Assembly: GCA_964441745.1 (NCBI GenBank) | Contig: CAYTYR010000004.1 | Span: 1 to 64,000 of the forward strand | DNA length: 64,000 bases | Source: an uncultured Clostridia bacterium | GTDB taxonomy: Bacteria; CAYTYR01; UBA6262 | Reading direction: 5' to 3' | In this document: piece after piece, positions 1 through 64,000 of the stretch | Position numbering within the stretch: position 1 is the stretch's first letter | Layout of the letters: every line of letters starts with the position of its first letter | Notes under the pieces: generated by a model | Database searches by the model: none | What the model saw: the letters and a program-made list of their open reading frames with translations, nothing else | What the model was told of the DNA's origin: nothing | Program-made: the position numbers and the translations under genes

Positions 1-1036
<1,036 letters not shown>

Positions 1037-1163
1037 ATTTATTGATTTTGTTTTCTATTGGCTTAAGTGCACAAAGATGTTCTTTTTATACATATTAAAT
1101 AAATTATATTCAAACTCTATAAAGCATAATTATATCCAAGCCACGGTAATTAGACGAAGATTT

Positions 1164-1281
<118 letters not shown>

Positions 1282-1302
1282 TTATAATTCTTCAAGGAGT
1301 GG

Positions 1303-1710
1303 ATGTATTTGGAGCATAAGGTCGTAGCGCACTTTTTGACCAAAGAGATCAAAAAGGGAACAACCTATGATTATACCAGTGAATCGCCGATGATGCATTT
1401 ATTGGTCACGGATGATGCTGGGAAAAAACAGGTTGATCGCGTAAATATAGACCTAGTTAAAGCTATTTTCTTTGTGCGTGATCATGAAGGAAACAGCCTT
1501 TATAAAGAAAAAAAGGAATTTGAGCCGGGCAAGACCGTATATGGGAAAAAATTGTCCATAGAATTTCATGACGGCGAAAAGATCGTCGGTTATTCAGTCA
1601 ATAATCCTTCCCAGAAAAAGCGGTTTGTCATGATACCGGCCGACCCAAACGGGAATAATTTAAAAATACTGATAAATATGGATACTATAAAGGACCTTGT
1701 TTATCTATGA
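1303..1710 (+). CDS. Conserved hypothetical protein, 135 aa (DUF6982-like, duplicated small beta-barrel)
   Basis: AAGGAG RBS; internal half-repeat (KVVAHF..IKKG / KLSIEFHDGEKIVG), KAIFFVRD and PADPNGNN motifs. Confidence 0.65.
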   Translation: MYLEHKVVAHFLTKEIKKGTTYDYTSESPMMHLLVTDDAGKKQVDRVNIDLVKAIFFVRDHEGNSLYKEKKEFEPGKTVYGKKLSIEFHDGEKIVGYSVNNPSQKKRFVMIPADPNGNNLKILINMDTIKDLVYL

Positions 1711-1740
1711 TTGTACCTGAAGCTAAAACCAGGAATATAT

Positions 1741-1778
1741 AAAGGCATTGTTATTTTAAATAACAATGCCTTTTTTTA
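1741..1778 (+). terminator. Intrinsic terminator, likely the end of the rRNA operon transcript
   Basis: AAAGGCATTGTTATT / AATAACAATGCCTTT perfect stem followed by T7. Confidence 0.85.
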
Positions 1779-1787
1779 TTTAGGAAC

Positions 1788-1900
1788 GATTACACAGATT
1801 ATATAAAGAGATTGACACACCTGCCTGCCGGCAGGCAGGGATTCAAGCCAAAAAATATTTGCTCTAATCGGTGTAATCTTCTTCTGTAATCGGTGTAATC
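1788..1900. repeat. Four-box inverted-repeat element (GATTACACAGATT x2 ... AATCGGTGTAATC x2) with a nested 20-bp palindrome
   Basis: Boxes at 1788-1800, 1810-1843 (interrupted), 1866-1878 and 1888-1900; perfect palindrome CCTGCCTGCCGGCAGGCAGG at 1820-1839. Confidence 0.85.
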
Positions 1901-1914
1901 AAAGGAGGCTTCTA

Positions 1915-3918
1915 ATGAAAAAGTATGAGGCAGGGAACATCCGTAACGTGGTCCTAACCGGGCATGGCACGGTCGGCAAAACCAGCCTGAACGAAGCCAT
2001 GCTTGCAAACTGCAAGATGACTGACCGGTTGGGCAAGATCATTGAAGGGAATACGGTCAGCGATTTCCGCGAAGATGAGATCAACCGCAAGATTTCCATT
2101 AACCTGTCGTTATCCTATTGCGAATATAAAGACACCAAAATAAATATTATCGATACTCCCGGTTACGCGGATTTTGTCGGCGAGGTGATGAGCGGCCTAA
2201 AGGCGGCGGAAGCGGCAATTGTGGTGGTGGATGCGGTCAATGGCTGTGATGTTGGCACGGAAAAGGTTTGGAAATATGCCGAAGCGAACAATTTGCCGCG
2301 TATTATCTTCGTCAACCGGATGGATAAGGAGAATGCTTCGGTAGAGAAAGTGCTGTCCACTTTGAGTACAAAGCTCGAAAGTAATTTTGTACCTATTCAG
2401 CTTCCCGTCGGTATTTCCGGCACATTCAAAGAGGTGATAGGACTGTTAAAATTGAATGATGTCCCGGCTGAAATGAAAGCGCAAGCTGAAGAATATCATG
2501 ATAAATTAACTGAGGCTATTGCCTCGCTGGATGAAAAGATGATTGAAGAATACCTTGAAGGCAAAGAGCTGACCAGGGAAGAAATAGTCAATGGCCTGCA
2601 GCAAGGCATGATGGAAAAAAAGCTTGTCCCTGTTCTTTTCGGCTCTGCTACTAATAATATCGGCGTGAATCAACTGCTGGATTTTATTGTGGAATATTTG
2701 CCGTCTCCGGCTAAAAATCCTCAAATTAAGCCCGCCGACCCGGTTTCCGCGCTTATTTTTAAGACACATATTGAACCACATATGGGAGAAATAGCTTATT
2801 TGAAAGTTTATTCAGGGACAGTTGTTCCCGGACTTGACTTGTTGAATAGCCATAAACGTGCCAATGAGAGGTTGGGGCAGATTTCAGTGGCGCTGGGTAA
2901 GAACCGGAAAGATGTGGAAGGATTGGCGGCTGGCGATATCGGCGCGGTAGTAAAATTAAAAAATAGCGCAACCAATGATACTTTGTGCGATCCAAAACAT
3001 GAAGTGACGATAGAACCCATTAATTTTCCGCATACGCTGATGGATATGGCAGTGTTCGGTAAGAGCAAAGAAGAAACTGAAAAGATAGGGCATGCCATTC
3101 ATATTTTGATGAAAGAGGATCCGACCATAAGGTATGGCCTGAATCCAGAGACCCATGAAAGTATCCTGTCCGGAATAGGCAGTTTGCAGCTGGAAGTGTT
3201 ATCCAGCCGCCTGAAAAGCCGCTACGGCGTGACCATGGAATTGAAAAAACCAAAAGTGCCATACCGGGAAACTATCCGCGCCAAAGTGGAAGTACAGGGC
3301 AAGCATAAGAAACAATCTGGCGGCCACGGCCAATATGGTGATGTCTGGATCAAGGCAGAGCCGATGGAAAGAAGCAAGGGTTTTGAATTCGTCAATAAGA
3401 TCGTCGGCGGGGCTATCCCCAAGAATTATATCCCGGCAGTGGAAAAAGGGATTAAAGAGACCATGGATATGGGTATTTTGGCCGGCTATCCTGTGGTCGA
3501 TATACGGGTAATTTTATTTGATGGCTCTTATCATGATGTGGACTCAAGCGATATGGCTTTTAAGATCGCTGGCAGTATGGCTATACACAAGGCAGTGGAA
3601 GATGCCAGGCCTTATTTGCTGGAGCCGATCATGAGCGCGGAGATCTATACACCAGAAGAGTTTACCGGGACGGTAATGGGCGATCTTAATTCGCGCCGCG
3701 GCCGGGTACTGGGTATGGATAAGGAAGGCCGGGAAACCGTAGTTAAAGCTTTAGTGCCACTTTCGGAAATGCATGAATATGCTACCAGCCTGCGTTCATC
3801 CACGCACGGCAGCGGTACATTCAATATGAAATTTGACCATTATGAAGAACTGCCTTCGCAGTTAGCGGTACCCCTGATCGAGACCTATAAGAAGCACCGG
3901 GAAGAAGGAACTAAATAG
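1915..3918 (+). CDS. fusA2: Elongation factor G paralogue (EF-G2 type)
   Basis: GHGTVGKT, RKISI, DTPGYADF, NRMD; C-terminal KKQSGGHGQY and DGSYHDVDSS; not in an rpsL-rpsG-tuf operon. Confidence 0.93.
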   Translation: MKKYEAGNIRNVVLTGHGTVGKTSLNEAMLANCKMTDRLGKIIEGNTVSDFREDEINRKISINLSLSYCEYKDTKINIIDTPGYADFVGEVMSGLKAAEAAIVVVDAVNGCDVGTEKVWKYAEANNLPRIIFVNRMDKENASVEKVLSTLSTKLESNFVPIQLPVGISGTFKEVIGLLKLNDVPAEMKAQAEEYHDKLTEAIASLDEKMIEEYLEGKELTREEIVNGLQQGMMEKKLVPVLFGSATNNIGVNQLLDFIVEYLPSPAKNPQIKPADPVSALIFKTHIEPHMGEIAYLKVYSGTVVPGLDLLNSHKRANERLGQISVALGKNRKDVEGLAAGDIGAVVKLKNSATNDTLCDPKHEVTIEPINFPHTLMDMAVFGKSKEETEKIGHAIHILMKEDPTIRYGLNPETHESILSGIGSLQLEVLSSRLKSRYGVTMELKKPKVPYRETIRAKVEVQGKHKKQSGGHGQYGDVWIKAEPMERSKGFEFVNKIVGGAIPKNYIPAVEKGIKETMDMGILAGYPVVDIRVILFDGSYHDVDSSDMAFKIAGSMAIHKAVEDARPYLLEPIMSAEIYTPEEFTGTVMGDLNSRRGRVLGMDKEGRETVVKALVPLSEMHEYATSLRSSTHGSGTFNMKFDHYEELPSQLAVPLIETYKKHREEGTK

Positions 3919-3965
3919 TAAGAACGCTTATGGCATATAGCTTATAGCGTATGGCAAAGGCAAGG

Positions 3966-3993
3966 AATAGGAGTGAGCAATCACTCCTATTTT
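3966..3993 (+). terminator. Intrinsic terminator after fusA2
   Basis: AATAGGAGTGA gcaa TCACTCCTATT followed by TT. Confidence 0.8.
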
Positions 3994-4101
3994 GTCCGCC
4001 TACGCACATTCCTGTGCTTCGGCGGATTTCACTTTACAGGATATAAAAATTGTGCTAAAATAACTAATTGCATAACTATAATTCAATAAAGGAGAACGAT
4101 A

Positions 4102-4860
4102 ATGTCAGGTCATTCAAAATGGGCCAGTATCAAGCATAAAAAAGCTGCTACTGACGCCAAAAAAGGAAAAGTTTTTACGCGGATTATTCGGGAGCTCACC
4201 ATGGCGGCTAAAGCCGGCGGTGGTGACCCGGCAGGAAATGCCAGTTTAAGGAAGGCGATCGAAGATGCCAAGGCAGCTAATATGCCCCAGGACAATATCA
4301 AAAAGGCGATCCAGAGAGGTACGGGTGAATTGCCTGGTGTGGTTTATGAAGAATGTACTTACGAAGGATATGGCCCGGGTGGAGTGGCCATAATTGTCGA
4401 AGCCACCACTGAAAATAAGAACCGCACGTCCAATGAGATCAGGAAGATCTTCTCCCAGCACGGCGGGAATATGGGCGAAGGCGGCTGTGTCGGCTGGATG
4501 TTTAAGAAGAAGGGTTTAATTGAAGTCCCCAAGAAGAATTATAAGGAAGAGGAATTAATGGATATCGCTTTAGAAGCCGGCGCTTCTGATATTGCCAGCG
4601 ATGATGAAGAAATATACGAAATCACTACTGACCCGGCAGCTTTTGCCGAGGTGAAGAAGAATCTTGATGATAAAAAAGTAGCCTATACTTTTGCCGAAGT
4701 GACTTTAATCCCCCAAACCTATGTTAAGTTGAGCGGCCGCGAAGCAGAACAGATGATGGCCCTGGTAGAGGGAATGGAAGAACATGATGATACTAAAAAT
4801 GTCCATTCCAATGTGGATATTTCCAAGGAAGAAATGGAACGGATTTCAAACTTGACATAA
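4102..4860 (+). CDS. yebC: YebC/PmpR family protein
   Basis: MSGHSKWASIKHKK, YEGYGPGG; upstream of ruvCAB. Confidence 0.97.
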   Translation: MSGHSKWASIKHKKAATDAKKGKVFTRIIRELTMAAKAGGGDPAGNASLRKAIEDAKAANMPQDNIKKAIQRGTGELPGVVYEECTYEGYGPGGVAIIVEATTENKNRTSNEIRKIFSQHGGNMGEGGCVGWMFKKKGLIEVPKKNYKEEELMDIALEAGASDIASDDEEIYEITTDPAAFAEVKKNLDDKKVAYTFAEVTLIPQTYVKLSGREAEQMMALVEGMEEHDDTKNVHSNVDISKEEMERISNLT

Positions 4861-4869
4861 ATAAATACA

Positions 4870-4943
4870 GCGTATAGCGTAAAGCGTGTAGCGGATAGTT
4901 TAAGGTACTTCCTATACGCTAAACGCTACCCGCTATCCGCTAA
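4870..4943 (+). repeat. ~73-bp heptamer-repeat hairpin element, copy 1
   Basis: (GCGTATA)-like x4, loop, (TACGCTA)-like x4; near-identical to 15858-15932 and to the reverse complement of 26055-26128. Confidence 0.9.
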
Positions 4944-4958
4944 CTCGTGAGGTTTTCC

Positions 4959-5453
4959 ATGATCGTATTAGGTGTTGATCCGGGGACAGCAACCACAGGG
5001 TGGGGCGTTTTAGAAACAGTTGGCAGTTCGCGGTTGGCAGTTCGCGGTTACGGGGCAATAATTACCAAAAGCACGACACCTTTTCCGGAAAGATTGGAAA
5101 TAATCCACCGGGAACTCCAAAAGATTATCAGGCAATACCAGCCAGAAGCAGCCGCTGTTGAAGAATTATTCTTTGCCAAGAATGTAAAAACAGCTATTAG
5201 CGTGGGGCATGCCCGTGGCGTGATTCTGTTGACGGCTATTGAAGAAGATCTCGAGATCTATGAATATACTCCTTTACAAGTAAAGCAATCCCTGGTCGGG
5301 TATGGCCGGGCGGAGAAATCCCAAATGCAAAAAATGATCAAGGTAGTGCTGGGCTTAAAAGAAATCCCCAAGCCAGATGATGTAGCTGATGCTCTGGCTG
5401 TAGCTTTCACCCATATTTCCAATGCCAAATATCACCAGAAGACAGGACTTTAA
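4959..5453 (+). CDS. ruvC: Holliday junction resolvase RuvC
   Basis: LGVDPG, EELFF, KPDDVADALA; start placed at the ATG at 4959. Confidence 0.97.
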   Translation: MIVLGVDPGTATTGWGVLETVGSSRLAVRGYGAIITKSTTPFPERLEIIHRELQKIIRQYQPEAAAVEELFFAKNVKTAISVGHARGVILLTAIEEDLEIYEYTPLQVKQSLVGYGRAEKSQMQKMIKVVLGLKEIPKPDDVADALAVAFTHISNAKYHQKTGL

Positions 5454-6065
5454 ATGATCTATCATATTCATGGAAATCTTCTTGCCAGGAATGTTGATAA
5501 AGTAGTTATTGAAGCAGCTGGCTTGGGTTATGAAATTAATATCCCCGCCAGTACTTTTGAAAAATTACCGCCCTTGAATTTGCCGGTTAAGCTATTTATC
5601 TGTGAATCTACCGGAATGTATGGCTCTGGCACTACTTTATACGGATTCCTGACCGCCGAAGAAAAAGAAGTTTTCCTGCTCCTGAAAAGCATCTCCAAGG
5701 TTGGCGCCAAGGGAGCTTTGGAAATATTGTCAAAAGCCAGCAAGTCTTTTCTGCTCTTTAATAAAGCGATCAGGGACCGGGATGTCAAGACCCTGGTGGG
5801 AGTGTTTAACCTGACTAAGAAAACTGCGGACAAGCTCATTCTCGGATTAAAAGACAAGATCGGGCAGATGAGCGGCGTTTCCCCGGATAAAGAACGGTCA
5901 GACCTGCAAGATATGCAAGAGATCAATGATGCTGTCGCTGGATTGATGGCCATGGGCTTTTCCCAGGGCAAGGCGCGGGAAGCGGTGGAACAGGCGGCGC
6001 AGGATAAACCCGAGGCCCAAGTAGCGGATTTGATCAAGCACTCATTAAAATTAATGCGGGGATAA
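5454..6065 (+). CDS. ruvA: Holliday junction branch migration protein RuvA
   Basis: OB fold GLGYEI, LYGF, HhH region, C-terminal LMAMGF domain. Confidence 0.95.
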   Translation: MIYHIHGNLLARNVDKVVIEAAGLGYEINIPASTFEKLPPLNLPVKLFICESTGMYGSGTTLYGFLTAEEKEVFLLLKSISKVGAKGALEILSKASKSFLLFNKAIRDRDVKTLVGVFNLTKKTADKLILGLKDKIGQMSGVSPDKERSDLQDMQEINDAVAGLMAMGFSQGKAREAVEQAAQDKPEAQVADLIKHSLKLMRG

Positions 6066-6095
6066 GGTAAAGAGATTTCAGAGACAGGACACTAG

Positions 6096-7118
6096 ATGCA
6101 GGAAAAATTGACTTCACCGGAAAATAACAACGAAGATTTAAAATCGGATGTTTCCCTGCGCCCGCAAAAACTGGTTGAATTCGTCGGCCAGGATAAATTA
6201 AAAGAAAACCTCCAGATCTTTATAGATGCAGCTAAACAGCGGCAAGAACCATTAGATCATTGCTTGTTTTACAGCCCGCCGGGATTGGGCAAAACAACTC
6301 TTTCCCATATCATCGCCAATGAGATGGGTATGGGTATCCGGGCAACCAGTGGCCCAGTGCTGGAGCGGGTCGGTGACCTGGCCGCATTGTTAACTGACTT
6401 GAAAGACGGCGACGTTTTTTTCATCGATGAGATCCACCGGCTGAACCGCCTGGTGGAAGAAGCGTTATATCCGGCCATGGAAGAATTCAAACTGGATATT
6501 GTGATCGGGGAAGGGCCAAGTGCCCGTTCGATCAAACTGGACCTGCCGCACTTTACATTGGTCGGGGCTACTACCCGGGCAGGATTGCTAACCAGCCCTT
6601 TGCGTGACCGTTTTGGAATTATCGGCCATTTGAATTTCTATAGTTTAGCTGAGCTGGAAAAAATAGTTTTCCGTTCCGCTAAAATATTGAATATTGCCAT
6701 TGACCAGGGAGGAGCCTCAGAGATGGCCAAGCGTTCGCGCGGTACTCCCCGGATCATCAACCGGTTGCTTAAACGAGTGCGGGATTTTGCCCAGGTCAAG
6801 GGACAGGGTGTTATTACCGAAGATATCGCTAATCAGGCGCTGGATATGCTGGCTATCGATGGCGCGGGTCTGGATGAAATGGACCGGCGGATACTGGAAA
6901 CGATCATTAGTAAATTTTCTGGCGGCCCGGTGGGTATTGAAACCATTGCCATTGCCGTGAATGAAGAGGTTGATACGATCACTGATGTATATGAACCGTT
7001 CCTGATCCAGGCTGGTTTTTTATCGCGCACCGCGCGCGGCCGGCTGGTGACTGAGAATGCCTATAAACACTTGCGTCTTATCCCCACAGCAACAGGCAGG
7101 CAGGAAGAATTGTTATAA
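6096..7118 (+). CDS. ruvB: Holliday junction helicase RuvB
   Basis: [36 protein letters not shown]. Confidence 0.98.
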
Positions 7119-7213
7119 GACAGTGATAAGTGGTAAAGTGGTAGGAGAATAGCGGGAAGAACAGCAAGTGGTAAGTAAACACAGAGATAAAAGTGGTAAA
7201 GGGGTAAAGTAAA

Positions 7214-8335
7214 TTGAAAAAAATAGTATTGCTTTTTATATTCTTAATCTTGACCACCAATATTGCTATAGCGGCTCAGCCGATCATTCATGTCGGTATT
7301 CTGCGTAATGTAACCGAAGCTACTGTCGGCTCAAAAGGACTTTTTGAAGTAGTTTTTTCTAAGACCGGTAATATTAGCTATTATAATCATCCCATTACCA
7401 TAAAGATCAAGAATAACAGTTTATATGTGGATACCAAAAAAGTCAGCAGCGATCGGGTTTCATTACGCACTGAAGACAACCGGGTATTGATCAATGGCCG
7501 GAAATACCGCGGAACCCTGGAAATAATAAATAATGCGCCAAAGTCTTTTGCGGTAGTGGAAATTCTGCCGCTGGATGAATACCTATATGGCATTATCAAG
7601 CATGAAATTTCCCCGAAATGGCCGGAAGAAGCGATCAAGGCGCAGATAGTAGCCGCCAGGACTTATGCCTTAAAGAATTTCGGGAAACACGCTAAAGAAG
7701 GATATGACCTTTGTAATACCACTTGCTGCCAAGTTTATGGCGGACTGGAAAGCGAAGATCCGGTCTCTAATGCCCTGGTTGATAGTACTACCGGGGAGAT
7801 CCTTACTTATAATTCAGAGTTGATCTCCACCCCGTATCATGGTTTTTGCGGTGGGTATACCGAAGATCCGCGCAATGTCTGGGAGGGCCTGAATAAGATA
7901 AAATACCTGCCGATAAAAAAATGCACGTATTGCAAAAAAGCGCCCCACTATAACTGGTCAGCCAGGTTTGAACGTACCAAGATTGAATCAATCCTCTCAG
8001 CCTCAGGTTTAAGCATTGGGAAAATTACCAATATTAAAATTAATGACAAAAGCTCATCTGGGCGGGTCATAGAAATAAAAATCACCCATAAAGATGGGAA
8101 GATCCTGCTTAAAGCTAATAAGTTTCGTTTAACTCTTGGGCCGGATGTTATCCGCAGCGCTATGTTTAAGATAAAAAAGGAAAAAGACGCCTATATCTTT
8201 GAAGGTACTGGCTGGGGACATGGTGTCGGTATGTGCCAGGAAGGCGCAAGAGGCATGGCGGAAAAAGGTTATAACTATCGGCAAATCCTGCAATTTTACT
8301 ATCCTGGGACTGAGATCAAACCGTGGGCCTATTAG
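7214..8335 (+). CDS. SpoIID/LytB family lytic transglycosylase
   Basis: Signal peptide; EYLYG..HE, KAQIVAARTYA, CQVYGG, GWGHGVGMCQ.GA. Confidence 0.93.
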   Translation: MKKIVLLFIFLILTTNIAIAAQPIIHVGILRNVTEATVGSKGLFEVVFSKTGNISYYNHPITIKIKNNSLYVDTKKVSSDRVSLRTEDNRVLINGRKYRGTLEIINNAPKSFAVVEILPLDEYLYGIIKHEISPKWPEEAIKAQIVAARTYALKNFGKHAKEGYDLCNTTCCQVYGGLESEDPVSNALVDSTTGEILTYNSELISTPYHGFCGGYTEDPRNVWEGLNKIKYLPIKKCTYCKKAPHYNWSARFERTKIESILSASGLSIGKITNIKINDKSSSGRVIEIKITHKDGKILLKANKFRLTLGPDVIRSAMFKIKKEKDAYIFEGTGWGHGVGMCQEGARGMAEKGYNYRQILQFYYPGTEIKPWAY

Positions 8336-8337
8336 TC

Positions 8338-8451
8338 GCCTAGAACCTTTCATATCTTCTGAACTGCGGCGAAAAATGTGTTCACTTTTTAATAAGAAAA
8401 AATATTCACCTTTTTCGCCTCGTTTCACAGAATCTAAGAAAGGCTCTAGGC
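8338..8451. mobile_element. MITE-like long imperfect inverted repeat
   Basis: GCCTAGAACCTTTC...GAAAGGCTCTAGGC ends (1 mismatch); inner GGCGAAAAATGTG/CACCTTTTTCGCC; CTAG at both ends. Confidence 0.55.
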
Positions 8452-8470
8452 TTTTTGCCTTAGCATATTT

Positions 8471-9517
8471 ATGAACTTACATTTGTCTGATTTTGATTAT
8501 AATCTTCCGCCAGAACTTATTGCTCAGACTCCTGCCAAAGAACGCGACCAATCCCAATTACTGATCGTAAATAAGAGTTCTGAAAATATTGAGCATTCCA
8601 AATTTGACCGGATCATTGATCATTTGGGCCAGAATGACATCTTGGTTATCAATAATGCCCGGGTCATTCCGGCGCGGCTTTATGGCTATAAAAAAACCGG
8701 AGGCAAAGTAGAAATATTGCTGCTCAGGAAAATAGGCGCTAATGCCCGTCTCTGGGAAGCATTGGTCACTAATGCGCGCAAATTTAAGCCAAAAGATAAG
8801 ATTTATTTTAAAGATGAAACCCTGGAAGCAGAGATCAAGGAAAAAGGCGCTGAAGGCAAGGTGATCTTGTTTTTTAATACGCCCGATTTCCATAATATCC
8901 TGGCCAGGATAGGGAAGATGCCTCTGCCGCCTTATATCAAACGTGTGGCTGGGGAAGAAGATAAAGACAGGTATCAAACTATTTACGCGCAAAAAGAAGG
9001 GGCGGTAGCCGCTCCCACGGCGGGGTTGCATTTTACCCCGTCATTATTGGAAACGATCAAGTCTAAAGGAATAAAAATCGTACCCATCACCCTTTATGTC
9101 GGCATGGGGACCTTTATGCCGGTACGGACAGAGGATCTTACCCAGCACAAAATGGAAACTGAATTTTATGAAATACCGGAAGATTCGGCCCGGGCGATCA
9201 ACCAGGCAATTAAGGATGGCCAGAATATAGTATCAGTGGGAACGACAACAGTGCGAGCGCTGGAAAGTGCCGCCATGGAAAGAGACGGAACCTGGTTTGT
9301 GGCCGGTGGTAATAATAGTACGGAGATCTTTATTTATCCTGGATATGAATTCAAGATAGTTAAGAAGCTGATCACTAATTTCCATTTACCAAAATCAACA
9401 CTCTTGATGCTGGTGTCTGCATTTGCCGGAGCGGAAACGATTAAGAAGGCGTATCAAATAGCGATAGAAGAGAAATACCGCTTCTTCTCCTATGGCGACG
9501 CCATGTTTATTAGATAG
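8471..9517 (+). CDS. queA: S-adenosylmethionine:tRNA ribosyltransferase-isomerase
   Basis: DFDYNLPPELIAQ, MPLPPYI, AAPTAGLHF, TNFHLPKSTL, YRFFSYGDAM. Confidence 0.98.
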   Translation: MNLHLSDFDYNLPPELIAQTPAKERDQSQLLIVNKSSENIEHSKFDRIIDHLGQNDILVINNARVIPARLYGYKKTGGKVEILLLRKIGANARLWEALVTNARKFKPKDKIYFKDETLEAEIKEKGAEGKVILFFNTPDFHNILARIGKMPLPPYIKRVAGEEDKDRYQTIYAQKEGAVAAPTAGLHFTPSLLETIKSKGIKIVPITLYVGMGTFMPVRTEDLTQHKMETEFYEIPEDSARAINQAIKDGQNIVSVGTTTVRALESAAMERDGTWFVAGGNNSTEIFIYPGYEFKIVKKLITNFHLPKSTLLMLVSAFAGAETIKKAYQIAIEEKYRFFSYGDAMFIR

Positions 9518-9568
9518 TGGTAAAGTGATCGAGTGGTAGAGTGAAGGTAAGGGAAATAATATTGTATA

Positions 9569-9598
9569 TTGCTTTTTATTATCTTTTTATGATACTAT
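9569..9598 (+). promoter_or_regulatory. Putative sigma70-type promoter of the trehalose operon
   Basis: TTGCTT (9569) ... TG-a-TACTAT (9590-9598), immediately before the structured leader. Confidence 0.45.
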
Positions 9599-9610
9599 AA
9601 AAAAAAGAAT

Positions 9611-9711
9611 GCAATATACCGCAATTCAGGGTCCGGAGCAAATCCGGAGGATATAGAGATGATGGTCGGGCCGCCGTCTAGAGGTTAATCTAGATAGCGG
9701 TTCTTGCTTTT
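9611..9711 (+). ncRNA. Riboswitch-like 5' leader (resembles the nhaA-I / Li+-Na+ class) with an overlapping terminator
   Basis: GGGT-CCGGA(gcaaa)TCCGG hairpin, then TGGTCGGGCCGCC; its 3' end overlaps hairpin CCGCCGTCTAGA/TCTAGATAGCGG followed by TTCTTGCTTTT; GGAGG RBS follows. The class assignment is from recall of the motif, not a search. Confidence 0.6.
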
Positions 9712-9722
9712 ATGGAGGAGTA

Positions 9723-11963
9723 ATGAAAAGGATTTTGTTGTTTTTATTGCCTATTTTAATCATTGTGGCAGCGGTTTTTACCGTTTTCGGCATAGTCCAG
9801 GTGAAGATAGAGCAGGAAAAATTGATGGACGAGCTATACCGCAAAGCTAAATCTGTTGCTGAGACCACTGAGGTATCGGCCCAGTATATTATCAAGAATA
9901 ACGATAAAAAGTCCGCGCGCCGGCTAGTTGACGGATTCCAAAAAAGAGAACGGCTCCAAGGCTGCGTGCTATATGATAAAGATGCCAGGATATTAGCTAT
10001 AACTGAACGTATCTCTGAGTGGCAGGAAAAAGATAAGAGCTATTTAAATCAGGTCATTGAAAATAAACAGCTGGAAGCCGGCATGCAAAAATTTAAAGAC
10101 TTGTCTGTTTACAGTTATGCCATACCAGTGCTTGATGACAATGAGAAAGTAATCGGAGTCGTTGAGCTGATCTATGATACTTCCTATGTCTATACTCGTT
10201 TAACGGTGCTTTGGAAGAATATTAGTATTACCTTAAGTATTATTGTTTTGTTGATTATCATTATCGTTTTGCTGATCCAGCGGCAGATATTTGTCCTGCC
10301 GGTAAAAAGACTGACCGAATGGTTCCATCTCTTCCAACAAGGGGAAACAGATGAACAGCATCCGATCAAAGATAAAGGAGAGCTGGGTAAGTTAGCAAAT
10401 GAAGTTGAACAGGTAGCCTTAAGCCTGCGGGTAGCCAGAAAAACTATATCCGGGGAGGCTCAGGTTAGATTAAAAATTGATGATCATTGGACGGAAACCA
10501 AATTACGGGACCTGGTCCTGGCCAAGCTGGGAGAAAATGCTTTGTATGTAGTCTCCAACAGGGAACCATATATGCATGTTCTTGATGAGATCACTGGCAA
10601 AGCTAAATGGACCCGCCCCGCCAGCGGGGTAGTGACTGCTTTAGATCCGGTATTAAGGGCTTGCGGCGGCACCTGGGTCGCTCATGGCAGCGGTAATGCC
10701 GATAAGAAATTTGTTAATTCCAAAAATAAGTTGGGAGTCCCCCCTGATGATAACCGCTATATCTTGAAAAGAGTGTGGCTCAGTAAGGCGGAAGAAGAAG
10801 GCTATTATTATGGTTTTGCCAATGAAGGATTATGGCCTCTTTGCCATGTGACTCATACCCGGCCGGTATTCAGGGAAGAAGACTGGAAAATGTACCAGCG
10901 GGTCAATCAGAAATTTGCTGATTCGATCCTGGAGGAGTTGCCGGCTAAAAACCCTTTAATTTTTATTCAGGATTATCACTTTACCTTGCTCCCTTTGATG
11001 ATCAAGGAAAGCCGTCCTGATGCCACCGTAGCTTTATTCTGGCATATCCCCTGGCCTAACCCGGAAGTTTTTTCCATTTGCCCGTATTACCGGGAAATAC
11101 TGGATGGTATGCTGGGGTGTGATCTGATCGGTTTCCATGTGCAGGTGCATTGTAATAATTTCCTGGATACTGCTAACCGCTTGATTGAATCACGGGTAGA
11201 TACTGAAAAATTCAGTATTGTCCGGGCTGGCCGGGAAACAGTGATCAAGCCATTCCCGATCAGCGTAGCTGACGCAGGCAACAAAGATAAGGTGGAAGAG
11301 CTGAGCCAGCAGATCGCGAAAATAAAGATTGATCTTGAACTATCCGGTAAAATTATTGGACTGGGCGTGGAAAGAATCGATTATACCAAAGGCTTGTTGG
11401 AAAGGATCCAGGCTATTGACCGGTTTTTTGAAAGGAATCCTCACTACAAGGGCAAAGTTGTCTTTGTACAATTGGCCGCTCCCAGCCGCAGTCATATCAA
11501 AAGGTATCATGACCTGATGGGAGAAATAGATGAGCTGGTGGAAAAAATCAACTGGAAATATTCAGATACCAGCTGGGCGCCGATCATTTACCTGAAACGG
11601 CACTTTTCCCCGGAAGAGATACTGCCTTATTATAAATTAGCGGATTTTTGTGTGGTCAGTTCGCTTCATGATGGCATGAACCTGGTAGCCAAAGAATACG
11701 TAGCGGCAAAGGATGATCTGCAGGGAAGCCTGATCCTGAGCCGTTTTACCGGGGCCGCCAAAGAACTGGACCAGGCGATCCAGATCAATCCTTATTCCAT
11801 AGAAGAATTTGCCGCAGCTATCAGGCAGGCTATTGAAATGCCTAAGGAAGAACAAACCCGGCGGATGGGATTAATGCGCAAAGTGGTGCAGGAAAATAAT
11901 GTCTATAAGTGGGCCGGCACTATAATCAGTGAGCTAACTGCGCTGAAAAAGGAAACAAAATGA
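9723..11963 (+). CDS. otsA: Trehalose-6-phosphate synthase (GT20) fused to an N-terminal TM-extracytoplasmic sensor-TM-HAMP module
   Basis: GT20 motifs VVSNREP, SGVVTAL, FANEGLWPLCH, QDYH, FWHIPWP, ERIDYTKG, DGMNLVAKEY; ~250-aa N-terminal extension with two TM helices and a HAMP-like PVKRL...GELGKLANEVEQV. Confidence 0.92.
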   Translation: MKRILLFLLPILIIVAAVFTVFGIVQVKIEQEKLMDELYRKAKSVAETTEVSAQYIIKNNDKKSARRLVDGFQKRERLQGCVLYDKDARILAITERISEWQEKDKSYLNQVIENKQLEAGMQKFKDLSVYSYAIPVLDDNEKVIGVVELIYDTSYVYTRLTVLWKNISITLSIIVLLIIIIVLLIQRQIFVLPVKRLTEWFHLFQQGETDEQHPIKDKGELGKLANEVEQVALSLRVARKTISGEAQVRLKIDDHWTETKLRDLVLAKLGENALYVVSNREPYMHVLDEITGKAKWTRPASGVVTALDPVLRACGGTWVAHGSGNADKKFVNSKNKLGVPPDDNRYILKRVWLSKAEEEGYYYGFANEGLWPLCHVTHTRPVFREEDWKMYQRVNQKFADSILEELPAKNPLIFIQDYHFTLLPLMIKESRPDATVALFWHIPWPNPEVFSICPYYREILDGMLGCDLIGFHVQVHCNNFLDTANRLIESRVDTEKFSIVRAGRETVIKPFPISVADAGNKDKVEELSQQIAKIKIDLELSGKIIGLGVERIDYTKGLLERIQAIDRFFERNPHYKGKVVFVQLAAPSRSHIKRYHDLMGEIDELVEKINWKYSDTSWAPIIYLKRHFSPEEILPYYKLADFCVVSSLHDGMNLVAKEYVAAKDDLQGSLILSRFTGAAKELDQAIQINPYSIEEFAAAIRQAIEMPKEEQTRRMGLMRKVVQENNVYKWAGTIISELTALKKETK

Positions 11964-12751
11964 AATATTTTCTGGCCCAGCAGGAAAAGGTTTATGCCCG
12001 GATCCGGGGCAGGAAAATATATCTTTTATTAGACTATGACGGGACGATCGCGCCCATCGCTCCCAAACCAGAGCTGGCAGCGCTGTCACCGGGAACCAGA
12101 ACTTTGTTAAAAAAGTTGGCAAATCACCCCCAGTGCGAATTGGCGATCATCAGCGGCCGGTCTTTGGATAATATTAAAAAAATGGTTAAGATCCCTGGAA
12201 TAATTTATGCTGGTAATCACGGCCTCGAAGTGGATTACCGCGGCCGGCGTTTAGAATTCAGCCAGGACCGGGCTTTCCCGGAGCTGGTGAGACAAATCCA
12301 GGCTGGCTTAACCCGGCGGTTGAAAGGAATCAAAGGTGTTTTAATTGAGAATAAAAAGGTAACCATTTCTTTGCATTACCGGCTGGTTGCCGGGAGGCAG
12401 CGGCGTAATGTTAAGACTATTTTCAAAAAACTGATAAAACCATATCAAGACCGCAGGCAAGTGATGGTGACTGCAGGTAAGATGGTGCTGGAGATCCGGC
12501 CTCCCGTAAAATGGGGTAAAGGTGATTTTGCCAAATGGCTGCTGCCGGCAACAGCCTGGAAAGAGAACAAAACTGCGGTTTTCTATTTCGGCGATGATCG
12601 TACTGATGAAGAAGTTTTTAAAGTATTAAAAGGCCAGGCCTATGCTATAATAGTAGGCAAGGGAAAGAGATCTGCCGCTGAATATTATCTTCAGAGTCCT
12701 GCTGAAGTCAGTAAAGTATTAACCCGGATCGCCAACAGTTTGGAGGATTAG
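11960..12751 (+). CDS. otsB: Trehalose-6-phosphate phosphatase (HAD)
   Basis: DYDGT, ISGR, GNHGLE, GKMVLEIRP, GDDRTDE; overlaps the otsA stop. Confidence 0.95.
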   Translation: MKYFLAQQEKVYARIRGRKIYLLLDYDGTIAPIAPKPELAALSPGTRTLLKKLANHPQCELAIISGRSLDNIKKMVKIPGIIYAGNHGLEVDYRGRRLEFSQDRAFPELVRQIQAGLTRRLKGIKGVLIENKKVTISLHYRLVAGRQRRNVKTIFKKLIKPYQDRRQVMVTAGKMVLEIRPPVKWGKGDFAKWLLPATAWKENKTAVFYFGDDRTDEEVFKVLKGQAYAIIVGKGKRSAAEYYLQSPAEVSKVLTRIANSLED

Positions 12752-12758
12752 TATCGAC

Positions 12759-13436
12759 ATGAACAAGATACTGAAAGCGACTGAACCATTCAGGTTTGTG
12801 ACCAGGCTCCATTTAACTGAACTAACCGGATTAAAAGCCAGTAACCTGCAGGAAATGGTTGATATCCTCAAAGAAGTGCCAGGTTCCTGTATTTATCATC
12901 ATACTCATCGTTTTCTGCAGCAACACCAGCATATTTCTCCTGAGCCGCCCAATGATTTTGCCTACTGGGTATCCAACATCTTGGTGGAGGAAGAGCTGGG
13001 TGAAAGTTTGGCTAGTATCGATGTGGTCCAGTTCACTTCCATCCGGCAGTTAAGGGAAAAGATCATCCAAACCATTGCAAGTTATCTTAAAACACATCCT
13101 TCAGCCAGTAAGCGTTTTGCCGCCGCCGGGGATGAATTTTACTTTATCAAATCAGTTAGTTTTATTGTCCCGACAAAATATGAAGTAAATGACCTTCCCG
13201 GGTTCAATGAAGTTCTGACCAAAATCACCACGGATGCCGTCTATTTCCATATTTTTGAATCAAGGCTGAGATTAGGGAAGAAAGACAATGATTTTTCTAA
13301 CTGGTTCGAACATGCGCTCCAGGAAAAAGAATTAGCCGGTAAAATATCCCGGCTGGATCCCTACACTCATACCATGGAAGAACTGCGGGAAGCCATAATC
13401 CGGCTCATAGAAAAGAGGATCAACCGCAATGGCTAA
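12759..13436 (+). CDS. DUF5752-like protein (two internal repeats)
   Basis: IYHH..NDFAYWV..LGE.LA and VYFH..NDFSNWF..LA..I repeats; sits before treT. Confidence 0.75.
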   Translation: MNKILKATEPFRFVTRLHLTELTGLKASNLQEMVDILKEVPGSCIYHHTHRFLQQHQHISPEPPNDFAYWVSNILVEEELGESLASIDVVQFTSIRQLREKIIQTIASYLKTHPSASKRFAAAGDEFYFIKSVSFIVPTKYEVNDLPGFNEVLTKITTDAVYFHIFESRLRLGKKDNDFSNWFEHALQEKELAGKISRLDPYTHTMEELREAIIRLIEKRINRNG

Positions 13437-14640
13437 AATAGAAGATTACATACCCATTACTGGACAATCAACCATCGATGACCTGCGGCTCCTGGCTGAA
13501 AAACTCCAGGGTAAAGTGGTGCAGACTATCAATTCCACCGCCGTGGGCGGAGGCGTGGCAGAAATCCTTAACCAGATGGTGCCCTTACTCCAGGAATTAG
13601 GAGTTGATGCCCATTGGGACCTGATCAAGGGAGGCATGGAGTTCTTTGATGTGACCAAAAAAATGCATAATGCCCTGCATGGCCGGGCCGAAGATATTAC
13701 CCAGCATGATTTTGATGTCTTTATGGAAACCAGCCAGCGTAATGTGGAAGAAGTGAAGATCTATGGCGATATTGTCTTCATCCATGATCCCCAGCCGATC
13801 GGATTGATTAAAAAGAAAAGCGGTAACAAATGGATCTGGCGCTGTCATATAGATGTTTCCAGCCCGGATCAGAAAGTATGGCGGTTCCTGCATGAGTTTA
13901 TTTCCCAGTATGATGCGGCTGTTTTTTCTGCTCCCAGTTTTTCTCCAGTTCTGCCGATCAGGCAATTCCTGATCTCGCCTTCGATCGATCCTTTAAGTGA
14001 CAAGAATAAGGAGCTCCCGGCTGAAACGATTAAAGCGATACAGGATAAATACGGGATTGTCCAGGATAAGCCGATCATTACCCAGATCTCCCGTTTTGAC
14101 CGTCTGAAGGACCCGGTTGGCGTGATCGAAGCCTATCGCCTGGTAAAAAAATATATCGACTGCCAGCTGATCCTGGCTGGCGGTACCGCCAGTGATGACC
14201 CTGAAGGGGTAGAGGTTTTTGAAGAAGTGAAAGAAAAGGCCAAAGATGATCCGGATATCCATATTTTAATGATGCCGCATAATAATATTGAGGTCAATGC
14301 TTTACAAAGGCTTTCTACGGTTATCCTGCAAAAATCCCTTAAAGAAGGGTTTGGCCTGACTGTAGCTGAAGCCTTGTGGAAGGGGAAGCCAGTAGTGGCC
14401 TCCAATGTAGGAGGAATCCCTTTGCAGGTCAAGCATAAATATTCCGGTTTGTTATGTCATTCAGTTGAGGGCGCTGCTTTTGCTATCAAACAGCTTCTTA
14501 ATAATCCTGGTTATGCTAAAAAATTAGGAGAAAGTGGCCGGGAGCATATTAAGAACAATTATCTGCTCACCCGGCACTTAAGAGACTATATGCTGTTGTT
14601 TTTGTCCCTCTATCATGGTGAGGATGTCGTTTATCTTTAA
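13429..14640 (+). CDS. treT: Trehalose synthase TreT-like glycosyltransferase (GT4)
   Basis: NSTAVGGGVAEIL, IHDPQP, WRCHID, PSIDPLSDKN, SRFD..KDP, EGFGLTVAEALWKG. Confidence 0.92.
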   Translation: MAKIEDYIPITGQSTIDDLRLLAEKLQGKVVQTINSTAVGGGVAEILNQMVPLLQELGVDAHWDLIKGGMEFFDVTKKMHNALHGRAEDITQHDFDVFMETSQRNVEEVKIYGDIVFIHDPQPIGLIKKKSGNKWIWRCHIDVSSPDQKVWRFLHEFISQYDAAVFSAPSFSPVLPIRQFLISPSIDPLSDKNKELPAETIKAIQDKYGIVQDKPIITQISRFDRLKDPVGVIEAYRLVKKYIDCQLILAGGTASDDPEGVEVFEEVKEKAKDDPDIHILMMPHNNIEVNALQRLSTVILQKSLKEGFGLTVAEALWKGKPVVASNVGGIPLQVKHKYSGLLCHSVEGAAFAIKQLLNNPGYAKKLGESGREHIKNNYLLTRHLRDYMLLFLSLYHGEDVVYL

Positions 14641-14653
14641 ATTGTAATTTTAG

Positions 14654-14682
14654 TTGAATTTTACCAAGTTTATGTTTATAAT
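14654..14682 (+). promoter_or_regulatory. Sigma70-type promoter of tgt-yajC
   Basis: TTGAAT-17 nt-TATAAT. Confidence 0.65.
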
Positions 14683-14701
14683 ATCTTAACCCGCCTTTTA
14701 G

Positions 14702-15932
<1,231 letters not shown>

Positions 15933-15946
15933 AATAGGAGGAAACA

Positions 15947-16264
15947 ATGCCCACAGCAGGTGCAACAAATCCAATCATGAATTTATTGCCGATCATTTTC
16001 ATTGTGGTGATATTTTATGTGGTAGTCTGGATGCCGCAAAGAAAACAGATGAAAGAACGCAAAAAGATGCTTTCTGAACTGAAAAAAGGAGATGCCGTAG
16101 TCACCAGCGGCGGGATGCATGGGGTAGTTTCTAATGTACGGGGTACCCTGGTGGACCTGAAAGTGAGCGAGGAAATACGGATCACGTTTTCCAAGGATGC
16201 CATCACTTATGTCAAGAAACCGCAAGATCTCGAGCAGGAGAATAAAGTTGAGGTGGTGAAGTAA
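15947..16264 (+). CDS. yajC: Preprotein translocase subunit YajC
   Basis: Single TM, PQRKQ, LKKGD.VVTSGG.HG. Confidence 0.95.
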   Translation: MPTAGATNPIMNLLPIIFIVVIFYVVVWMPQRKQMKERKKMLSELKKGDAVVTSGGMHGVVSNVRGTLVDLKVSEEIRITFSKDAITYVKKPQDLEQENKVEVVK

Positions 16265-16265
16265 G

Positions 16266-16934
16266 ATGAGCAGCAATGCTGACCTGGCGGCGGTGAAAAA
16301 GCATCCTTTAGTGATCTCCCTGCTGGAAGGCGCTAACCGTTACCTTGGTGTGATCGGGTTTACTGAGCATGGCCATCGTCATGCGAACCTGGTTTCCAAT
16401 ATTGCCCAGAATGTGCTGACGCACCTGAAATATACTGAGCGGCTATCGGAATTAGCGGCCATAGCCGGCTATTTGCATGATATCGGCAATGTAATTGGAC
16501 GGGAAGATCACGGTATATCTGCGGCTAACATTGCTATTATGGTTTTGCGTGACCTAAACATGGATCCTGACGAAATCACGGAAGTAATAGGCGCTATCGG
16601 CAATCATGAAGAAGAGATAGGCGATCCAGTCAGCGCTGTAGCCGCGGCTTTGATCCTGGCTGATAAGAGTGATGTGCACCGCAGCCGCGTGCGGAATCCG
16701 AACATGGTGATGTTTGATATCCATGACCGGGTCAATTATGCCGCGGAAAAGTCTTTCTTAAGGGTTGATGCGGAGAAAAGGGTTATTACCCTGGAAATCA
16801 CTATTGACACCACTATTTCGCAGTTAATGGAATATTTTGAAATATTTTTGTCCCGGATGGTGATCTCCCGCCGGGCAGCTAAATTCCTGGAATGTAATTT
16901 CTCTTTGGTGATCAACGATCAAAAATTATTATAA
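16266..16934 (+). CDS. HD-domain phosphohydrolase
   Basis: TEHGHRH, LHDIGN, GNHEE, ADKSD. Confidence 0.9.
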   Translation: MSSNADLAAVKKHPLVISLLEGANRYLGVIGFTEHGHRHANLVSNIAQNVLTHLKYTERLSELAAIAGYLHDIGNVIGREDHGISAANIAIMVLRDLNMDPDEITEVIGAIGNHEEEIGDPVSAVAAALILADKSDVHRSRVRNPNMVMFDIHDRVNYAAEKSFLRVDAEKRVITLEITIDTTISQLMEYFEIFLSRMVISRRAAKFLECNFSLVINDQKLL

Positions 16935-17023
16935 ATTGAATTTAATTAATCTGTGTAATCTTATTTTAAAATCAGTGTAATCATTTTTACGCAGTAAAAT
17001 CGAAAGGAGCACATCAGTCAGAC

Positions 17024-18382
17024 ATGAATGCAAAGCAGATAAAATGGATAATTGTTTCAGTGGTACTTGCTTTATCAGTGTGGTATTTGTATCCAACAGT
17101 TAAATGGTATAGATATACGCCAGAACAACGTGAGGAAAAAGAGAGAACCCAGGATAAAATAGTCAATAAGATCATCAATCTGGGATTGGACCTGAAGGGC
17201 GGTATGCACCTGGTCCTGGAAGTGGACAGAACCAAGATCCCGAAAGGAACCACATTAACTGATGCCATGGACCGGGCCATAGAAGTCCTGCGCAATCGTA
17301 TTGACCAGTTTGGTGTGGCTGAGCCATTGATCCAAAAGCAGGGTGATAATCTGATCCTGGTGCAATTGCCGGGAGTAAAAGACACACAAAGAGCGATTGA
17401 TCTTATTGGCAAGACTGCCTTGCTGGAATTCAAGCTGGTAGATGATACCGGTAAATTGAATGAAGCGATCGAGGGCAAAGTACCGGAAGGATATGAACTC
17501 CTCAAAGATCAGCAGGAAGACCATATCTTATTGAAAAAAGAAGCCTCGCTTACTGGTGCGGCGCTCTCTAACGCCAAAGTAAAGATTGGCGGCCAGTATA
17601 ATATGCCTTATATAGGCATAGATTTTACCGAGCAGGGAGCTAAGGATTTCGCCAAATTGACCGGGGATAATATTAACCGCCGGCTGGCTATAGTCCTGGA
17701 TGGCATTGTGCAGTCAGCGCCGGTGATCAAATCGCGTATTCCTGATGGCCATGCCATCATTGAAGGTAATTTTACAATGGAAGATGCCAGCGGCCTGGCG
17801 ATCGTACTGCGGGCTGGCGCTTTGCCGGCTCCGGTCAGCATTATTGAAAACAGGACAATCGGGCCGTCCTTAGGACAGGATTCAATAAAAGCTGGATTAA
17901 AAGCCAGCCTGATCGGCTTGCTGATAGTGTTAATTTTCATGTTTATTTATTACAAATTGTCCGGGATAGTAGCGAACATCGCGCTATTGTTGAACTTTGT
18001 GCTCTTATTGGCCGCGATGGCTGCTTTTCATGCCACTCTGACTTTGCCTGGTATTGCCGGTATCATCCTTTCGCTGGGTATGGCCGTGGATGCTAATGTG
18101 CTGATCTTTGAACGGATCAAGGAAGAGTTGCATTTAGGCAAAACCGTGCGGGTAGCTATTGATTCCGGTTATGACAAAGCCTTGAGCGCTATTGTCGATT
18201 CCAACCTGACTACTTTAATCGCGGCGGCGTTTATGTTCCAGTTCGGGACCGGTCCGGTTAAAGGATTTGCCGTTACTTTGACTTTAGGTATTATGATCAG
18301 TATGTTTACCGCGATTATCGTCACTCATCTGGTATTTGATTATGCTTTAGCTGGCAGGAATATTAAGAAACTGAGTATTTAG
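17024..18382 (+). CDS. secD: Protein translocase subunit SecD
   Basis: LGLDLKGG, RIDQFGVAEP, LRAGALPAP, GMAVDANVLIFERIKEE. Confidence 0.98.
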   Translation: MNAKQIKWIIVSVVLALSVWYLYPTVKWYRYTPEQREEKERTQDKIVNKIINLGLDLKGGMHLVLEVDRTKIPKGTTLTDAMDRAIEVLRNRIDQFGVAEPLIQKQGDNLILVQLPGVKDTQRAIDLIGKTALLEFKLVDDTGKLNEAIEGKVPEGYELLKDQQEDHILLKKEASLTGAALSNAKVKIGGQYNMPYIGIDFTEQGAKDFAKLTGDNINRRLAIVLDGIVQSAPVIKSRIPDGHAIIEGNFTMEDASGLAIVLRAGALPAPVSIIENRTIGPSLGQDSIKAGLKASLIGLLIVLIFMFIYYKLSGIVANIALLLNFVLLLAAMAAFHATLTLPGIAGIILSLGMAVDANVLIFERIKEELHLGKTVRVAIDSGYDKALSAIVDSNLTTLIAAAFMFQFGTGPVKGFAVTLTLGIMISMFTAIIVTHLVFDYALAGRNIKKLSI

Positions 18383-18385
18383 AGA

Positions 18386-18460
18386 ACGATGCAATCAGAT
18401 TACAAGCGCGGATGCAAACGGATTGATCGGTGTAAATCTGAAATAATCCGTATGCATCGT
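18386..18460. repeat. Four-box inverted-repeat element (GAT..GATT x2 / ATC..ATC x2)
   Basis: ACGATGCA...TGCATCGT, CAGATT/AATCTG and ACGGATT/AATCCGT pairings. Confidence 0.65.
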
Positions 18461-18482
18461 ATTAAAAGGAGGAAGCGGTTAG

Positions 18483-19397
18483 ATGCAATTATTTCATAAA
18501 ACGAAAATAGATTTTATTGGCAAGAGGTGGATTTTTTTTACGATCAGCGGAATATTGATCCTCGCTGGTATAGCTTCGATGGTGGTTAAAGGCGGACTGC
18601 GGTTTGGTGTGGACTTCACAGGTGGCGCTTTGATCCAGGTTAAATTCGTGCAGAAAGTGCCGATCCAGGATATCCGTGCTGTGCTGGAGGCGTCTGATAT
18701 CAAGAACAGTGAGATCCAGGAATTCATGGGATCGAATTCAGTCATTATCAGGATACAACAATCAGCTCTACCCCTGGTAGAAGTTTCTAAAAAAATGGAA
18801 GAAGTGTTGCAGACTAAATGGGGACCGGACCAGATGACTGTAGAACGGGTAGAGATGGTCGGGCCTAAGGTCGGGGAAACATTGAGCGAGCAGGCTCTGT
18901 GGGCTATTATCCTGTCCTGGATCGGGATCATTATCTATGTGGCTTTCCGGTTTAAGTCGCCGGTTTACGGCGTGGCCGGAGTGGTCGCCTTGGTCCATGA
19001 TGTGCTTGTCACGTTAGGTATTTTTTCCCTGCTTAATAAGGAAATCACTTTAACTATTATTGCCGCTTTGCTTACCTTGATCGGGTATTCTATCAACGAT
19101 ACTATTGTCATCTATGACCGGATCAGGGAGAATATGCGGCTTTTGCGGGGTAAGAGTTTGAGAGATATGCTCAATATCAGCCTTAATGAAACCTTGAGCC
19201 GGACCATCATCACTTCTTTAACAGTTTTCATGGTCTTAGTGACTCTTTTCTTCTGGGGTGGTGAAGTGATCCATGATTTTGCCCTGGCCTTGTTGATCGG
19301 AGTTATCGCCGGCAGCTATTCTACTGTCGCTATTGCTACGCAGTTGGTCTATGAATGGGAAACCAGGAAAGCCAAAAAAAGGGCCGCTGTAAAGTAA
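18483..19397 (+). CDS. secF: Protein translocase subunit SecF
   Basis: GVDFTGG, VGPKVG, GYSINDTIVIYDRIRE. Confidence 0.98.
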   Translation: MQLFHKTKIDFIGKRWIFFTISGILILAGIASMVVKGGLRFGVDFTGGALIQVKFVQKVPIQDIRAVLEASDIKNSEIQEFMGSNSVIIRIQQSALPLVEVSKKMEEVLQTKWGPDQMTVERVEMVGPKVGETLSEQALWAIILSWIGIIIYVAFRFKSPVYGVAGVVALVHDVLVTLGIFSLLNKEITLTIIAALLTLIGYSINDTIVIYDRIRENMRLLRGKSLRDMLNISLNETLSRTIITSLTVFMVLVTLFFWGGEVIHDFALALLIGVIAGSYSTVAIATQLVYEWETRKAKKRAAVK

Positions 19398-19398
19398 T

Positions 19399-20001
19399 AT
19401 GCCTAAAGCGCTGAAGTTAGAGATCAATATCCGGGAAAAAGAGGTTTTACGTTACTTAAAGTATGACCTGGATCGGACCAAAGCGGATAATTCAATTATC
19501 AGGCTGGTGCGGGAACAGATCACGGCAGGGGGTAGTCTGGTCACCCCTGGATTAAAGTTTAAAATTTTCCCTATTCTGGCTAATGACGGCAAAAAAGTAA
19601 AACTGCCTGATCTGATAATTAAAAATAAGAATATTGCCCGGCTGCTCAAGAATGCCGAAAAGGCAGTGCTCTTTGTGACCACTATCGGCCCGGATCTGGA
19701 ACTGGAGATCAGTCATTTGTTCTCTGCCGGAGAGCCTGCCAGGGCCGTGATCCTGGATGCTGTTGGCAGTGAAGCAGTAGAAGTTTTGACCGATGCGGCA
19801 CAGGAATCAATTACCCGGCAAGCTGGACCATACCAGTCTACGCCGCGGTTCAGCCCGGGATACGGCGATTGGCCTCTCCAGGCAAATAAGGCCATCTTGG
19901 AATTATTAGCGGCAAAAACTTTGGGCATAAGAAGCGCTTCGCAATATATGCTCAGCCCGCAAAAAACAGTAACCGGTATTTGGGGACTGGTTAGTAAATA
20001 A
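19399..20001 (+). CDS. Stand-alone methionine synthase reactivation (AdoMet-binding) domain
   Basis: EVLRYL, FVTTIG, DAVGSEAVE, RFSPGYGD, P.KTVTG. Confidence 0.88.
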   Translation: MPKALKLEINIREKEVLRYLKYDLDRTKADNSIIRLVREQITAGGSLVTPGLKFKIFPILANDGKKVKLPDLIIKNKNIARLLKNAEKAVLFVTTIGPDLELEISHLFSAGEPARAVILDAVGSEAVEVLTDAAQESITRQAGPYQSTPRFSPGYGDWPLQANKAILELLAAKTLGIRSASQYMLSPQKTVTGIWGLVSK

Positions 20002-20008
20002 CATAAAA

Positions 20009-20125
20009 TAGTGGTAAGTGATATCCCCCTAGTTCTGCTAAGCATAACTGGCAGGGGGGACAGGAAGTGGTATCGTGGTAAGTATAAATAAATCCGCGTA
20101 ATCTGTTCTTAGAATCCGCGTAATT
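20009..20125. repeat. AAGTGGT tract with a nested CCCCC-hairpin-GGGGG element, followed by an AATCCGCGTAAT x2 half-element
   Basis: AAGTGAT|ATCCCCCT...GCAGGGGGGACAGG|AAGTGGT; boxes at 20091 and 20113. Confidence 0.7.
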
Positions 20126-20143
20126 GTTTTTCTAAGGAAGGAC

Positions 20144-22549
20144 ATGACTTTCAAGAATCTGCTTAAAAAGAAAAAGATCATTATTTTCGACGGGGCAATG
20201 GGTACTATGCTCCAGAGAGAAAACCTGCCTCAAGGTGTTTGTCCCGAGACTTATAATCTTACCCATCCGCAGATCATCAAGAAAATCCATCAAGCTTATA
20301 TCAATGCCGGCGCCCAGGCAATCATTGCTAATACTTTTGGCGCTAATCGCTTGAAACTGAAGGGTTATGGCCTGGAAGCGGATCAGGAAAAATTAATTTC
20401 CGCCGGGGTCAAGATCGCCCGGGAAGCGGCTAAACCAGAAGGTGTTTTGGTAGCAGGTGATATCAGCATCCTGGGGGAGCTGCTCGAACCGCTGGGAAAG
20501 ATATCATTCAGCGAGGCCGTGGACCTCTTCGCTGAGCAGGCCTGGCTATTAAAAAATGCCGGCTGTGATTGCCTGATCATAGAAACCATGACTGACCTGC
20601 AGGAAATGCGGGCGGCTATTATTGGCAGTAAAAAAGCCGGTTTGCCGGTAATTGCCTCCATGACCTTTGAAAAAGAATTACGGACCGTTACCGGGACAGA
20701 TCCGAAAACAGCAGCTATTGTCATGCAGTCTTTAGGCGCTGAGGTGATCGGCGCAAATTGCAGCGCCGGGCCTCAGGAGCTTTTAGCAGTAGCTGAAAAA
20801 ATGACAGCCGTGGCCAAAGTCCCGGTGATCATCCAACCCAATGCCGGGTTACCGACGCTGGAGAATGGGAAAACTGTTTTCCCTCTTGGCGCGGCTGAAT
20901 TCGCTTCGTTTGCCGCGGCTTTCGCCAAGCTTGGCGTATCATGCCTAGGCGGTTGTTGCGGGACGACGCCGGAACATATAAAAGCCTTGGCGAGTAGCGT
21001 AAAGCGTATAGCGTATAGAAAAATATCTAAAGAGAATAAAACATATTTGGCGTCAAGAACGAAGACAGTGGAGATCGGGGAATATCCGGTCATCATTGGC
21101 GAACGGATCAATCCCACTGCCAGGAAAGCTTTGGCTGAAGCTATTAAGGCTGGAAACTTTTCCCTGGTCTCAGAAGAAGCCAGAAAACAAGTTGCTGCAG
21201 GCTGCGACCTGCTGGATGTCAATGTCAGTGTGCCAGGAACGAATGAAAAAGAATCGATCCGCAAACTCGTTCTTGATTTAAGTTCCCAAATTGATAAACC
21301 ACTGGTGTTGGATTCGCCAAATGCTGAAGTACTCGAAGAGGGGCTAAAACATTTTCCCGGTAAAGCGCTGGTTAACTCTGTTACCGGAGAAAAAGCTAAA
21401 TTAAAAAAATTACTGCCGCTGGTAAAACAGTATGGCGCCGCGATTATAGGTTTATGCATTGATGAAAAAGGTATCCCCAAAACCTGGCAGAAAAGAGTGG
21501 AGATCGCCGGTAAAATAGTAAAAGAGACAGACGCTTGCGGTATTCCCCGCAGTGATGTTTTTATTGATGGCCTGACCTTGGCGCTTTCGGCTGAGCCTGG
21601 CGTAACATTGGAGACAACACGAGCGGTCACTGAGATTAAGAAGAAATACGGTGTCAAAACCGTACTGGGTGTCAGTAACGTCTCCCATGGCTTGCCCAAC
21701 CGGAGTTTGGTCAATGCTAATTTCCTGGCCATAGCTATCGCTGCCGGACTAGATGCCGTGATCATGAATCCACTTGATGAAAAAATGCAGGAAACATTGT
21801 TGGCTGCCGCTTATCTGTCTGGTCAGGATACAAACGGGCAGAAATACCTGGCGAAGTTTGCGCCCGCCACTAATGCTTCGGCGGGCAAACCCACAGGCGG
21901 AGCGCCTGCAGGTTTGGACACTAGTTTGAAACAAAAGATCATTAATGGGGATAAAGACGGTATATTACAGCTGACGGAACAGCTGCTAACCGGCACGAAA
22001 CCGCTGGATATTATCGACCGGGAAATAATTCCGGCGTTGGAAGATGTCGGTAAAAAATATGAGAGTAAAGAATATTTTCTGCCGCAGTTAATGCTGGCCG
22101 CTGAATGCGCCCAGGTAGCGATGAAACGCCTGCAAAAAGAATTAGCCAGGGTCGATTCTGCCAGCTCAGAAAAACAAGTCACGATAGTTTTTGCTACGGT
22201 CAAGGGCGATGTGCATGATATCGGCAAGAATATTGTCATTGCGATCCTGCAGAATTATGGCTATAACCTAATTGACCTGGGTAAGGATGTCTCTACTGAG
22301 AAGATTGTGGCCGCAGTCAAAAAACATCAAGCCCAGGTAGTGGCTCTTTCTGCCCTAATGACTACAACCATGGTCGAAATGCCGGCCATTATGAGTGCTT
22401 TAAAAGAAGCTGGGTTAAAGGTAAAAACAATAATTGGCGGGGCGGTAGTGACGAGGGAATATGCCGCCAGTATTGGCGCGGCGGCCTATGCTAAGGATGC
22501 AGTGGAAGCGGCGAGAGTAATTAAAGCTCTTTTGGCGGATAGCGGATAG
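20144..22549 (+). CDS. metH: Cobalamin-dependent methionine synthase (Hcy-, pterin- and B12-binding domains; no activation domain)
   Basis: DGAMGTML, GANCS.GP, GGCCGTTPEHI, IGERINPT, GDVHDIGKN, SALMTTT. Confidence 0.96.
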   Translation: MTFKNLLKKKKIIIFDGAMGTMLQRENLPQGVCPETYNLTHPQIIKKIHQAYINAGAQAIIANTFGANRLKLKGYGLEADQEKLISAGVKIAREAAKPEGVLVAGDISILGELLEPLGKISFSEAVDLFAEQAWLLKNAGCDCLIIETMTDLQEMRAAIIGSKKAGLPVIASMTFEKELRTVTGTDPKTAAIVMQSLGAEVIGANCSAGPQELLAVAEKMTAVAKVPVIIQPNAGLPTLENGKTVFPLGAAEFASFAAAFAKLGVSCLGGCCGTTPEHIKALASSVKRIAYRKISKENKTYLASRTKTVEIGEYPVIIGERINPTARKALAEAIKAGNFSLVSEEARKQVAAGCDLLDVNVSVPGTNEKESIRKLVLDLSSQIDKPLVLDSPNAEVLEEGLKHFPGKALVNSVTGEKAKLKKLLPLVKQYGAAIIGLCIDEKGIPKTWQKRVEIAGKIVKETDACGIPRSDVFIDGLTLALSAEPGVTLETTRAVTEIKKKYGVKTVLGVSNVSHGLPNRSLVNANFLAIAIAAGLDAVIMNPLDEKMQETLLAAAYLSGQDTNGQKYLAKFAPATNASAGKPTGGAPAGLDTSLKQKIINGDKDGILQLTEQLLTGTKPLDIIDREIIPALEDVGKKYESKEYFLPQLMLAAECAQVAMKRLQKELARVDSASSEKQVTIVFATVKGDVHDIGKNIVIAILQNYGYNLIDLGKDVSTEKIVAAVKKHQAQVVALSALMTTTMVEMPAIMSALKEAGLKVKTIIGGAVVTREYAASIGAAAYAKDAVEAARVIKALLADSG

Positions 22550-22581
22550 CGTGTAGCGTATAGGAAAAACAAGGATAATAA

Positions 22582-23220
22582 ATGATAATAACCAAACAGA
22601 AAGAATTAAATAAAATACTGGAACGATTGAAAGGCAAAAGCAAGATTTTTGTCGTTGGCTGCGCCGCGTGTGCCACTAAATGCGCCACTGGCGGTGAGGA
22701 ACAAGTCAAAATATTAGCGGAAGAATTAGCTAAAAATCAGAAACAAGTAACTGGGACTATAGTTCTGGACACTCCTTGTGATATGAGGATCGTCAAGAAA
22801 GACTTGCTGAATAATGACCAGGCCAGGACGGCTGAAAGCTTAGTGCTTTTAAGCTGTGGAGCGGGCGTCCAATCAATAGCTCAGGTTTGCCCGGAGATGG
22901 ATCTAGTGCCGTCACTGGATACTTTATTTTTAGGTAGTATCGAGCGGCTTGGCAATTTCAACCAGTATTGCTCGCTTTGCGGTGACTGTATTATCGATGA
23001 GACCGGTGGACTTTGCCCGGTGACCCGTTGTGCTAAGGCCCTGGTCAATGGTCCCTGTGGCGGGGCCGTGAACGGTAAATGTGAAGTAAACTCAGACCAG
23101 GATTGTGTCTGGGTCCTGATCTATGAAAAATTGAAGAAAAATACCGCAAATATTAAGAAGTACAGGAAAATAAAAAGTAATGCCAGTATCACTAAGCCGC
23201 AGAGGATAAAAACGAGATAA
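22582..23220 (+). CDS. metV: Methylene-THF reductase small subunit MetV
   Basis: GC..CATKC.TGG, CGAGVQ, C..CGDC.....GGLCPVTRCAK.LVNGPCGG...GKCE. Confidence 0.9.
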   Translation: MIITKQKELNKILERLKGKSKIFVVGCAACATKCATGGEEQVKILAEELAKNQKQVTGTIVLDTPCDMRIVKKDLLNNDQARTAESLVLLSCGAGVQSIAQVCPEMDLVPSLDTLFLGSIERLGNFNQYCSLCGDCIIDETGGLCPVTRCAKALVNGPCGGAVNGKCEVNSDQDCVWVLIYEKLKKNTANIKKYRKIKSNASITKPQRIKTR

Positions 23221-23275
23221 ATAGTGATAAGTGGTAAAGTGGTAAGTGATAGAGTAGAAAGGGAGAGATAGTATT

Positions 23276-24136
23276 TTGTCTTTTAAGGATGTTTTAAAAA
23301 CAAAGAAGTTTATAATAACGGCGGAATTATTCCCGCCCAAGGGAACCAATATTCAGCCGCTGCTGGAGAAGGCTAAACTGTTGCGCGGCGAAATTGACGG
23401 TTTTAATGTGACCGATAACCAGCGGGCAGTGATGAGACTGGGTTCTTTGGCGATTTGCCGTCTTTTAAAGGAACAGGGATGTGAGCCGATCATGCAGTTG
23501 ACTTGCCGCGACCGTAACCGGATCGCCCTGGAATCAGACCTGTTGAGCGCCAGCGTCTTGGGTGTGGAGAATATCTTGATCCTCAGCGGCGATCATCCGA
23601 CGCAAGGGGACCATAAAGAGGCCAAACCTGTGTATGACCTGGATCCGGTGCAATTACTGACAACAGCCCGGATGTTGGAAAATGGTGTTGATCTCGTCGG
23701 TAAAAAACTGGACGGTTTACCGCGATTCTGCTTAGGTGGAGTAGTTAACCCGATGGCCGATCCGCTGGAGCTGCAGCTGGCTATGATGGAGAAAAAAATA
23801 GCGGCTGGCGCTGAATTTTTCCAGACCCAGCCGATTTTCGATTTTAAGTTATTGGAAACATTTTTAGCCAGGACCAGGGATTCCGGCACAAAAATATTAA
23901 TCGGGGTGTTCCTGCTGAAATCAGCCCGGGCCGCGATCTTCATGAAGGAAAAATTGGGGATAAATATCTCTCCCCAGTATATTGAACGCCTAAGCCGGGC
24001 GGCTAATCCGTTAGAGGAAGGTATTGCCATTGCCGGTGAGCTGATTTCCCAGATGAAACCGCACGTTGACGGCGTGCACCTGATGGCCTTGGGTTTGGAA
24101 GAACACATCCCGGAAATACTAGACCGAGTTAAATAG
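23276..24136 (+). CDS. metF: Methylenetetrahydrofolate reductase MetF
   Basis: TAELFPPKG, NVTDN, TCRDRNR, GDHP, KKIAAGAEFFQTQ. Confidence 0.95.
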   Translation: MSFKDVLKTKKFIITAELFPPKGTNIQPLLEKAKLLRGEIDGFNVTDNQRAVMRLGSLAICRLLKEQGCEPIMQLTCRDRNRIALESDLLSASVLGVENILILSGDHPTQGDHKEAKPVYDLDPVQLLTTARMLENGVDLVGKKLDGLPRFCLGGVVNPMADPLELQLAMMEKKIAAGAEFFQTQPIFDFKLLETFLARTRDSGTKILIGVFLLKSARAAIFMKEKLGINISPQYIERLSRAANPLEEGIAIAGELISQMKPHVDGVHLMALGLEEHIPEILDRVK

Positions 24137-24287
24137 AACCGTAGACTGGTTACAGGTTGTAAGTTCTAGAAGTAAGTATGGACGTAGGGAATAAGTCTTA
24201 AGGCTTCAAGACTAACTTCCTGAAACCTTAGACTAAACCTACTTCTTTAAACCAACAACCTGAGACTGGTTGATTAAGGGGGTAGCG

Positions 24288-24530
24288 ATGATTTTTGAGG
24301 ATGATGTCAGGATTATTTTAAAAGAAGTCATTAATCCGGAATTAAATGTCAGTATCGTCGATGAGGGAATTGTCAAGGAAATCAGGATAGATGATGCCCA
24401 GGTAACTATAATTCTTTCCAATCGTTATGCCGGGACGACAATGGCCGAATATTTTACTTCCCTGATCAAAGAAAAGCTGGAAGCGGAACAGGGTATCGAT
24501 AGCGTAACTGTTGATTTTGCCGTGGAGTGA
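24288..24530 (+). CDS. DUF59 / Fe-S assembly (SufT/PaaD-like) domain protein
   Basis: LKEVINPEL.VSIVDEGIV motif; usual Cys absent. Confidence 0.75.
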   Translation: MIFEDDVRIILKEVINPELNVSIVDEGIVKEIRIDDAQVTIILSNRYAGTTMAEYFTSLIKEKLEAEQGIDSVTVDFAVE

Positions 24531-24535
24531 TCCCA

Positions 24536-24955
24536 ATGTTAGCAGAAACAGGGCGGGTGATCAAAGTTGAAGGGACGCAGGCAACCGTAGAAATGAACCG
24601 TCATAGCGCCTGTGCCCATTGCGGTATCTGTACTGCCGGCAGCCAGGACAAAATGGAAATCATGGCTGATAATAGTATTGGCTCCAAAGTAGATGACTTG
24701 GTGAAAGTAGCCGTTGAGGGGCCAGTTATTCTAAAATCAGCTTTTATAGTTTATATTATCCCTCTTTTTGGATTAGTTCTTGGTTATCTGGCCGGCCGGC
24801 ATTTTGGCGGCGAGAAACTGGGAGTAGTATTAGGTCTTAGCAGTGTAGTGCTGGTGTTGTCTGGCCTGCATTATTATGACCGGAAGCTAAAAAAAGATAA
24901 TACTTTGATCGTGCAGATTACGGAAATATTATCCCCCCTTGATTTACCTCAGTAA
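24536..24955 (+). CDS. rseC: RseC/MucC family membrane protein
   Basis: ETGRV, SACAHCG.C, AFIVYIIPL, two C-terminal TMs. Confidence 0.85.
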   Translation: MLAETGRVIKVEGTQATVEMNRHSACAHCGICTAGSQDKMEIMADNSIGSKVDDLVKVAVEGPVILKSAFIVYIIPLFGLVLGYLAGRHFGGEKLGVVLGLSSVVLVLSGLHYYDRKLKKDNTLIVQITEILSPLDLPQ

Positions 24956-25013
24956 ATCAAAGCAGGGGGGACAGGCAGGAATTTGGCAGATTATTACCAT
25001 AGGAGGATAAGAA

Positions 25014-26057
25014 GTGCCTAAAGAAAAAATAGGAATTATAACAGTATTATTATTGGTCTTAGTCGCGAGCAGTGCCTGGTCAGAGAAGGCGCCGCTGGAG
25101 TATGATGCCTTTGACGGGCAGGTAATAGGAGCCCGGGCTATCGGCACAGGAGAAGCTTTTGCCGGGTTGGGTAATGATGCTTCAGCCCCTTACTGGAATC
25201 CGGCTGGCCTGGCGTTAATGAGTGGAAAATCTTTTTCTCTTTGCTCTTATTTGCAGCGTGAAAGCAGCGCTAAATGGGAAGATGTGATTATGAGCGATCC
25301 ATTGCGCGGCGGCAAATTCGTTTATATGAGTTTTGCCGCGCCTGACGGGGCGTTGTCTGTCCGTCCCTTATCGAAGATAGCGACTGATACCTATACTAAT
25401 GTTAACGGCGTAGAAGAATGGGTAAACAAGAAGATAATTGTCAATGAAATAATGCTGTCTACAGCCAGGAAATATCAGGATAATATTTATACCGGAGTGA
25501 GCTTGAATTATTTCAACAGTAACCTGTCTATCGCCCAGCGGACTAAAGATGCAGCCAGCGATATCACCCGGATCAATGTAGATACAGGTAACGGCTGGAG
25601 TCTTGACCTGGGATTAGTTTATGTGGCGAGCCCCAATCTTTATTTGGGGGTCAGCGCCTTGAATGCCATTGGCTATATGTACTGGAGTGATTATGACCAG
25701 AATCGGTTACCCCTGTCCTTGAAAGGCGGGGTAGCCATGACTTTGCCGCAAAAAGTGACTTTTGTCTGTGATATAAAAAGGATGTATTACCCTGATCATG
25801 AGGATATCACCACCAAACATATCGGCATCGAAACATACTTGCTTAATTTATTTACTTTAAGAGCGGGGATGAGCGGGGAAAACTGGAATGATCCGGATAA
25901 GGTGGCATATACGTTCGGGGTTGGATTTTCTGAAAACGGCTATATTTTGGATTTAGCGATGAAGAAAAACAAAATCAAGGACTCTTTAGCCCCTGATCGT
26001 TTTGAAACTATATCTACCTACATGGTTTCTTTAAGCATGCCATTCGGTGGAAACTAG
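25014..26057 (+). CDS. PorV/FadL/UPF0164-like outer-membrane beta-barrel
   Basis: Signal peptide; GARAIGTGEAF.G..NDASA.YWNPAGL motif; alternating beta-strand pattern. Confidence 0.8.
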   Translation: MPKEKIGIITVLLLVLVASSAWSEKAPLEYDAFDGQVIGARAIGTGEAFAGLGNDASAPYWNPAGLALMSGKSFSLCSYLQRESSAKWEDVIMSDPLRGGKFVYMSFAAPDGALSVRPLSKIATDTYTNVNGVEEWVNKKIIVNEIMLSTARKYQDNIYTGVSLNYFNSNLSIAQRTKDAASDITRINVDTGNGWSLDLGLVYVASPNLYLGVSALNAIGYMYWSDYDQNRLPLSLKGGVAMTLPQKVTFVCDIKRMYYPDHEDITTKHIGIETYLLNLFTLRAGMSGENWNDPDKVAYTFGVGFSENGYILDLAMKKNKIKDSLAPDRFETISTYMVSLSMPFGGN

Positions 26058-26128
26058 CGTTAAGCGGGTAGCGTTTAGCGTATAGAAAAGCTTTAAACTA
26101 TCCGCTATACGCCATACGCTATACGCTA
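26055..26128 (-). repeat. ~73-bp heptamer-repeat hairpin element, copy 3 (inverted), between convergent genes
   Basis: Reverse complement matches 4870-4943 over both arms and most of the loop. Confidence 0.85.
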
Positions 26129-26131
26129 ATT

Positions 26132-26320
26132 TTACGCTTTTTGGATCTTCTCACTGCGGATACATTTAGTGCAGACATATTTTTTAGCTGTTTGCCCGGC
26201 CAATTTGATCCTGACCTTCTGCAGGTTGACGTGGAAGCGCCGATTGCTGGCTTTGTGCGAATGACTGATTTTGTTACCGGATGTGGCTTGTTTGCCGCAA
26301 ATTGCGCATTTAATTAGCAT
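26132..26320 (-). CDS. rpmB: 50S ribosomal protein L28
   Basis: CAICGK...GNKISHSH...RRF.VNLQ...VCTKCIRS (zinc-binding form). Confidence 0.97.
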   Translation of the reverse strand: MLIKCAICGKQATSGNKISHSHKASNRRFHVNLQKVRIKLAGQTAKKYVCTKCIRSEKIQKA

Positions 26321-26344
26321 TGTTCACCTCTTGAATTATTGGTT

Positions 26345-26430
26345 GCGAATACCGCGAATTAAAAAATCCGAATACCGCGAATAACCTTAATAACTAATTC
26401 GAGAAATTCGCTATCATTCGCTTAATTCGG
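26345..26430. repeat. Four-box inverted-repeat element (CGAATACCGCGAAT x2 / ATTCG-n4-ATTCG x2)
   Basis: Direct reading of the rpmB-recG spacer. Confidence 0.75.
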
Positions 26431-26550
26431 CTTTTATTTTATAGCATATTTATCAAATATTGGCAAGAGAATATTTTTAGGTAAAATCGATTACCCGCCA
26501 CTAAAGCTTTGGCGGGCGCAGCACAGATTACTTTATTATTGGCTAATTCT

Positions 26551-28623
26551 ATGATGGATTTGAATAAAGATGTGCAATATCTTAAGGGAGTGGGGCCGCA
26601 GCGGGCCAAACTCCTGAAAGACATTGGTATTCTCACCGTCTATGATTTGCTCACCTATTTTCCACGCGATTATGCTGATCGCAGCCAGCTTAAATTGATT
26701 GCCCAGCTGCATTCTGAAGAAACCACTTCTATCCAGGCTACTGTCCTCCGTCACCAGGTAATCTATACCAGGAACCGCCGACAATTATTAAAGATCACGG
26801 TCAGTGATGGCACCGGGACCGTGATCATGGTCTGTTTTAACCAGGTTTACCTGAAAAACTATCTGCCCCAGGGAACCACGGTCATTATCAGCGGCAAGTT
26901 TGAACAGGCAGCGCACAGGAAAAACACTTTTGAAATAAAGAATTTTGTTTACGAGATTTTGAGCGGTGACCATGAAGACTTGATCCATACCGGCCGGATC
27001 GTTCCGATATATAGCGTTACCGAAAGCCTGAATATGCGGTTCCTGCGGACCTTGATCCGCCGTACTTTAAATGAATATAAAGAAAATTTAAGTGAATATT
27101 TGCCGGAATCTATCCGGCAGCAGGAATTTCTGCTGACTTTTAAGGAAGCTGTAGAATGGATGCATTTCCCGCCTGATTTTCCCACCCAGCAGCAAGCCAG
27201 GCAGCGTCTGGCCTTCGGTGAGTTTTTCTTGCTGGAAACAGCGCTGGCGATGAAACATTTCCAGCAGCAGCGCCAAACTAACGGGATCGCTTTTGCCATC
27301 CATAAAACTTTACTGACGCCTTTCAAGGAATTACTGCCTTTTGAATTCACTACTGACCAAAAGAAGGTGATTGGTGAAATTTTCACAGATATGCAATCTC
27401 CCCGGATAATGAACCGGCTATTGCAGGGGGATGTCGGCAGTGGGAAGACCATTGTCTCCTTGTGTGCCATGCTCCTGGCTGCCGAAAATAAGTACCAGTC
27501 TGTTTTAATGGCGCCGACCGAGATCCTGGCAGAGCAGCATTTTATTTATTTGCAAAAATACCTGCAGCCACTGGGATTGAAAGCGGTCCTGTTTACCAGC
27601 GGTATGGATAAAAAAAATCTCCGGCAGAACCGGGAGGCGCTGGCTCAGGGAACAGCCCAGATTGCGATCGGTACTCATGCGCTATTGGAGGAACAGGTAG
27701 TCTTCCAGAATTTGGGCTTAATCGTAGTTGATGAACAACATCGATTTGGGGTCAGGCAACGCGCTCTGCTGCGGCAGAAGGGAAATAATCCTGATGTCTT
27801 GGTCATGACGGCAACACCTATCCCTCGTTCTTTGGCTTTGACCATTTACGGGGACCTGGATGTTTCTATCATCAGGGAATTACCGCCTGGCCGGAAACCG
27901 GTTAAAACCCTGAAAGTGAATGAACTGGAAGCCTATGGTTTTATCAAAGAGGAAATTACCAGCGGACACCAGGCCTTTATGGTCTATCCGTTAATCGAGG
28001 AATCACCGAAGTTCACTCTTAAAGCCGCTAAAAAAATGGCCCAGGATTTACAGGAAAAGATCTTCCCTGAATTTAGGGTCGGACTGCTGCATGGACGGCT
28101 GAAAGTAAAAGAAAAAGAACAGATCATGCAGGATTTCGTAGGGAAAAAGATTGACCTGCTGGTAGCTACTACGGTCGTGGAAGTAGGCATAGATGTGGCT
28201 AATGCCACCGTGATCATGATCGAGCATGCCGAAAGATTTGGCTTGGCCACTCTGCATCAATTACGCGGCCGGGTGGGGCGGAGCAGGGCCCAATCATATT
28301 GCCTTTTAAGCGCTGATGATAAAACAGAGGATGCCCGCAGCAGGATCAGGGCGATGCTGGAAACCACGGATGGATTCAAGATCGCCGAAGAGGACCTGAA
28401 GATCCGCGGGCCGGGAGAATTTTTCGGTGTCAGGCAGAGTGGTTTGCCTGAATTTAAAGTCGCTGACCTGGTACGGGATTTTGCCCTGCTCGCCCAGACC
28501 CGGGAACTTAGCTTTCACCTGGTGCAGCAAGATCCCCGGCTGACTAACCCGGAGCATCGTTTATTGGCGGCAGAGATCAGGAAGAATTTTGGCAGTGGAA
28601 TAAATTTAGTACATATTGGTTGA
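26551..28623 (+). CDS. recG: ATP-dependent DNA helicase RecG
   Basis: LKGVGP, QGDVGSGKT, DEQHRFG, TATPIPR, QLRGRVGR, DLKIRGPGE; start placed at the ATG at 26551. Confidence 0.97.
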   Translation: MMDLNKDVQYLKGVGPQRAKLLKDIGILTVYDLLTYFPRDYADRSQLKLIAQLHSEETTSIQATVLRHQVIYTRNRRQLLKITVSDGTGTVIMVCFNQVYLKNYLPQGTTVIISGKFEQAAHRKNTFEIKNFVYEILSGDHEDLIHTGRIVPIYSVTESLNMRFLRTLIRRTLNEYKENLSEYLPESIRQQEFLLTFKEAVEWMHFPPDFPTQQQARQRLAFGEFFLLETALAMKHFQQQRQTNGIAFAIHKTLLTPFKELLPFEFTTDQKKVIGEIFTDMQSPRIMNRLLQGDVGSGKTIVSLCAMLLAAENKYQSVLMAPTEILAEQHFIYLQKYLQPLGLKAVLFTSGMDKKNLRQNREALAQGTAQIAIGTHALLEEQVVFQNLGLIVVDEQHRFGVRQRALLRQKGNNPDVLVMTATPIPRSLALTIYGDLDVSIIRELPPGRKPVKTLKVNELEAYGFIKEEITSGHQAFMVYPLIEESPKFTLKAAKKMAQDLQEKIFPEFRVGLLHGRLKVKEKEQIMQDFVGKKIDLLVATTVVEVGIDVANATVIMIEHAERFGLATLHQLRGRVGRSRAQSYCLLSADDKTEDARSRIRAMLETTDGFKIAEEDLKIRGPGEFFGVRQSGLPEFKVADLVRDFALLAQTRELSFHLVQQDPRLTNPEHRLLAAEIRKNFGSGINLVHIG

Positions 28624-28684
28624 AAATTGCCATTAATATGGTATGATTAGATATGAGGCAAGAAAGTTTCAGGAGGGATTATTA

Positions 28685-29176
28685 ATGACCAAAATAGCAG
28701 TATATCCAGGAAGTTTTGACCCGGTTACCTATGGCCACTTGGATATAGCCAGTCGGGCGACGAATATTTTTGACCACCTGATCATTGCCGTGACCAGTAA
28801 CCAGTCTAAAAAGACCCTGTTCAGCATCAAGGAAAGGGTCGAGATGATCAAGGTTGTGACTAAGCAGATGCCGAAAGTGGAAGTACAGAGTTTTGACGGG
28901 TTGCTGGTGGAATTTGTCAAGGAACATCAAGCCAAGGTGATCATCCGGGGATTGCGGGCCGTCAGCGATTTTGAATACGAACTGCAGATGGCCTTAATGA
29001 ACCGCAAATTGGAAAGCGCGGTAGATACTGTTTTCCTGATGCCGGCTGAGCCCTATACCTATTTGTCTTCCAGCGTGGTCAAGGAGATCATGTCCAAAGG
29101 GGGTAAGGCAGAGCAATTTTTACCGCCATTTGTAGAACAAAAATTACGGCAAAAGTTTTCATTGACAAAAAAATAA
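28685..29176 (+). CDS. coaD: Phosphopantetheine adenylyltransferase
   Basis: YPGSFDPVTYGH, RGLRAVSDFEYE. Confidence 0.98.
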   Translation: MTKIAVYPGSFDPVTYGHLDIASRATNIFDHLIIAVTSNQSKKTLFSIKERVEMIKVVTKQMPKVEVQSFDGLLVEFVKEHQAKVIIRGLRAVSDFEYELQMALMNRKLESAVDTVFLMPAEPYTYLSSSVVKEIMSKGGKAEQFLPPFVEQKLRQKFSLTKK

Positions 29177-29220
29177 GGATATGATAAAAATAATTAATAT
29201 TGGTTTACGACGGAGAATTC

Positions 29221-30207
29221 ATGAGCGTAATTGAAGATATTAGGGTGCGTGCGCGCAACAATAATCGTGCTATTCTTTTGCCGGAAGGCGGGGATGAGCG
29301 GACTATTGAAGCCGCCAGTATTATTACGCGTGAAAAAATAGCCAGAGTAACCTTGCTGGGAGATGAAGAAATTATTAGCAGCAAGGCTGCCAGCCTGAAA
29401 GTGGACCTTACCGGTGTTAAAATCACCAACAACAAGCAACATCCCCGTTTCCAAGAGTATACCGAACAATTTTGCCAACTCAGAAAACATAAAGGAATCA
29501 CGATGGAAGATGCCGCCGCTACTATGGCTAATCCCTTGTATTATGGGGGCATGATGCTGCGTAATGGTGAAGCTGACGGAATGGTCGGCGGCGCGGTGAA
29601 TACTACCGCGGAAACTACCAAAGCAGCTTTATACTGTGTCGGATTGGCTGAGGGTAATTCCACTTTATCCAGTTTTTTCCTGATGATCGTGCCTGATTGT
29701 CCTTATGGATTTCACGGCGCTTTGATGTATGCTGACGCCGGGGTAGTGCCTGATCCTTCGCCGAAACAGCTCTGCAATATTGCTTTATATACCGCCAAGA
29801 GCACCCGGCTCTTGTTAAATATTGAACCGATCGTGGCTTTCCTGTCCTTTTCCACTAAAGGCAGCGCCCAGCATCCGGCGCTGGACAAAATATTTAAAGC
29901 TTTAGCCCTGGTCAAGGAAAAAGATCCAACCCTGATCGTTGACGGCGAGTTGCAGGGTGATGCCGCGCTGGTCCCTGAAGTCGGAGCGAAAAAAGCGCCA
30001 GGCAGTCCGGTGGCCGGCAAGGCCAATGTGCTGGTTTTCCCAGACTTAAATGCCGCTAATATTTCCTATAAATTGACTCAGCGCCTGGCCAAGGCAGAAG
30101 CCTATGGCCCGATCTACCAGGGATTGGCTAAGCCAGTTAATGATCTTTCACGCGGTTGCACTGCTCTGGATATCGTGAATGTTACCGCGATCACGGCGAT
30201 ACAGTAA
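29221..30207 (+). CDS. pta: Phosphate acetyltransferase
   Basis: [42 protein letters not shown]. Confidence 0.96.
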
Positions 30208-30210
30208 GTA

Positions 30211-30341
30211 CAGTTTTGAGTTAGAAGTTTTGAGTTATGAGTTATAAATTGAGGTGTAATCACCATAATTCATAATTCTCCGCCTTTAAGCTTGGCGGAT
30301 CCGCCTCAGGCGGAAAAACTCAAAACTCAAAATTCAAAACT
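30211..30341. repeat. Heptamer-repeat hairpin (AGTTTTG)n ... (CAAAACT)n with nested CCGCC/GGCGG palindromes
   Basis: Left arm 30211-30250, right arm 30263-30341, interrupted at 30279-30314. Confidence 0.85.
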
Positions 30342-30361
30342 TCTTGAGGAGTTTACAGAGA

Positions 30362-32101
30362 ATGGTATTGTTGAAGAAGACGGGAACACACAAAAGATTA
30401 GGGGAAATGCTGGTTGAGACCGGTATTATCACCAGTGAACAATTGCAGGAAGCCCTGGAAGAGCAGAAAAAAAGCGGCGGGAGGCTGGGCCAGAATTTAA
30501 TGGCGCTCGGCTATATCACCGAGGATGTGATGGCGGCTTTTGTCGGCAAACAGCTGGGAATTTCCTATGTTTCATTAAGCGAGTACGGGGAAATTCCCGT
30601 CGATGTTACCAAGATCGTGCCGGAAAATATCTGCCGGCATCAGACCTTGGTCCCGATCTCGATGGAAGATAATATCCTGACTATCGCCATGGCTGATCCG
30701 CTCAATGTTTTTACGGTAGATGACCTGCGGGTGATGACCGGATATGAAATTAAAGTGGTGATCTCTTCAGAAGCAGAGATCAAGCAGGCTATTGAAAAAT
30801 ATTACGGGAACAAAGGATCCATGGAAGATATTTTAAAAACCATGGATGATGGTAAAGGCGGCGGTACCCTGGAGGTCGTGACACAGGAGGAAGAACAGGT
30901 TGATATCGCTTCCCTGGAAGCGGCCGGCGAGGAAGCCCCGGTAGTGAAGATAGTGAACCTGATACTGACCGGCGCGGTTAAATCAGGAGCCAGCGATATT
31001 CATATCGAACCGTTTGAAAAATCATTGCGCACGCGTTATCGTATAGACGGAGTTTTGCACGAAATATCATCGCCGCCAAGAAGATTGACTTCAGCTATAA
31101 CCTCACGTATAAAAATTATGGCCAATCTGGATATCGCGGAGCGGCGTTTGCCGCAAGACGGCCGGATCAAGGTGAAAGTGATCGGCAAAGAAATTGACTT
31201 GCGCGTTTCCATTCTGCCCACGGCTTTTGGCGAAAAAGTGGTAATGCGTATTTTGGATGCCTCGTCATTGTGCCTGGACCTGACCAAGCTTGGATTTGAG
31301 CCGGATGTTTTGCCTATTTACCAGAAACATATCGAAATACCGTACGGGATCTGCCTGGTGACCGGGCCGACCGGCAGCGGAAAATCTACCACTCTTTATT
31401 CATCCCTCAGCACTCTCAATTATCCTGACCGTAATATTATGACCATTGAAGACCCGGTCGAATATGTTTTGGAAGGAATTAACCAGGTGCAGGCAAAACC
31501 GGATATCGGTTTGACGTTTGCGGCGGGCTTACGGTCCTTCCTGCGGCAAGACCCGGACATCATCATGGTCGGTGAAATCCGTGACGCGGAAACAGCGGAA
31601 ATCGCTATTAATGCGGCCCTGACCGGCCATTTGGTCTTTTCCACCCTGCATACGAATGACGCGTCTGGCGCGGTTACCCGCTTGACTAATATGGGCATTG
31701 AACCGTTTTTAACCGCTTCTACCGTGGTGATGGTTATTGCCCAGCGTCTGGTCAGGGTGATCTGCGAAAATTGCAAAGAGGATTACCAGGTGCCAGCCCA
31801 ATTCATCCGGGATCTTGGCCAGAAATATGAAGATGATAAGCCTGTCCTTTTATATCGCGGTAAAGGCTGTGAGCGTTGTACCAACACTGGTTACCGCGGC
31901 CGGTTGGCTGTTTATGAGATCATGATTATCGACGACGAGATCAGGGACTTGATCCTGGAAAGGGCGTCCACCCATCTGGTCAAGCAAAAATCCCGCGAGC
32001 ATGGCATGATCACTTTACGTGATGCTGCTTTCCGCAAGGTGCTGGCAGGAGTCACGACTGTTGAGGAAATGATGCGCGTCACGTTTGCCGACGCGGCCTG
32101 A
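30362..32101 (+). CDS. pilB: Type IV pilus extension ATPase PilB
   Basis: N-terminal RLGEMLVE.G.I (MshEN-like), ASDIHIEP, GPTGSGKSTT, RQDPD, CxxC..CxxC. Confidence 0.95.
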   Translation: MVLLKKTGTHKRLGEMLVETGIITSEQLQEALEEQKKSGGRLGQNLMALGYITEDVMAAFVGKQLGISYVSLSEYGEIPVDVTKIVPENICRHQTLVPISMEDNILTIAMADPLNVFTVDDLRVMTGYEIKVVISSEAEIKQAIEKYYGNKGSMEDILKTMDDGKGGGTLEVVTQEEEQVDIASLEAAGEEAPVVKIVNLILTGAVKSGASDIHIEPFEKSLRTRYRIDGVLHEISSPPRRLTSAITSRIKIMANLDIAERRLPQDGRIKVKVIGKEIDLRVSILPTAFGEKVVMRILDASSLCLDLTKLGFEPDVLPIYQKHIEIPYGICLVTGPTGSGKSTTLYSSLSTLNYPDRNIMTIEDPVEYVLEGINQVQAKPDIGLTFAAGLRSFLRQDPDIIMVGEIRDAETAEIAINAALTGHLVFSTLHTNDASGAVTRLTNMGIEPFLTASTVVMVIAQRLVRVICENCKEDYQVPAQFIRDLGQKYEDDKPVLLYRGKGCERCTNTGYRGRLAVYEIMIIDDEIRDLILERASTHLVKQKSREHGMITLRDAAFRKVLAGVTTVEEMMRVTFADAA

Positions 32102-32107
32102 TCAATA

Positions 32108-32242
32108 CAGTTGCTGGTTACTAGTCGCTAGTTGAAATGCAGTCGCTAGCTGCTAGTTTCTGGCTGATGGGTTTAAAGGTTATTAGTAGAGACCAGAGAC
32201 CAGGAGCTGTTTTTAAGACCAGCGACTAGAAACTAGCGACTT
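32108..32242. repeat. Heptamer-repeat hairpin (AGTCGCT/TGCTAGT)n ... (ACTAGCG/ACCAGAG)n
   Basis: AGTCGCTAGT left arm pairs with ACTAGCGACT right arm. Confidence 0.8.
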
Positions 32243-32261
32243 ATTTAAGGAGCTTTCTAAC

Positions 32262-33329
32262 ATGATAACAATGGACGAACTGTTACGCTTGATGTATAAA
32301 AAGGGAGCCAGCGATCTGCATCTTACCGTAGGCACCCCGCCGCAGCTCAGGATCGATGGCGAACTGATCAAGCTGGAGTATGAAGAGCTTACTCCTGACC
32401 TGTCCCAACGGCTGATTTACAGTATTCTCAGTGATAACCAGAAAGAAAAATTTGAAAAATCCAATGAATTGGACTTGTCGATCGGCGTTAAAGATGTCGG
32501 CCGCATCAGAATGAATGTTTTCCGCCAGCGCGGGCATATCGGAGCAGCGCTCCGTTCCATCCCCAATAATATCTCCACGTTTGAAGATTTGCGTCTGCCA
32601 GCAGTGATCGGAGATTTCGTAAAATTGCCTAAGGGCCTGGTTTTGATCACCGGGCCGACCGGCAGCGGCAAGACCACAACCCTGGCCTCGATTATCGATT
32701 ATATCAATGAAAACCGCCATAGCCATATTGTGACTATCGAAGACCCCATCGAATATGTGCATACCCATAAGAATTGTATCGTGAACCAGCGTGAAGTAGG
32801 CAGCGATACCCATTCCTTTGTCCAGGCTTTGAAATATGTGTTAAGGCAGGACCCGGATATTATTCTGATCGGCGAAATGCGCGACCTGGAAACTATTTCC
32901 GCGGCCCTGACTATTGCGGAAACCGGCCATTTGGTATTTGCCACTCTGCATACTACCGATGCGCCCCAGTCGATTAACCGTATTATTGACGTCTTTCCGC
33001 CGCACCAGCAGACCCAGATCAGAGCCCAGTTGTCATTCGTCTTGCAGGGAGTCATATGCCAGCAGCTTATTCCCAAAGCCAGCGGTTCAGGCCGGGTCAT
33101 GTGCTCAGAAGTTTTAGTGGTCACACCGGCGATCAGGAATTTGATCCGGGAACAGAAAACCCAGCAAATCCCCCTGTCTATGCAGACCGGCGCGAAATAC
33201 GGCATGCAGACCATGAATTATGGTTTATATGAACTTTATTCCAAACATATTATCACTTATTCCGAAGCGATGACGCATACGCTGGATGCTGAAGACCTGC
33301 AAAGATTGTGCAAGGAATCATTTAAGTAA
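32262..33329 (+). CDS. pilT: Type IV pilus retraction ATPase PilT
   Basis: ASDLHL, GPTGSGKTTT, QREVG.DT, AIRNLIRE. Confidence 0.97.
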   Translation: MITMDELLRLMYKKGASDLHLTVGTPPQLRIDGELIKLEYEELTPDLSQRLIYSILSDNQKEKFEKSNELDLSIGVKDVGRIRMNVFRQRGHIGAALRSIPNNISTFEDLRLPAVIGDFVKLPKGLVLITGPTGSGKTTTLASIIDYINENRHSHIVTIEDPIEYVHTHKNCIVNQREVGSDTHSFVQALKYVLRQDPDIILIGEMRDLETISAALTIAETGHLVFATLHTTDAPQSINRIIDVFPPHQQTQIRAQLSFVLQGVICQQLIPKASGSGRVMCSEVLVVTPAIRNLIREQKTQQIPLSMQTGAKYGMQTMNYGLYELYSKHIITYSEAMTHTLDAEDLQRLCKESFK

Positions 33330-33400
33330 AAAATGATTACAGAGATTAGAAAAATAGATTACACAGATTGTTTAGTGGTTAGAAGAATTTTATAGGAGGC

Positions 33401-34648
33401 GTGCCGATGCCTAAGTACAAGTACAAAGTTCGTGCTGCGCAAGGCGGGGAAATGTCCGGAGTAATGGAAGCCAAGATCCAGAAAGATGTGGCGGACAAGC
33501 TCAGGCAACAGAAATTTATTATTCTCTCGATCGAAGAAGAAAAGCAGAATATGGCCAGCGCCCTGATCGAGGCGCTTCCTTTTATGAAAAAGGAAAAAGG
33601 CAGAAGGGTAAAGGCCAAAGACCTGGTGCTGTTCAGCCGCCAGCTTTCCACGCTGGTCAGCGCGGGTGTGCCCATTGTCCAAGGATTAGCCATCCTGGTA
33701 GAACAAATAGAAAGTAAAGTATTCAAGCAGGTGATCAGCGATGTTAAAACTGATATCGAAGGCGGTCTGTCCATTGCTGATTCTATGGCAAAATACCCCA
33801 CTGTTTTTGACGAATTATATGTCGGCATGATCCGCAGCGGTGAAACCGGCGGCGTGCTCGATGTTATCCTGGAACGGTTATCCGCATACCTGGAATCCAC
33901 TGCCAAGCTAATCGGAAAAGTCAAGAGCGCCATGGTCTATCCGACGCTGGTCAGTCTCGTCGCGATCGGGATCACGGGTTTTATGTTAGTGGCGGTTATC
34001 CCGACCTTTAAGCAGGTATTTACGGCTTTTGGCGGCGAGTTGCCTATGCCGACCCAGGTACTGATCTCAGTCAGCGAATTTGCCAGAAAATATTTCATGA
34101 TTTTTATCATTGCCATAATAGTGGGTGTGTTTGCCCTGCGGCAATATATTAAAACTGAAAAAGGAAGCAGGGTTTGGGATAGTTTCCTGCTCAAACTTCC
34201 TGTTTTCGGACCCCTGATCCGTAAAGTGGCTATTGCCAAGTTTTCCCGCACCCTGGGGACCTTGATTAAAAGCGGCGTGCCCATCCTGGATGCCATCAGC
34301 ACTACCGGGAAAACCGCTGGCAACAAGATAGTCGAAGACGCGGTCATGAATGCGCGCGAAAATATCCGTGAAGGTGAAAGGATCGCCGCGCCCTTGAAAG
34401 AAAGCGGGGTCTTCCCGCCCATGGTGACCCAAATGATCTCAGTCGGGGAAGAAACCGGCGCTTTGGACAATATGTTAAATAAAGTGGCTGATTTTTATGA
34501 CCAGGAAGTAGATGTCGCGGTCAGCGGCCTGACCAGCATGATCGAACCGCTGATTATTGTCGTCATGGGCGTGGTGATCGGCGCCATGGTTATTGCCATG
34601 TTCATGCCTATCTTCGAATTAGGCGAAGTCGTGAGTAAAGGAACCTGA
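33401..34648 (+). CDS. pilC: Type IV pilus platform protein PilC
   Basis: FSRQLSTLVSAGVP, GETGG.L, AMVYP, GEETG.LD.ML, IEP. Confidence 0.96.
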   Translation: MPMPKYKYKVRAAQGGEMSGVMEAKIQKDVADKLRQQKFIILSIEEEKQNMASALIEALPFMKKEKGRRVKAKDLVLFSRQLSTLVSAGVPIVQGLAILVEQIESKVFKQVISDVKTDIEGGLSIADSMAKYPTVFDELYVGMIRSGETGGVLDVILERLSAYLESTAKLIGKVKSAMVYPTLVSLVAIGITGFMLVAVIPTFKQVFTAFGGELPMPTQVLISVSEFARKYFMIFIIAIIVGVFALRQYIKTEKGSRVWDSFLLKLPVFGPLIRKVAIAKFSRTLGTLIKSGVPILDAISTTGKTAGNKIVEDAVMNARENIREGERIAAPLKESGVFPPMVTQMISVGEETGALDNMLNKVADFYDQEVDVAVSGLTSMIEPLIIVVMGVVIGAMVIAMFMPIFELGEVVSKGT

Positions 34649-34685
34649 GCCAAAGGACGAAGAAAAAGCCTGGTATAGAAATGTC

Positions 34686-34714
34686 TTGACACTAAGAGTA
34701 AACTGTGTTATTTT
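34686..34714 (+). promoter_or_regulatory. Sigma70-type promoter of the major pilin
   Basis: TTGACA-17 nt-TATTTT with TG extension. Confidence 0.6.
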
Positions 34715-34751
34715 GAGATAAGGGAATGCAAGATATTAAAAACGAGGGGGG

Positions 34752-35270
34752 GTGAAAAATATGATGAGATTTTTCAGAAGCAAAAAGGGCTTCACCTTGG
34801 TAGAATTGATGATCGTGGTAGCCATTATTGGTATTTTGGCTGGTATAGCTATCCCGCGTTATATGAACTTTATTAGAAGGTCCAGGGAAAGCGCAACCAA
34901 AGGTAATCTTGGCGCCGTCCGTTCAGCGATGAATATTTATTACAGTGACCAGGAAGGTATTTTCCCGGCCAAAGGTACATCAGGCGTTAACTCAGCAAAT
35001 TGCGGGATAAGAATCGCTCCTTTTATCGGTACTGGCGCTGATAATTATCTTGATGCTCTTCCTAATGTGACGGAAGACTGTGGTAATGCAACTCATAAGG
35101 CTAATGGAATTGCGATTCAAGTTGACGCTCGGGATTATGGTACAGCCACAGCACTAGATGGCGGTTGGGGATATCAGACTACAAATACAATCTATTCAAC
35201 CAGTTCAGCAAGGTTTTATGTAGATTGCAGTCTAAGAGATACAAAACAAGCTGTTATTAGTACTTGGTAA
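34752..35270 (+). CDS. pilA: Type IV pilin, probably the major pilin
   Basis: [23 protein letters not shown]; has its own promoter and downstream hairpin. Confidence 0.88.
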
Positions 35271-35296
35271 TCTGATGTAATGTTCATGCTTACAAT

Positions 35297-35326
35297 AAAT
35301 GGGTTGGGGGTAACCCCAGCCCATTT
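35297..35326 (+). terminator. Hairpin/terminator between the pilin and pilD
   Basis: AAATGGGTTGGGG gtaa CCCCAGCCCATTT. Confidence 0.75.
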
Positions 35327-35344
35327 AGCATAAAGGAGAATATC

Positions 35345-36139
35345 ATTTTCGTTGAAGCGGTAATCGTCTTCTTATTTGGCCTTCTTTTTGGCAGTTTTGC
35401 CAATGTCTGCATCTACCGTTTACCGCGTAATGAATCTATTGTCTTTCCTGCTTCCCATTGTCCGTCTTGTAATAAACCGATTCACTGGTATGATAATATC
35501 CCGGTTTTAAGTTTTGTGCTCTTGCAGGGTAAATGCCGTTCCTGCCGCGCGCCGATCTCCTGGCGTTATCCATTAGTGGAATTGATCACCGGGGTCATAA
35601 TTTTAGAAGTATTCCTGAAGTATCATTTTACTTTCGATTTTTGGATGTACGCCCTGGTCTGCCTGGTCCTGGTGATCAGCACCTTTATCGATTTTCAGGA
35701 GCAGATAATACCGGATGAACTGAGCTATGGGTTAATGATAGCCGGCACTATCTTCAGTTTTTTTAACCGGGAATTATTTTTACAGATTATTTTTTATTTC
35801 CCCCTGGCGTTGAACCGCCTGGTGGCCAGCTATGTTGGCCTTCTGGTCGGCGGAGGTATCCTGTATTTTATTGCCTGGATCAGCCGGGGCGGCATGGGTG
35901 GGGGAGATATTAAACTGGCGGCCGGATTGGGAACATTTTTAGGGTGGGAATACACGCTCATTATGTTAGGATTGTCTTTTTTAGCCGGCGGGGTCACCGG
36001 GATCATTTTGTTGGTCACAGGCCTGAAAAAAAGAAAAGACCCGATTCCTTTCGGGCCATTTATCGCGGCGGCGGCTATTACCGTGATCTTGTTTGGAGAA
36101 CCAATTTCGGCCTGGGTCTCGGCTCGTCTTTTTGGGTAG
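35345..36139 (+). CDS. pilD: Prepilin peptidase / N-methyltransferase, probable ATT start
   Basis: In-frame GSFANVCIYRLP..SHCPSC..WYDNIP upstream of the ORF-track start; GKCRSC, YPLVE, GMGGGDIKL, PFGPF; AAGGAG 6 nt before ATT at 35345. Confidence 0.9.
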   Translation: MFVEAVIVFLFGLLFGSFANVCIYRLPRNESIVFPASHCPSCNKPIHWYDNIPVLSFVLLQGKCRSCRAPISWRYPLVELITGVIILEVFLKYHFTFDFWMYALVCLVLVISTFIDFQEQIIPDELSYGLMIAGTIFSFFNRELFLQIIFYFPLALNRLVASYVGLLVGGGILYFIAWISRGGMGGGDIKLAAGLGTFLGWEYTLIMLGLSFLAGGVTGIILLVTGLKKRKDPIPFGPFIAAAAITVILFGEPISAWVSARLFG

Positions 36140-36145
36140 GATAAC

Positions 36146-36700
36146 CTATTCCATCCAAAGAATAATGGAATAGTCGTCTGCGCCAATGCCAGGAACAACG
36201 CTAAACCCCTGGGAATCAGGGGGCGAGGCATTTTTAGTGGCTGGCAGATAGGGGTTAGCAACGGCGTAATGAGGTGTGGCTCCGTTATTGCCATTAGGTC
36301 CCTGGCAGACAATAGCGGAAAAACTGCTTGGGCTCATATTATAATTCCGGTAGATATATCGATGTCCCCAGGGGTCATCTGGTACAGACAAAACATAAGG
36401 ACCATGCCAGCCAGGTTCGCCATTGTCAATCATTAAGGTGTTGTTCCAATCTGTATTGTCAGGGTTGGTAATGCCCAGCGCATCGCCGTTACCAAGCGGA
36501 GCCGGCAATTGGCCAGTATCGGCAAGATATGATTTCAATCCAAGCCGCAGTGACATCATCTGGCTTTTAGCTGAGTTAATTTTATTGTTTTTAAAAAATT
36601 TACCGGAGAAGAAGCTATAAGACATCGCTCCGATCACTGAAAGTATGCCGATCACCATGAGCAGTTCTACCAGCGTATATCCTTTAGTTGATATTTTCAC
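36146..36700 (-). CDS. GspG-like pseudopilin on the opposite strand
   Basis: GTG start after GGAGG; KG|YTLVELL; WHGPY..VPDDPWGHRY.Y T2SSG-like motif. Confidence 0.85.
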   Translation of the reverse strand: MKISTKGYTLVELLMVIGILSVIGAMSYSFFSGKFFKNNKINSAKSQMMSLRLGLKSYLADTGQLPAPLGNGDALGITNPDNTDWNNTLMIDNGEPGWHGPYVLSVPDDPWGHRYIYRNYNMSPSSFSAIVCQGPNGNNGATPHYAVANPYLPATKNASPPDSQGFSVVPGIGADDYSIILWME

Positions 36701-36743
36701 AGTGCCTCCAAAGCAATGATTAAGCTGCGCCAACAGTAATACA

Positions 36744-36850
36744 TAATTAACATTATTTAAATTAGATGTCAAGTAAAACCGGTCGGATTGGGCTAAGGTA
36801 CAGATAATAGTATTTATTGAATTGACAAAATATATCTAATATGATAATTT
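36744..36850. promoter_or_regulatory. Divergent sigma70-type promoter pair
   Basis: Minus strand TTGACA (36772-36767)-17-TAATTA; plus strand TTGACA (36822)-17-TAATTT; both with TG extension. Confidence 0.55.
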
Positions 36851-36895
36851 AATATAAGGGAGCTACTTGATTTTCGCTTGGTCAGGAAAGTACTT

Positions 36896-37450
36896 ATGAT
36901 AAAAAAAAGAAGCCGCTTTTTAACCAATATGGGGATAACTTTAGTGGAGCTGTCTATCGCTGCCGCTGTTTTATTCATTGCTATTTTGCCTTTGTTTTTA
37001 CTGCTCAACCGGACGGTAAAAGAAGTGATGTTTTACAATCGTTCTACCGCGGCGACGAAATTGGGGCAAGACTTAATAGAAGAAATATTGAGCATGCCAC
37101 AATGGGATGAAAATGCCGCGCCTGGGAAAGCTATCGCTTTAGGCAGTGCCACTGCCGCAGGATCATTAGGTGCTGACGCCGGTGAGCCACCGTTTGACGA
37201 TATTGATGATTATAATGGTGTTAATGATGACCAAACCTCTGGATCTGGATCTAAATTCCATCGCCGGGTAGTCGTGGATTATGTTGCTATCGCTGACGGT
37301 AATGTCACTATTAATGATATTGCCGCAGGAGCGCCGACTGACTACAAGCGTGTTCGGGTGATAGTTACCTGGCCTCAGCTTGATACTAATTTTCAGTACA
37401 GAAAACCAGTAGAAATAATGACTATAGTCGCCAATGTTGATAAATATTAA
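36896..37450 (+). CDS. Minor pilin, PilV-like
   Basis: MG|ITLVELSIA; A..LGQD.IEEI; KRVRVIVTW. Confidence 0.8.
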   Translation: MIKKRSRFLTNMGITLVELSIAAAVLFIAILPLFLLLNRTVKEVMFYNRSTAATKLGQDLIEEILSMPQWDENAAPGKAIALGSATAAGSLGADAGEPPFDDIDDYNGVNDDQTSGSGSKFHRRVVVDYVAIADGNVTINDIAAGAPTDYKRVRVIVTWPQLDTNFQYRKPVEIMTIVANVDKY

Positions 37451-37456
37451 GGCCTA

Positions 37457-38509
37457 ATGATGACTACTCCTAATGATAAAGGTATAACCTTAGTTGAATT
37501 GTTAATCACTGTGACCATCTTGGGAGTGCTCTATATCGGACTTTCCGGGTTGATCAAAAATATCAGCCTGGCCTACAGGAAAAATACGACCCAATTAGTC
37601 TTGCAGGAAGAAGCCAGGAGCGCCATGCATTATATTACCCAGGAATTGCAAAGCTCCCGGGCCAGTTCCATTGGTATGGTGGGACCATTTGATAATGTCT
37701 CTCCTACAGATGGGGGCATTAATACCAGTTTTGAATTTCCTTACGGTTCTGATCATCCTAACGGGTGGGGAAGTTTAAGTCCTGGTTTTATCGAAAAAAC
37801 ATCTTCTATTGGCGGTCCGCGTAGCGGTTTATATAGTATCTGCCTCAATCCTCTGGCTGTGGCCACTACATCTTATATTAGTGATAATTTCACGGTTGGC
37901 AGCACAGGACAATATCAGTTAGCGGTTTGGGCTAAAACTGCCGCTGGCGCAAATGCCTCGATACAAATTGGCCTCACGACCAGGAATCTTAATCAAACGC
38001 TAAACTGGCAGTGGGAGCATCATTATCTTAATCTTAATTATCTGCTCAATGCCGGCGTTAATTACAATATTACCCTGCGTAACCTGGCAGCAGGCACGTC
38101 GGTATATTTTGATGATATCTCTGTGTCCACGGGGACTATTGTCATGTCTGCTCTGACCGGGGGAACCACCGTAGTATTTCAAAAATCAATTGAAGCCCAC
38201 AATAAGGTACGCCGAATCCGTTATGAACCACCAACTCTGACTGGTAATAATTATAAAGGGATAGAAAAACGGGGCAAACTTTATCTGGAACAATGGAATG
38301 GCGGGAATATGTCCAATAATATCTCCTGGGACCGTATCGAACCTAATCCTTTATGCCAGTATGTCAATAGATTTACTATTACTAATAATATAGCTCAGCG
38401 GCGTTTTGATATTAGTTTAGAACTGGAAAATGATGAATCTAATGCGGCTGAAAATACAAGTATGCGCCGGTTTAACAGCCAGGCCAAAGTGACACCTTAT
38501 TTGCCCTAA
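37457..38509 (+). CDS. Minor pilin, PilW-like, with an inserted carbohydrate-binding-module-like domain
   Basis: KG|ITLVELL; LQEEARSAM..ITQELQ; insert NTSFE..PNGW..SGLYS..VWAK..VYFDDISV. Confidence 0.78.
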   Translation: MMTTPNDKGITLVELLITVTILGVLYIGLSGLIKNISLAYRKNTTQLVLQEEARSAMHYITQELQSSRASSIGMVGPFDNVSPTDGGINTSFEFPYGSDHPNGWGSLSPGFIEKTSSIGGPRSGLYSICLNPLAVATTSYISDNFTVGSTGQYQLAVWAKTAAGANASIQIGLTTRNLNQTLNWQWEHHYLNLNYLLNAGVNYNITLRNLAAGTSVYFDDISVSTGTIVMSALTGGTTVVFQKSIEAHNKVRRIRYEPPTLTGNNYKGIEKRGKLYLEQWNGGNMSNNISWDRIEPNPLCQYVNRFTITNNIAQRRFDISLELENDESNAAENTSMRRFNSQAKVTPYLP

Positions 38510-38520
38510 GGGAGCAGATC

Positions 38521-38868
38521 ATGCGATTGAGAAAAAATTGGCAGGAATTAAAAGATCAGCGGGGAGCAGCCATTGTTTCCGTAATGGTCATTATTATTTT
38601 TATCTCCGGCGTAGTAATCGGCCTGATGTTCTGGCTCTGGTCAGAATCAAAAAGATCGACCCAAATAAAAGCGCAGACCAAAGCTGTTTATCTGGCTGAA
38701 GCCGGCACGCAAAAAGCGCTATGGCGCCTGAAAAATGAAAGCCAGGACACTAACGAACCCTATAATATGTTTATTGATTCAATCACTGCAACAGGAGATG
38801 AGGACAATTTTACACTGGTCTTCCCTGGTACTGGGACGGTTACTGTGACAGTGCGAGAGATAAACTGA
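38521..38868 (+). CDS. Short PilX-like minor pilin (115 aa)
   Basis: QRG|AAIVSV (no Glu5); KAVYLAEAGTQKALWRL PilX N-terminal signature. Confidence 0.82.
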   Translation: MRLRKNWQELKDQRGAAIVSVMVIIIFISGVVIGLMFWLWSESKRSTQIKAQTKAVYLAEAGTQKALWRLKNESQDTNEPYNMFIDSITATGDEDNFTLVFPGTGTVTVTVREIN

Positions 38869-38904
38869 TTATTGCTTATAATTATATTCGGGAGGCATGA
38901 CAAT

Positions 38905-39981
38905 ATGCAGCCAGGTAAAGCGTTTTATGCCCGTATAGGTATCGGTATTATTATTGCCGTTTTAGTCGTTGGCCTGGTGGCTGGATTCAAAGCCTATCAA
39001 AGATGGCAAGCCAAACAGGCCTCACTTCGTTTTGCGAAAGCAGAAGTGCTTTATCATAATAAAAAGTATCAAGAAGCGGTCAAAGAGTACGAGTTCGTAG
39101 CGACAAAGTATTCCCGCACTGAACCTGCCCCTGCCTGCTGGTATCAAGCAGGTTATATTTATCGCCATTTTTTACTTAACGATACTGCCGCCGCCAAAGC
39201 CCTGCAAAAATTGCTGGCCAAATTTCCCCAGACCCAATACCGGAAAGAGGCTTTACTCTTGTTAGCAGATGTTTACGCCCGTTTAAAGCAATATAAAGAG
39301 CAAAACGAAACCATTAACCATTTTTTAAAAGAATTCCCAGGTACTGTAGATGAAGATGTCCTGCGCCTGGAATTGGCCAAAGGATTTTTGGGACAAGGCA
39401 TGAACAAAGAAGCCATAGAACAAACAGCTTTGATTAAAAATAAGGAATCTGCTATCGTCAGATTTAGCCAGGAATATTATCAGTTGTTAAGTATGCAGGA
39501 TCCTTTGAATCCACAACCACATCTGGAACTGGCCCGTATCTATAAAGGTATGGGGTTACCGAACAAGGCAGCGATTGAAAACGAGACGGCTAATTGGCTC
39601 AAGAAGAGCGCGGCGTCGCTAAAAGCGGCACAGCAGAAAGTCCCAGCACCTGTCAATTATGTACGAGGTCCCATTCAGAAAGAGGTTTCTCCCAAGACTG
39701 CGATATCGCCGCGGGAGGAAAAATTATATATTGCCTATCTGACAGCGCAAAATAAATCTTGGCGGTCAGCCATGTTTGAAAAGAGCCAGAGCCTGGGTAC
39801 CCCGGCAAGCGAACAGCAAACCAAGGCTTTTGGTGATAAAATACAACAATATGAGAAAGAATGGTGGTCTGACTGGTACGCTAAAAATCAAACCAGTTAT
39901 GATGAATGCGAAGAGATCAGATTAAAAGTTGTCAGTGACCAGGGATTGGCTAGACAATTGAACGAGAAAATTGAAAAATAA
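38905..39981 (+). CDS. Membrane-anchored TPR protein (BamD/YfiO-like repeats)
   Basis: N-terminal TM; TPR-type Y.EA..EY, A...LQKLLAKFPQT.Y..EA repeats. Confidence 0.75.
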   Translation: MQPGKAFYARIGIGIIIAVLVVGLVAGFKAYQRWQAKQASLRFAKAEVLYHNKKYQEAVKEYEFVATKYSRTEPAPACWYQAGYIYRHFLLNDTAAAKALQKLLAKFPQTQYRKEALLLLADVYARLKQYKEQNETINHFLKEFPGTVDEDVLRLELAKGFLGQGMNKEAIEQTALIKNKESAIVRFSQEYYQLLSMQDPLNPQPHLELARIYKGMGLPNKAAIENETANWLKKSAASLKAAQQKVPAPVNYVRGPIQKEVSPKTAISPREEKLYIAYLTAQNKSWRSAMFEKSQSLGTPASEQQTKAFGDKIQQYEKEWWSDWYAKNQTSYDECEEIRLKVVSDQGLARQLNEKIEK

Positions 39982-40009
39982 CCAAATAACCAAATAAAGG
40001 ACATATGCC

Positions 40010-43000
40010 TTGCCTAAAAAAATATTTTCAGGTTTAGTATTTATTTTATTTATGGCTTTCCAGGTTAGTATGGGATTGGCTTTTGTGACTGAAACAGTGA
40101 CCACTGATAATACCAGTACTGTCAGTGTTCCCGCTATTGCCGTAGATGGTACCTATGCTTATGCGGTTTGGCAGGAGCGAGGCAGTGATGGTTATACCCA
40201 TATTTATTATAAAAGGAAAAGTCTGGCTGGTTCTTGGGCAGACAGTACCAAGGAACTGGTATCCAGCGAGCAATTAAGCGGCAATGCCCGCAATCCCAAG
40301 ATTGCAGTTGACAGCGCTTATGTCTATGTGACCTGGGAAGATGACTACCAATATACAACCGGGAGTATCAACTCGAAAATAGTTTATAAGAGAAAAACTA
40401 TAACTGGTTCCTGGCCGGCAGCTACTGAAGTGGTTTCTACGGAAAGCACTGAGGATGCCAGAAATCCGCAAATCGCCCTGGATGCCACCTATATTCATAT
40501 CACCTGGGACAGTCCCGCCAATATCAGCGGCAGCGGCACTGACCGGGACATTTGCTACAAGAGAAAACCCTTAGCTGATACTGTCTGGCCTACATCCACT
40601 GAGATCGTTTCTACCGAAAGTTCATATGATTCCAAAAAACCGGTCATCGCTCTTGATACTAATAACGTCTATATTGCCTGGTATGATGAGAATACTGATA
40701 CTGGCGGAGCTGATATCCTCTTTAAAAAGACAGAGCTGGGCAGTACCTGGCTCGCCTCTACTGAAACTATTTACCATGACACGAATCTCCCACCGGTCAA
40801 CTGGGCTGATGCCCCGACTATTTCCCTGGCCGTGGCAGCCAATACCATCCATGTGGCATGGCGTTATGGGATACCAAATGTCACAATTTACCGGATCGCT
40901 TATAAAAAGAAAACAGTTTCCGGCACCTGGCCGTCCGATATAGAAGTGGTATCAACTGAATCAACCGGTACTGGTCTTACTCCCTGCCTGGCGGTTGACG
41001 ATACCAATGTTTATGTGGTTTGGGCAGACAGCAGTAATTATAATGACGCTGGTTCTAATTCGCATATTTTCTTCAAAAAGAAAGCGGTAAGCGCTGCTGG
41101 CTGGGGGACAGATACAGAAAATATCTCTGCCGAAAGCGCTGGAAACGCGACTAACCCGCGTCTAGCCCTTAATGCCGGAATTTTTTATTTAATCTGGGAA
41201 GACACTTCTGAACTTGGTTATGGCGATGATGTCAACCACATCGTTTATCGTGCACTGGCCAGTAATCCGCCCAGGATTGAGGTTACCTCTCCTAATGGCG
41301 GAGAATCATTGAGCGGTACGGTCAATATTACGGCTACAGCTTCTGATACTGATTCAAGTATCAGCAGTGTTTATTTCTATTACACCAACAATGAGGGCGT
41401 TACTGCTACTCTCATTGGAGCGGATACCAGCTCTCCTTATAGTTATAGTTGGGATACCACTAAAATAACAACCAGCGGCAATTATAAGATCAAAGCTGTG
41501 GTCACTAGTGCCGATAATGGACAGGGAACTGATCTTTCTGACGAGGCTTTTTATGTGAATAAATATGCTGATGATACCACTTTCAACAGATATACCTTTG
41601 TCACCGATGCGTCAGCTACCTGCTATAAGGGCAGTTCGGCTAGCTTGCCGCTGACGACCGAAGCTAATGAGGGTACCCAGGTCACTGATACCAGCAAATT
41701 GCAAAATTCTGACGAGACATATGAATCGGCAACTGAAACTACCGCCGCTTATCTGTATATGAAATTCAATTTCAAGATTACGGATATCGTAGCTGATATC
41801 AAGTATTTCCGGGTCTATTGGCAAGGTTATGCCAGCACTCCGTTCAGTGGCGTATATCTTTATTTTTGGAATAAGACCTTGGGCCGGTACGACCGTATTG
41901 ATGGTTATAGTTACGACGCGTCTAACGCCGGGGTTCATGAGTTGGATAATAAAATAGACCTGGCAGCAGTTACGATTGCTGATTACATTAAAACTGACGG
42001 GACCATACAGGTTCTCGTGGAAACTACGGCCAATGGCAGCGGCTTGGGATCGGCGCCTTTAGGCATATATACGGATTATATCAGGCTGGATGTTTCCTCT
42101 GATAAGACCCCGCCGGCGGCGGTCACCAACCTGCAAGCGTCACCTGGCACAAGAAGGGGAGAACTGGTCCTGACCTGGACTGCTCCGGGAGATGATGGTA
42201 ATCTGCGCACAGCGACAGATTATTTAGTACAATATGGTACTTCTGCTTTTAGCGGGACAGAATGGGGCGCAAGTTATCTGGCCAGCATTCCCAGTACCAC
42301 ACTACCTGTTCCTCAGGAAGCAGGCAATACAGAAACATACACCTTGACCGGCCTGACCCCGGATGTGAGGTACTGGTTTGGAATAAAAACCGAGGATGAG
42401 GTCCCGAATACCAGCCTGATTGACAGTACCAGCCCGCAAGCCAACTCCTTGCCTAAGGGCAATACTTTGCCAGTAGTCACGATGTCGGCTATTACCACTA
42501 TCCAGACTGGAAATGTTAGTGTCAATTATACGCTGTCTGATTTTGATGCCGATACCTGTACTATTAATGTATCCTACAGTCTTGATGGCGGAATTACTTT
42601 TGCCAGCGCTACTAAAGGCAGTGGGGGAAATAACCTGACTGGATTAACGACAAATTCATCCGCCGCCAGTTATACATTTGTCTGGGATTCCCTAACTGAT
42701 ATCGGTACAGACTATAGTGAAACAGCGCAAATCCGTATTAGCGCCAATGACGGATATGGCACAGGCAGTGCCGTCTCCACCGGTAATTTCACTATAGATA
42801 ACCTGAGTAATTTGGATTCTATCACCGGTGATTTCTCCTATCCTAATCCCTATAAGCCGAAACTTGGTCTCTTGACTATCCGTTATATATTAAATGAGGA
42901 TAAAGGAGTAACAATTTCCATTTATAATATATATGGCGAATTAATGAAAGAAACAAACTATGATGCGGGGAATACTGGCGGGTCTAAAGGAGTAAATAAG

Positions 43001-43114
43001 GTTACCTGGAATGGCAAGAATGCTGATAACGAAGCAGTAGCCAGCGGTATCTACCTGGTCTATATCAAGGCTGACGGTTTTGAGAAAACCAGCAAGATCG
43101 CACTGATAAAATAG
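40010..43114 (+). CDS. Large secreted protein: 7-repeat beta-propeller, Ig/Big, FN3 and C-terminal FlgD-Ig/T9SS-like domain
   Basis: Signal peptide; seven P.IA(V/L)D..V.W..I.YK.K repeats; PYSYSWDTT; LTWTAPGDDG; YPNPY...WNGKN...VASGIYL. Confidence 0.8.
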   Translation: MPKKIFSGLVFILFMAFQVSMGLAFVTETVTTDNTSTVSVPAIAVDGTYAYAVWQERGSDGYTHIYYKRKSLAGSWADSTKELVSSEQLSGNARNPKIAVDSAYVYVTWEDDYQYTTGSINSKIVYKRKTITGSWPAATEVVSTESTEDARNPQIALDATYIHITWDSPANISGSGTDRDICYKRKPLADTVWPTSTEIVSTESSYDSKKPVIALDTNNVYIAWYDENTDTGGADILFKKTELGSTWLASTETIYHDTNLPPVNWADAPTISLAVAANTIHVAWRYGIPNVTIYRIAYKKKTVSGTWPSDIEVVSTESTGTGLTPCLAVDDTNVYVVWADSSNYNDAGSNSHIFFKKKAVSAAGWGTDTENISAESAGNATNPRLALNAGIFYLIWEDTSELGYGDDVNHIVYRALASNPPRIEVTSPNGGESLSGTVNITATASDTDSSISSVYFYYTNNEGVTATLIGADTSSPYSYSWDTTKITTSGNYKIKAVVTSADNGQGTDLSDEAFYVNKYADDTTFNRYTFVTDASATCYKGSSASLPLTTEANEGTQVTDTSKLQNSDETYESATETTAAYLYMKFNFKITDIVADIKYFRVYWQGYASTPFSGVYLYFWNKTLGRYDRIDGYSYDASNAGVHELDNKIDLAAVTIADYIKTDGTIQVLVETTANGSGLGSAPLGIYTDYIRLDVSSDKTPPAAVTNLQASPGTRRGELVLTWTAPGDDGNLRTATDYLVQYGTSAFSGTEWGASYLASIPSTTLPVPQEAGNTETYTLTGLTPDVRYWFGIKTEDEVPNTSLIDSTSPQANSLPKGNTLPVVTMSAITTIQTGNVSVNYTLSDFDADTCTINVSYSLDGGITFASATKGSGGNNLTGLTTNSSAASYTFVWDSLTDIGTDYSETAQIRISANDGYGTGSAVSTGNFTIDNLSNLDSITGDFSYPNPYKPKLGLLTIRYILNEDKGVTISIYNIYGELMKETNYDAGNTGGSKGVNKVTWNGKNADNEAVASGIYLVYIKADGFEKTSKIALIK

Positions 43115-43184
43115 TAGTTGACAGAATCTGGATTATATGGAACTTTTATAAGGGGAGAACTATATATTTAATGGGGTGGTCAAT

Positions 43185-46100
43185 ATGAAAAAGCCGCGCA
43201 TCGCCGGTATGTGCCCGGGTCCAATAATTAAAATAATTCATCTTTTGGTCTTGGCAGTAGTTTTTATTACTGCCATTTTTGTTGGTTCAGCGCAGGCTGT
43301 CAATTACTATGTCAGTACTGCCGGTAATGATGGTAACGCTGGTACTACCTGGGCGACTGCGTTCAGGAGCCTGCAGCGGGCGGCCAATGCTGCTACTGCG
43401 GCCGGAGATGTGATCACTGTCGCAGACGGTACTTATTCTTATTGGGATAATTCCGCCTTGTGTAACACTGCTCGCGCGCTAACCGGTGATAATTATATGG
43501 CTGTCTGCATGCTGTTTTACAGTGGAATTACCTTAAGAGCCCAGAATCGCGGCTTGGCCAGGATCATTGGTTCTAATGAAAGTTTCGGCGGCAATGTTTG
43601 TTCTGGTATCCAGATTTGGGGCGGAGCACCATACAATCAGGGATGTAATATTACCATCGACGGCTTTGAGATAGACGGCCGCGACAGCGGCGGGGTCATG
43701 CGCATCCAGGATGGTATTTGCCTGAACACCAGCGCTTCTAATAATATTATTCAGTATAATAATGTGCATAACTGCTCAAGGAACGGGATTTGCATTGGCA
43801 AAACTATCGGCGGCGGCGGAGATTATGACGCCCATGGTTATTGTAATTTTAATGCTGTCCGGTATAATACCTGTTATTCAATCAGCACGGCGGGATTGTA
43901 TGAATATGCTTCTGCCGGAAATACCGTAGAATATAATTTATTCCGTGATAATATGTCATATGGTATTGAGATCTATGCCTGTACTGCTGCCCATAACCAG
44001 TCGGTTTATCGTTATAATATTTGTTATAGTAATAACTATGGTTTGAATATTGATTATAAGAATGAAGTAGGCACTGGAGGAAATCCGACTATCGCTGGAG
44101 CGAATGCTGATACCAGGGTGGAATATTGCACTTTTGCCAACAACTCGAGAGGTTTCCGCAGCGGGGCCGGCTATGTCCTGCTCAATTATAGCATTATTGC
44201 CAATAACAGCATCAGCGGTATAGATGAAAGCGATAACGGCTGGTGGGATGGTTGCACCGATATCAAAGGTGATTATAATTGCGTTTATAATAATGGTACA
44301 AATTATTCCTCTACTTCTGTTGGCCCTACTGGTGATAGTATCCATCCGGCTGGTTTTGCTAATGACATCAATGCCGATCCACAGTTTCTGACTATCGGCA
44401 CCGGGGTCTGGGCTACGTCCTATCAATTGAGAAACAAATATACTCCGACGCGAGTTGATACCGGGCAAGGCCTGACCAGTCCCTGTATCGATCGCAGTCA
44501 AGACGCTGAAGTTGCTCCTGACCTGAGAGGTGATCTCGGAGCGCACCGTAATGCAGTTACCTCTGCTGTTAATTATATCGGGTATCCTAATCCGCCATCT
44601 GCTCTGGGTTTGCTGATTTATGTTGGCGGCGCTAATTCGTGGACCAATGTCCCATGGTTAGTCGGGTCCGCGAATTTAGAAGATCCGGTTGAACCGGATA
44701 TTGTTGAGCGGGTCCGCTATGAATTTGATGTTTCTTACGAAAAAGCATATTCAGCCGGCGGGAATATAGTTTGGGCCTTTGTTTGGAATTTATGGTCTCC
44801 GTTAGGAGGCTCTTATCCATATACCGCCAATTGGGTCTCAGCCACCTTGCCGGCTATTGCCGGCTGCGGTGAAGGCCAATTCTATTGGCGGGTGCGTTGT
44901 GAAGACAATGTAAAAGGGAATTCTGGAAATATCAGCAACTGGACATATGGAAAAGGTGTCGAGGGCGCTGATCTAGTCGCTTTTGGCATTGATGTTACTA
45001 AACCACCGGCGATAGCAGACCTGGCTGGAACTACTACTGTCGATGCCTCCAGTACGACTTTAACCTGGAAGGATATAAATGACAATCCAGCGACATGTAT
45101 CCCGGCCACGCCAGCTCCAATTAATCCGGCAACTGGCAGTCCGTACTTAAGGGAAAGCCAAGTATCTCATTATATTATCTATCGCGGTACTTTCACCGTG
45201 GCCTCTGTTGGCGGCTGGAGTACTTGGAAGGCGTTAGTAGCTGCTGGTTCTACGGCTCATCAGAGCAAAATAATTATCGAGCCGCGGGGTACTTTAGCAG
45301 CAGGTTCAGCACATCTTAAGGTTAATGCTCCTGGAGCTGGAGTTCCTTTTGTCGATGGCCAAGTAGTGGGAGATGAATTACTAGATACACAAAGTTATAC
45401 TTATGTTTTGACCAGCGTTGATTATGCTGGCAATGAATCCATACAAGGTAAAGAAATCACCATCACGCCAGGAAATATCGGTGGCGGCGGTGACCTGGAA
45501 TATATTTATGATACAGCCAATCTTATGCCGCGTATTGCTACAACGCAGGCGGGCTTGCCTGGCGGGAGCGTACTGTATTTGGATGAAGCTGTCGGCACGA
45601 GCCTTAATCAAACCGGGGCGGCTACTAATAGTAAAAATATTACCAATGAATTTTGGGTCAGGCATTATGCCAGGATTAGGATGGTCACGCCTGCAAATTA
45701 TACCGAAGAGGTAAGGTTCTACTATACAGTAGGAACATTCTCAACTTCGGTTTATACGAATGTTGCTACTGAGCCAGGTTCACCAAATTATTATGTTAAA
45801 GGTGTACTGGATACAGTTTTGACTACTGCCAGAAATGACGGCTACAAATATTTTTATGCTGATTTTCCTGTGGATATTCACGCCTGTGGTGTCGTTAATA
45901 ATAGTGCGTCACCCGATGGCGTGGTAGGGGTCAGAGTATCTGGTTGCCAGGCGAATAAAGATCCAATTACGAGTACCAACTGGATCGTAGACACTAATAA
46001 CAAATCATATACCTATTATGTCAAAAAAACCGGCAGTTGCGATGGAAATTATTCTGGGGAAAAAGATAATAATGTCAGGCCAGAAGCAACGAAACATGAT

Positions 46101-47525
46101 TGGAATGCTAGATTAACTAATCTTCCTGCCAGTCCCACATATTATTTTATGCCTGATGGGAACTCTCCCACAAATTTGGTCGGGATTGCTCCACTTAATC
46201 GCAGAATGGATCCTGTTATTCCCGATACCCGGCCAGATATTTTTTATGGGGAAATACCTGACTTATACCTGCGTTTTGCCTATCGAGACGGTGATGGGGC
46301 TAATACATCACATGTCTTGAGCTGGAAATGTGATGATTGGGCTAATACTGCCCAACATAATTCTTTTGCCAATGGCATCTGCAACTGGATCGATATCTTT
46401 GCCAGCATTGAGAGCGTGAAGGATGACCAGGCAAATAATGGTTTTGCTGGTGGTTTTACTGGTAATCCGGCTCCTGATGATTTTTTCTATGGCCATTATG
46501 GATTATTGAAAGTGAATCATGATTCAAGTCATGTAAATATTACTGATTTGGGTCTGGTCCCGGAATCAGCCAGAGTGGATTATATTTTTAAAATAATAGA
46601 CGGCTCTAAAACCCTGTATAGCTATAACGCCAGCGTGTCTTCGCATACAACTACAACCCAATCAACAGCGGAAGCTGATCCTTATACATATTATGTATTG
46701 CAGGATGATCTTTCCCGTCCAAGAGCTGTCACTCATCCGGAAAATGGACAAAGCGGTGTTTGGGCCTCTCCTGGCACCTGGTCGAGCGGCGGCACATATA
46801 CGGTCCGGATAAACATAGAAGACATAAAAGCAAATACCAATGATATATATGGTAATACTGGCTTTGGTAATGTTATTGCTGATCGCGGTAACGACAGCGG
46901 AATTTATGGCATAAATAGTACAGGGTATCCGCCGGCAACAGCCAGTGTTCCTGTGCATGCTACCAGAGTATATTACCGGTTTGCAAATGCACAAGAAGCT
47001 GATATAGATAACGATAATTATCCTGATAATGTCAACTTTATCACCGCAGTGGCCTGTGGCGATGCTGCTAATTCTCCCAATACCGCTTTTGTCGATATGG
47101 TCGGGCCAGGTGGCGCTACCGGTAACGGAATTTGGCAGGGGTCCTTCACTTTAGGGGCAGAAACACAATTTATTTATTACCGGGTATACGCCTGCAATAA
47201 TGATGCTGAACCTCAGGCTTATATTGTTACTTCTTCAAATACATTTACCAGTGTAGGAGGAGCAGCGGCAATTCTTGAGCATGGTACTACCGGGGCCGCA
47301 GTATTAGGTAATCCGAATGATCCCGCTAATCGCGATTTAGACCGCGATCATGGCTGGGTCACACCGACCAGATACGGGGGGACAATAACTGCCGCACGGA
47401 TGATCAGGATTATTTCCGAAGCAGATGTGAATGGTACGAAAAAAATAGTCGTGACCGATGTTTCGGCTGAAGATAGCCGGCCGGGGAATATTATTTCGCA
47501 CGAGATCACCAATAAAGCCCCTTAA
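43185..47525 (+). CDS. Very large secreted protein (~1446 aa): right-handed beta-helix plus FN3-like domains; candidate pilus adhesin
   Basis: Signal peptide; YYVSTAGNDGNAGT.WATAFRSLQ.A; Asn/Cys-rich beta-helix repeats; NADPQF, SPCID; YWRVRCED; YVLTSVDYAGNES. Confidence 0.75.
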   Translation: MKKPRIAGMCPGPIIKIIHLLVLAVVFITAIFVGSAQAVNYYVSTAGNDGNAGTTWATAFRSLQRAANAATAAGDVITVADGTYSYWDNSALCNTARALTGDNYMAVCMLFYSGITLRAQNRGLARIIGSNESFGGNVCSGIQIWGGAPYNQGCNITIDGFEIDGRDSGGVMRIQDGICLNTSASNNIIQYNNVHNCSRNGICIGKTIGGGGDYDAHGYCNFNAVRYNTCYSISTAGLYEYASAGNTVEYNLFRDNMSYGIEIYACTAAHNQSVYRYNICYSNNYGLNIDYKNEVGTGGNPTIAGANADTRVEYCTFANNSRGFRSGAGYVLLNYSIIANNSISGIDESDNGWWDGCTDIKGDYNCVYNNGTNYSSTSVGPTGDSIHPAGFANDINADPQFLTIGTGVWATSYQLRNKYTPTRVDTGQGLTSPCIDRSQDAEVAPDLRGDLGAHRNAVTSAVNYIGYPNPPSALGLLIYVGGANSWTNVPWLVGSANLEDPVEPDIVERVRYEFDVSYEKAYSAGGNIVWAFVWNLWSPLGGSYPYTANWVSATLPAIAGCGEGQFYWRVRCEDNVKGNSGNISNWTYGKGVEGADLVAFGIDVTKPPAIADLAGTTTVDASSTTLTWKDINDNPATCIPATPAPINPATGSPYLRESQVSHYIIYRGTFTVASVGGWSTWKALVAAGSTAHQSKIIIEPRGTLAAGSAHLKVNAPGAGVPFVDGQVVGDELLDTQSYTYVLTSVDYAGNESIQGKEITITPGNIGGGGDLEYIYDTANLMPRIATTQAGLPGGSVLYLDEAVGTSLNQTGAATNSKNITNEFWVRHYARIRMVTPANYTEEVRFYYTVGTFSTSVYTNVATEPGSPNYYVKGVLDTVLTTARNDGYKYFYADFPVDIHACGVVNNSASPDGVVGVRVSGCQANKDPITSTNWIVDTNNKSYTYYVKKTGSCDGNYSGEKDNNVRPEATKHDWNARLTNLPASPTYYFMPDGNSPTNLVGIAPLNRRMDPVIPDTRPDIFYGEIPDLYLRFAYRDGDGANTSHVLSWKCDDWANTAQHNSFANGICNWIDIFASIESVKDDQANNGFAGGFTGNPAPDDFFYGHYGLLKVNHDSSHVNITDLGLVPESARVDYIFKIIDGSKTLYSYNASVSSHTTTTQSTAEADPYTYYVLQDDLSRPRAVTHPENGQSGVWASPGTWSSGGTYTVRINIEDIKANTNDIYGNTGFGNVIADRGNDSGIYGINSTGYPPATASVPVHATRVYYRFANAQEADIDNDNYPDNVNFITAVACGDAANSPNTAFVDMVGPGGATGNGIWQGSFTLGAETQFIYYRVYACNNDAEPQAYIVTSSNTFTSVGGAAAILEHGTTGAAVLGNPNDPANRDLDRDHGWVTPTRYGGTITAARMIRIISEADVNGTKKIVVTDVSAEDSRPGNIISHEITNKAP

Positions 47526-47667
47526 CCATAATTCTCGTCTGGTATAACATTTTTATTGACGGAGAATCATGATTTGTTGCGTAATTTGAAAAATAAATCT
47601 TGACAATAAAAAGCCATTATGTTAAATAATAATTAAGAAAGGTGGTCGAAAAGGAGATACAATACAT

Positions 47668-48744
47668 ATGAAAAATTTGAAACCCAGTTTTGACGCAGTA
47701 GGTATTGACATCGGAACACATTCCATCAAGATAGCCTACCTCAAGAACGATACCCTCACCAAGTTAGGCTTACGCGAAATCAGTCCCGACACTGCTCTAA
47801 CCACCATGCCCGCCGAAGAGAAAGACAAACTCATCAGTAACGTCCTTAAGCAAATAATCACCGAAAACCAGGTAAATATTAAGAAGGCCATCATTTCCCT
47901 CAGCGGAGATGCAGTAGTGGTCCGTTATATCATTTTGCCGAAGATGTCGCAGAAAGACCTGGAAACCACCATTAAGTTTGAAGCTGAACCTTATATTTCC
48001 TTCCCTCTTGACCAGGCTCAGCTGGATTTCCAGATACTAGGTGACAACGAGGAAGAAGAGACCAAGCGGATGGATGTATTGCTAGTCGCCGGCAAAAAAG
48101 ATATCATTGACCGCCAGGTCAGTATTGTCAAGGGTGTCGGCCTACGTCCGGTGCTCATTGATGTCGATTCTTTTGCCCTGGAAAATCTTTATGACTACAA
48201 TATGGGCGAAGACACAAATACCGGCAGTGTGGTCCTTTTGAACATCGGCGCTACATTTACCAATATTAATATTATTGAGAATGGCATCTCCCGTTTTACC
48301 CGCGATGTATCTATCGCCGGGAATAACTTGACAAAAGCTTTACAGCGGGATTTGCGGCTGGATTATTTAAAGGCCGAGGAACTAAAGAAAAACAAGGCTG
48401 TTATACTCGGTGAAGATGAAGAAGGAGACAAGGAATCAGAACAAATCTCCGATATCATCAAACCGGTGTTCCATGAATTACTGGGAGAAATCCGCCGCTC
48501 CCTGGATTATTACCAGGCCCAGTCCAGTGAACGTTCCCTGAAAAAGATCATCTTGAGCGGCGGTACAGCCAAGATCAAAGGTATCGAGAAGTTCATTACC
48601 CAGGAAACCAAGTTGCCGGTCGAAAGGATAAATCCTTTTGAAAAAGCCAAGGTAAACCTGAAAAATATGACGGCTGAACAACTGGATGAAATGCAGCCGC
48701 TCTTTTCCGTAAGTATGGGCCTGGCTCTTAGGGTCAGAAGCTAA
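47668..48744 (+). CDS. pilM: Type IV pilus assembly protein PilM
   Basis: VGIDIGTHSIK, LNIGA..TN, EIRRSLDYY, LSGG.A, GLALR. Confidence 0.95.
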   Translation: MKNLKPSFDAVGIDIGTHSIKIAYLKNDTLTKLGLREISPDTALTTMPAEEKDKLISNVLKQIITENQVNIKKAIISLSGDAVVVRYIILPKMSQKDLETTIKFEAEPYISFPLDQAQLDFQILGDNEEEETKRMDVLLVAGKKDIIDRQVSIVKGVGLRPVLIDVDSFALENLYDYNMGEDTNTGSVVLLNIGATFTNINIIENGISRFTRDVSIAGNNLTKALQRDLRLDYLKAEELKKNKAVILGEDEEGDKESEQISDIIKPVFHELLGEIRRSLDYYQAQSSERSLKKIILSGGTAKIKGIEKFITQETKLPVERINPFEKAKVNLKNMTAEQLDEMQPLFSVSMGLALRVRS

Positions 48745-48767
48745 TAAAATGAGGTGAGAGACAATCT

Positions 48768-49325
48768 ATGATCAAAATTAACTTATTGCCGCGGGACATG
48801 CAGCGAGAAGAAGGGAATAAAAAACAGCAGCAGATCGCTGTTTTGAGCATTATTTTGGTGGCCTGTCTGCTCTTGGTATGGTTTGTCAGCATGAAAACCA
48901 GCCTCATCAAGAAGCAGAAAGAACTGAAAACGGCAGAAGAAGAGTTAGAGAAGGTCCGGGTGTTGGTAGAAGCAGTGGAAAAAAAGAAACAGCAGAAAGA
49001 TGCTCTTGACCGCAAGTGGGGTATTGTGGAAAAACTGCTGCAAGGCAGATTTAAATGGGCGATGATCATGGATGAAATGCAAAAAAGCCTGCCCAAGAAC
49101 ATCTGGCTTACCAGTTTGTCGGGCGCTAAAAATGAGGCTGGCAATTTAATCAATATCAATGGTATGTCTTTTGACCATTTTGCGATCGCTGATTTTATCA
49201 CTACCCTGGAAGACAATGAATATTTTGAAAATGTGGAGCTAACCAGTATCACGGAAGCTGCCGCCGCCGATAAAGGCGGACGCGCCACTTATAGTTTTAA
49301 TGTTACGATGACCAGTAAACTATGA
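48768..49325 (+). CDS. pilN: Type IV pilus assembly protein PilN
   Basis: MIKINLLP, TM, coiled coil, P.NIWLTSL. Confidence 0.93.
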   Translation: MIKINLLPRDMQREEGNKKQQQIAVLSIILVACLLLVWFVSMKTSLIKKQKELKTAEEELEKVRVLVEAVEKKKQQKDALDRKWGIVEKLLQGRFKWAMIMDEMQKSLPKNIWLTSLSGAKNEAGNLININGMSFDHFAIADFITTLEDNEYFENVELTSITEAAAADKGGRATYSFNVTMTSKL

Positions 49326-49358
49326 ACCAATGCCAGCGGGTAAAAGGAGGATGAACTG

Positions 49359-49931
49359 GTGAAAATTGGAGATAAGAAAAATTCAAAACAGCAGCAAGTA
49401 TGGATTATGGCGGTCGTGGTCAACATCGTTTTAGTATTTTTATTTTTTAATTTTGTCCGGAGTAACCTGAATGCCGAGATCCAGACAGTTGATACCAAGC
49501 TGAAAGAAGTGAAAGCCAAATTGGAAGAAGCTAATTCCATCGCCGATAAAAAGGAAATTATTGATAAGGAATTAGCGGTTTTGGAAAAGAAACTTTCGTC
49601 TATGAGCAAAATGCTGCCGCAGAATAAAGAGATCCCCAAGTTCTTAAAGACCATCATTTCCCGGGCTAATGATAATAGTGTCCGTGTCGTGACCTTCACG
49701 CCGAGCGCCATAGTGCCCCGCGAATTTTATAATGAAGTGCCGGTCAGCGTCAACATCAGGAGTTCCTTCAATAACCTGGGGCAATTTTTTACCAAAATTG
49801 GTAATCTAGACAGAATTGTAAATGTTGAGAATGTGCAGCTGGCCGCCACTCCCACAGAAAAATCCAGGGAAACAATCAGCGCTGCTTTTACCATTAAAAC
49901 ATTTACGTATACTGAAGGCGGTGGAAACTAA
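49359..49931 (+). CDS. pilO: Type IV pilus assembly protein PilO
   Basis: TM, coiled coil, LPQNKEIP, FYNEVPV, RIVNV. Confidence 0.92.
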   Translation: MKIGDKKNSKQQQVWIMAVVVNIVLVFLFFNFVRSNLNAEIQTVDTKLKEVKAKLEEANSIADKKEIIDKELAVLEKKLSSMSKMLPQNKEIPKFLKTIISRANDNSVRVVTFTPSAIVPREFYNEVPVSVNIRSSFNNLGQFFTKIGNLDRIVNVENVQLAATPTEKSRETISAAFTIKTFTYTEGGGN

Positions 49932-50401
49932 TGAGAAAATATAATGTTATCATATTGCTGACCACTCTCCTCCTGGCTCTTACCGGACAGTTGGTTTTCG
50001 CAGCTCCACAGGTAACAGAACAATCTATCAGTGAAGAAGCAAAAAGCGAAATAGGTCCAGGCTATGTCTACAAGCACGGTAACCTCAGGGATCCTTTTGT
50101 GCCGCTGATCGGGAAAGCTGCCGGCGGAGAAGCGGCTATGAGGACAGGCAAAAGCGGCGTAGCGGCAGAAATCGATATTAAGGAACTGGCCCTGAAGGGA
50201 TATGTTTTCAGCCAGGCCCGCAAGCATGCTTTATTTAAATCTTCTGACGGCCGGACTTTTGTTTTGGACCAGGGCAAATTACTTGATGACCGCGGTTTGA
50301 CCGTGCCCGGTGTCGCCGGTATAGTAAAAGCAGATAAAGTAGTGTTAATCACCAAGAAAAACCTGATTAGAGAGTTTAAATTAAGAGAGGAGAGTGAATA
50401 G
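49931..50401 (+). CDS. pilP: PilP-like protein
   Basis: Y.Y...RDPFVPL motif; lies between pilO and pilQ; no lipobox Cys. Confidence 0.78.
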   Translation: MRKYNVIILLTTLLLALTGQLVFAAPQVTEQSISEEAKSEIGPGYVYKHGNLRDPFVPLIGKAAGGEAAMRTGKSGVAAEIDIKELALKGYVFSQARKHALFKSSDGRTFVLDQGKLLDDRGLTVPGVAGIVKADKVVLITKKNLIREFKLREESE

Positions 50402-50405
50402 TATA

Positions 50406-52181
50406 ATGAAAAAATTAACGATTGCAAGCGTATTATTCGGTATTTTAGCGCTGGGATTGCATTTTACCTCTGTGCCTGTTTTTAGCCAGACAGAGGGAGA
50501 AATTGACATTACTACTATTGAGACCGCTAATTTAGATTCTGACAAAGCAGAAATTATAATCAAAGGTAGTGGCGTGATCAGCTGCAAAGACTTCAAGGTG
50601 GCCAAACCGCCGATGATCATTGTCGATATCGCCGATGCTGTATTTAAAATCGCCAATAAGAATATTGCGGTCAACCAAGGGCTGGTAAAAAGTATCAGGT
50701 CCAGCCAATTTAAGGTAAAACCCGCAAAAAGCGTCAGAGTGGCAATTGACCTGACAGAGATGGCAACATATGAAGTGATCAAAGGTGAAAACCAGGTCAC
50801 AGTGAAGATCGATCAGCCGGCCCAATCTGCCGCTGCTCCTGCCGAAGCGCCGGCGCCAGCCGTTGCCGAAGCGCCAGCGCCAGTTGAAACACCGGCGCCA
50901 GCAGTCGCTGAAGCACCGGCAGAAGAACCGGCAGTAAGCGAATCAGTTGAAGAAACAGCTCCTGTCGCCGGTCAAAAAGAACAGTCTATTTCCCTTGATT
51001 TTAAAGAAGCTGATATCCGTGATGTGCTGAAGATATTATCGGTAAAAAGCGGAATTAATATGGTTTATGGGGAAGATGTCAAAGGGGCAGTCACTATTCA
51101 CCTGGACAAAGTTTCATTCCAGGATGCTTTAAACATTATTTTGAGATTGACGGGATTGTCCTATGATTACATTGCGCCGAATGTTATGCGGATTGCCACC
51201 CCAGCAACGGTTAAATCAGAACAATCTCTGGGCGTCACTCAGACCGGCGTCTTTGGCGTAAATTATGCCAAGGCTGCGGAATTGACTCCATTGCTTACTT
51301 CACTATTAAGCGCGCAGGGCAAAATGCAGGCTGATGCCAGGACTAATAGCATCATCGTTACTGATATAAGCGATAATATTAAGAAAGTAGTGGATATGAT
51401 CAAGGTACTGGATGTGCCGACACCGCAAGTCATGATCGAGGCGCAAATAGTATCAGTCAATAAAGATGCTTTCAAGGATTTAGGTGTTACCTGGAACCTG
51501 ACCAAAAACTGGACTGACACTGGTCAAAATCCCAACCTGGATACGATAGATGGTGTTGAAACTGTCCTCGGTAAAGGTGGCGCGATTAATACTGAAGGGG
51601 TAGGAGTGCCTGCGCCTGCTGCCGGCGTGATTACCTTAGGTAAAGTATTTCATAAAGGCAATGAATGGTCCAGCTTGAATGCCACTTTGGCGGCTATGGA
51701 AACCAAAGGTAAAGGTAAAATATTATCCAGTCCGAAGATCGCTACCCTGAACAATCAGGAAGCGACGATCCTGGCTGGTAAGAAAGTAGCCTATGTCAGC
51801 GCGACCAATGTGACTACCGGCGGATCAACGCAGACTGTCAGCTTTGTCGATGTCGGTGTTAATCTGAGGGTCACACCTAGCATCAACCTGGATAAGAAAA
51901 TAACCATGAAAATACATGCCGAAGTCAGCTCTATTGGTAATGTTGATGTGAATGCTAAGGTACCGCCGCCAATCAGCACCCGGAGCGCGGATACCAACAT
52001 TCTGGCGGCAGATGGTGAAACACTGGTCATCGGAGGACTGATCGATGAGCAGTCTACGGAATCTCTGTCCAAAGTACCGTTTATCGGTGAAATACCTATT
52101 ATTGGCGCCTTATTTTCACATAAGTCCAATGTAAGTACAAAAACTGAACTGTTAGTGTTCATTACTCCGCATATAATGTAG
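50406..52181 (+). CDS. pilQ: Type IV pilus secretin PilQ (AMIN domain, Pro/Ala linker, secretin)
   Basis: ISLDFKEADIRDVL, DARTNSIIV, QVMIEAQIV, SSPKIATLNNQEA, KVPFIGEIP, ELLVFITP. Confidence 0.96.
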   Translation: MKKLTIASVLFGILALGLHFTSVPVFSQTEGEIDITTIETANLDSDKAEIIIKGSGVISCKDFKVAKPPMIIVDIADAVFKIANKNIAVNQGLVKSIRSSQFKVKPAKSVRVAIDLTEMATYEVIKGENQVTVKIDQPAQSAAAPAEAPAPAVAEAPAPVETPAPAVAEAPAEEPAVSESVEETAPVAGQKEQSISLDFKEADIRDVLKILSVKSGINMVYGEDVKGAVTIHLDKVSFQDALNIILRLTGLSYDYIAPNVMRIATPATVKSEQSLGVTQTGVFGVNYAKAAELTPLLTSLLSAQGKMQADARTNSIIVTDISDNIKKVVDMIKVLDVPTPQVMIEAQIVSVNKDAFKDLGVTWNLTKNWTDTGQNPNLDTIDGVETVLGKGGAINTEGVGVPAPAAGVITLGKVFHKGNEWSSLNATLAAMETKGKGKILSSPKIATLNNQEATILAGKKVAYVSATNVTTGGSTQTVSFVDVGVNLRVTPSINLDKKITMKIHAEVSSIGNVDVNAKVPPPISTRSADTNILAADGETLVIGGLIDEQSTESLSKVPFIGEIPIIGALFSHKSNVSTKTELLVFITPHIM

Positions 52182-52204
52182 TATAGCGGATTGTTTCGAG
52201 TGTT

Positions 52205-52252
52205 AAAAAAAGCGCGAATTTAGGTGTGAAAAAACTAAGTTCGCGCTTTTTT
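52205..52252 (+). terminator. Intrinsic (bidirectional-looking) terminator after pilQ
   Basis: A7-GCGCGAATTTAG...CTAAGTTCGCGC-T6. Confidence 0.8.
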
Positions 52253-52274
52253 ACAAAAAAGCAAAGGGATCAAA

Positions 52275-52799
52275 ATGAACGAAAATCTTAATATTGCTTT
52301 AGAACACCTCAAAAATAATTTTACTGATATTAGTATCCGCGAATTTCAGGGGATTATAAAAAAAGAGCCTAATAATTCCCTGGCGCATCTTTATTTAAGC
52401 CGGGCCTTAGAGAAAAAAGGGAACGAGGAACAATCCAAGGGGTTCTATGTCCTGGCGCTGGAAGAGGCTAAGTCGGCTTTAAAAACCAGCGTTAAGCTGA
52501 ATAAGGAAATACACCAGCAGTTGATCAATATGTACCATAAATGCGACCAGCTGGACCTGGCTATCACCCAGTACAAGAAGCTGGCTGCTGCTAATCCCGG
52601 CAATGAATATTATGCTGAATGTGTTAAACAGATTTCCGCCCTTTCCACTTTTAATATCAGCGCCTCTCCCCAAATAAATGAAAGCAAAAAAAACAGTTCA
52701 AAACTATTTATTTTTGTAATGCTGTTAATAGGGGCTTTGATAATAATAGTTTTATTCTTTGCGATGCAATATTTCCAAGCGAATCCCGCGCTTAAATGA
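52275..52799 (+). CDS. TPR-like protein with a C-terminal TM anchor
   Basis: EPNNSLAHLYLSRAL; hydrophobic C-terminus. Confidence 0.65.
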   Translation: MNENLNIALEHLKNNFTDISIREFQGIIKKEPNNSLAHLYLSRALEKKGNEEQSKGFYVLALEEAKSALKTSVKLNKEIHQQLINMYHKCDQLDLAITQYKKLAAANPGNEYYAECVKQISALSTFNISASPQINESKKNSSKLFIFVMLLIGALIIIVLFFAMQYFQANPALK

Positions 52800-54478
52800 A
52801 TGCCGTGCGCCGTTCTGCTATTTTCCTCTTCCTCTTCACCACGGTTCTCTCGCTTTTTTTAAATGCCAGTTGGGATATATGGTCACAATCATTGGTACAT
52901 TTCCTGACTTTGGTCATACTTTCATTATTCTTGATCCACGCGGTGAGGCAAAAAAAGGAACTAATATTTTCCTACACTAAAGCCGATATCTGGTTTTTAC
53001 TGTACCTGGCCGGCCTGTCTCTTTCCTTTCTCTATTCTGTTAACCAGTTTAATGCCCGCAACGAGCTTTACAATCATTTTAATTATTATCTCTTCTTTTA
53101 TCTTTGCCCTTTATTACTGACCGAGGAGCGCTGGCGCGACCTTTTCCTGAGATCAACCGTGATCGCGGCCGGATTCATCTCCCTGTTGATCATCTGGGAG
53201 TTTTGGACCGGGGCATATATTACCGGCGGTCCTTTGCTGAACGCTAATATCGCCAGCGGATTATTTATTTTAGTTTTGCCCATCCTGATATCCAGGCTGG
53301 TATTAGATTTAAAGCAGGATAAAAGTAATGCCTGGTATCTGCTTGATTTATTGTTAGGGATAGTGATCCTCACTGGTTTGCTCATTACCCGGTCTTTAGG
53401 CGCCTGGATCAGCCTGTATTTCAGCCTGTTTCTTTTCCTGGTGCTTAGCTGGAAAAGAGATAGTGCAGATTATCATCATCATACAGCCAGGAAATTTCTG
53501 GTCACCAGTCTGGCCCTTGGCGCTATCGTGATCGGGTACTTTGTACTGGATAAACTGAAAGAACCTGAAATATACAACAGGCTCTTGTGGTGGCAGGGGG
53601 CTGTTAAGATGATCAAGAACCACCCTCTAAGCGGGGTAGGTTTGGGAAATTTCGGGGACATGTACCTGGTCTATAAAACAACTGGCCTGAATTCAGTCTA
53701 TGCCCATAATTATTATCTCCAGCTCTGGTCAGAAGCTGGCATATTTAGCCTGGTATTTTGGTTATGCGGGGTGTATGCAGTAATACATGGCCACCTGTCA
53801 AAATTGCCGGAGCAGGAACAGCAGAACCAATATACCAGCATTGGCTTGATCTGCGCTACCAGTGGGTTGCTGATCTATAGCCTGATCGACTATAGTATGT
53901 ATATACCAGCCATTGCCATTATCTGGTGGGTCCTGCTGGGACTGATGCGGTCTTCTCTGCCCGTAAAAACCCGTATCCTTAAAATAAGCGTTTATCACCG
54001 TATTGTTTATATTTTTATTATTGTTTTGCTGGTTGTTTTAGCCATAACGCCTTTTTTTGCCAGCCAGCGTTATGTGACCGGCATTACCTATCTTGGCCAG
54101 AAAGACCTGGTTCAAGCCAGGAAAGCTTTTAAAATATCGCTGGCTTTAGATCCTCTTAATTCCCAGGCGTATGGATTTTTGTCTGATATCGCTAAAGAAG
54201 AAGGGGATCTTAATGCGGCCGTAGATTACATGCAAAAAGCTATCTCTCTCCATAGGTATTATGGGCCGTTTCACCATAATTTGGCGCTGCTCTATGAGGC
54301 GCAGGACCAGCCGTCGCAGGCTATTGCTGAAGCGGAAAGGGCTTTAATTTGTCACCGGCAAAAACCTTTATATCATTATACTCTCAGTTTGCTCTACAAG
54401 AAGTCCGGCCAAATAGCAAAAGCAGAACAAGAATATGGTATCTATCAGGAGTTGTTGCAGAATGCCCAGGGTAATTAA
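52796..54478 (+). CDS. O-antigen ligase (Wzy_C) family membrane protein with C-terminal TPRs
   Basis: Multi-TM; NAN..SG, TRSLGAW, R..WW..A..MI..HPL.GVG.GNF, AHNYYLQ..SE.G. Confidence 0.88.
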   Translation: MNAVRRSAIFLFLFTTVLSLFLNASWDIWSQSLVHFLTLVILSLFLIHAVRQKKELIFSYTKADIWFLLYLAGLSLSFLYSVNQFNARNELYNHFNYYLFFYLCPLLLTEERWRDLFLRSTVIAAGFISLLIIWEFWTGAYITGGPLLNANIASGLFILVLPILISRLVLDLKQDKSNAWYLLDLLLGIVILTGLLITRSLGAWISLYFSLFLFLVLSWKRDSADYHHHTARKFLVTSLALGAIVIGYFVLDKLKEPEIYNRLLWWQGAVKMIKNHPLSGVGLGNFGDMYLVYKTTGLNSVYAHNYYLQLWSEAGIFSLVFWLCGVYAVIHGHLSKLPEQEQQNQYTSIGLICATSGLLIYSLIDYSMYIPAIAIIWWVLLGLMRSSLPVKTRILKISVYHRIVYIFIIVLLVVLAITPFFASQRYVTGITYLGQKDLVQARKAFKISLALDPLNSQAYGFLSDIAKEEGDLNAAVDYMQKAISLHRYYGPFHHNLALLYEAQDQPSQAIAEAERALICHRQKPLYHYTLSLLYKKSGQIAKAEQEYGIYQELLQNAQGN

Positions 54479-56585
54479 TTATATTTTGTTAGCGCTGGCC
54501 GGTATCTTGCCGCTTCTTAACGGCGGTAAGGGGTTTGGCGCTTTTTGCGCTGCAACCATAGTATTATGCGGGCTGGGATTAGCGGTCCTTTATCGGCAGC
54601 GCCAGAATGAGCAGATAACTATTCCTGTTGCGCCTCATTTTAATATACTGGTGTCCTGTTTCTATATCCTGATTTCACTTAATTTGTTTTTTACGGTATA
54701 TTGGCACGATACGATCATTGAATGGATCAGAATAACAGGATACCTCATCTTTTATTTGCTCTTAATCTTTTCTGCTGATCAGGACCGCCAAGGGTTTTCT
54801 CACCTGACCAGGAACATGCTTTTTGTAGCAGTAATTTTATCACTGGTTGAAGCGATAGTCATTATTGGCCAAAATTACCTGCATTTGCCGCCGCGTGGTA
54901 CCATGCCCAATGAAAATCTGGCCGCTTCCTATATCCTCATCGGATTGATAACCGGCTTATCTTATCTCTTATTCAATAAAGGCCTTTCTCGTCTGAAAAT
55001 AGCCGCCGGGATCTTTGCTTTGTTAGTGTTATCATCAGCTTTGATCCTGTCGCATTCGCGCGGTGTCCTGATTGCGTTGGTTGTGTCATTGGGGATTGTC
55101 AGTAAGATCAGGTTCCGAAAATGGGGCTTGATCATGGTTTTTTTAATAGGTTTGGGTATCCTGGCTTTTCTCCCCGTCTCTGTTTTTGATGAAATATTCA
55201 AAATGAATGTGCCTTACAGCTACCGGAGAATTTATATCTGGCAAAGCGCCTGGGAGATTATAAAAAAACGTCCCTGGTTTGGCTGGGGGCTGGGTAATTT
55301 TGGTTTGGTTTATCCCCGCTATAATTTGCCTAGTTTTGACACTGTTTTGCATTATGGCAAGGTGACCAGGTTTGCCCATAGTGAATTTTTGCAGGTTGCG
55401 GCTGAAGCCGGCTTGTTAACCATGATGGTTTACTCTGCGATCGTAGGGTATATTGTTAAAGCTGGCCGTGATCTTATACTGAAAAATAAAACAAACTGGA
55501 TCAAGGCAGCTGCTTATGCGTCTTTTGCCGGTATTGCCGCTCATAGTTTGGTTGATTTTAATTTACATTTGCCGGCGATAACCTTTATGGCTGTGATGCT
55601 GGGAACAATCATTTTAGCAGAGATTAGCCAGGGGAAAGAAAAAACTTATGTTATTACCGGCCGGATCAAGAATACAGCTGGCCTCCTCCTGTCAGCTATT
55701 ATCTTAACGATCATGGTGTTTTTTACCAGTCATATATATATGATCCAGGCAGAAAAAGGGAAAAATAAGAAAGCGCCGCTGGATGTAATTGTCAGTGACT
55801 ATAAAAAAGCCCAGTTTATTAATCCTCTGAATAGTTATCAGTATGAAGATCTGGGGAGATTATATGCTGTCCAGTATCAGCAGAAAAATGATATTTTGGC
55901 GGGAGAATTGGCTATCTCTGAATATACCCGGGCGAGCCGGTTTAATCTAGAGGAAGCCGCTTATTATGAAGATTTATTTTATTTGTATTATAGCTTTGGC
56001 TCTCCCTTGCCGGTCATGGAGCAAAATTATGTCCAGGTCATGGCCAAAAACCCGCATCTGGTCAAGCCTACTCTGGTCCTGGCCATGTTCCATCTGCAGC
56101 GCCAGAATTATGGACGGGCGATACAGTTATTAGCAGAAGTGATCCAGAAGGAACCTAATTGGCTGTCTGCCTACTATTATCTGGCAAAATGTTATGAGCA
56201 GATGAAGGAACTAAAACTGGCCCGCAATAATTACGAAATAATCGTCAAAAAATTAGGGCAGCATTTAGAACGCCTGGCCCAAAGCAGTTATGAGTTACAG
56301 GCACTGGAAGTGCCTAAGATTGAAATATTTACCCGTCTGGGGATCCTCTATAATCTAGAGGGCAGATATAACGAAGCAGTTTCTGCCCTCAACCAGGCAT
56401 TGGCTCTTGATCCGGAACAGGGTGAAACTTTAAACGCTCTTGCCGGTGCCTATTTCAGCCAGGGACAATACCGGCAGGCTCTGCCTTACGCGCAAAAAGC
56501 GGTGCGTTTAAACCCGAAAAACCTGGAATTCCGGCGAAATCTGGACCTCTGCCTGCAGAAAATGTCTCCCTCTCTCACCCGCTAA
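54462..56585 (+). CDS. Second O-antigen ligase (Wzy_C) family protein with C-terminal TPRs
   Basis: GTMPNEN, SHSRG, R..IW..AW......PWFGWG.GNF, AHSEFLQ..AE.G; AGGAG before the ATG at 54462. Confidence 0.88.
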   Translation: MPRVINYILLALAGILPLLNGGKGFGAFCAATIVLCGLGLAVLYRQRQNEQITIPVAPHFNILVSCFYILISLNLFFTVYWHDTIIEWIRITGYLIFYLLLIFSADQDRQGFSHLTRNMLFVAVILSLVEAIVIIGQNYLHLPPRGTMPNENLAASYILIGLITGLSYLLFNKGLSRLKIAAGIFALLVLSSALILSHSRGVLIALVVSLGIVSKIRFRKWGLIMVFLIGLGILAFLPVSVFDEIFKMNVPYSYRRIYIWQSAWEIIKKRPWFGWGLGNFGLVYPRYNLPSFDTVLHYGKVTRFAHSEFLQVAAEAGLLTMMVYSAIVGYIVKAGRDLILKNKTNWIKAAAYASFAGIAAHSLVDFNLHLPAITFMAVMLGTIILAEISQGKEKTYVITGRIKNTAGLLLSAIILTIMVFFTSHIYMIQAEKGKNKKAPLDVIVSDYKKAQFINPLNSYQYEDLGRLYAVQYQQKNDILAGELAISEYTRASRFNLEEAAYYEDLFYLYYSFGSPLPVMEQNYVQVMAKNPHLVKPTLVLAMFHLQRQNYGRAIQLLAEVIQKEPNWLSAYYYLAKCYEQMKELKLARNNYEIIVKKLGQHLERLAQSSYELQALEVPKIEIFTRLGILYNLEGRYNEAVSALNQALALDPEQGETLNALAGAYFSQGQYRQALPYAQKAVRLNPKNLEFRRNLDLCLQKMSPSLTR

Positions 56586-56630
56586 GTTTCTCTTGCTATT
56601 TAGCTGATTCATCGTATATAATAATTAAAT

Positions 56631-57821
56631 ATGATTCAGCTTCAAGTAGAACAAAACAATCCCCGTGTGGCCATGGTTTTGGCCAGATTTTATCCGGTTC
56701 TTGGCGGTACAGAAAAACAAGCCCTATTGCTGGCTGAGCATTTACAGCGCCAGGGCACAGAATTGTTTATAGTGACCGCCCGATTGCCCCGTTTAAAGGT
56801 TTATGAAGAAATAAACACAGTCAAAATTTACCGAACAGCCAGTTATTTCACCGGCCTGGCCGGATCCGTATGTTTTATGTTTTCCGCGGCTCTTTTACTG
56901 TGTCGCCGGAGAAAGCAATTTGACCTGATCCAGGTTTTCCTGGCGGGATCACCAGCCCTGATGGCGGTTATTTTAGGCTGGTTACTGCGCAAGAAAGTAG
57001 TACTGAAATTGGGGGGAGCCGGGGTGACCGGAGATATCGCTACCAGCCAAAGCAGCCTCTGGGGGCACTGGAAACTGAGTTGGTTAAAGAAATATATCCC
57101 TGCTTTCATTGTGCCAAGTGAAGTCGTCAAAAAGGAATTGGCAGTAGCCGGTTTCCCTGAAAATAGAATAAGGTTGATACCCAATGGTGTTGATCTTACA
57201 TGTTTTAAACAGGTTGAAAAGGTGAAGAAAAAGGAGTTACGGGAAAAACTTGCTTTACCCATGCCCATGTTGTCAATCTATACCGGCAGGATGGAACCGG
57301 GTAAAGGACTTGAAACCCTGCTATCTGCCTGGGAGCTGGTATTTCATGAAGTGCCACTGGCGTATCTATTACTGGTTGGTGATGGCAGTTTAAGAAAATC
57401 GTTAATCGACAGTTTGTCGGATAAAACTTGCCGGCAGCAAGTAATATTTACTGGTACAGTGGATAATGTGGCAGATTATTTGCAAGCGGCGGATATTTTT
57501 ATTCTCCCTTCGCTGGCCGAAGGACTATCCAATTCCCTCCTGGAAGCTATGAGTTCTGGTTTAGCCGTGGTTGCCTCGGATATAGGTGGTATCAATGAGC
57601 TGGTTAAGAACGGTGTTAATGGCTTATTGGCTGAGCCCGGGGACCCGGCCAGCCTTTCCTGTCAGCTTGTTTCCTTACTGCGTGCTCCCGGAGAAATAAA
57701 CCGTCTGGGCCAGGAAGCGCACCAGACTATTATTAAAAATTACAGTATTGAGAACGTGACGGAGCAATATAACAATCTATATCAGGAATTAAAGGAGTCT
57801 AATTTTGATCCCCATTATTGA
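56631..57821 (+). CDS. Glycosyltransferase family 4
   Basis: GGTEKQ, IPNGVD, PSLAEGLSNSLLEAMSSG. Confidence 0.93.
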   Translation: MIQLQVEQNNPRVAMVLARFYPVLGGTEKQALLLAEHLQRQGTELFIVTARLPRLKVYEEINTVKIYRTASYFTGLAGSVCFMFSAALLLCRRRKQFDLIQVFLAGSPALMAVILGWLLRKKVVLKLGGAGVTGDIATSQSSLWGHWKLSWLKKYIPAFIVPSEVVKKELAVAGFPENRIRLIPNGVDLTCFKQVEKVKKKELREKLALPMPMLSIYTGRMEPGKGLETLLSAWELVFHEVPLAYLLLVGDGSLRKSLIDSLSDKTCRQQVIFTGTVDNVADYLQAADIFILPSLAEGLSNSLLEAMSSGLAVVASDIGGINELVKNGVNGLLAEPGDPASLSCQLVSLLRAPGEINRLGQEAHQTIIKNYSIENVTEQYNNLYQELKESNFDPHY

Positions 57822-58899
57822 TTTAAAAGCGCAATATTTGACCATTAAGAACGACATTGATCAGGCCGTGACTAAGGTTGTCGCCAGTGGCAATTATATC
57901 CTGGGGCCAGAGGTAGAGGGGCTAGAAAAGGAAATTGCGGCTTATACCGGTACCAAATATGCCATCGGTGTAAATTCTGGTACTGATGCCTTGCTGTTAG
58001 CTCTTAAGGCTTATAATATTGGCCCCGGTGATGAAGTCATCACTACAGCCTTCAGTTTCTTTGCTACTGCGGAAGTGATTGCCTTTCTTGGCGCCAAGCC
58101 TGTTTTTGTTGATATTAACAAGGAAGATTTCAATATCAATGTGGATTTGATCGAAGATAAGATAACTTCAAAGACGAAAGCTATTATCCCGGTGCATTTA
58201 TATGGCCAACCAGCGGAAATGGCCCAGATCATAGCCTTGGCTACTAAACATAAATTAAAAGTAATTGAGGATTGCGCCCAAGCTTTAGGAGCAGAATATA
58301 AGGGTAAGCGGTGCGGCAGTATCGGCGATGTCGGCTGTATTAGCTTTTTCCCAACCAAAAACCTGGGTGCTTTTGGCGACGGCGGGATGATCGTGACCAA
58401 TGACGAACAATGCTGGTTAATGATTAAGAAACTGCACTTGCACGGGGAAAAAGAAAAATATGTCCACGAATTTATCGGGTATAACAGCCGGTTGGATGCG
58501 TTGCAGGCCGCTGTGCTCCGGGTTAAACTAAAACACTTGGATACCTGGATTAGCCGGCGGCAGCAGGTTGCCGGTATTTATAATGAGACCATTAAAACAG
58601 TCAAGGTGCCGGTAATGAAAGAGAACTGCCGTCATGTTTTCAACCAGTACACTGTCGTGAGTAATAAGAGGGACGACCTGCAGAAATTCCTGAAAAACAA
58701 CTTGGTTGGCTCAGCCATCCATTATCCGATCGCACTTCCTGATCAGCAGGCTTTCCAATATCTGGGTTATCAGCCGGGCGACTTCCCTGATGCGGAGAAA
58801 ATGGCGGCACAAGTCTTGTCCTTGCCGGTATTCCCGGAATTAGCCCAGGAGCAGGTAGAACATATCACCGAGACGGTTAACAAATTTTACGCGGAGTAA
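57805..58899 (+). CDS. DegT/DnrJ/EryC1/StrS sugar aminotransferase
   Basis: NSGTDAL, PVHLYGQ, IEDCAQA, SFFPTKNLG..GDGG, NSRLD.LQAA. Confidence 0.96.
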   Translation: MIPIIDLKAQYLTIKNDIDQAVTKVVASGNYILGPEVEGLEKEIAAYTGTKYAIGVNSGTDALLLALKAYNIGPGDEVITTAFSFFATAEVIAFLGAKPVFVDINKEDFNINVDLIEDKITSKTKAIIPVHLYGQPAEMAQIIALATKHKLKVIEDCAQALGAEYKGKRCGSIGDVGCISFFPTKNLGAFGDGGMIVTNDEQCWLMIKKLHLHGEKEKYVHEFIGYNSRLDALQAAVLRVKLKHLDTWISRRQQVAGIYNETIKTVKVPVMKENCRHVFNQYTVVSNKRDDLQKFLKNNLVGSAIHYPIALPDQQAFQYLGYQPGDFPDAEKMAAQVLSLPVFPELAQEQVEHITETVNKFYAE

Positions 58900-58909
58900 A
58901 AAGCTGTTC

Positions 58910-60880
58910 ATGCCCAGAATAATTTTTATCTCTTTAGAATATGCTCCGGTTATAGGCGGGGCGGAAAAACAAACCAGGACCCTGGCCGAGAAAATGGCTG
59001 CTGCCGGATTCCCGGTTTCGGTCCTGACTCGTTGGCACAAGGGATTGCGGACCAGTGAAGTAATGAATGGGGTAGAGATCCACAGGATCAGAACGCTCTG
59101 GCTGCCATTTTTTTCCTGGCTGAGTTTTACCTGCGGGGTGTTGCTATTCGTCAACTGTCATAAAAAGGAAGACTTAATTTTACAGGCGCAAATACTCAGC
59201 GTGCCGGCTTTGGCCGCCGCTGGCTGCGGCCGTCTTTTTAACAAGCCAGCGCTGGTGAAATTAGCCGCCGGTGGGAAAGGCGGCAATATTGATACTTTGC
59301 TGCATTCGCGCCTGGGCCGATATAAATTTAATTTACTAAAAGAGAATCTTGATTATTTTGTGGCTATTAATCAGGAAGTACGCTCAGAGCTGGAACAGGA
59401 AGGGATCGTAGCCCGCAGGATCAAAACTTTGCCTAATGGTGTAGACACAGACCTGTATCAGCCGGCAACGAGGCTGGAGAAAGAAAAATTAAAAACAACA
59501 TTAGGCTTAGGGGCTGGCCCGGTAATCCTGTATGTTGGTCGTTTGCACCAGGTCAAAAATCTGGCGGTACTAATTGACAGTTTTGCGCTTCTGCCGGCGG
59601 CCGCAACGAACGCGCAATTATTGATTATTGGTTTGGGACCGGAAGAAATAAATCTCAAGAAGCAAATTGCAGCAAAGGACCTGACCGGCAAAATTGTTTT
59701 TATTCCCATGCAGGAAGATGTTCAGCCTTATTTTCAAGCAGCGGATATTTTTGTCCTGCCCAGTCAGCGGGAAGGTATTGCCAATGCTTTGCTGGAAGCG
59801 ATGGCTAGTGGGCTGGCGCCAGTAGCCAGTAGAGTCGGCGGTAATAAAGAATTGATTCAGGATGGGACCAATGGCTTCCTGGTGGAACCGGGAGAGGCAG
59901 CCTCCTTGGCCGGGGCTTTGTCCAGGCTGGTGTCAGATGAGAAATTAAGCAGGCAGTTCGGCGTAGCTGCGCGGCAGAAAGTAATTGATCATTACGGGTT
60001 AGCGGCCACAGTTTCTGGCTACCGGGACATCTATAGCTTGATGCACAGGAAATATTTTAAACAGCAGTTTCCGATCTTGGCTTATCACCGGATACAGGAA
60101 AAACCAGAATACGGTATGGATGTAGCTACTGCTGATTTTAGCCGGCAGATGGACTGGCTGCACCGGCAGGGCTGGCAGACGATCTCGTTGGACCAGATCA
60201 AGGAGTGCCTCGACCAAGATCTGGCTTTACCGGCCAAGAGTTTTACGCTCACTTTCGATGATGGTCATAAGGATAATTATGCCCAGGCTTTACCCATTCT
60301 GAAAAGATACGGATTTTCCGCTTTAATTTACCTGACCGCTGGTTATATCGGAACCACAAAATATGCAGTAAAAACTGAAGTCGGCAGGCAATGGCTGGCG
60401 CAAAAACCAGCTACCTGGCAGGACCAGGATACGGTCAATTGCCGTAAGTTTGAGTTCCTTTCCTGGGAAGAGATTCAGGAAATGAAAACCGCTGGCTGGG
60501 AATTTGGAGCGCATACGCTCAGTCATCCGCACCTTACCAGATTAAGCCGGCAGGAGCAATTTAAGGAAATAGAAGATTCAAAAAAGCTTCTTGAAAATAA
60601 ATTAAATACGCCAATTAAGCATTTTTGTTATCCATACCAGGATTATAACCAGGAGACTGAGGACCTAGTCAGGCAGGCCGGATTTTTAACCGCTTGCTAT
60701 TCACCATCGCATTATGATCTCCGTTTTTATTGGGATGATCTTTACGCCCTGGAAAGAATTGCTATTTTCGGGCAGATGGACCTGAAAAAAGTCAGTATGC
60801 TGGTCACAGGTTCTTACCAGCGTTGGCGCCGTCACTTGCCGGCACCGGTGTGGGATTCTCTCGCTAAGCTTAGGCGGTAG
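58910..60880 (+). CDS. GT4 glycosyltransferase fused to a polysaccharide deacetylase (NodB/CE4)
   Basis: GGAEKQ, EGIANALLEAMASG; then PILAYHRI, TFDDG, GAHTLSHP.L, FCYPY. Confidence 0.92.
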   Translation: MPRIIFISLEYAPVIGGAEKQTRTLAEKMAAAGFPVSVLTRWHKGLRTSEVMNGVEIHRIRTLWLPFFSWLSFTCGVLLFVNCHKKEDLILQAQILSVPALAAAGCGRLFNKPALVKLAAGGKGGNIDTLLHSRLGRYKFNLLKENLDYFVAINQEVRSELEQEGIVARRIKTLPNGVDTDLYQPATRLEKEKLKTTLGLGAGPVILYVGRLHQVKNLAVLIDSFALLPAAATNAQLLIIGLGPEEINLKKQIAAKDLTGKIVFIPMQEDVQPYFQAADIFVLPSQREGIANALLEAMASGLAPVASRVGGNKELIQDGTNGFLVEPGEAASLAGALSRLVSDEKLSRQFGVAARQKVIDHYGLAATVSGYRDIYSLMHRKYFKQQFPILAYHRIQEKPEYGMDVATADFSRQMDWLHRQGWQTISLDQIKECLDQDLALPAKSFTLTFDDGHKDNYAQALPILKRYGFSALIYLTAGYIGTTKYAVKTEVGRQWLAQKPATWQDQDTVNCRKFEFLSWEEIQEMKTAGWEFGAHTLSHPHLTRLSRQEQFKEIEDSKKLLENKLNTPIKHFCYPYQDYNQETEDLVRQAGFLTACYSPSHYDLRFYWDDLYALERIAIFGQMDLKKVSMLVTGSYQRWRRHLPAPVWDSLAKLRR

Positions 60881-60886
60881 TATACG

Positions 60887-61699
60887 ATGACTTTTTGCGT
60901 TCATGAAAATGTAAAAAAAATATGGCAGGAAAATCCCTACCGGATAGTCCGCTGTCTTAGTTGCGGACAGGTACTGCAAAAACCATTCCCGGCAGAACCT
61001 TTGTCCTTATACGGGGAGGAATATTTTACCGCCAATTACATCCGTTTCCAGGAGCAAAGGCTGGCCTACTGGCGGCGCCGCTGGCAGGATTTAAGCAAGA
61101 TTATGCCCACCCCGGGATCTTTACTGGATATTGGTTGCGGCATCGGCCTGTTCTTGAAAGTAGCCCATGATCAGGGTTGGCAGGGAGAGGGAGTGGACCC
61201 GTCTCCCTTTGCCAGGTCTTACGCACAACGTGAGTACCAGCTAAAAATAGTTAATGACCTGTCGTCTTTATCTCTCGGGGAGAACTATTATGACCTGGTC
61301 ACCGCTTGGGATGTGCTAGCCCATGTGCCGGATCCAGGCTCGATCATTGCCCAGGCTCACAAATTACTTAAACCTGGTGGTTGGCTGGTGGTTAAAACTC
61401 CTTACTGGAATTTGATGGTTTTCTATTTTACCTCGCTCCTGGGCCGGTTAATAAAAACATCTTTCTTCCTGCATCTACCGCAACAACTGTATTTTTTCCA
61501 GCCAGGGACATTATCCCGTCTGGTCAAGGACGCAGGTTTTAAAGAGATCAAAACAGAGTTTGTGCCTGAGGCTGAGCTGGGCCAGGTAAGCTACAGTCGT
61601 TCCCGTATAAAGCACTTAGTTGTCGTCATCATTAAAAGAATTATCGCCGCGATTAAAGGGCAGGAAAGTTTTATTTTATTAGCACGAAAGGGAGCATAG
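60887..61699 (+). CDS. Class I SAM-dependent methyltransferase
   Basis: LLDIGCGIG, WDVLAHVPDP, LKPGG. Confidence 0.9.
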   Translation: MTFCVHENVKKIWQENPYRIVRCLSCGQVLQKPFPAEPLSLYGEEYFTANYIRFQEQRLAYWRRRWQDLSKIMPTPGSLLDIGCGIGLFLKVAHDQGWQGEGVDPSPFARSYAQREYQLKIVNDLSSLSLGENYYDLVTAWDVLAHVPDPGSIIAQAHKLLKPGGWLVVKTPYWNLMVFYFTSLLGRLIKTSFFLHLPQQLYFFQPGTLSRLVKDAGFKEIKTEFVPEAELGQVSYSRSRIKHLVVVIIKRIIAAIKGQESFILLARKGA

Positions 61700-61700
61700 G

Positions 61701-62759
61701 ATGGTTTGGCGCAAGACGATCAAAAGACTTATCCCGGGTCAAGTGAAAAAACTGTGGTGGCGTCTGCATTATTACTATTTGGCGCATTCAGCCGGGTACG
61801 CAGACAAAATATCTTCAGTTACCCTGGAAACCACCAATGTTTGCGATATACAGTGTGAAGTCTGCCCGGTTCCGAAGCTGAACCGCAAAAAAGGTTTTAT
61901 GAGCCTGGAAGATTTTAAAATAATCCTGGATAAACTGCCCAACACGGTAAAAACCATCAGAATGAATTATGCCGGTGAACCTCTCTTAAACAAAAATATT
62001 TTTAAAATGATAAAGTATGGCAAAGAGAGACGGCCGGATATAGCTTTCCGCGTCAGCACCAGCGGCACGCCGCTTGATCGTTTTTTGCCGGAAGAGATTA
62101 CCGGCAGCGGGTTGGATGAACTGGATATTTGCCTGGATGGCTCCACCAAGGAAATTCATGAAGGATACCGCCAGGGCAGCGACTTTGACCGCATCTGCGC
62201 TGCTGCCCGTAATTTATGCCAGTATAAACAAAAAAGCGGGTTTCCCAGCCCCCGTATAATTCAGATGACCTTAATGCATAAGCAAACAGTAAAACTTATC
62301 CCGCAGATTACCGCTTTGGCGCAGAGTATTGGTTTTGATGAACTGCACTTGCGCTATATGGGTATCCCAACCTTGACGTGCCCTCTGCCGGTACTGCAAA
62401 AGCTGTATCCCTATTACGCGGGATTATCCCTGCAGGAACTGGCTAGCTTCAAGGATAAATATCTGCCTGATCCGGAATATACTTTGTACCGTAAAACCGG
62501 CAAACGTTATTTATTGCGGAAACCCATGAAGCGGTGTTATAGTTTTCTTTCGCCGGTGATCTATTATAATGGGGACGTTTCTGTCTGTTGCCATGACGGG
62601 GAAGGGTATTGCGTTTTTGGTAACCTGGTCAACGAGTCTTTTGCCGCGGTCATGCAACGCCAGGCGGTCCGTGACATATATTATAAAAAGCTGGAGATCT
62701 GCCAGGACTGCGACCTGTCCTGGAGCGGGGTAAATTACAAGGAGATTAAGCTAAAATAA
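61701..62759 (+). CDS. Radical SAM protein with a SPASM/twitch-like C-terminus
   Basis: CDIQCEVC (CxxxCxxC), GEPLL, C...NGDVSVCCHD...C..C. Confidence 0.92.
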   Translation: MVWRKTIKRLIPGQVKKLWWRLHYYYLAHSAGYADKISSVTLETTNVCDIQCEVCPVPKLNRKKGFMSLEDFKIILDKLPNTVKTIRMNYAGEPLLNKNIFKMIKYGKERRPDIAFRVSTSGTPLDRFLPEEITGSGLDELDICLDGSTKEIHEGYRQGSDFDRICAAARNLCQYKQKSGFPSPRIIQMTLMHKQTVKLIPQITALAQSIGFDELHLRYMGIPTLTCPLPVLQKLYPYYAGLSLQELASFKDKYLPDPEYTLYRKTGKRYLLRKPMKRCYSFLSPVIYYNGDVSVCCHDGEGYCVFGNLVNESFAAVMQRQAVRDIYYKKLEICQDCDLSWSGVNYKEIKLK

Positions 62760-64000
62760 TGTCAGTAACAAGAAATATTGCTAAAGGCAGCGCTATATTG
62801 ATTATTGGCAGTTTCCTGGGATATATCCTGGCGTTGGGTAAGGAAATGCTGGTAGCGTCACGTTTCGGAGTCCGCTCCGGAATGGATGCTTATTATGCCG
62901 CTCTTACTGTTCCTAATCTGATCAGCAACGTGCTGCTGGCTGCTTTCACCGCTATTTTTATCCCGATCATCATTAACAGCCAGGCGGTTGATGATATCCG
63001 GGCCAGGAAAATTACTAATATCACCGTCAGTTTCCTGTTGCTTTTTCTCCTGGCCAGTACCGTAGTTTTATTCGGGTTAGCCGCTCCCCTGATGCGCTTA
63101 GGCTTTCCGGGATTTAGTCCTGAAACAGGGTTAGCCGCAGTCAAATTACTGCGCGAAGTGAGCCTGATCGTTTTGCTTTCAGGCATTGTCGGTATTCTTC
63201 TGGGGATACTAAACAGCCGCCGGAAGTTCATAGCCCAGTCACTGGCCCCGATGTTTGTGACTGCCACCCTGATCGTGTTCATCTATATCGGTGGTAAGCA
63301 GTTGAGCGTTTCCAGCTTAACTTACGGATTATTGGCTGGCACTTTACTGGAAGCGGTTTATTTATATTTTGCGGTCCGCCAGGAAGGGTATGTTTTTCAT
63401 TTTGATTTTGACCTGCGGCAACCGGAGATAAAGACCATGGGGAATTTATTATTCCCGTTTTTGATCGGCACCGCCCTGGGCCAACTTAACATTATTGTGG
63501 ACCGTTTCATGGCTTCGGGATTAGGGACCGGCAGTATCGCGGCTCTGGGTTATGCGGATAAGCTGGTACATGTGCCGACCCAGATCATCAATGCCTCGAT
63601 CAGCACCGCGGCTTTTCCTTTTTTTGCGGCGCAGGTATCCTCTAAAGATATGGATGGTCTTAAACAGACGCTGTCCGCTACTTTACGGCTGGCGGCCTTT
63701 ATCCTGGTTCCGGCAACTGTCCTGCTCATTTTGTTCAGTAAACCATTAGTCCATATATTGTTTGAACGCGGAGCTTTTGATGCCGCGGCTACTTATTTGA
63801 CGGCCAGTATTTTCTCCATGTACGCCTTGCAGCTTTTTTTCACCGCGGCGGAGGTTTTGCTGATCAGGGTGTTTTTCTCCCTGCAGAATATGAAGGTAGT
63901 GGTAACCATAGTTATCTTGAGCGTGATCTTTAATGTTATCGGTAATTATATCTTCATGAGGGTGATCACTCCTGCGGCCGCAGGCATTGCTTTATCTACA
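62759..64000 (+). CDS. murJ: MurJ/MviN-like lipid-linked glycan flippase (3'-truncated; missing from the ORF track)
   Basis: TAATG overlap; translates MSVTRNIAKG...KEMLVASRFG..GMDAYYAALTVP...VDRFMASGLGTGSIAALGYA...LFERGAFD. Confidence 0.88.
   Translation, partial: MSVTRNIAKGSAILIIGSFLGYILALGKEMLVASRFGVRSGMDAYYAALTVPNLISNVLLAAFTAIFIPIIINSQAVDDIRARKITNITVSFLLLFLLASTVVLFGLAAPLMRLGFPGFSPETGLAAVKLLREVSLIVLLSGIVGILLGILNSRRKFIAQSLAPMFVTATLIVFIYIGGKQLSVSSLTYGLLAGTLLEAVYLYFAVRQEGYVFHFDFDLRQPEIKTMGNLLFPFLIGTALGQLNIIVDRFMASGLGTGSIAALGYADKLVHVPTQIINASISTAAFPFFAAQVSSKDMDGLKQTLSATLRLAAFILVPATVLLILFSKPLVHILFERGAFDAAATYLTASIFSMYALQLFFTAAEVLLIRVFFSLQNMKVVVTIVILSVIFNVIGNYIFMRVITPAAAGIALST

Follow-up and report, generated by a model that had tools for sequence, protein, structure and literature searches.

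The nhaA-I motif RNA reportedly goes back to Weinberg et al. in 2017. In the parts of White et al. 2022 (PMC9646797) drawn on here, nhaA-I RNAs are described as Li+-activated ON switches (Li+-I) that lie mostly before nhaA and that, for the most part, are expected to act at the ribosome-binding site; the hosts given are Alpha-, Beta-, Gamma- and Deltaproteobacteria. Rare variants that carry a terminator, placed there in Deltaproteobacteria only and before genes without an assigned function, were activated by Na+ in single-round transcription and were named Na+-II. The Desulfobulbus propionicus 'hypo' construct has a C at position 54 in place of the usual U, and Li+, Na+ and NH4+ all elicit a response from its C54U mutant. 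The same source calls trehalose-6-phosphate synthase 'occasionally associated' with the family, offers Li+ or Na+ as the signal, and already puts forward cation-triggered osmoprotectant synthesis as a hypothesis for this association. In the DUF1646 motif, the Na+-I class, some members control the osmoprotectant-related genes dapB, ablA and eam, according to the sections used of a further report (White et al. 2022, PMC9337991). Nothing relevant on a solved structure of a Li+ or Na+ riboswitch turned up among the best 15 of 357 papers matched in a literature search. Because PMC9646797 already describes the family, its mechanism and its link to this gene, what the present locus adds is incremental.

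The window, that is, the whole 64-kb stretch of DNA analysed, was scanned with Rfam 15 at gathering thresholds, and positions 9500-9800 were scanned a second time permissively, at E <= 10. At gathering thresholds the window gave three matches, to 23S rRNA, 5S rRNA and nhaA-I (RF03057). The RF03057 match (9629-9679, + strand) spans model positions 1-55 of 55 and scores 40.7 bits where the gathering threshold is 37, an excess of 3.7 bits and no more. Its E-value is 1.2e-4 for the 64-kb window against 4227 Rfam families and 5.6e-7 for the 301-nt leader, and with a covariance model built in this analysis (R1) the aptamer scores 56.6 bits. The resemblance to nhaA-I that the earlier note had pointed out is thus confirmed by a covariance-model match. 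In the permissive scan, the only other families listed besides RF03057 were four unrelated ones, matched weakly and no better than by chance. Since no other riboswitch family was listed at E <= 10, three further families that had been singled out for comparison, DUF1646 (Na+-I), nhaA-II and c-di-AMP, are taken as non-matching, both in the leader at 9500-9800 (E <= 10) and in the window at gathering thresholds.

Direct reading of the leader recovered every motif on which the earlier note had built: GGGT at 9629-9632 (+), CCGGA (9633-9637) pairing with TCCGG (9643-9647), TGGTCGGGCCGCC at 9663-9675, ACCGC at 9618-9622 and GCGGT at 9697-9701. The hairpin at 9671-9700, after which stands the tail TTCTTGCTTTT (9701-9711), extends outward to 9668-9703. 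The GC fraction is 0.58 at 9625-9674 and 0.18-0.20 at 9550-9624. For the 112-nt leader the predicted fold has an energy of -37.9 kcal/mol (z = -2.73), equalled in stability by 2 of 200 shuffles. The coordinates of these and the neighbouring features are collected in Table 1.

Table 1. Features of the leader and trehalose operon in the window, with members of an aptamer-linked membrane-protein family at other loci.
Feature	Coordinates	Strand	Basis
Candidate promoter: TTGCTT 9569-9574, 18-nt spacer, TG 9590-9591, TACTAT 9593-9598	9569..9598	+	inferred by eye, low confidence
nhaA-I (RF03057) aptamer: GGGU, P1, AGG linker, P2 with loop CGGGCC	9629..9679	+	Rfam covariance model
P1 hairpin CCGGA / UCCGG, loop GCAAA	9633..9647	+	RF03057 alignment, folding
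P2: UGAUGGU 9660-9666, loop CGGGCC 9667-9672, GCCGUCU 9673-9679	9660..9679	+	RF03057 alignment
Predicted intrinsic-terminator expression platform: stem 9668-9682 / 9689-9703, loop GGUUAA, U-rich tail to 9711	9668..9711	+	folding, overlap rule
Shine-Dalgarno GGAGGA 9714-9719 and otsA start ATG 9723-9725	9714..9725	+	read in sequence
Sensor-fused GT20 trehalose-6-phosphate synthase (OtsA-like)	9723..11963	+	Glyco_transf_20, E = 3e-124
Trehalose-phosphatase (OtsB)	11960..12751	+	Trehalose_PPase; TIGR00685 175.9 bits vs cut-off 68
DUF5752 protein	12759..13436	+	PF19027, E = 2.7e-67
TreT-like GT4 trehalose synthase	13429..14640	+	TreT_GT1 and Glycos_transf_1; NF041139 363.8 bits, under cut-off 775
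Operon-closing terminator hairpin, then TATTTTT	14687..14708	+	hairpin in sequence
Pfam-less membrane family members	L012 1618-1965; L054 1628-1969; L052 1619-1978; L008; L053; L056; L024 2620-2949

All strictly conserved nhaA-I positions are retained in the window aptamer (GGGU, AGG and GGUCGGGCCGCC). The core of GGGU, P1, AGG and a P2 closed by GGU...GCC around CGGGCC is present, and across 17 homologues its columns vary little or not at all. In the RF03057 alignment a 9-nt linker follows AGG before P2, and the outermost P2 pair is an unpaired U.U. Across 18 homologous aptamers, changes on both sides were found in 9 of the 14 helix pairs (5/7 in P1, 4/7 in P2). Paired cells made up 94.3% of the 18-aptamer alignment, compared with 84.7% in shuffles and 38-58% when the 3' partners were slid; the alignment had been fitted to a model derived from 17 of the aptamers, and such fitting favours the structure. 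None of 500 shuffles matched the covariation score. One weak match (L016 6166-6233; 11.8 bits, E = 0.35) was omitted from the alignment (A3) as chance. Judged by sequence and covariation, the leader RNA is a genuine member of the published nhaA-I family.

The predicted terminator stem comprises 14 bp with one C.A mismatch, and positions 9668-9679, which form the loop and 3' arm of P2, also belong to the terminator 5' arm. P2 has a predicted energy of -6.9 kcal/mol and the terminator one of -21.3; together with P1, the values are -15.3 (P2) and -29.7 (terminator). Because the terminator outweighs P2 in the absence of added stabilisation, the default state would be OFF: without ligand, the hairpin at 9668-9703 and its U-tail would form and stop RNA polymerase before the start codon. 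A bound cation would hold P2 (9660-9679) shut, the P2 loop and 3' arm would then be unavailable as the terminator 5' arm, and transcription would read through into the operon. We infer this direction of switching from the energies together with the responses published for family members that carry a terminator. A simple terminator scan of 9400-9900 did not call the hairpin at 9668-9703, which fails the rule of that scan because its stem is broken by the C.A mismatch and its U-run is not continuous (UUCUUGCUUUU). The sole terminator-like site called in the same interval, at 9491-9505, lies within the last codons of queA (conserved YGDAMF motif) and is probably coincidental.

Mutually exclusive folds of this kind, arranged as in a transcriptional ON switch, had been claimed for the leader in the earlier note, and the claim holds: aptamer and terminator helices overlap here and in 19 of the 24 collected aptamers in all, counted by a rule that asks for a hairpin and then 6 or more U in 9 nt, with the fold ended at each U-run. 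A cruder first rule gave 14/24 and was confounded by minimum-energy folds running into the U-tract. An overlapping terminator is lacking in five aptamers: L024, the decayed copy, and three that come from a single GC-rich phylum. Seven aptamers have A-U in place of G-C at the P2 pair 41-50, and in four of them position 50 faces an A in the terminator; in C-type terminators the partner is always G if position 50 is paired. These partner changes fit selection acting on both helices.

The alternative pairing of ACCGC with GCGGT, which formed part of the same proposal, stood in one respect and fell in another. Both sequences are present, and the duplex of ACCGC with the terminator 3' arm was predicted at -8.7 kcal/mol in the window and -6.5 in the closest relative. 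As a conserved element, the pairing of 9618-9622 with 9697-9701 was rejected: it was favourable in two of seven otsA leaders and the remaining five resembled shuffles, in a test whose L021 row used the wrong hairpin arm. The pairing is not needed in the model, since P2 itself is the anti-terminator.

Upstream of the aptamer, the TTGCTT/TACTAT layout of the candidate promoter recurs in L018 and L023, relatives too close to be informative, and a consensus promoter scan of 9400-9900 called no promoter. Downstream, the N-terminal ~250 aa of the OtsA-like protein (9723-10480) have a TM / Cache-like / TM / HAMP-like arrangement reminiscent of a histidine-kinase sensor; the sensor-module matches (WalK-like over residues 2-246; Cache; HAMP) are all weak and under their cut-offs. 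The combination of a sensor-fused OtsA with an aptamer suggests two layers of control, one at the RNA and one at the protein. Because OtsA models score under their equivalog cut-offs on the GT20 protein, trehalose is the most likely, though unproven, product. The riboswitch and the trehalose cassette (within 8471-15865) lie between queA and tgt-yajC-secD, genes that are usually neighbours, and the arrangement looks like an insertion of the cassette into that cluster.

The earlier note had made conservation upstream of homologous operons a test of its reading, and in several uncultivated lineages the aptamer with its terminator was indeed found before orthologues of the sensor-OtsA gene. An OtsA protein search returned 36 loci, 13 of them sensor-fused and 23 GT20-only, which with the window makes 14 sensor-fused loci. 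The aptamer lies directly upstream of the gene in five of these 14 (the window, L018, L019, L021 and L023, the last decayed at 31.9 bits). A variant aptamer lies one gene upstream of otsA in L024, and the other eight sensor-fused loci have no aptamer. RNA searches of the phyla around G030, G021 and G015 took in phyla of 14, 2 and 6 genomes, and three more otsA-linked aptamers, from another small phylum, came to light through RNA search (L005, L055 and L057). Altogether, among 17 sensor-fused loci the aptamer precedes otsA eight times directly and once indirectly, and it precedes 0 of 23 GT20-only homologues. The otsA-linked copy is the sole nhaA-I match in the L019 genome, and likewise in that of L021.

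Within the genus, two genomes have an intact otsA switch, and in one genome each it is decayed, deleted or absent; given this loss and decay, it is dispensable. At the deleted site (L016 2677-2830) the 3' tail of the terminator alone has been kept. In the decayed switch (L015/L023; L023 2900-3000) GUGU replaces GGGU and the 3' half of the terminator is lost. The region upstream of otsA in L017 (2740-3000) is a different one and contains no aptamer.

The window's own genome carries a second nhaA-I aptamer, which scores 43.4 bits, has its own terminator and lies before a Pal gene (L001 1501-2168; contig C8 88928-89595). The assignment of the gene product as a Pal lipoprotein rests on TIGR02802 (131 bits against a cut-off of 125), and the aptamer-Pal arrangement is shared with three other genomes of the genus. 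All five other genomes of the genus gave RF03057 matches; in the three remaining genomes of the 9-genome phylum RF03057 was not found. The genes that follow the aptamers in the genus encode OtsA, Pal, a 31-aa membrane peptide and an SPFH protein. The hydrophobic 31-aa peptide gene (MSEKIFVLILL...) follows a terminator-bearing aptamer in three genus genomes (L004 1635-1730, L006 and L010), and in one of these three it is divergent from the otsA aptamer, so that two switches stand back to back.

A further group of targets is a membrane-protein family of ~110-140 aa without a Pfam match, found after 7 of the 24 aptamers and marked by the conserved motif RY(I/V/L)DI..(L/F).G.T....PA. In L024 the gene of this family is split into two ORFs and stands immediately before otsA. 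The 'hypothetical' genes that White et al. 2022 mention for Na+-II may be of this sort. At L036 (381-5369), in a different lineage, the gene of an APC-family permease is headed by a c-di-AMP riboswitch scoring 65.9 bits, and the same strand continues with a small ORF and then otsA-otsB; trehalose genes would thus have a further class of riboswitch upstream of them.

Compared with Li+-I, the window RNA has the same GGGU, P1, AGG, P2 with CGGGCC and U before the loop, and it shares the position in a 5' leader and the predicted ON logic. It differs in using a transcription terminator, whereas Li+-I members, in the published account, are for the most part expected to act at the ribosome-binding site. 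It differs further in belonging to a genome in which nhaA was not detected, and in a host that falls outside the Proteobacterial classes given in that account and belongs to an uncultivated lineage, from a phylum with 9 species genomes in the collection searched. With Na+-II, as characterised in the same portions, it has in common that the 3' part of the aptamer is the left arm of an intrinsic terminator, that the targets are not cation exporters, and that read-through is expected when the ion rises. Unlike Na+-II, the window RNA has U at all candidate P2 positions (39, 42 and 53), and in having U it resembles the C54U mutant of the D. propionicus construct. The two-hairpin architecture is shared with Na+-I in what is used here of PMC9337991, but the P2 loop and lower P1 of the window RNA follow the nhaA-I consensus and the DUF1646 model did not match. 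Taken together, these results make it very probable that the leader is an nhaA-I-family transcriptional ON switch, of the Li+-I / Na+-II class of alkali-cation sensors, heading a four-gene trehalose operon.

Two other readings of the leader have something in their favour. The hairpin and U-tail could be the terminator of queA, with the covariance match arising by chance and the operon controlled in some other way: queA ends at 9517, on the same strand and 150 nt upstream, and the RF03057 score is near its threshold. However, the aptamer and overlapping terminator recur before otsA despite different upstream neighbours, the helices carry compensatory changes, and the E-value of 1.2e-4 applies to the whole window, which leaves this reading very improbable. 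Somewhat less remote, but still quite unlikely, is an nhaA-I-like fold that senses a non-alkali signal (osmotic or protein) or that acts mainly on translation. Specificity does drift within the family in the published data drawn on here (PMC9646797), although every strictly conserved family position is kept in the window aptamer. In minimum-energy folds the U-tail (9704-9711) pairs with the Shine-Dalgarno region (9716-9723), but the pairs involved, A-U and G-U, are weak.

Within the preferred reading, an alkali-cation switch acting through a terminator, a further question concerns the ligand. NhaA (PF06965) had no match in the window's own genome, which is 98.3% complete. The gene behind the aptamer is otsA and no cation transporter, where nhaA-I RNAs typically precede nhaA, and the targets of nhaA-I aptamers in the genus are an envelope and osmotic-stress set rather than a cation-export set. 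Because of these target genes and because no NhaA was found, Na+ is the likelier trigger, and we favour, by a modest balance of probability, Na+ rising under salt stress over Li+. The same switch and mechanism with Li+ as the physiological ligand, trehalose being raised because Li+ perturbs sugar-phosphate metabolism, would differ on the ligand only; we regard it as a serious but rather unlikely reading. On its side, model position 42 (9666, the U before CGGGCC) is U in the window aptamer, the majority nhaA-I state, and the P2 core is identical to that of L009, where a terminator-bearing aptamer precedes a true NhaA gene. Against it stand the NhaA-less genome and the stress-related targets. 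Natural waters, moreover, rarely attain ~30 mM Li+. That figure is about the KD given for Li+-I in the portions used of PMC9646797, where the terminator-bearing family members assayed respond to Na+; a Li+ reading is also offered there for trehalose-6-phosphate synthase. A broad response to Li+, Na+ and NH4+ is possible as well.

Position 54 of the published Na+-II construct most likely corresponds to model position 42; if so, the U of the window RNA, as compared with the published C of Na+-II, counts against Na+. This mapping assumes that the 71-nt Na+-II construct has an offset similar to that of the 73-nt Li+-I construct, whose conserved loop Gs are at positions 56-57. C at model position 42 was found in only two of the 24 aptamers (L056 and L024), both before a gene of the Pfam-less membrane-protein family. 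Since the NhaA-linked L009 copy shares both the P2 core and the terminator with the window aptamer, sequence alone cannot separate the two ligands.

The window RNA gives a sequence-defined example of RNA-level control, as predicted here, of compatible-solute synthesis in an uncultivated lineage, and it extends terminator-type nhaA-I switches beyond the Deltaproteobacteria to which the 2022 paper, in the portions drawn on here, assigns them. Because it combines a terminator, the majority U and a genome without NhaA, it is a convenient test case for Li+ as against Na+ sensing by trehalose-linked members, a question raised in PMC9646797. We tentatively propose that U-bearing, terminator-type aptamers in NhaA-less, small-genome uncultivated phyla head a salt-stress regulon, an idea we hold at somewhat less than even odds. 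Such a regulon would comprise the sensor-fused OtsA operon, Pal, the SPFH protein, the 31-aa membrane peptide and the ~115-aa Pfam-less membrane proteins. If these aptamers respond physiologically to Na+, the published C/U rule would fail to separate Li+ from Na+ sensors, and outside the Proteobacteria the nhaA-I class would serve mainly to sense osmotic stress.

Follow-up and report, generated by a model that had tools for sequence, protein, structure and literature searches.

Four open reading frames lie on the + strand at positions 9723-14640 of the window, the 64,000-nucleotide stretch of an uncultured Clostridia bacterium analysed here, in the order otsA, otsB, orfY (DUF5752) and treT. 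The first is a sensor-fused otsA (9723..11963; 746 residues), recognized through Pfam, NCBIfam and an AlphaFold model. It is followed by otsB (11960..12751; 263 residues), a trehalose-6-phosphate (T6P) phosphatase gene matching PF02358 and TIGR00685 (175.9 bits, cut-off 68), by orfY (12759..13436; 225 residues; PF19027, E 3e-67), which encodes a two-repeat protein and predicted TreT subunit, and by treT (13429..14640; 403 residues), which encodes a GT4 trehalose synthase (PF21269, E 8e-56; PDB 6zj4, E 3e-126). The coupling of otsA to its three neighbours is as an earlier note had read it, with a 4-nt ATGA overlap between otsA and otsB, a 7-nt gap between otsB and orfY, and an 8-nt overlap between orfY and treT. 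A Shine-Dalgarno-like GGAGGAG (9714..9720, +) stands 5' of the otsA start, and a terminator-like hairpin (14687..14708, +) closes the operon before tgt, as picked up by a pattern scan whose overall yield did not exceed chance (8 hits against 5.5 expected); a promoter scan was uninformative (9 found, 11.5 expected). Hydropathy gives no membrane segment in OtsB, OrfY or TreT. No trehalase of family GH15, the one family searched, was found in the 98% complete genome, and mscS is not part of this operon.

The riboswitch leader

Upstream of otsA lies an nhaA-I (Li+-I / Na+-II family) riboswitch aptamer (9629..9679, +; Rfam RF03057, 40.7 bits, gathering cut-off 37), followed by an intrinsic-terminator hairpin (9670-9701) with a T-rich tail (9670..9711, +). 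The terminator is not listed by a simple terminator scan and emerges from the fold of 9660-9712 (-21.7 kcal/mol, z -3.5). The 5' arm of the hairpin coincides with the 3' strand of aptamer P2, and the aptamer and terminator folds are thus mutually exclusive. Across 30 leaders, P1 and P2 are paired in 98.2% of cells, with six pairs changed on both sides. For the terminator hairpin, 86.6% of cells are paired; a hairpin followed by at least five T in eight is present in 23 of 32 leaders. The presence of both aptamer and terminator supports the earlier proposal that a leader RNA provides a second layer of control.

The leader carries U at the position equivalent to C54 of the Na+-selective Desulfobulbus variant (mapped from the supplement of PMC9646797), so that of the features of the Na+-II class it has the terminator platform and lacks the C at position 54. 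Terminator and U54 together match the engineered mutant M4, a U54-type RNA responsive to Li+, Na+ and NH4+ (PMC9646797). By analogy with this published mutant, Na+ is the likeliest ligand, and Li+ and NH4+ would be accepted as well. The nhaA-I motif precedes 27 of 62 close loci, always with U54, and is missing from the other 35 as well as from all 12 distant-locus leaders, the distant-clade operon being visible in full at one locus (L060). The Rfam match agrees with the published survey, in which otsA is among the listed downstream genes (16 of 944); there, terminator platforms were seen only in Deltaproteobacterial C54 variants, whereas the leaders described here pair a terminator with U54 in other phyla (PMC9646797). 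The sole other nhaA-I copy in the genome lies 5' of pal, a TPR-SpoIID gene and the genome's only mscS, and a genome-wide look for the Na+-I family (RF03071) gave no hit.

The sensor-fused OtsA

The 5' portion of otsA (9723..10289, +) encodes TM1 (approximately residues 3-26), an extracytoplasmic single Cache/PDC-like domain (27-163) and TM2 (164-189), assigned from hydropathy and sub-cut-off Cache matches. Exactly two membrane segments are predicted in OtsA, with 19-residue windows that begin at positions 1-13 and 160-179 of the protein, and 137 residues separate V27 from W164, in agreement with the TM1, outer Cache-like region of about 135 residues, TM2 and HAMP-like linker that had been noticed earlier. 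Residues 1-256 match the NCBIfam WalK N-terminus (E 9e-11) and Pfam dCache_3, sCache_3_2, dCache_1 and CHASE8 (E 4e-5 to 2e-3, all below their curated cut-offs), and a 12-sequence profile run against the PDB detects 5is1, a histidine kinase extracellular domain (E 4.5e-4), together with the Af1503 HAMP (E 0.01). The profile check called for by the earlier note returns WalK, Cache and HAMP matches, with the Pfam Cache and HAMP scores (the latter E 0.05) under their cut-offs. Language-model neighbours of the sensor region are sCache_3_2 and HAMP (0.97), and its order of helices and strands in the AlphaFold model of the whole protein is PDC-like; a fold search with that model returned only GT-B rows and is uninformative on the sensor fold. 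Among homologues, P0126 passes the dCache_3 cut-off and 13 of the 120 listed bear a Cache-type label (counted by eye).

The region that joins sensor to enzyme (10290..10529, +) comprises a HAMP (190-240), a signalling helix (241-255), a W256-T257 cap and the first enzyme helix (258-269), as judged from the Af1503 match, heptads and fixed lengths. Directly after TM2, a P193-initiated AS1 is followed by a connector and an AS2 with a heptad pattern, the hydrophobic positions being 194/197/201/204 and 221/224/228/231/235; model helices 154-205 and 220-241 span this region, and the related fusion P0256 passes the Pfam HAMP cut-off (26.5 against 25). The spacing is strikingly rigid: W164-P193 is 29 in all 119 close and all 40 distant proteins, E229-W256 is 27 in 115 of 119 close and 34 of 42 distant proteins (range 25-28), and W256-N279 is 23 in 119 of 119 close and 37 of 39 distant proteins, with variable length limited to the HAMP connector (34-39). 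Across 42 sequences compared, E227 and W256 never vary; the W256-T257 cap is invariant, and the first helix is subfamily-specific. Near-invariant linker lengths are what would be expected if the sensor mechanically drives the enzyme, making allosteric gating of T6P synthesis a plausible prediction from these sequences.

Residues 244-249 have pLDDT below 50 in the monomer model, which fits a flexible tether too. This leads to a second reading, to which we assign a low but appreciable probability: the N-terminal module would be a membrane anchor and dimerisation device that holds OtsA near MscS or a partner, with activity constitutive or set by the riboswitch only. In its favour, the Cache core is poorly conserved between clades: across distant fusions the conserved positions cluster in helix 1, TM2, HAMP and linker while only about 43% of the Cache core is conserved, so that a shared ligand pocket is not supported. 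Chloroflexota, moreover, link the pathway to the membrane by other means, an MscS-OrfY fusion alongside a soluble OtsA, and mscS is found in 6 of 32 sensor-otsA operons. However, an anchor has no need of helices of set length and of an unchanging E227 and W256, nor of a 137-residue folded outer domain that is under purifying selection, as evidenced by a sensor dN/dS of 0.03-0.12 in nine of ten pairs (the remaining pair is saturated). Also at odds with an anchor are the tandem duplicate of the sensor domain in fusion P0137 and the signalling enzymes that related sensors drive, namely GGDEF outputs (29-34% identity) and histidine kinases (13 of 56 scanned). OtsA itself contains no HisKA, HATPase_c or GGDEF by Pfam scan; the linker is followed by GT20. 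The protein resembles TM-sCache-TM-HAMP sensor kinases and diguanylate cyclases (WalK type, 5is1, Af1503 HAMP) in its input module and signalling helix, and differs from them in its output, a glycosyltransferase that serves the biosynthesis of a compatible solute.

The GT20 domain (residues 274-739; 10542..11939, +) is intact-looking, as previously described, with PF00982 at 415.8 bits (E 3e-124, cut-off 32.5), 5jij at E 5e-88 and a GT-B fold aligned to 5v0t (Z 43.0, rmsd 2.0, 437 aligned) in a model of mean pLDDT 85 and pTM 0.70. Residues R280, D417, H419, H441, R551, K556, R589, D650 and E658, whose catalytic role we presume from OtsA structures, are kept in 116-119 of 119 homologues. Soluble OtsA/Tps1 enzymes (M. 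thermoresistibile 5jij, E. coli 1gz5, B. xenovorans 5v0t) share the GT-B fold (Z 41-43), the catalytic motifs and an adjoining otsB; they align only from residues 269-274 onward, and the present protein differs from them by its extra 256-residue membrane sensor-HAMP module and helix 258-269. The acceptor- and donor-binding motifs align to 5jij, with S301 and H321 replacing G and W, and the substrate range may differ as a result. The OtsA equivalog TIGR02400 scores below its cut-off (429.4 against 564.85 bits) and is still the best single-domain model. Taken together, these comparisons support the prediction that OtsA is a T6P synthase whose intact GT20 is connected directly to an input module of the receptor type.

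The earlier note had also suggested that T6P might act as a signal, a view in which T6P or another GT20-made sugar phosphate would be a second messenger and the protein an analogue of receptor cyclases. The architecture does parallel sensor-GGDEF proteins, the S301 and H321 substitutions would be compatible with another product, and OrfY-like repeats found on sugar-phosphate enzymes could read such a signal. We nevertheless regard this as very improbable: otsB, whose product would remove T6P, lies 3' of otsA in 39 of 39 sensor-otsA loci, no T6P-responsive regulator recurs beside the operon, and the OtsA model (E 1.5e-128) outranks that of glucosylglycerol-phosphate synthase (E 5e-98).

The possibility of a lone frameshift or assembly artefact, raised at the outset as a refuting outcome, is ruled out by homologues and by a contig that comes from another sample in the same study and runs across the junction of sensor and GT20 (10356-11779). 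Residues 1-270 of OtsA have 928 matches, PF00982 is found on all 120 listed, and the frame is open over at least 700 residues at 50 of 53 assessable metagenome loci; it is broken at two loci, L135 and L153. In a quick tree, the 19 fused enzymes group together on one side of a branch (SH-aLRT 100) within the soluble subfamily. Soluble sister OtsAs occur in the same operon type without a sensor, which counts against the receptor-enzyme reading. We found no description of the fusion in the openly accessible literature. Strictly complementary use of sensor-OtsA and MscS was considered and is ruled out by stand-alone, full-length mscS genes in sensor-otsA operons (L061; mscS in 6 of 32 loci).

OrfY and TreT

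The DUF5752 protein is OrfY: it matches PF19027, consists of two repeats (24% identity, E 1e-8), shares sequence (E 3e-19) and fold (Z 16.5, rmsd 5.5, 211 aligned) with T. tenax OrfY (PDB 4CSO), and its gene has treT downstream. A fold search gave no clear match past 4CSO (next Z 7.1), and no description of OrfY function was found, again in the openly accessible literature. TreT contains PF21269 and a GT1 domain and resembles solved TreTs, the closest being the Thermoproteus (T. uzoniensis) enzyme 6zj4 rather than the Pyrococcus enzyme (E 1e-98); the Thermococcales TreT equivalog NF041139 scores 363.8 bits, below its cut-off of 775. The reversibility that had been ascribed to TreT is doubtful here, as its nearest solved relative is from Thermoproteus and the T. 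tenax TreT route has been called unidirectional (PMC3634074).

As in the Thermoproteus counterparts, orfY lies directly 5' of treT, an arrangement seen in 30 of 30 loci whether or not a sensor-OtsA is present. A complex model of TreT with OrfY scored 0.82 (best control 0.00), reaching a mark that is attained by 116 of 157 solved pairs and 2 of 215 mismatched pairs, with runs agreeing in at least 87% of contacts and partner pLDDT of at least 84. OrfY interface columns are conserved no more than the rest (0.50 against 0.51), and two invariant His/Asp/Trp sites lie outside the modelled interface. Absence of the C-terminal TreT strand on which the model relies proved a mixed marker of OrfY absence, the strand being missing both from L024, the sole TreT locus in which a profile finds no OrfY, and from three orfY-adjacent TreTs (L084, L091 and L093). 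The modelled complex points to OrfY as a subunit of TreT, in contrast to the PDB molecule name of 4CSO, "transcription factor", and one that can be fused to MscS channels.

These patterns bear on the earlier suggestion that the DUF5752-like protein scaffolds a membrane complex. In its full form, OrfY would hold sensor-OtsA, OtsB and TreT together and the receptor would control both routes. Such a complex is encouraged by the translational coupling of the genes, by canonical gene order in 29 of 39 sensor-otsA loci, by a GT20-phosphatase-OrfY fusion in one genome (L097, 777 residues) and by the TPSP-GT complex of T. tenax (PMC3634074). The constant pair, however, is orfY-treT, with otsA or otsB within 1.5 kb at only 12 of the 30 loci; OrfY also accompanies soluble OtsA (L011, L014, L022, L030, L032 and L033), and orfY and treT are both missing from 5 of the 39 sensor-otsA loci. 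We therefore judge the scaffold improbable. The suggested co-occurrence survey ties otsB to the sensor and orfY to treT, and the proposed multimer check, run on the TreT-OrfY pair, supports binding of these two.

In the Thermoproteus precedent, a partner glycosyltransferase does activate the T. tenax TPSP, but that activator is the PimA-like GT4 TTX_1305 and not TreT (PMC3634074). The msc-gt-tpsp operon of T. tenax resembles the present system in protein-level trehalose regulation, as proposed here, and in its link to a mechanosensitive channel. There, TPS and TPP are fused, activated by the PimA-like enzyme and devoid of a membrane sensor, whereas here OtsA and OtsB are separate, no PimA-like glycosyltransferase is present and mscS lies elsewhere under the second riboswitch copy.

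Proposed control of trehalose synthesis

We consider it reasonably probable that the locus is a salt- or envelope-stress trehalose operon with two control levels and two routes, combining transcription control by the riboswitch, a receptor-enzyme OtsA and a separable orfY-treT module. Binding of a monovalent cation to the nhaA-I aptamer would stabilise P2 and block the overlapping terminator, allowing the four genes to be read. OtsA would be a one-component receptor-enzyme, presumably dimeric through Cache, TM and HAMP in the manner of sensor kinases. A change outside the cell would pass through the HAMP and the fixed-length helix to the W256-T257 cap and the first helix of the GT-B N-terminal domain, and movement there may alter domain closure or oligomer state and hence T6P output in either direction. 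OtsB would convert T6P to trehalose. The second route would run through TreT, on which OrfY docks in the model and which OrfY probably regulates through its two invariant His/Asp/Trp sites.

A bolder formulation, which we hold only tentatively, is that of a "receptor glycosyltransferase", in which Cache-HAMP directly gates a compatible-solute enzyme without an intervening kinase, cyclic nucleotide or transcription factor. Together with the riboswitch, it would constitute an AND gate that combines the ion level inside the cell with the signal outside, and OrfY would be a ligand-reading TreT subunit which, where it replaces the C-terminal domain of MscS in a fusion, tethers a trehalose synthase to the release channel.

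Cache-HAMP modules are known to drive kinases, chemoreceptors, cyclases and phosphatases, all of them signalling outputs. If a metabolic glycosyltransferase is controlled directly in this way, the range of such receptors would widen, and trehalose synthesis would gain a post-translational osmosensing route. The TreT-OrfY model gives a concrete predicted job to OrfY, a known structure without an assigned function. Finally, these leaders are naturally occurring cases of a riboswitch form previously known from an engineered mutant alone. They are also relevant to a question posed by PMC9646797, namely whether Li+ or Na+ is the cation sensed by the nhaA-I RNAs that are linked to otsA.

A receptor-like module on OtsA

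The four coupled reading frames proposed in the earlier note were borne out, with otsA (9723–11963; the 746-residue sensor-OtsA), otsB (11960–12751; trehalose phosphatase, family profile above cut-off), orfY (12759–13436; DUF5752, E 3e-67) and treT (13429–14640; TreT profile, E 8e-56) following one another on the plus strand, overlapping by 4 nt at the first junction and by 8 nt at the third and separated by 7 nt at the second. Two membrane segments are present in OtsA and none in OtsB, OrfY or TreT. The GT20 domain spans OtsA residues 274–739 (E 3e-124), and its catalytic motifs are kept in 116–119 of 119 homologues; S301 and H321 deviate from the Mycobacterium thermoresistibile structure 5jij.

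Residues 1–256 match four Cache-type Pfam models and HAMP, each under its curated cut-off, as well as the N-terminus of WalK (E 9e-11), and a 12-sequence profile reaches 5is1, an extracellular histidine kinase domain, at E 4.5e-4 and the HAMP domain of Af1503 at E 0.01. Language-model neighbours of the module are sCache_3_2 and HAMP proteins (score 0.97). The AlphaFold model of OtsA (pLDDT 85) places a long helix ahead of a five-strand PDC-like arrangement, after which a single helix spans TM2 and AS1 and is followed by the connector and AS2. Because every match listed by fold searches with the whole model is a GT-B protein, the PDC fold rests on the profiles and secondary structure. Profiles and structure prediction are in keeping with the earlier reading of the N-terminus as Cache/HAMP-like, and one database source labels a homologue (P0054) 'trehalose-6-phosphate synthase/HAMP domain-containing protein'. 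Among homologues, P0137 is a 913-residue sensor-OtsA with its extracytoplasmic domain in tandem duplicate, and the diguanylate-cyclase-like P0140 and P0147 share the OtsA-type TM-sensor-TM module. Elsewhere in the source genome, genes named by eye as receptor-like outer-membrane, ABC substrate-binding-like and TM-sensor-HAMP-HD-GYP-like are consecutive (G000:C10:26677-30499, minus strand), the sensor of the last being the genome's nearest paralogue of the OtsA sensor (23%, E 5e-8).

The fusion is real, conserved and undescribed in the literature searched. OtsA residues 1–270 gave 928 matches in proteins of 410–1306 residues; PF00982 is present in all of the best 120, which are mostly Omnitrophota where a taxon is named, and the remaining 808 may include kinases. 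With one genome taken per species, 13 of 35 loci are sensor-fused and 22 carry a soluble OtsA. In a metagenome sample of 80 loci (the best 80 of 331, with 11 duplicates removed), the frame is open for at least 700 residues in 50 of the 53 loci with enough DNA, two being broken and one beginning at a contig end. A lone frameshift is thereby dismissed. The breaks, in L135 and L153, lie in the sensor part and represent pseudogenes or assembly errors.

In another phylum, 12 of 19 genomes carry members of a distant fused clade (sensor identity about 23%), and one distant cluster carries the name Acidobacteriota. A quickly built tree of 42 GT20 domains, whose root depends on a single long outgroup, separates the 19 fused members from the rest at a branch with SH-aLRT 100; this group lies inside a soluble subfamily, the soluble members of which start at the equivalent of W256. 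The simplest reading of these sequences would be one old fusion event followed by transfer between phyla. The outer domain shows dN/dS of 0.03–0.12 in nine of ten close-relative pairs, with dS near saturation. Among soluble forms, Patescibacteria-type GT20 genes lie among glycosyltransferase-like genes without otsB (L020, L021, L023, L025, L027, L029, L035) and may make a product other than trehalose. A GH15 trehalase-like gene, called by scanning in L017 and by clustering in L018 and L019, replaces orfY-treT after soluble Omnitrophota otsA-otsB (L017:5664-7484, L018:8260-10122, L019:2841-4676).

The operon is flanked by queA and tgt. Since about 30 nt separate these genes in two same-class genomes and about 500 nt in one same-family genome, and the operon occupies the same site in four close relatives (L001, L009, L010, L013), it was probably inserted there in this lineage. 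'Elusimicrobia bacterium UBA6262', at 87% identity, is the closest relative with a name. A long hairpin lies between tgt and yajC (15861–15935), where an Rfam microRNA match is due to chance (E 0.71). Several trehalose operons have genes for Na+/H+ exchangers or an MpsC-family protein as neighbours (L033:1705-3333, L043:317-1453, L082:3-1244, L001:11090-11578), and in L002 two near-identical c-di-GMP-I riboswitches lie at a distance on either side of the operon (2158–2245 and 12913–13000).

An nhaA-I riboswitch leader

The leader RNA noticed ahead of the operon proved to be an nhaA-I aptamer (9629–9679, plus strand), above the Rfam cut-off, overlapped by an alternative terminator hairpin (9670–9701, plus strand; fold z -3.5) that can recruit the P2 3' strand and ends in a T-rich tail. 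Pairing across 30 leaders reaches 98.2% in P1 and P2, where six pairs differ on both sides, and 86.6% in the terminator, kinship inflating such counts; under strict criteria, 23 of 32 leaders have both the hairpin and the tail. Passages of PMC9646797 place otsA downstream of 16 of 944 nhaA-I RNAs, with Li+ or Na+ left undecided by its authors, and describe terminator-type variants as Na+-selective with C54 and a C54U mutant as responsive to Li+, Na+ and NH4+. Whereas those variants combine the terminator with C54, it is combined with U54 in the window's leader and in 27 of 27 metagenome leaders.

The core motif precedes the operon in 27 of 62 metagenome loci; since it is missing from the other 35 of these close loci and from the leaders of all 12 distant loci, the riboswitch is an optional part of sensor-otsA loci. 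The only other copy in the genome lies ahead of pal (a Pal/OmpA lipoprotein), a gene of TPR-SpoIID type and the sole mscS (G000:C8:88928-92684; L057, L059). This placement suggests that the nhaA-I copies may serve an osmotic and envelope regulon, not lithium export. Divergent copies occur upstream of otsA in close relatives (L009:2621-2676, L010:5718-5773, L013:4089-4144, all minus strand); in L013 this copy lies ahead of an OmpA-family gene, and in L010 there are two back-to-back copies.

OrfY and TreT

The DUF5752 protein is a homologue of Thermoproteus tenax OrfY (4CSO, E 3e-19; Z 16.5, rmsd 5.5 over 211 aligned residues). The earlier note had suggested it as a possible scaffold of a membrane complex of sensor-OtsA, OtsB and TreT, a weak proposal that now appears distinctly unlikely: orfY immediately precedes treT in 30 of 30 loci from 151 genomes, with otsA or otsB within 1.5 kb in only 12, OrfY is also found with soluble OtsA, and both orfY and treT are missing from 5 of 39 sensor-otsA loci.

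The TreT-OrfY complex model scored 0.82 and the best of three controls 0.00; 116 of 157 solved pairs attain this mark, against 2 of 215 mismatched ones, a calibration roughly valid for custom alignments. Runs share at least 87% of contacts, with partner pLDDT at least 84. Binding of OrfY to TreT is supported, not shown, by this predicted complex, and, since 4CSO is the sole PDB sequence match to OrfY, no solved complex of the kind was found. Modelled contacts set OrfY strands 17–22 and 130–140 against TreT 178–182 and 385–403; OrfY interface columns are no more conserved than its remaining columns, and the C-terminal strand of TreT is missing in three orfY-adjacent TreTs. Because the invariant OrfY residues (H48, D66, W70, E82 and H164, D178, W182) fall outside this interface, the model suggests a separate putative binding site in each repeat.

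TreT had been described as reversible, which does not hold well here: the window's enzyme resembles that of Thermoproteus more closely than that of Pyrococcus, and passages of PMC3634074 term the T. tenax TreT route unidirectional. The activator of the Thermoproteus TPSP, a partner glycosyltransferase in the earlier note, is in the same passages a PimA-like GT4, not TreT.

All 120 longer OrfY homologues listed (the best 120 of 359) are MscS-OrfY fusions (P0273–P0392). Three Chloroflexota loci (L014:3004-4824, L030:2423-3781, L033:3333-4721) encode them upstream of treT and beside soluble otsA-otsB, with OrfY directly after the MscS beta-domain, the position of the C-terminal domain in ordinary MscS. 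Single OrfY-like repeats (weak, E about 1e-6) occur inside receiver-PPDK_N proteins of about 1000 residues and, C-terminally, in a fusion of nucleotidyltransferase and phosphomutase (L094:1622-4600, L096:2312-5308, L098:2385-5369, this one in one search only, and L095:3351-6215). A 777-residue GT20-phosphatase-OrfY fusion, its GT20 and phosphatase profiles matched in part only, lies upstream of treT in L097 (2742–5072, minus strand).

Proposed coupling of sensor to enzyme

Coiled-coil signal transfer needs a fixed helical register. Between W164 and P193 the spacing is 29 residues in every close protein (119 of 119) and every distant one (40 of 40). E229–W256 measures 27 residues in 115 of 119 close and 34 of 42 distant proteins (range 25–28), and W256–N279 measures 23 in all 119 close and in 37 of 39 distant ones, the 42 distant proteins being those of 150 representatives judged to extend to the GT20 start. 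The HAMP connector (34–39) is the sole measured segment of variable length, none of the 42 distant proteins departs from E227 or W256, and hydrophobic heptads continue from AS2 through the linker. These near-fixed lengths and invariant residues argue against the main rival, a module serving as a passive membrane tether, as does the presence of a related module on its nearest non-OtsA relatives, which are sensor kinases (13 of the 56 proteins scanned) and two GGDEF proteins sharing 29–34% identity; a tether would fit the low confidence of the linker in the monomer model (residues 244–249 under pLDDT 50) and the weak conservation of the Cache core between fused clades, and we consider it rather improbable. 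Since helix 258–269, at the end of the linker, is without alignment in solved OtsAs, it is a plausible lever between sensor and enzyme.

The reading we favour, with moderate confidence, is a receptor-enzyme whose receptor module would directly gate T6P synthesis, placed behind a terminator switch upstream of the operon that would be cation-activated, with OrfY-TreT as a module separable from sensor-OtsA. That T6P acts as a signal, also raised earlier, is a weak alternative and very improbable.

Passages of PMC11046441 catalogue soluble OtsA and TreT structures. Trehalose synthesis in Omnitrophota is noted in PMC8542988, whose passages on it contain nothing on a sensor-OtsA fusion, and a literature search, with subscription papers outside its reach, found no paper on this fusion, DUF5752 or OrfY. 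If direct gating is true, a Cache-HAMP-type receptor would control trehalose-6-phosphate synthesis within one protein.
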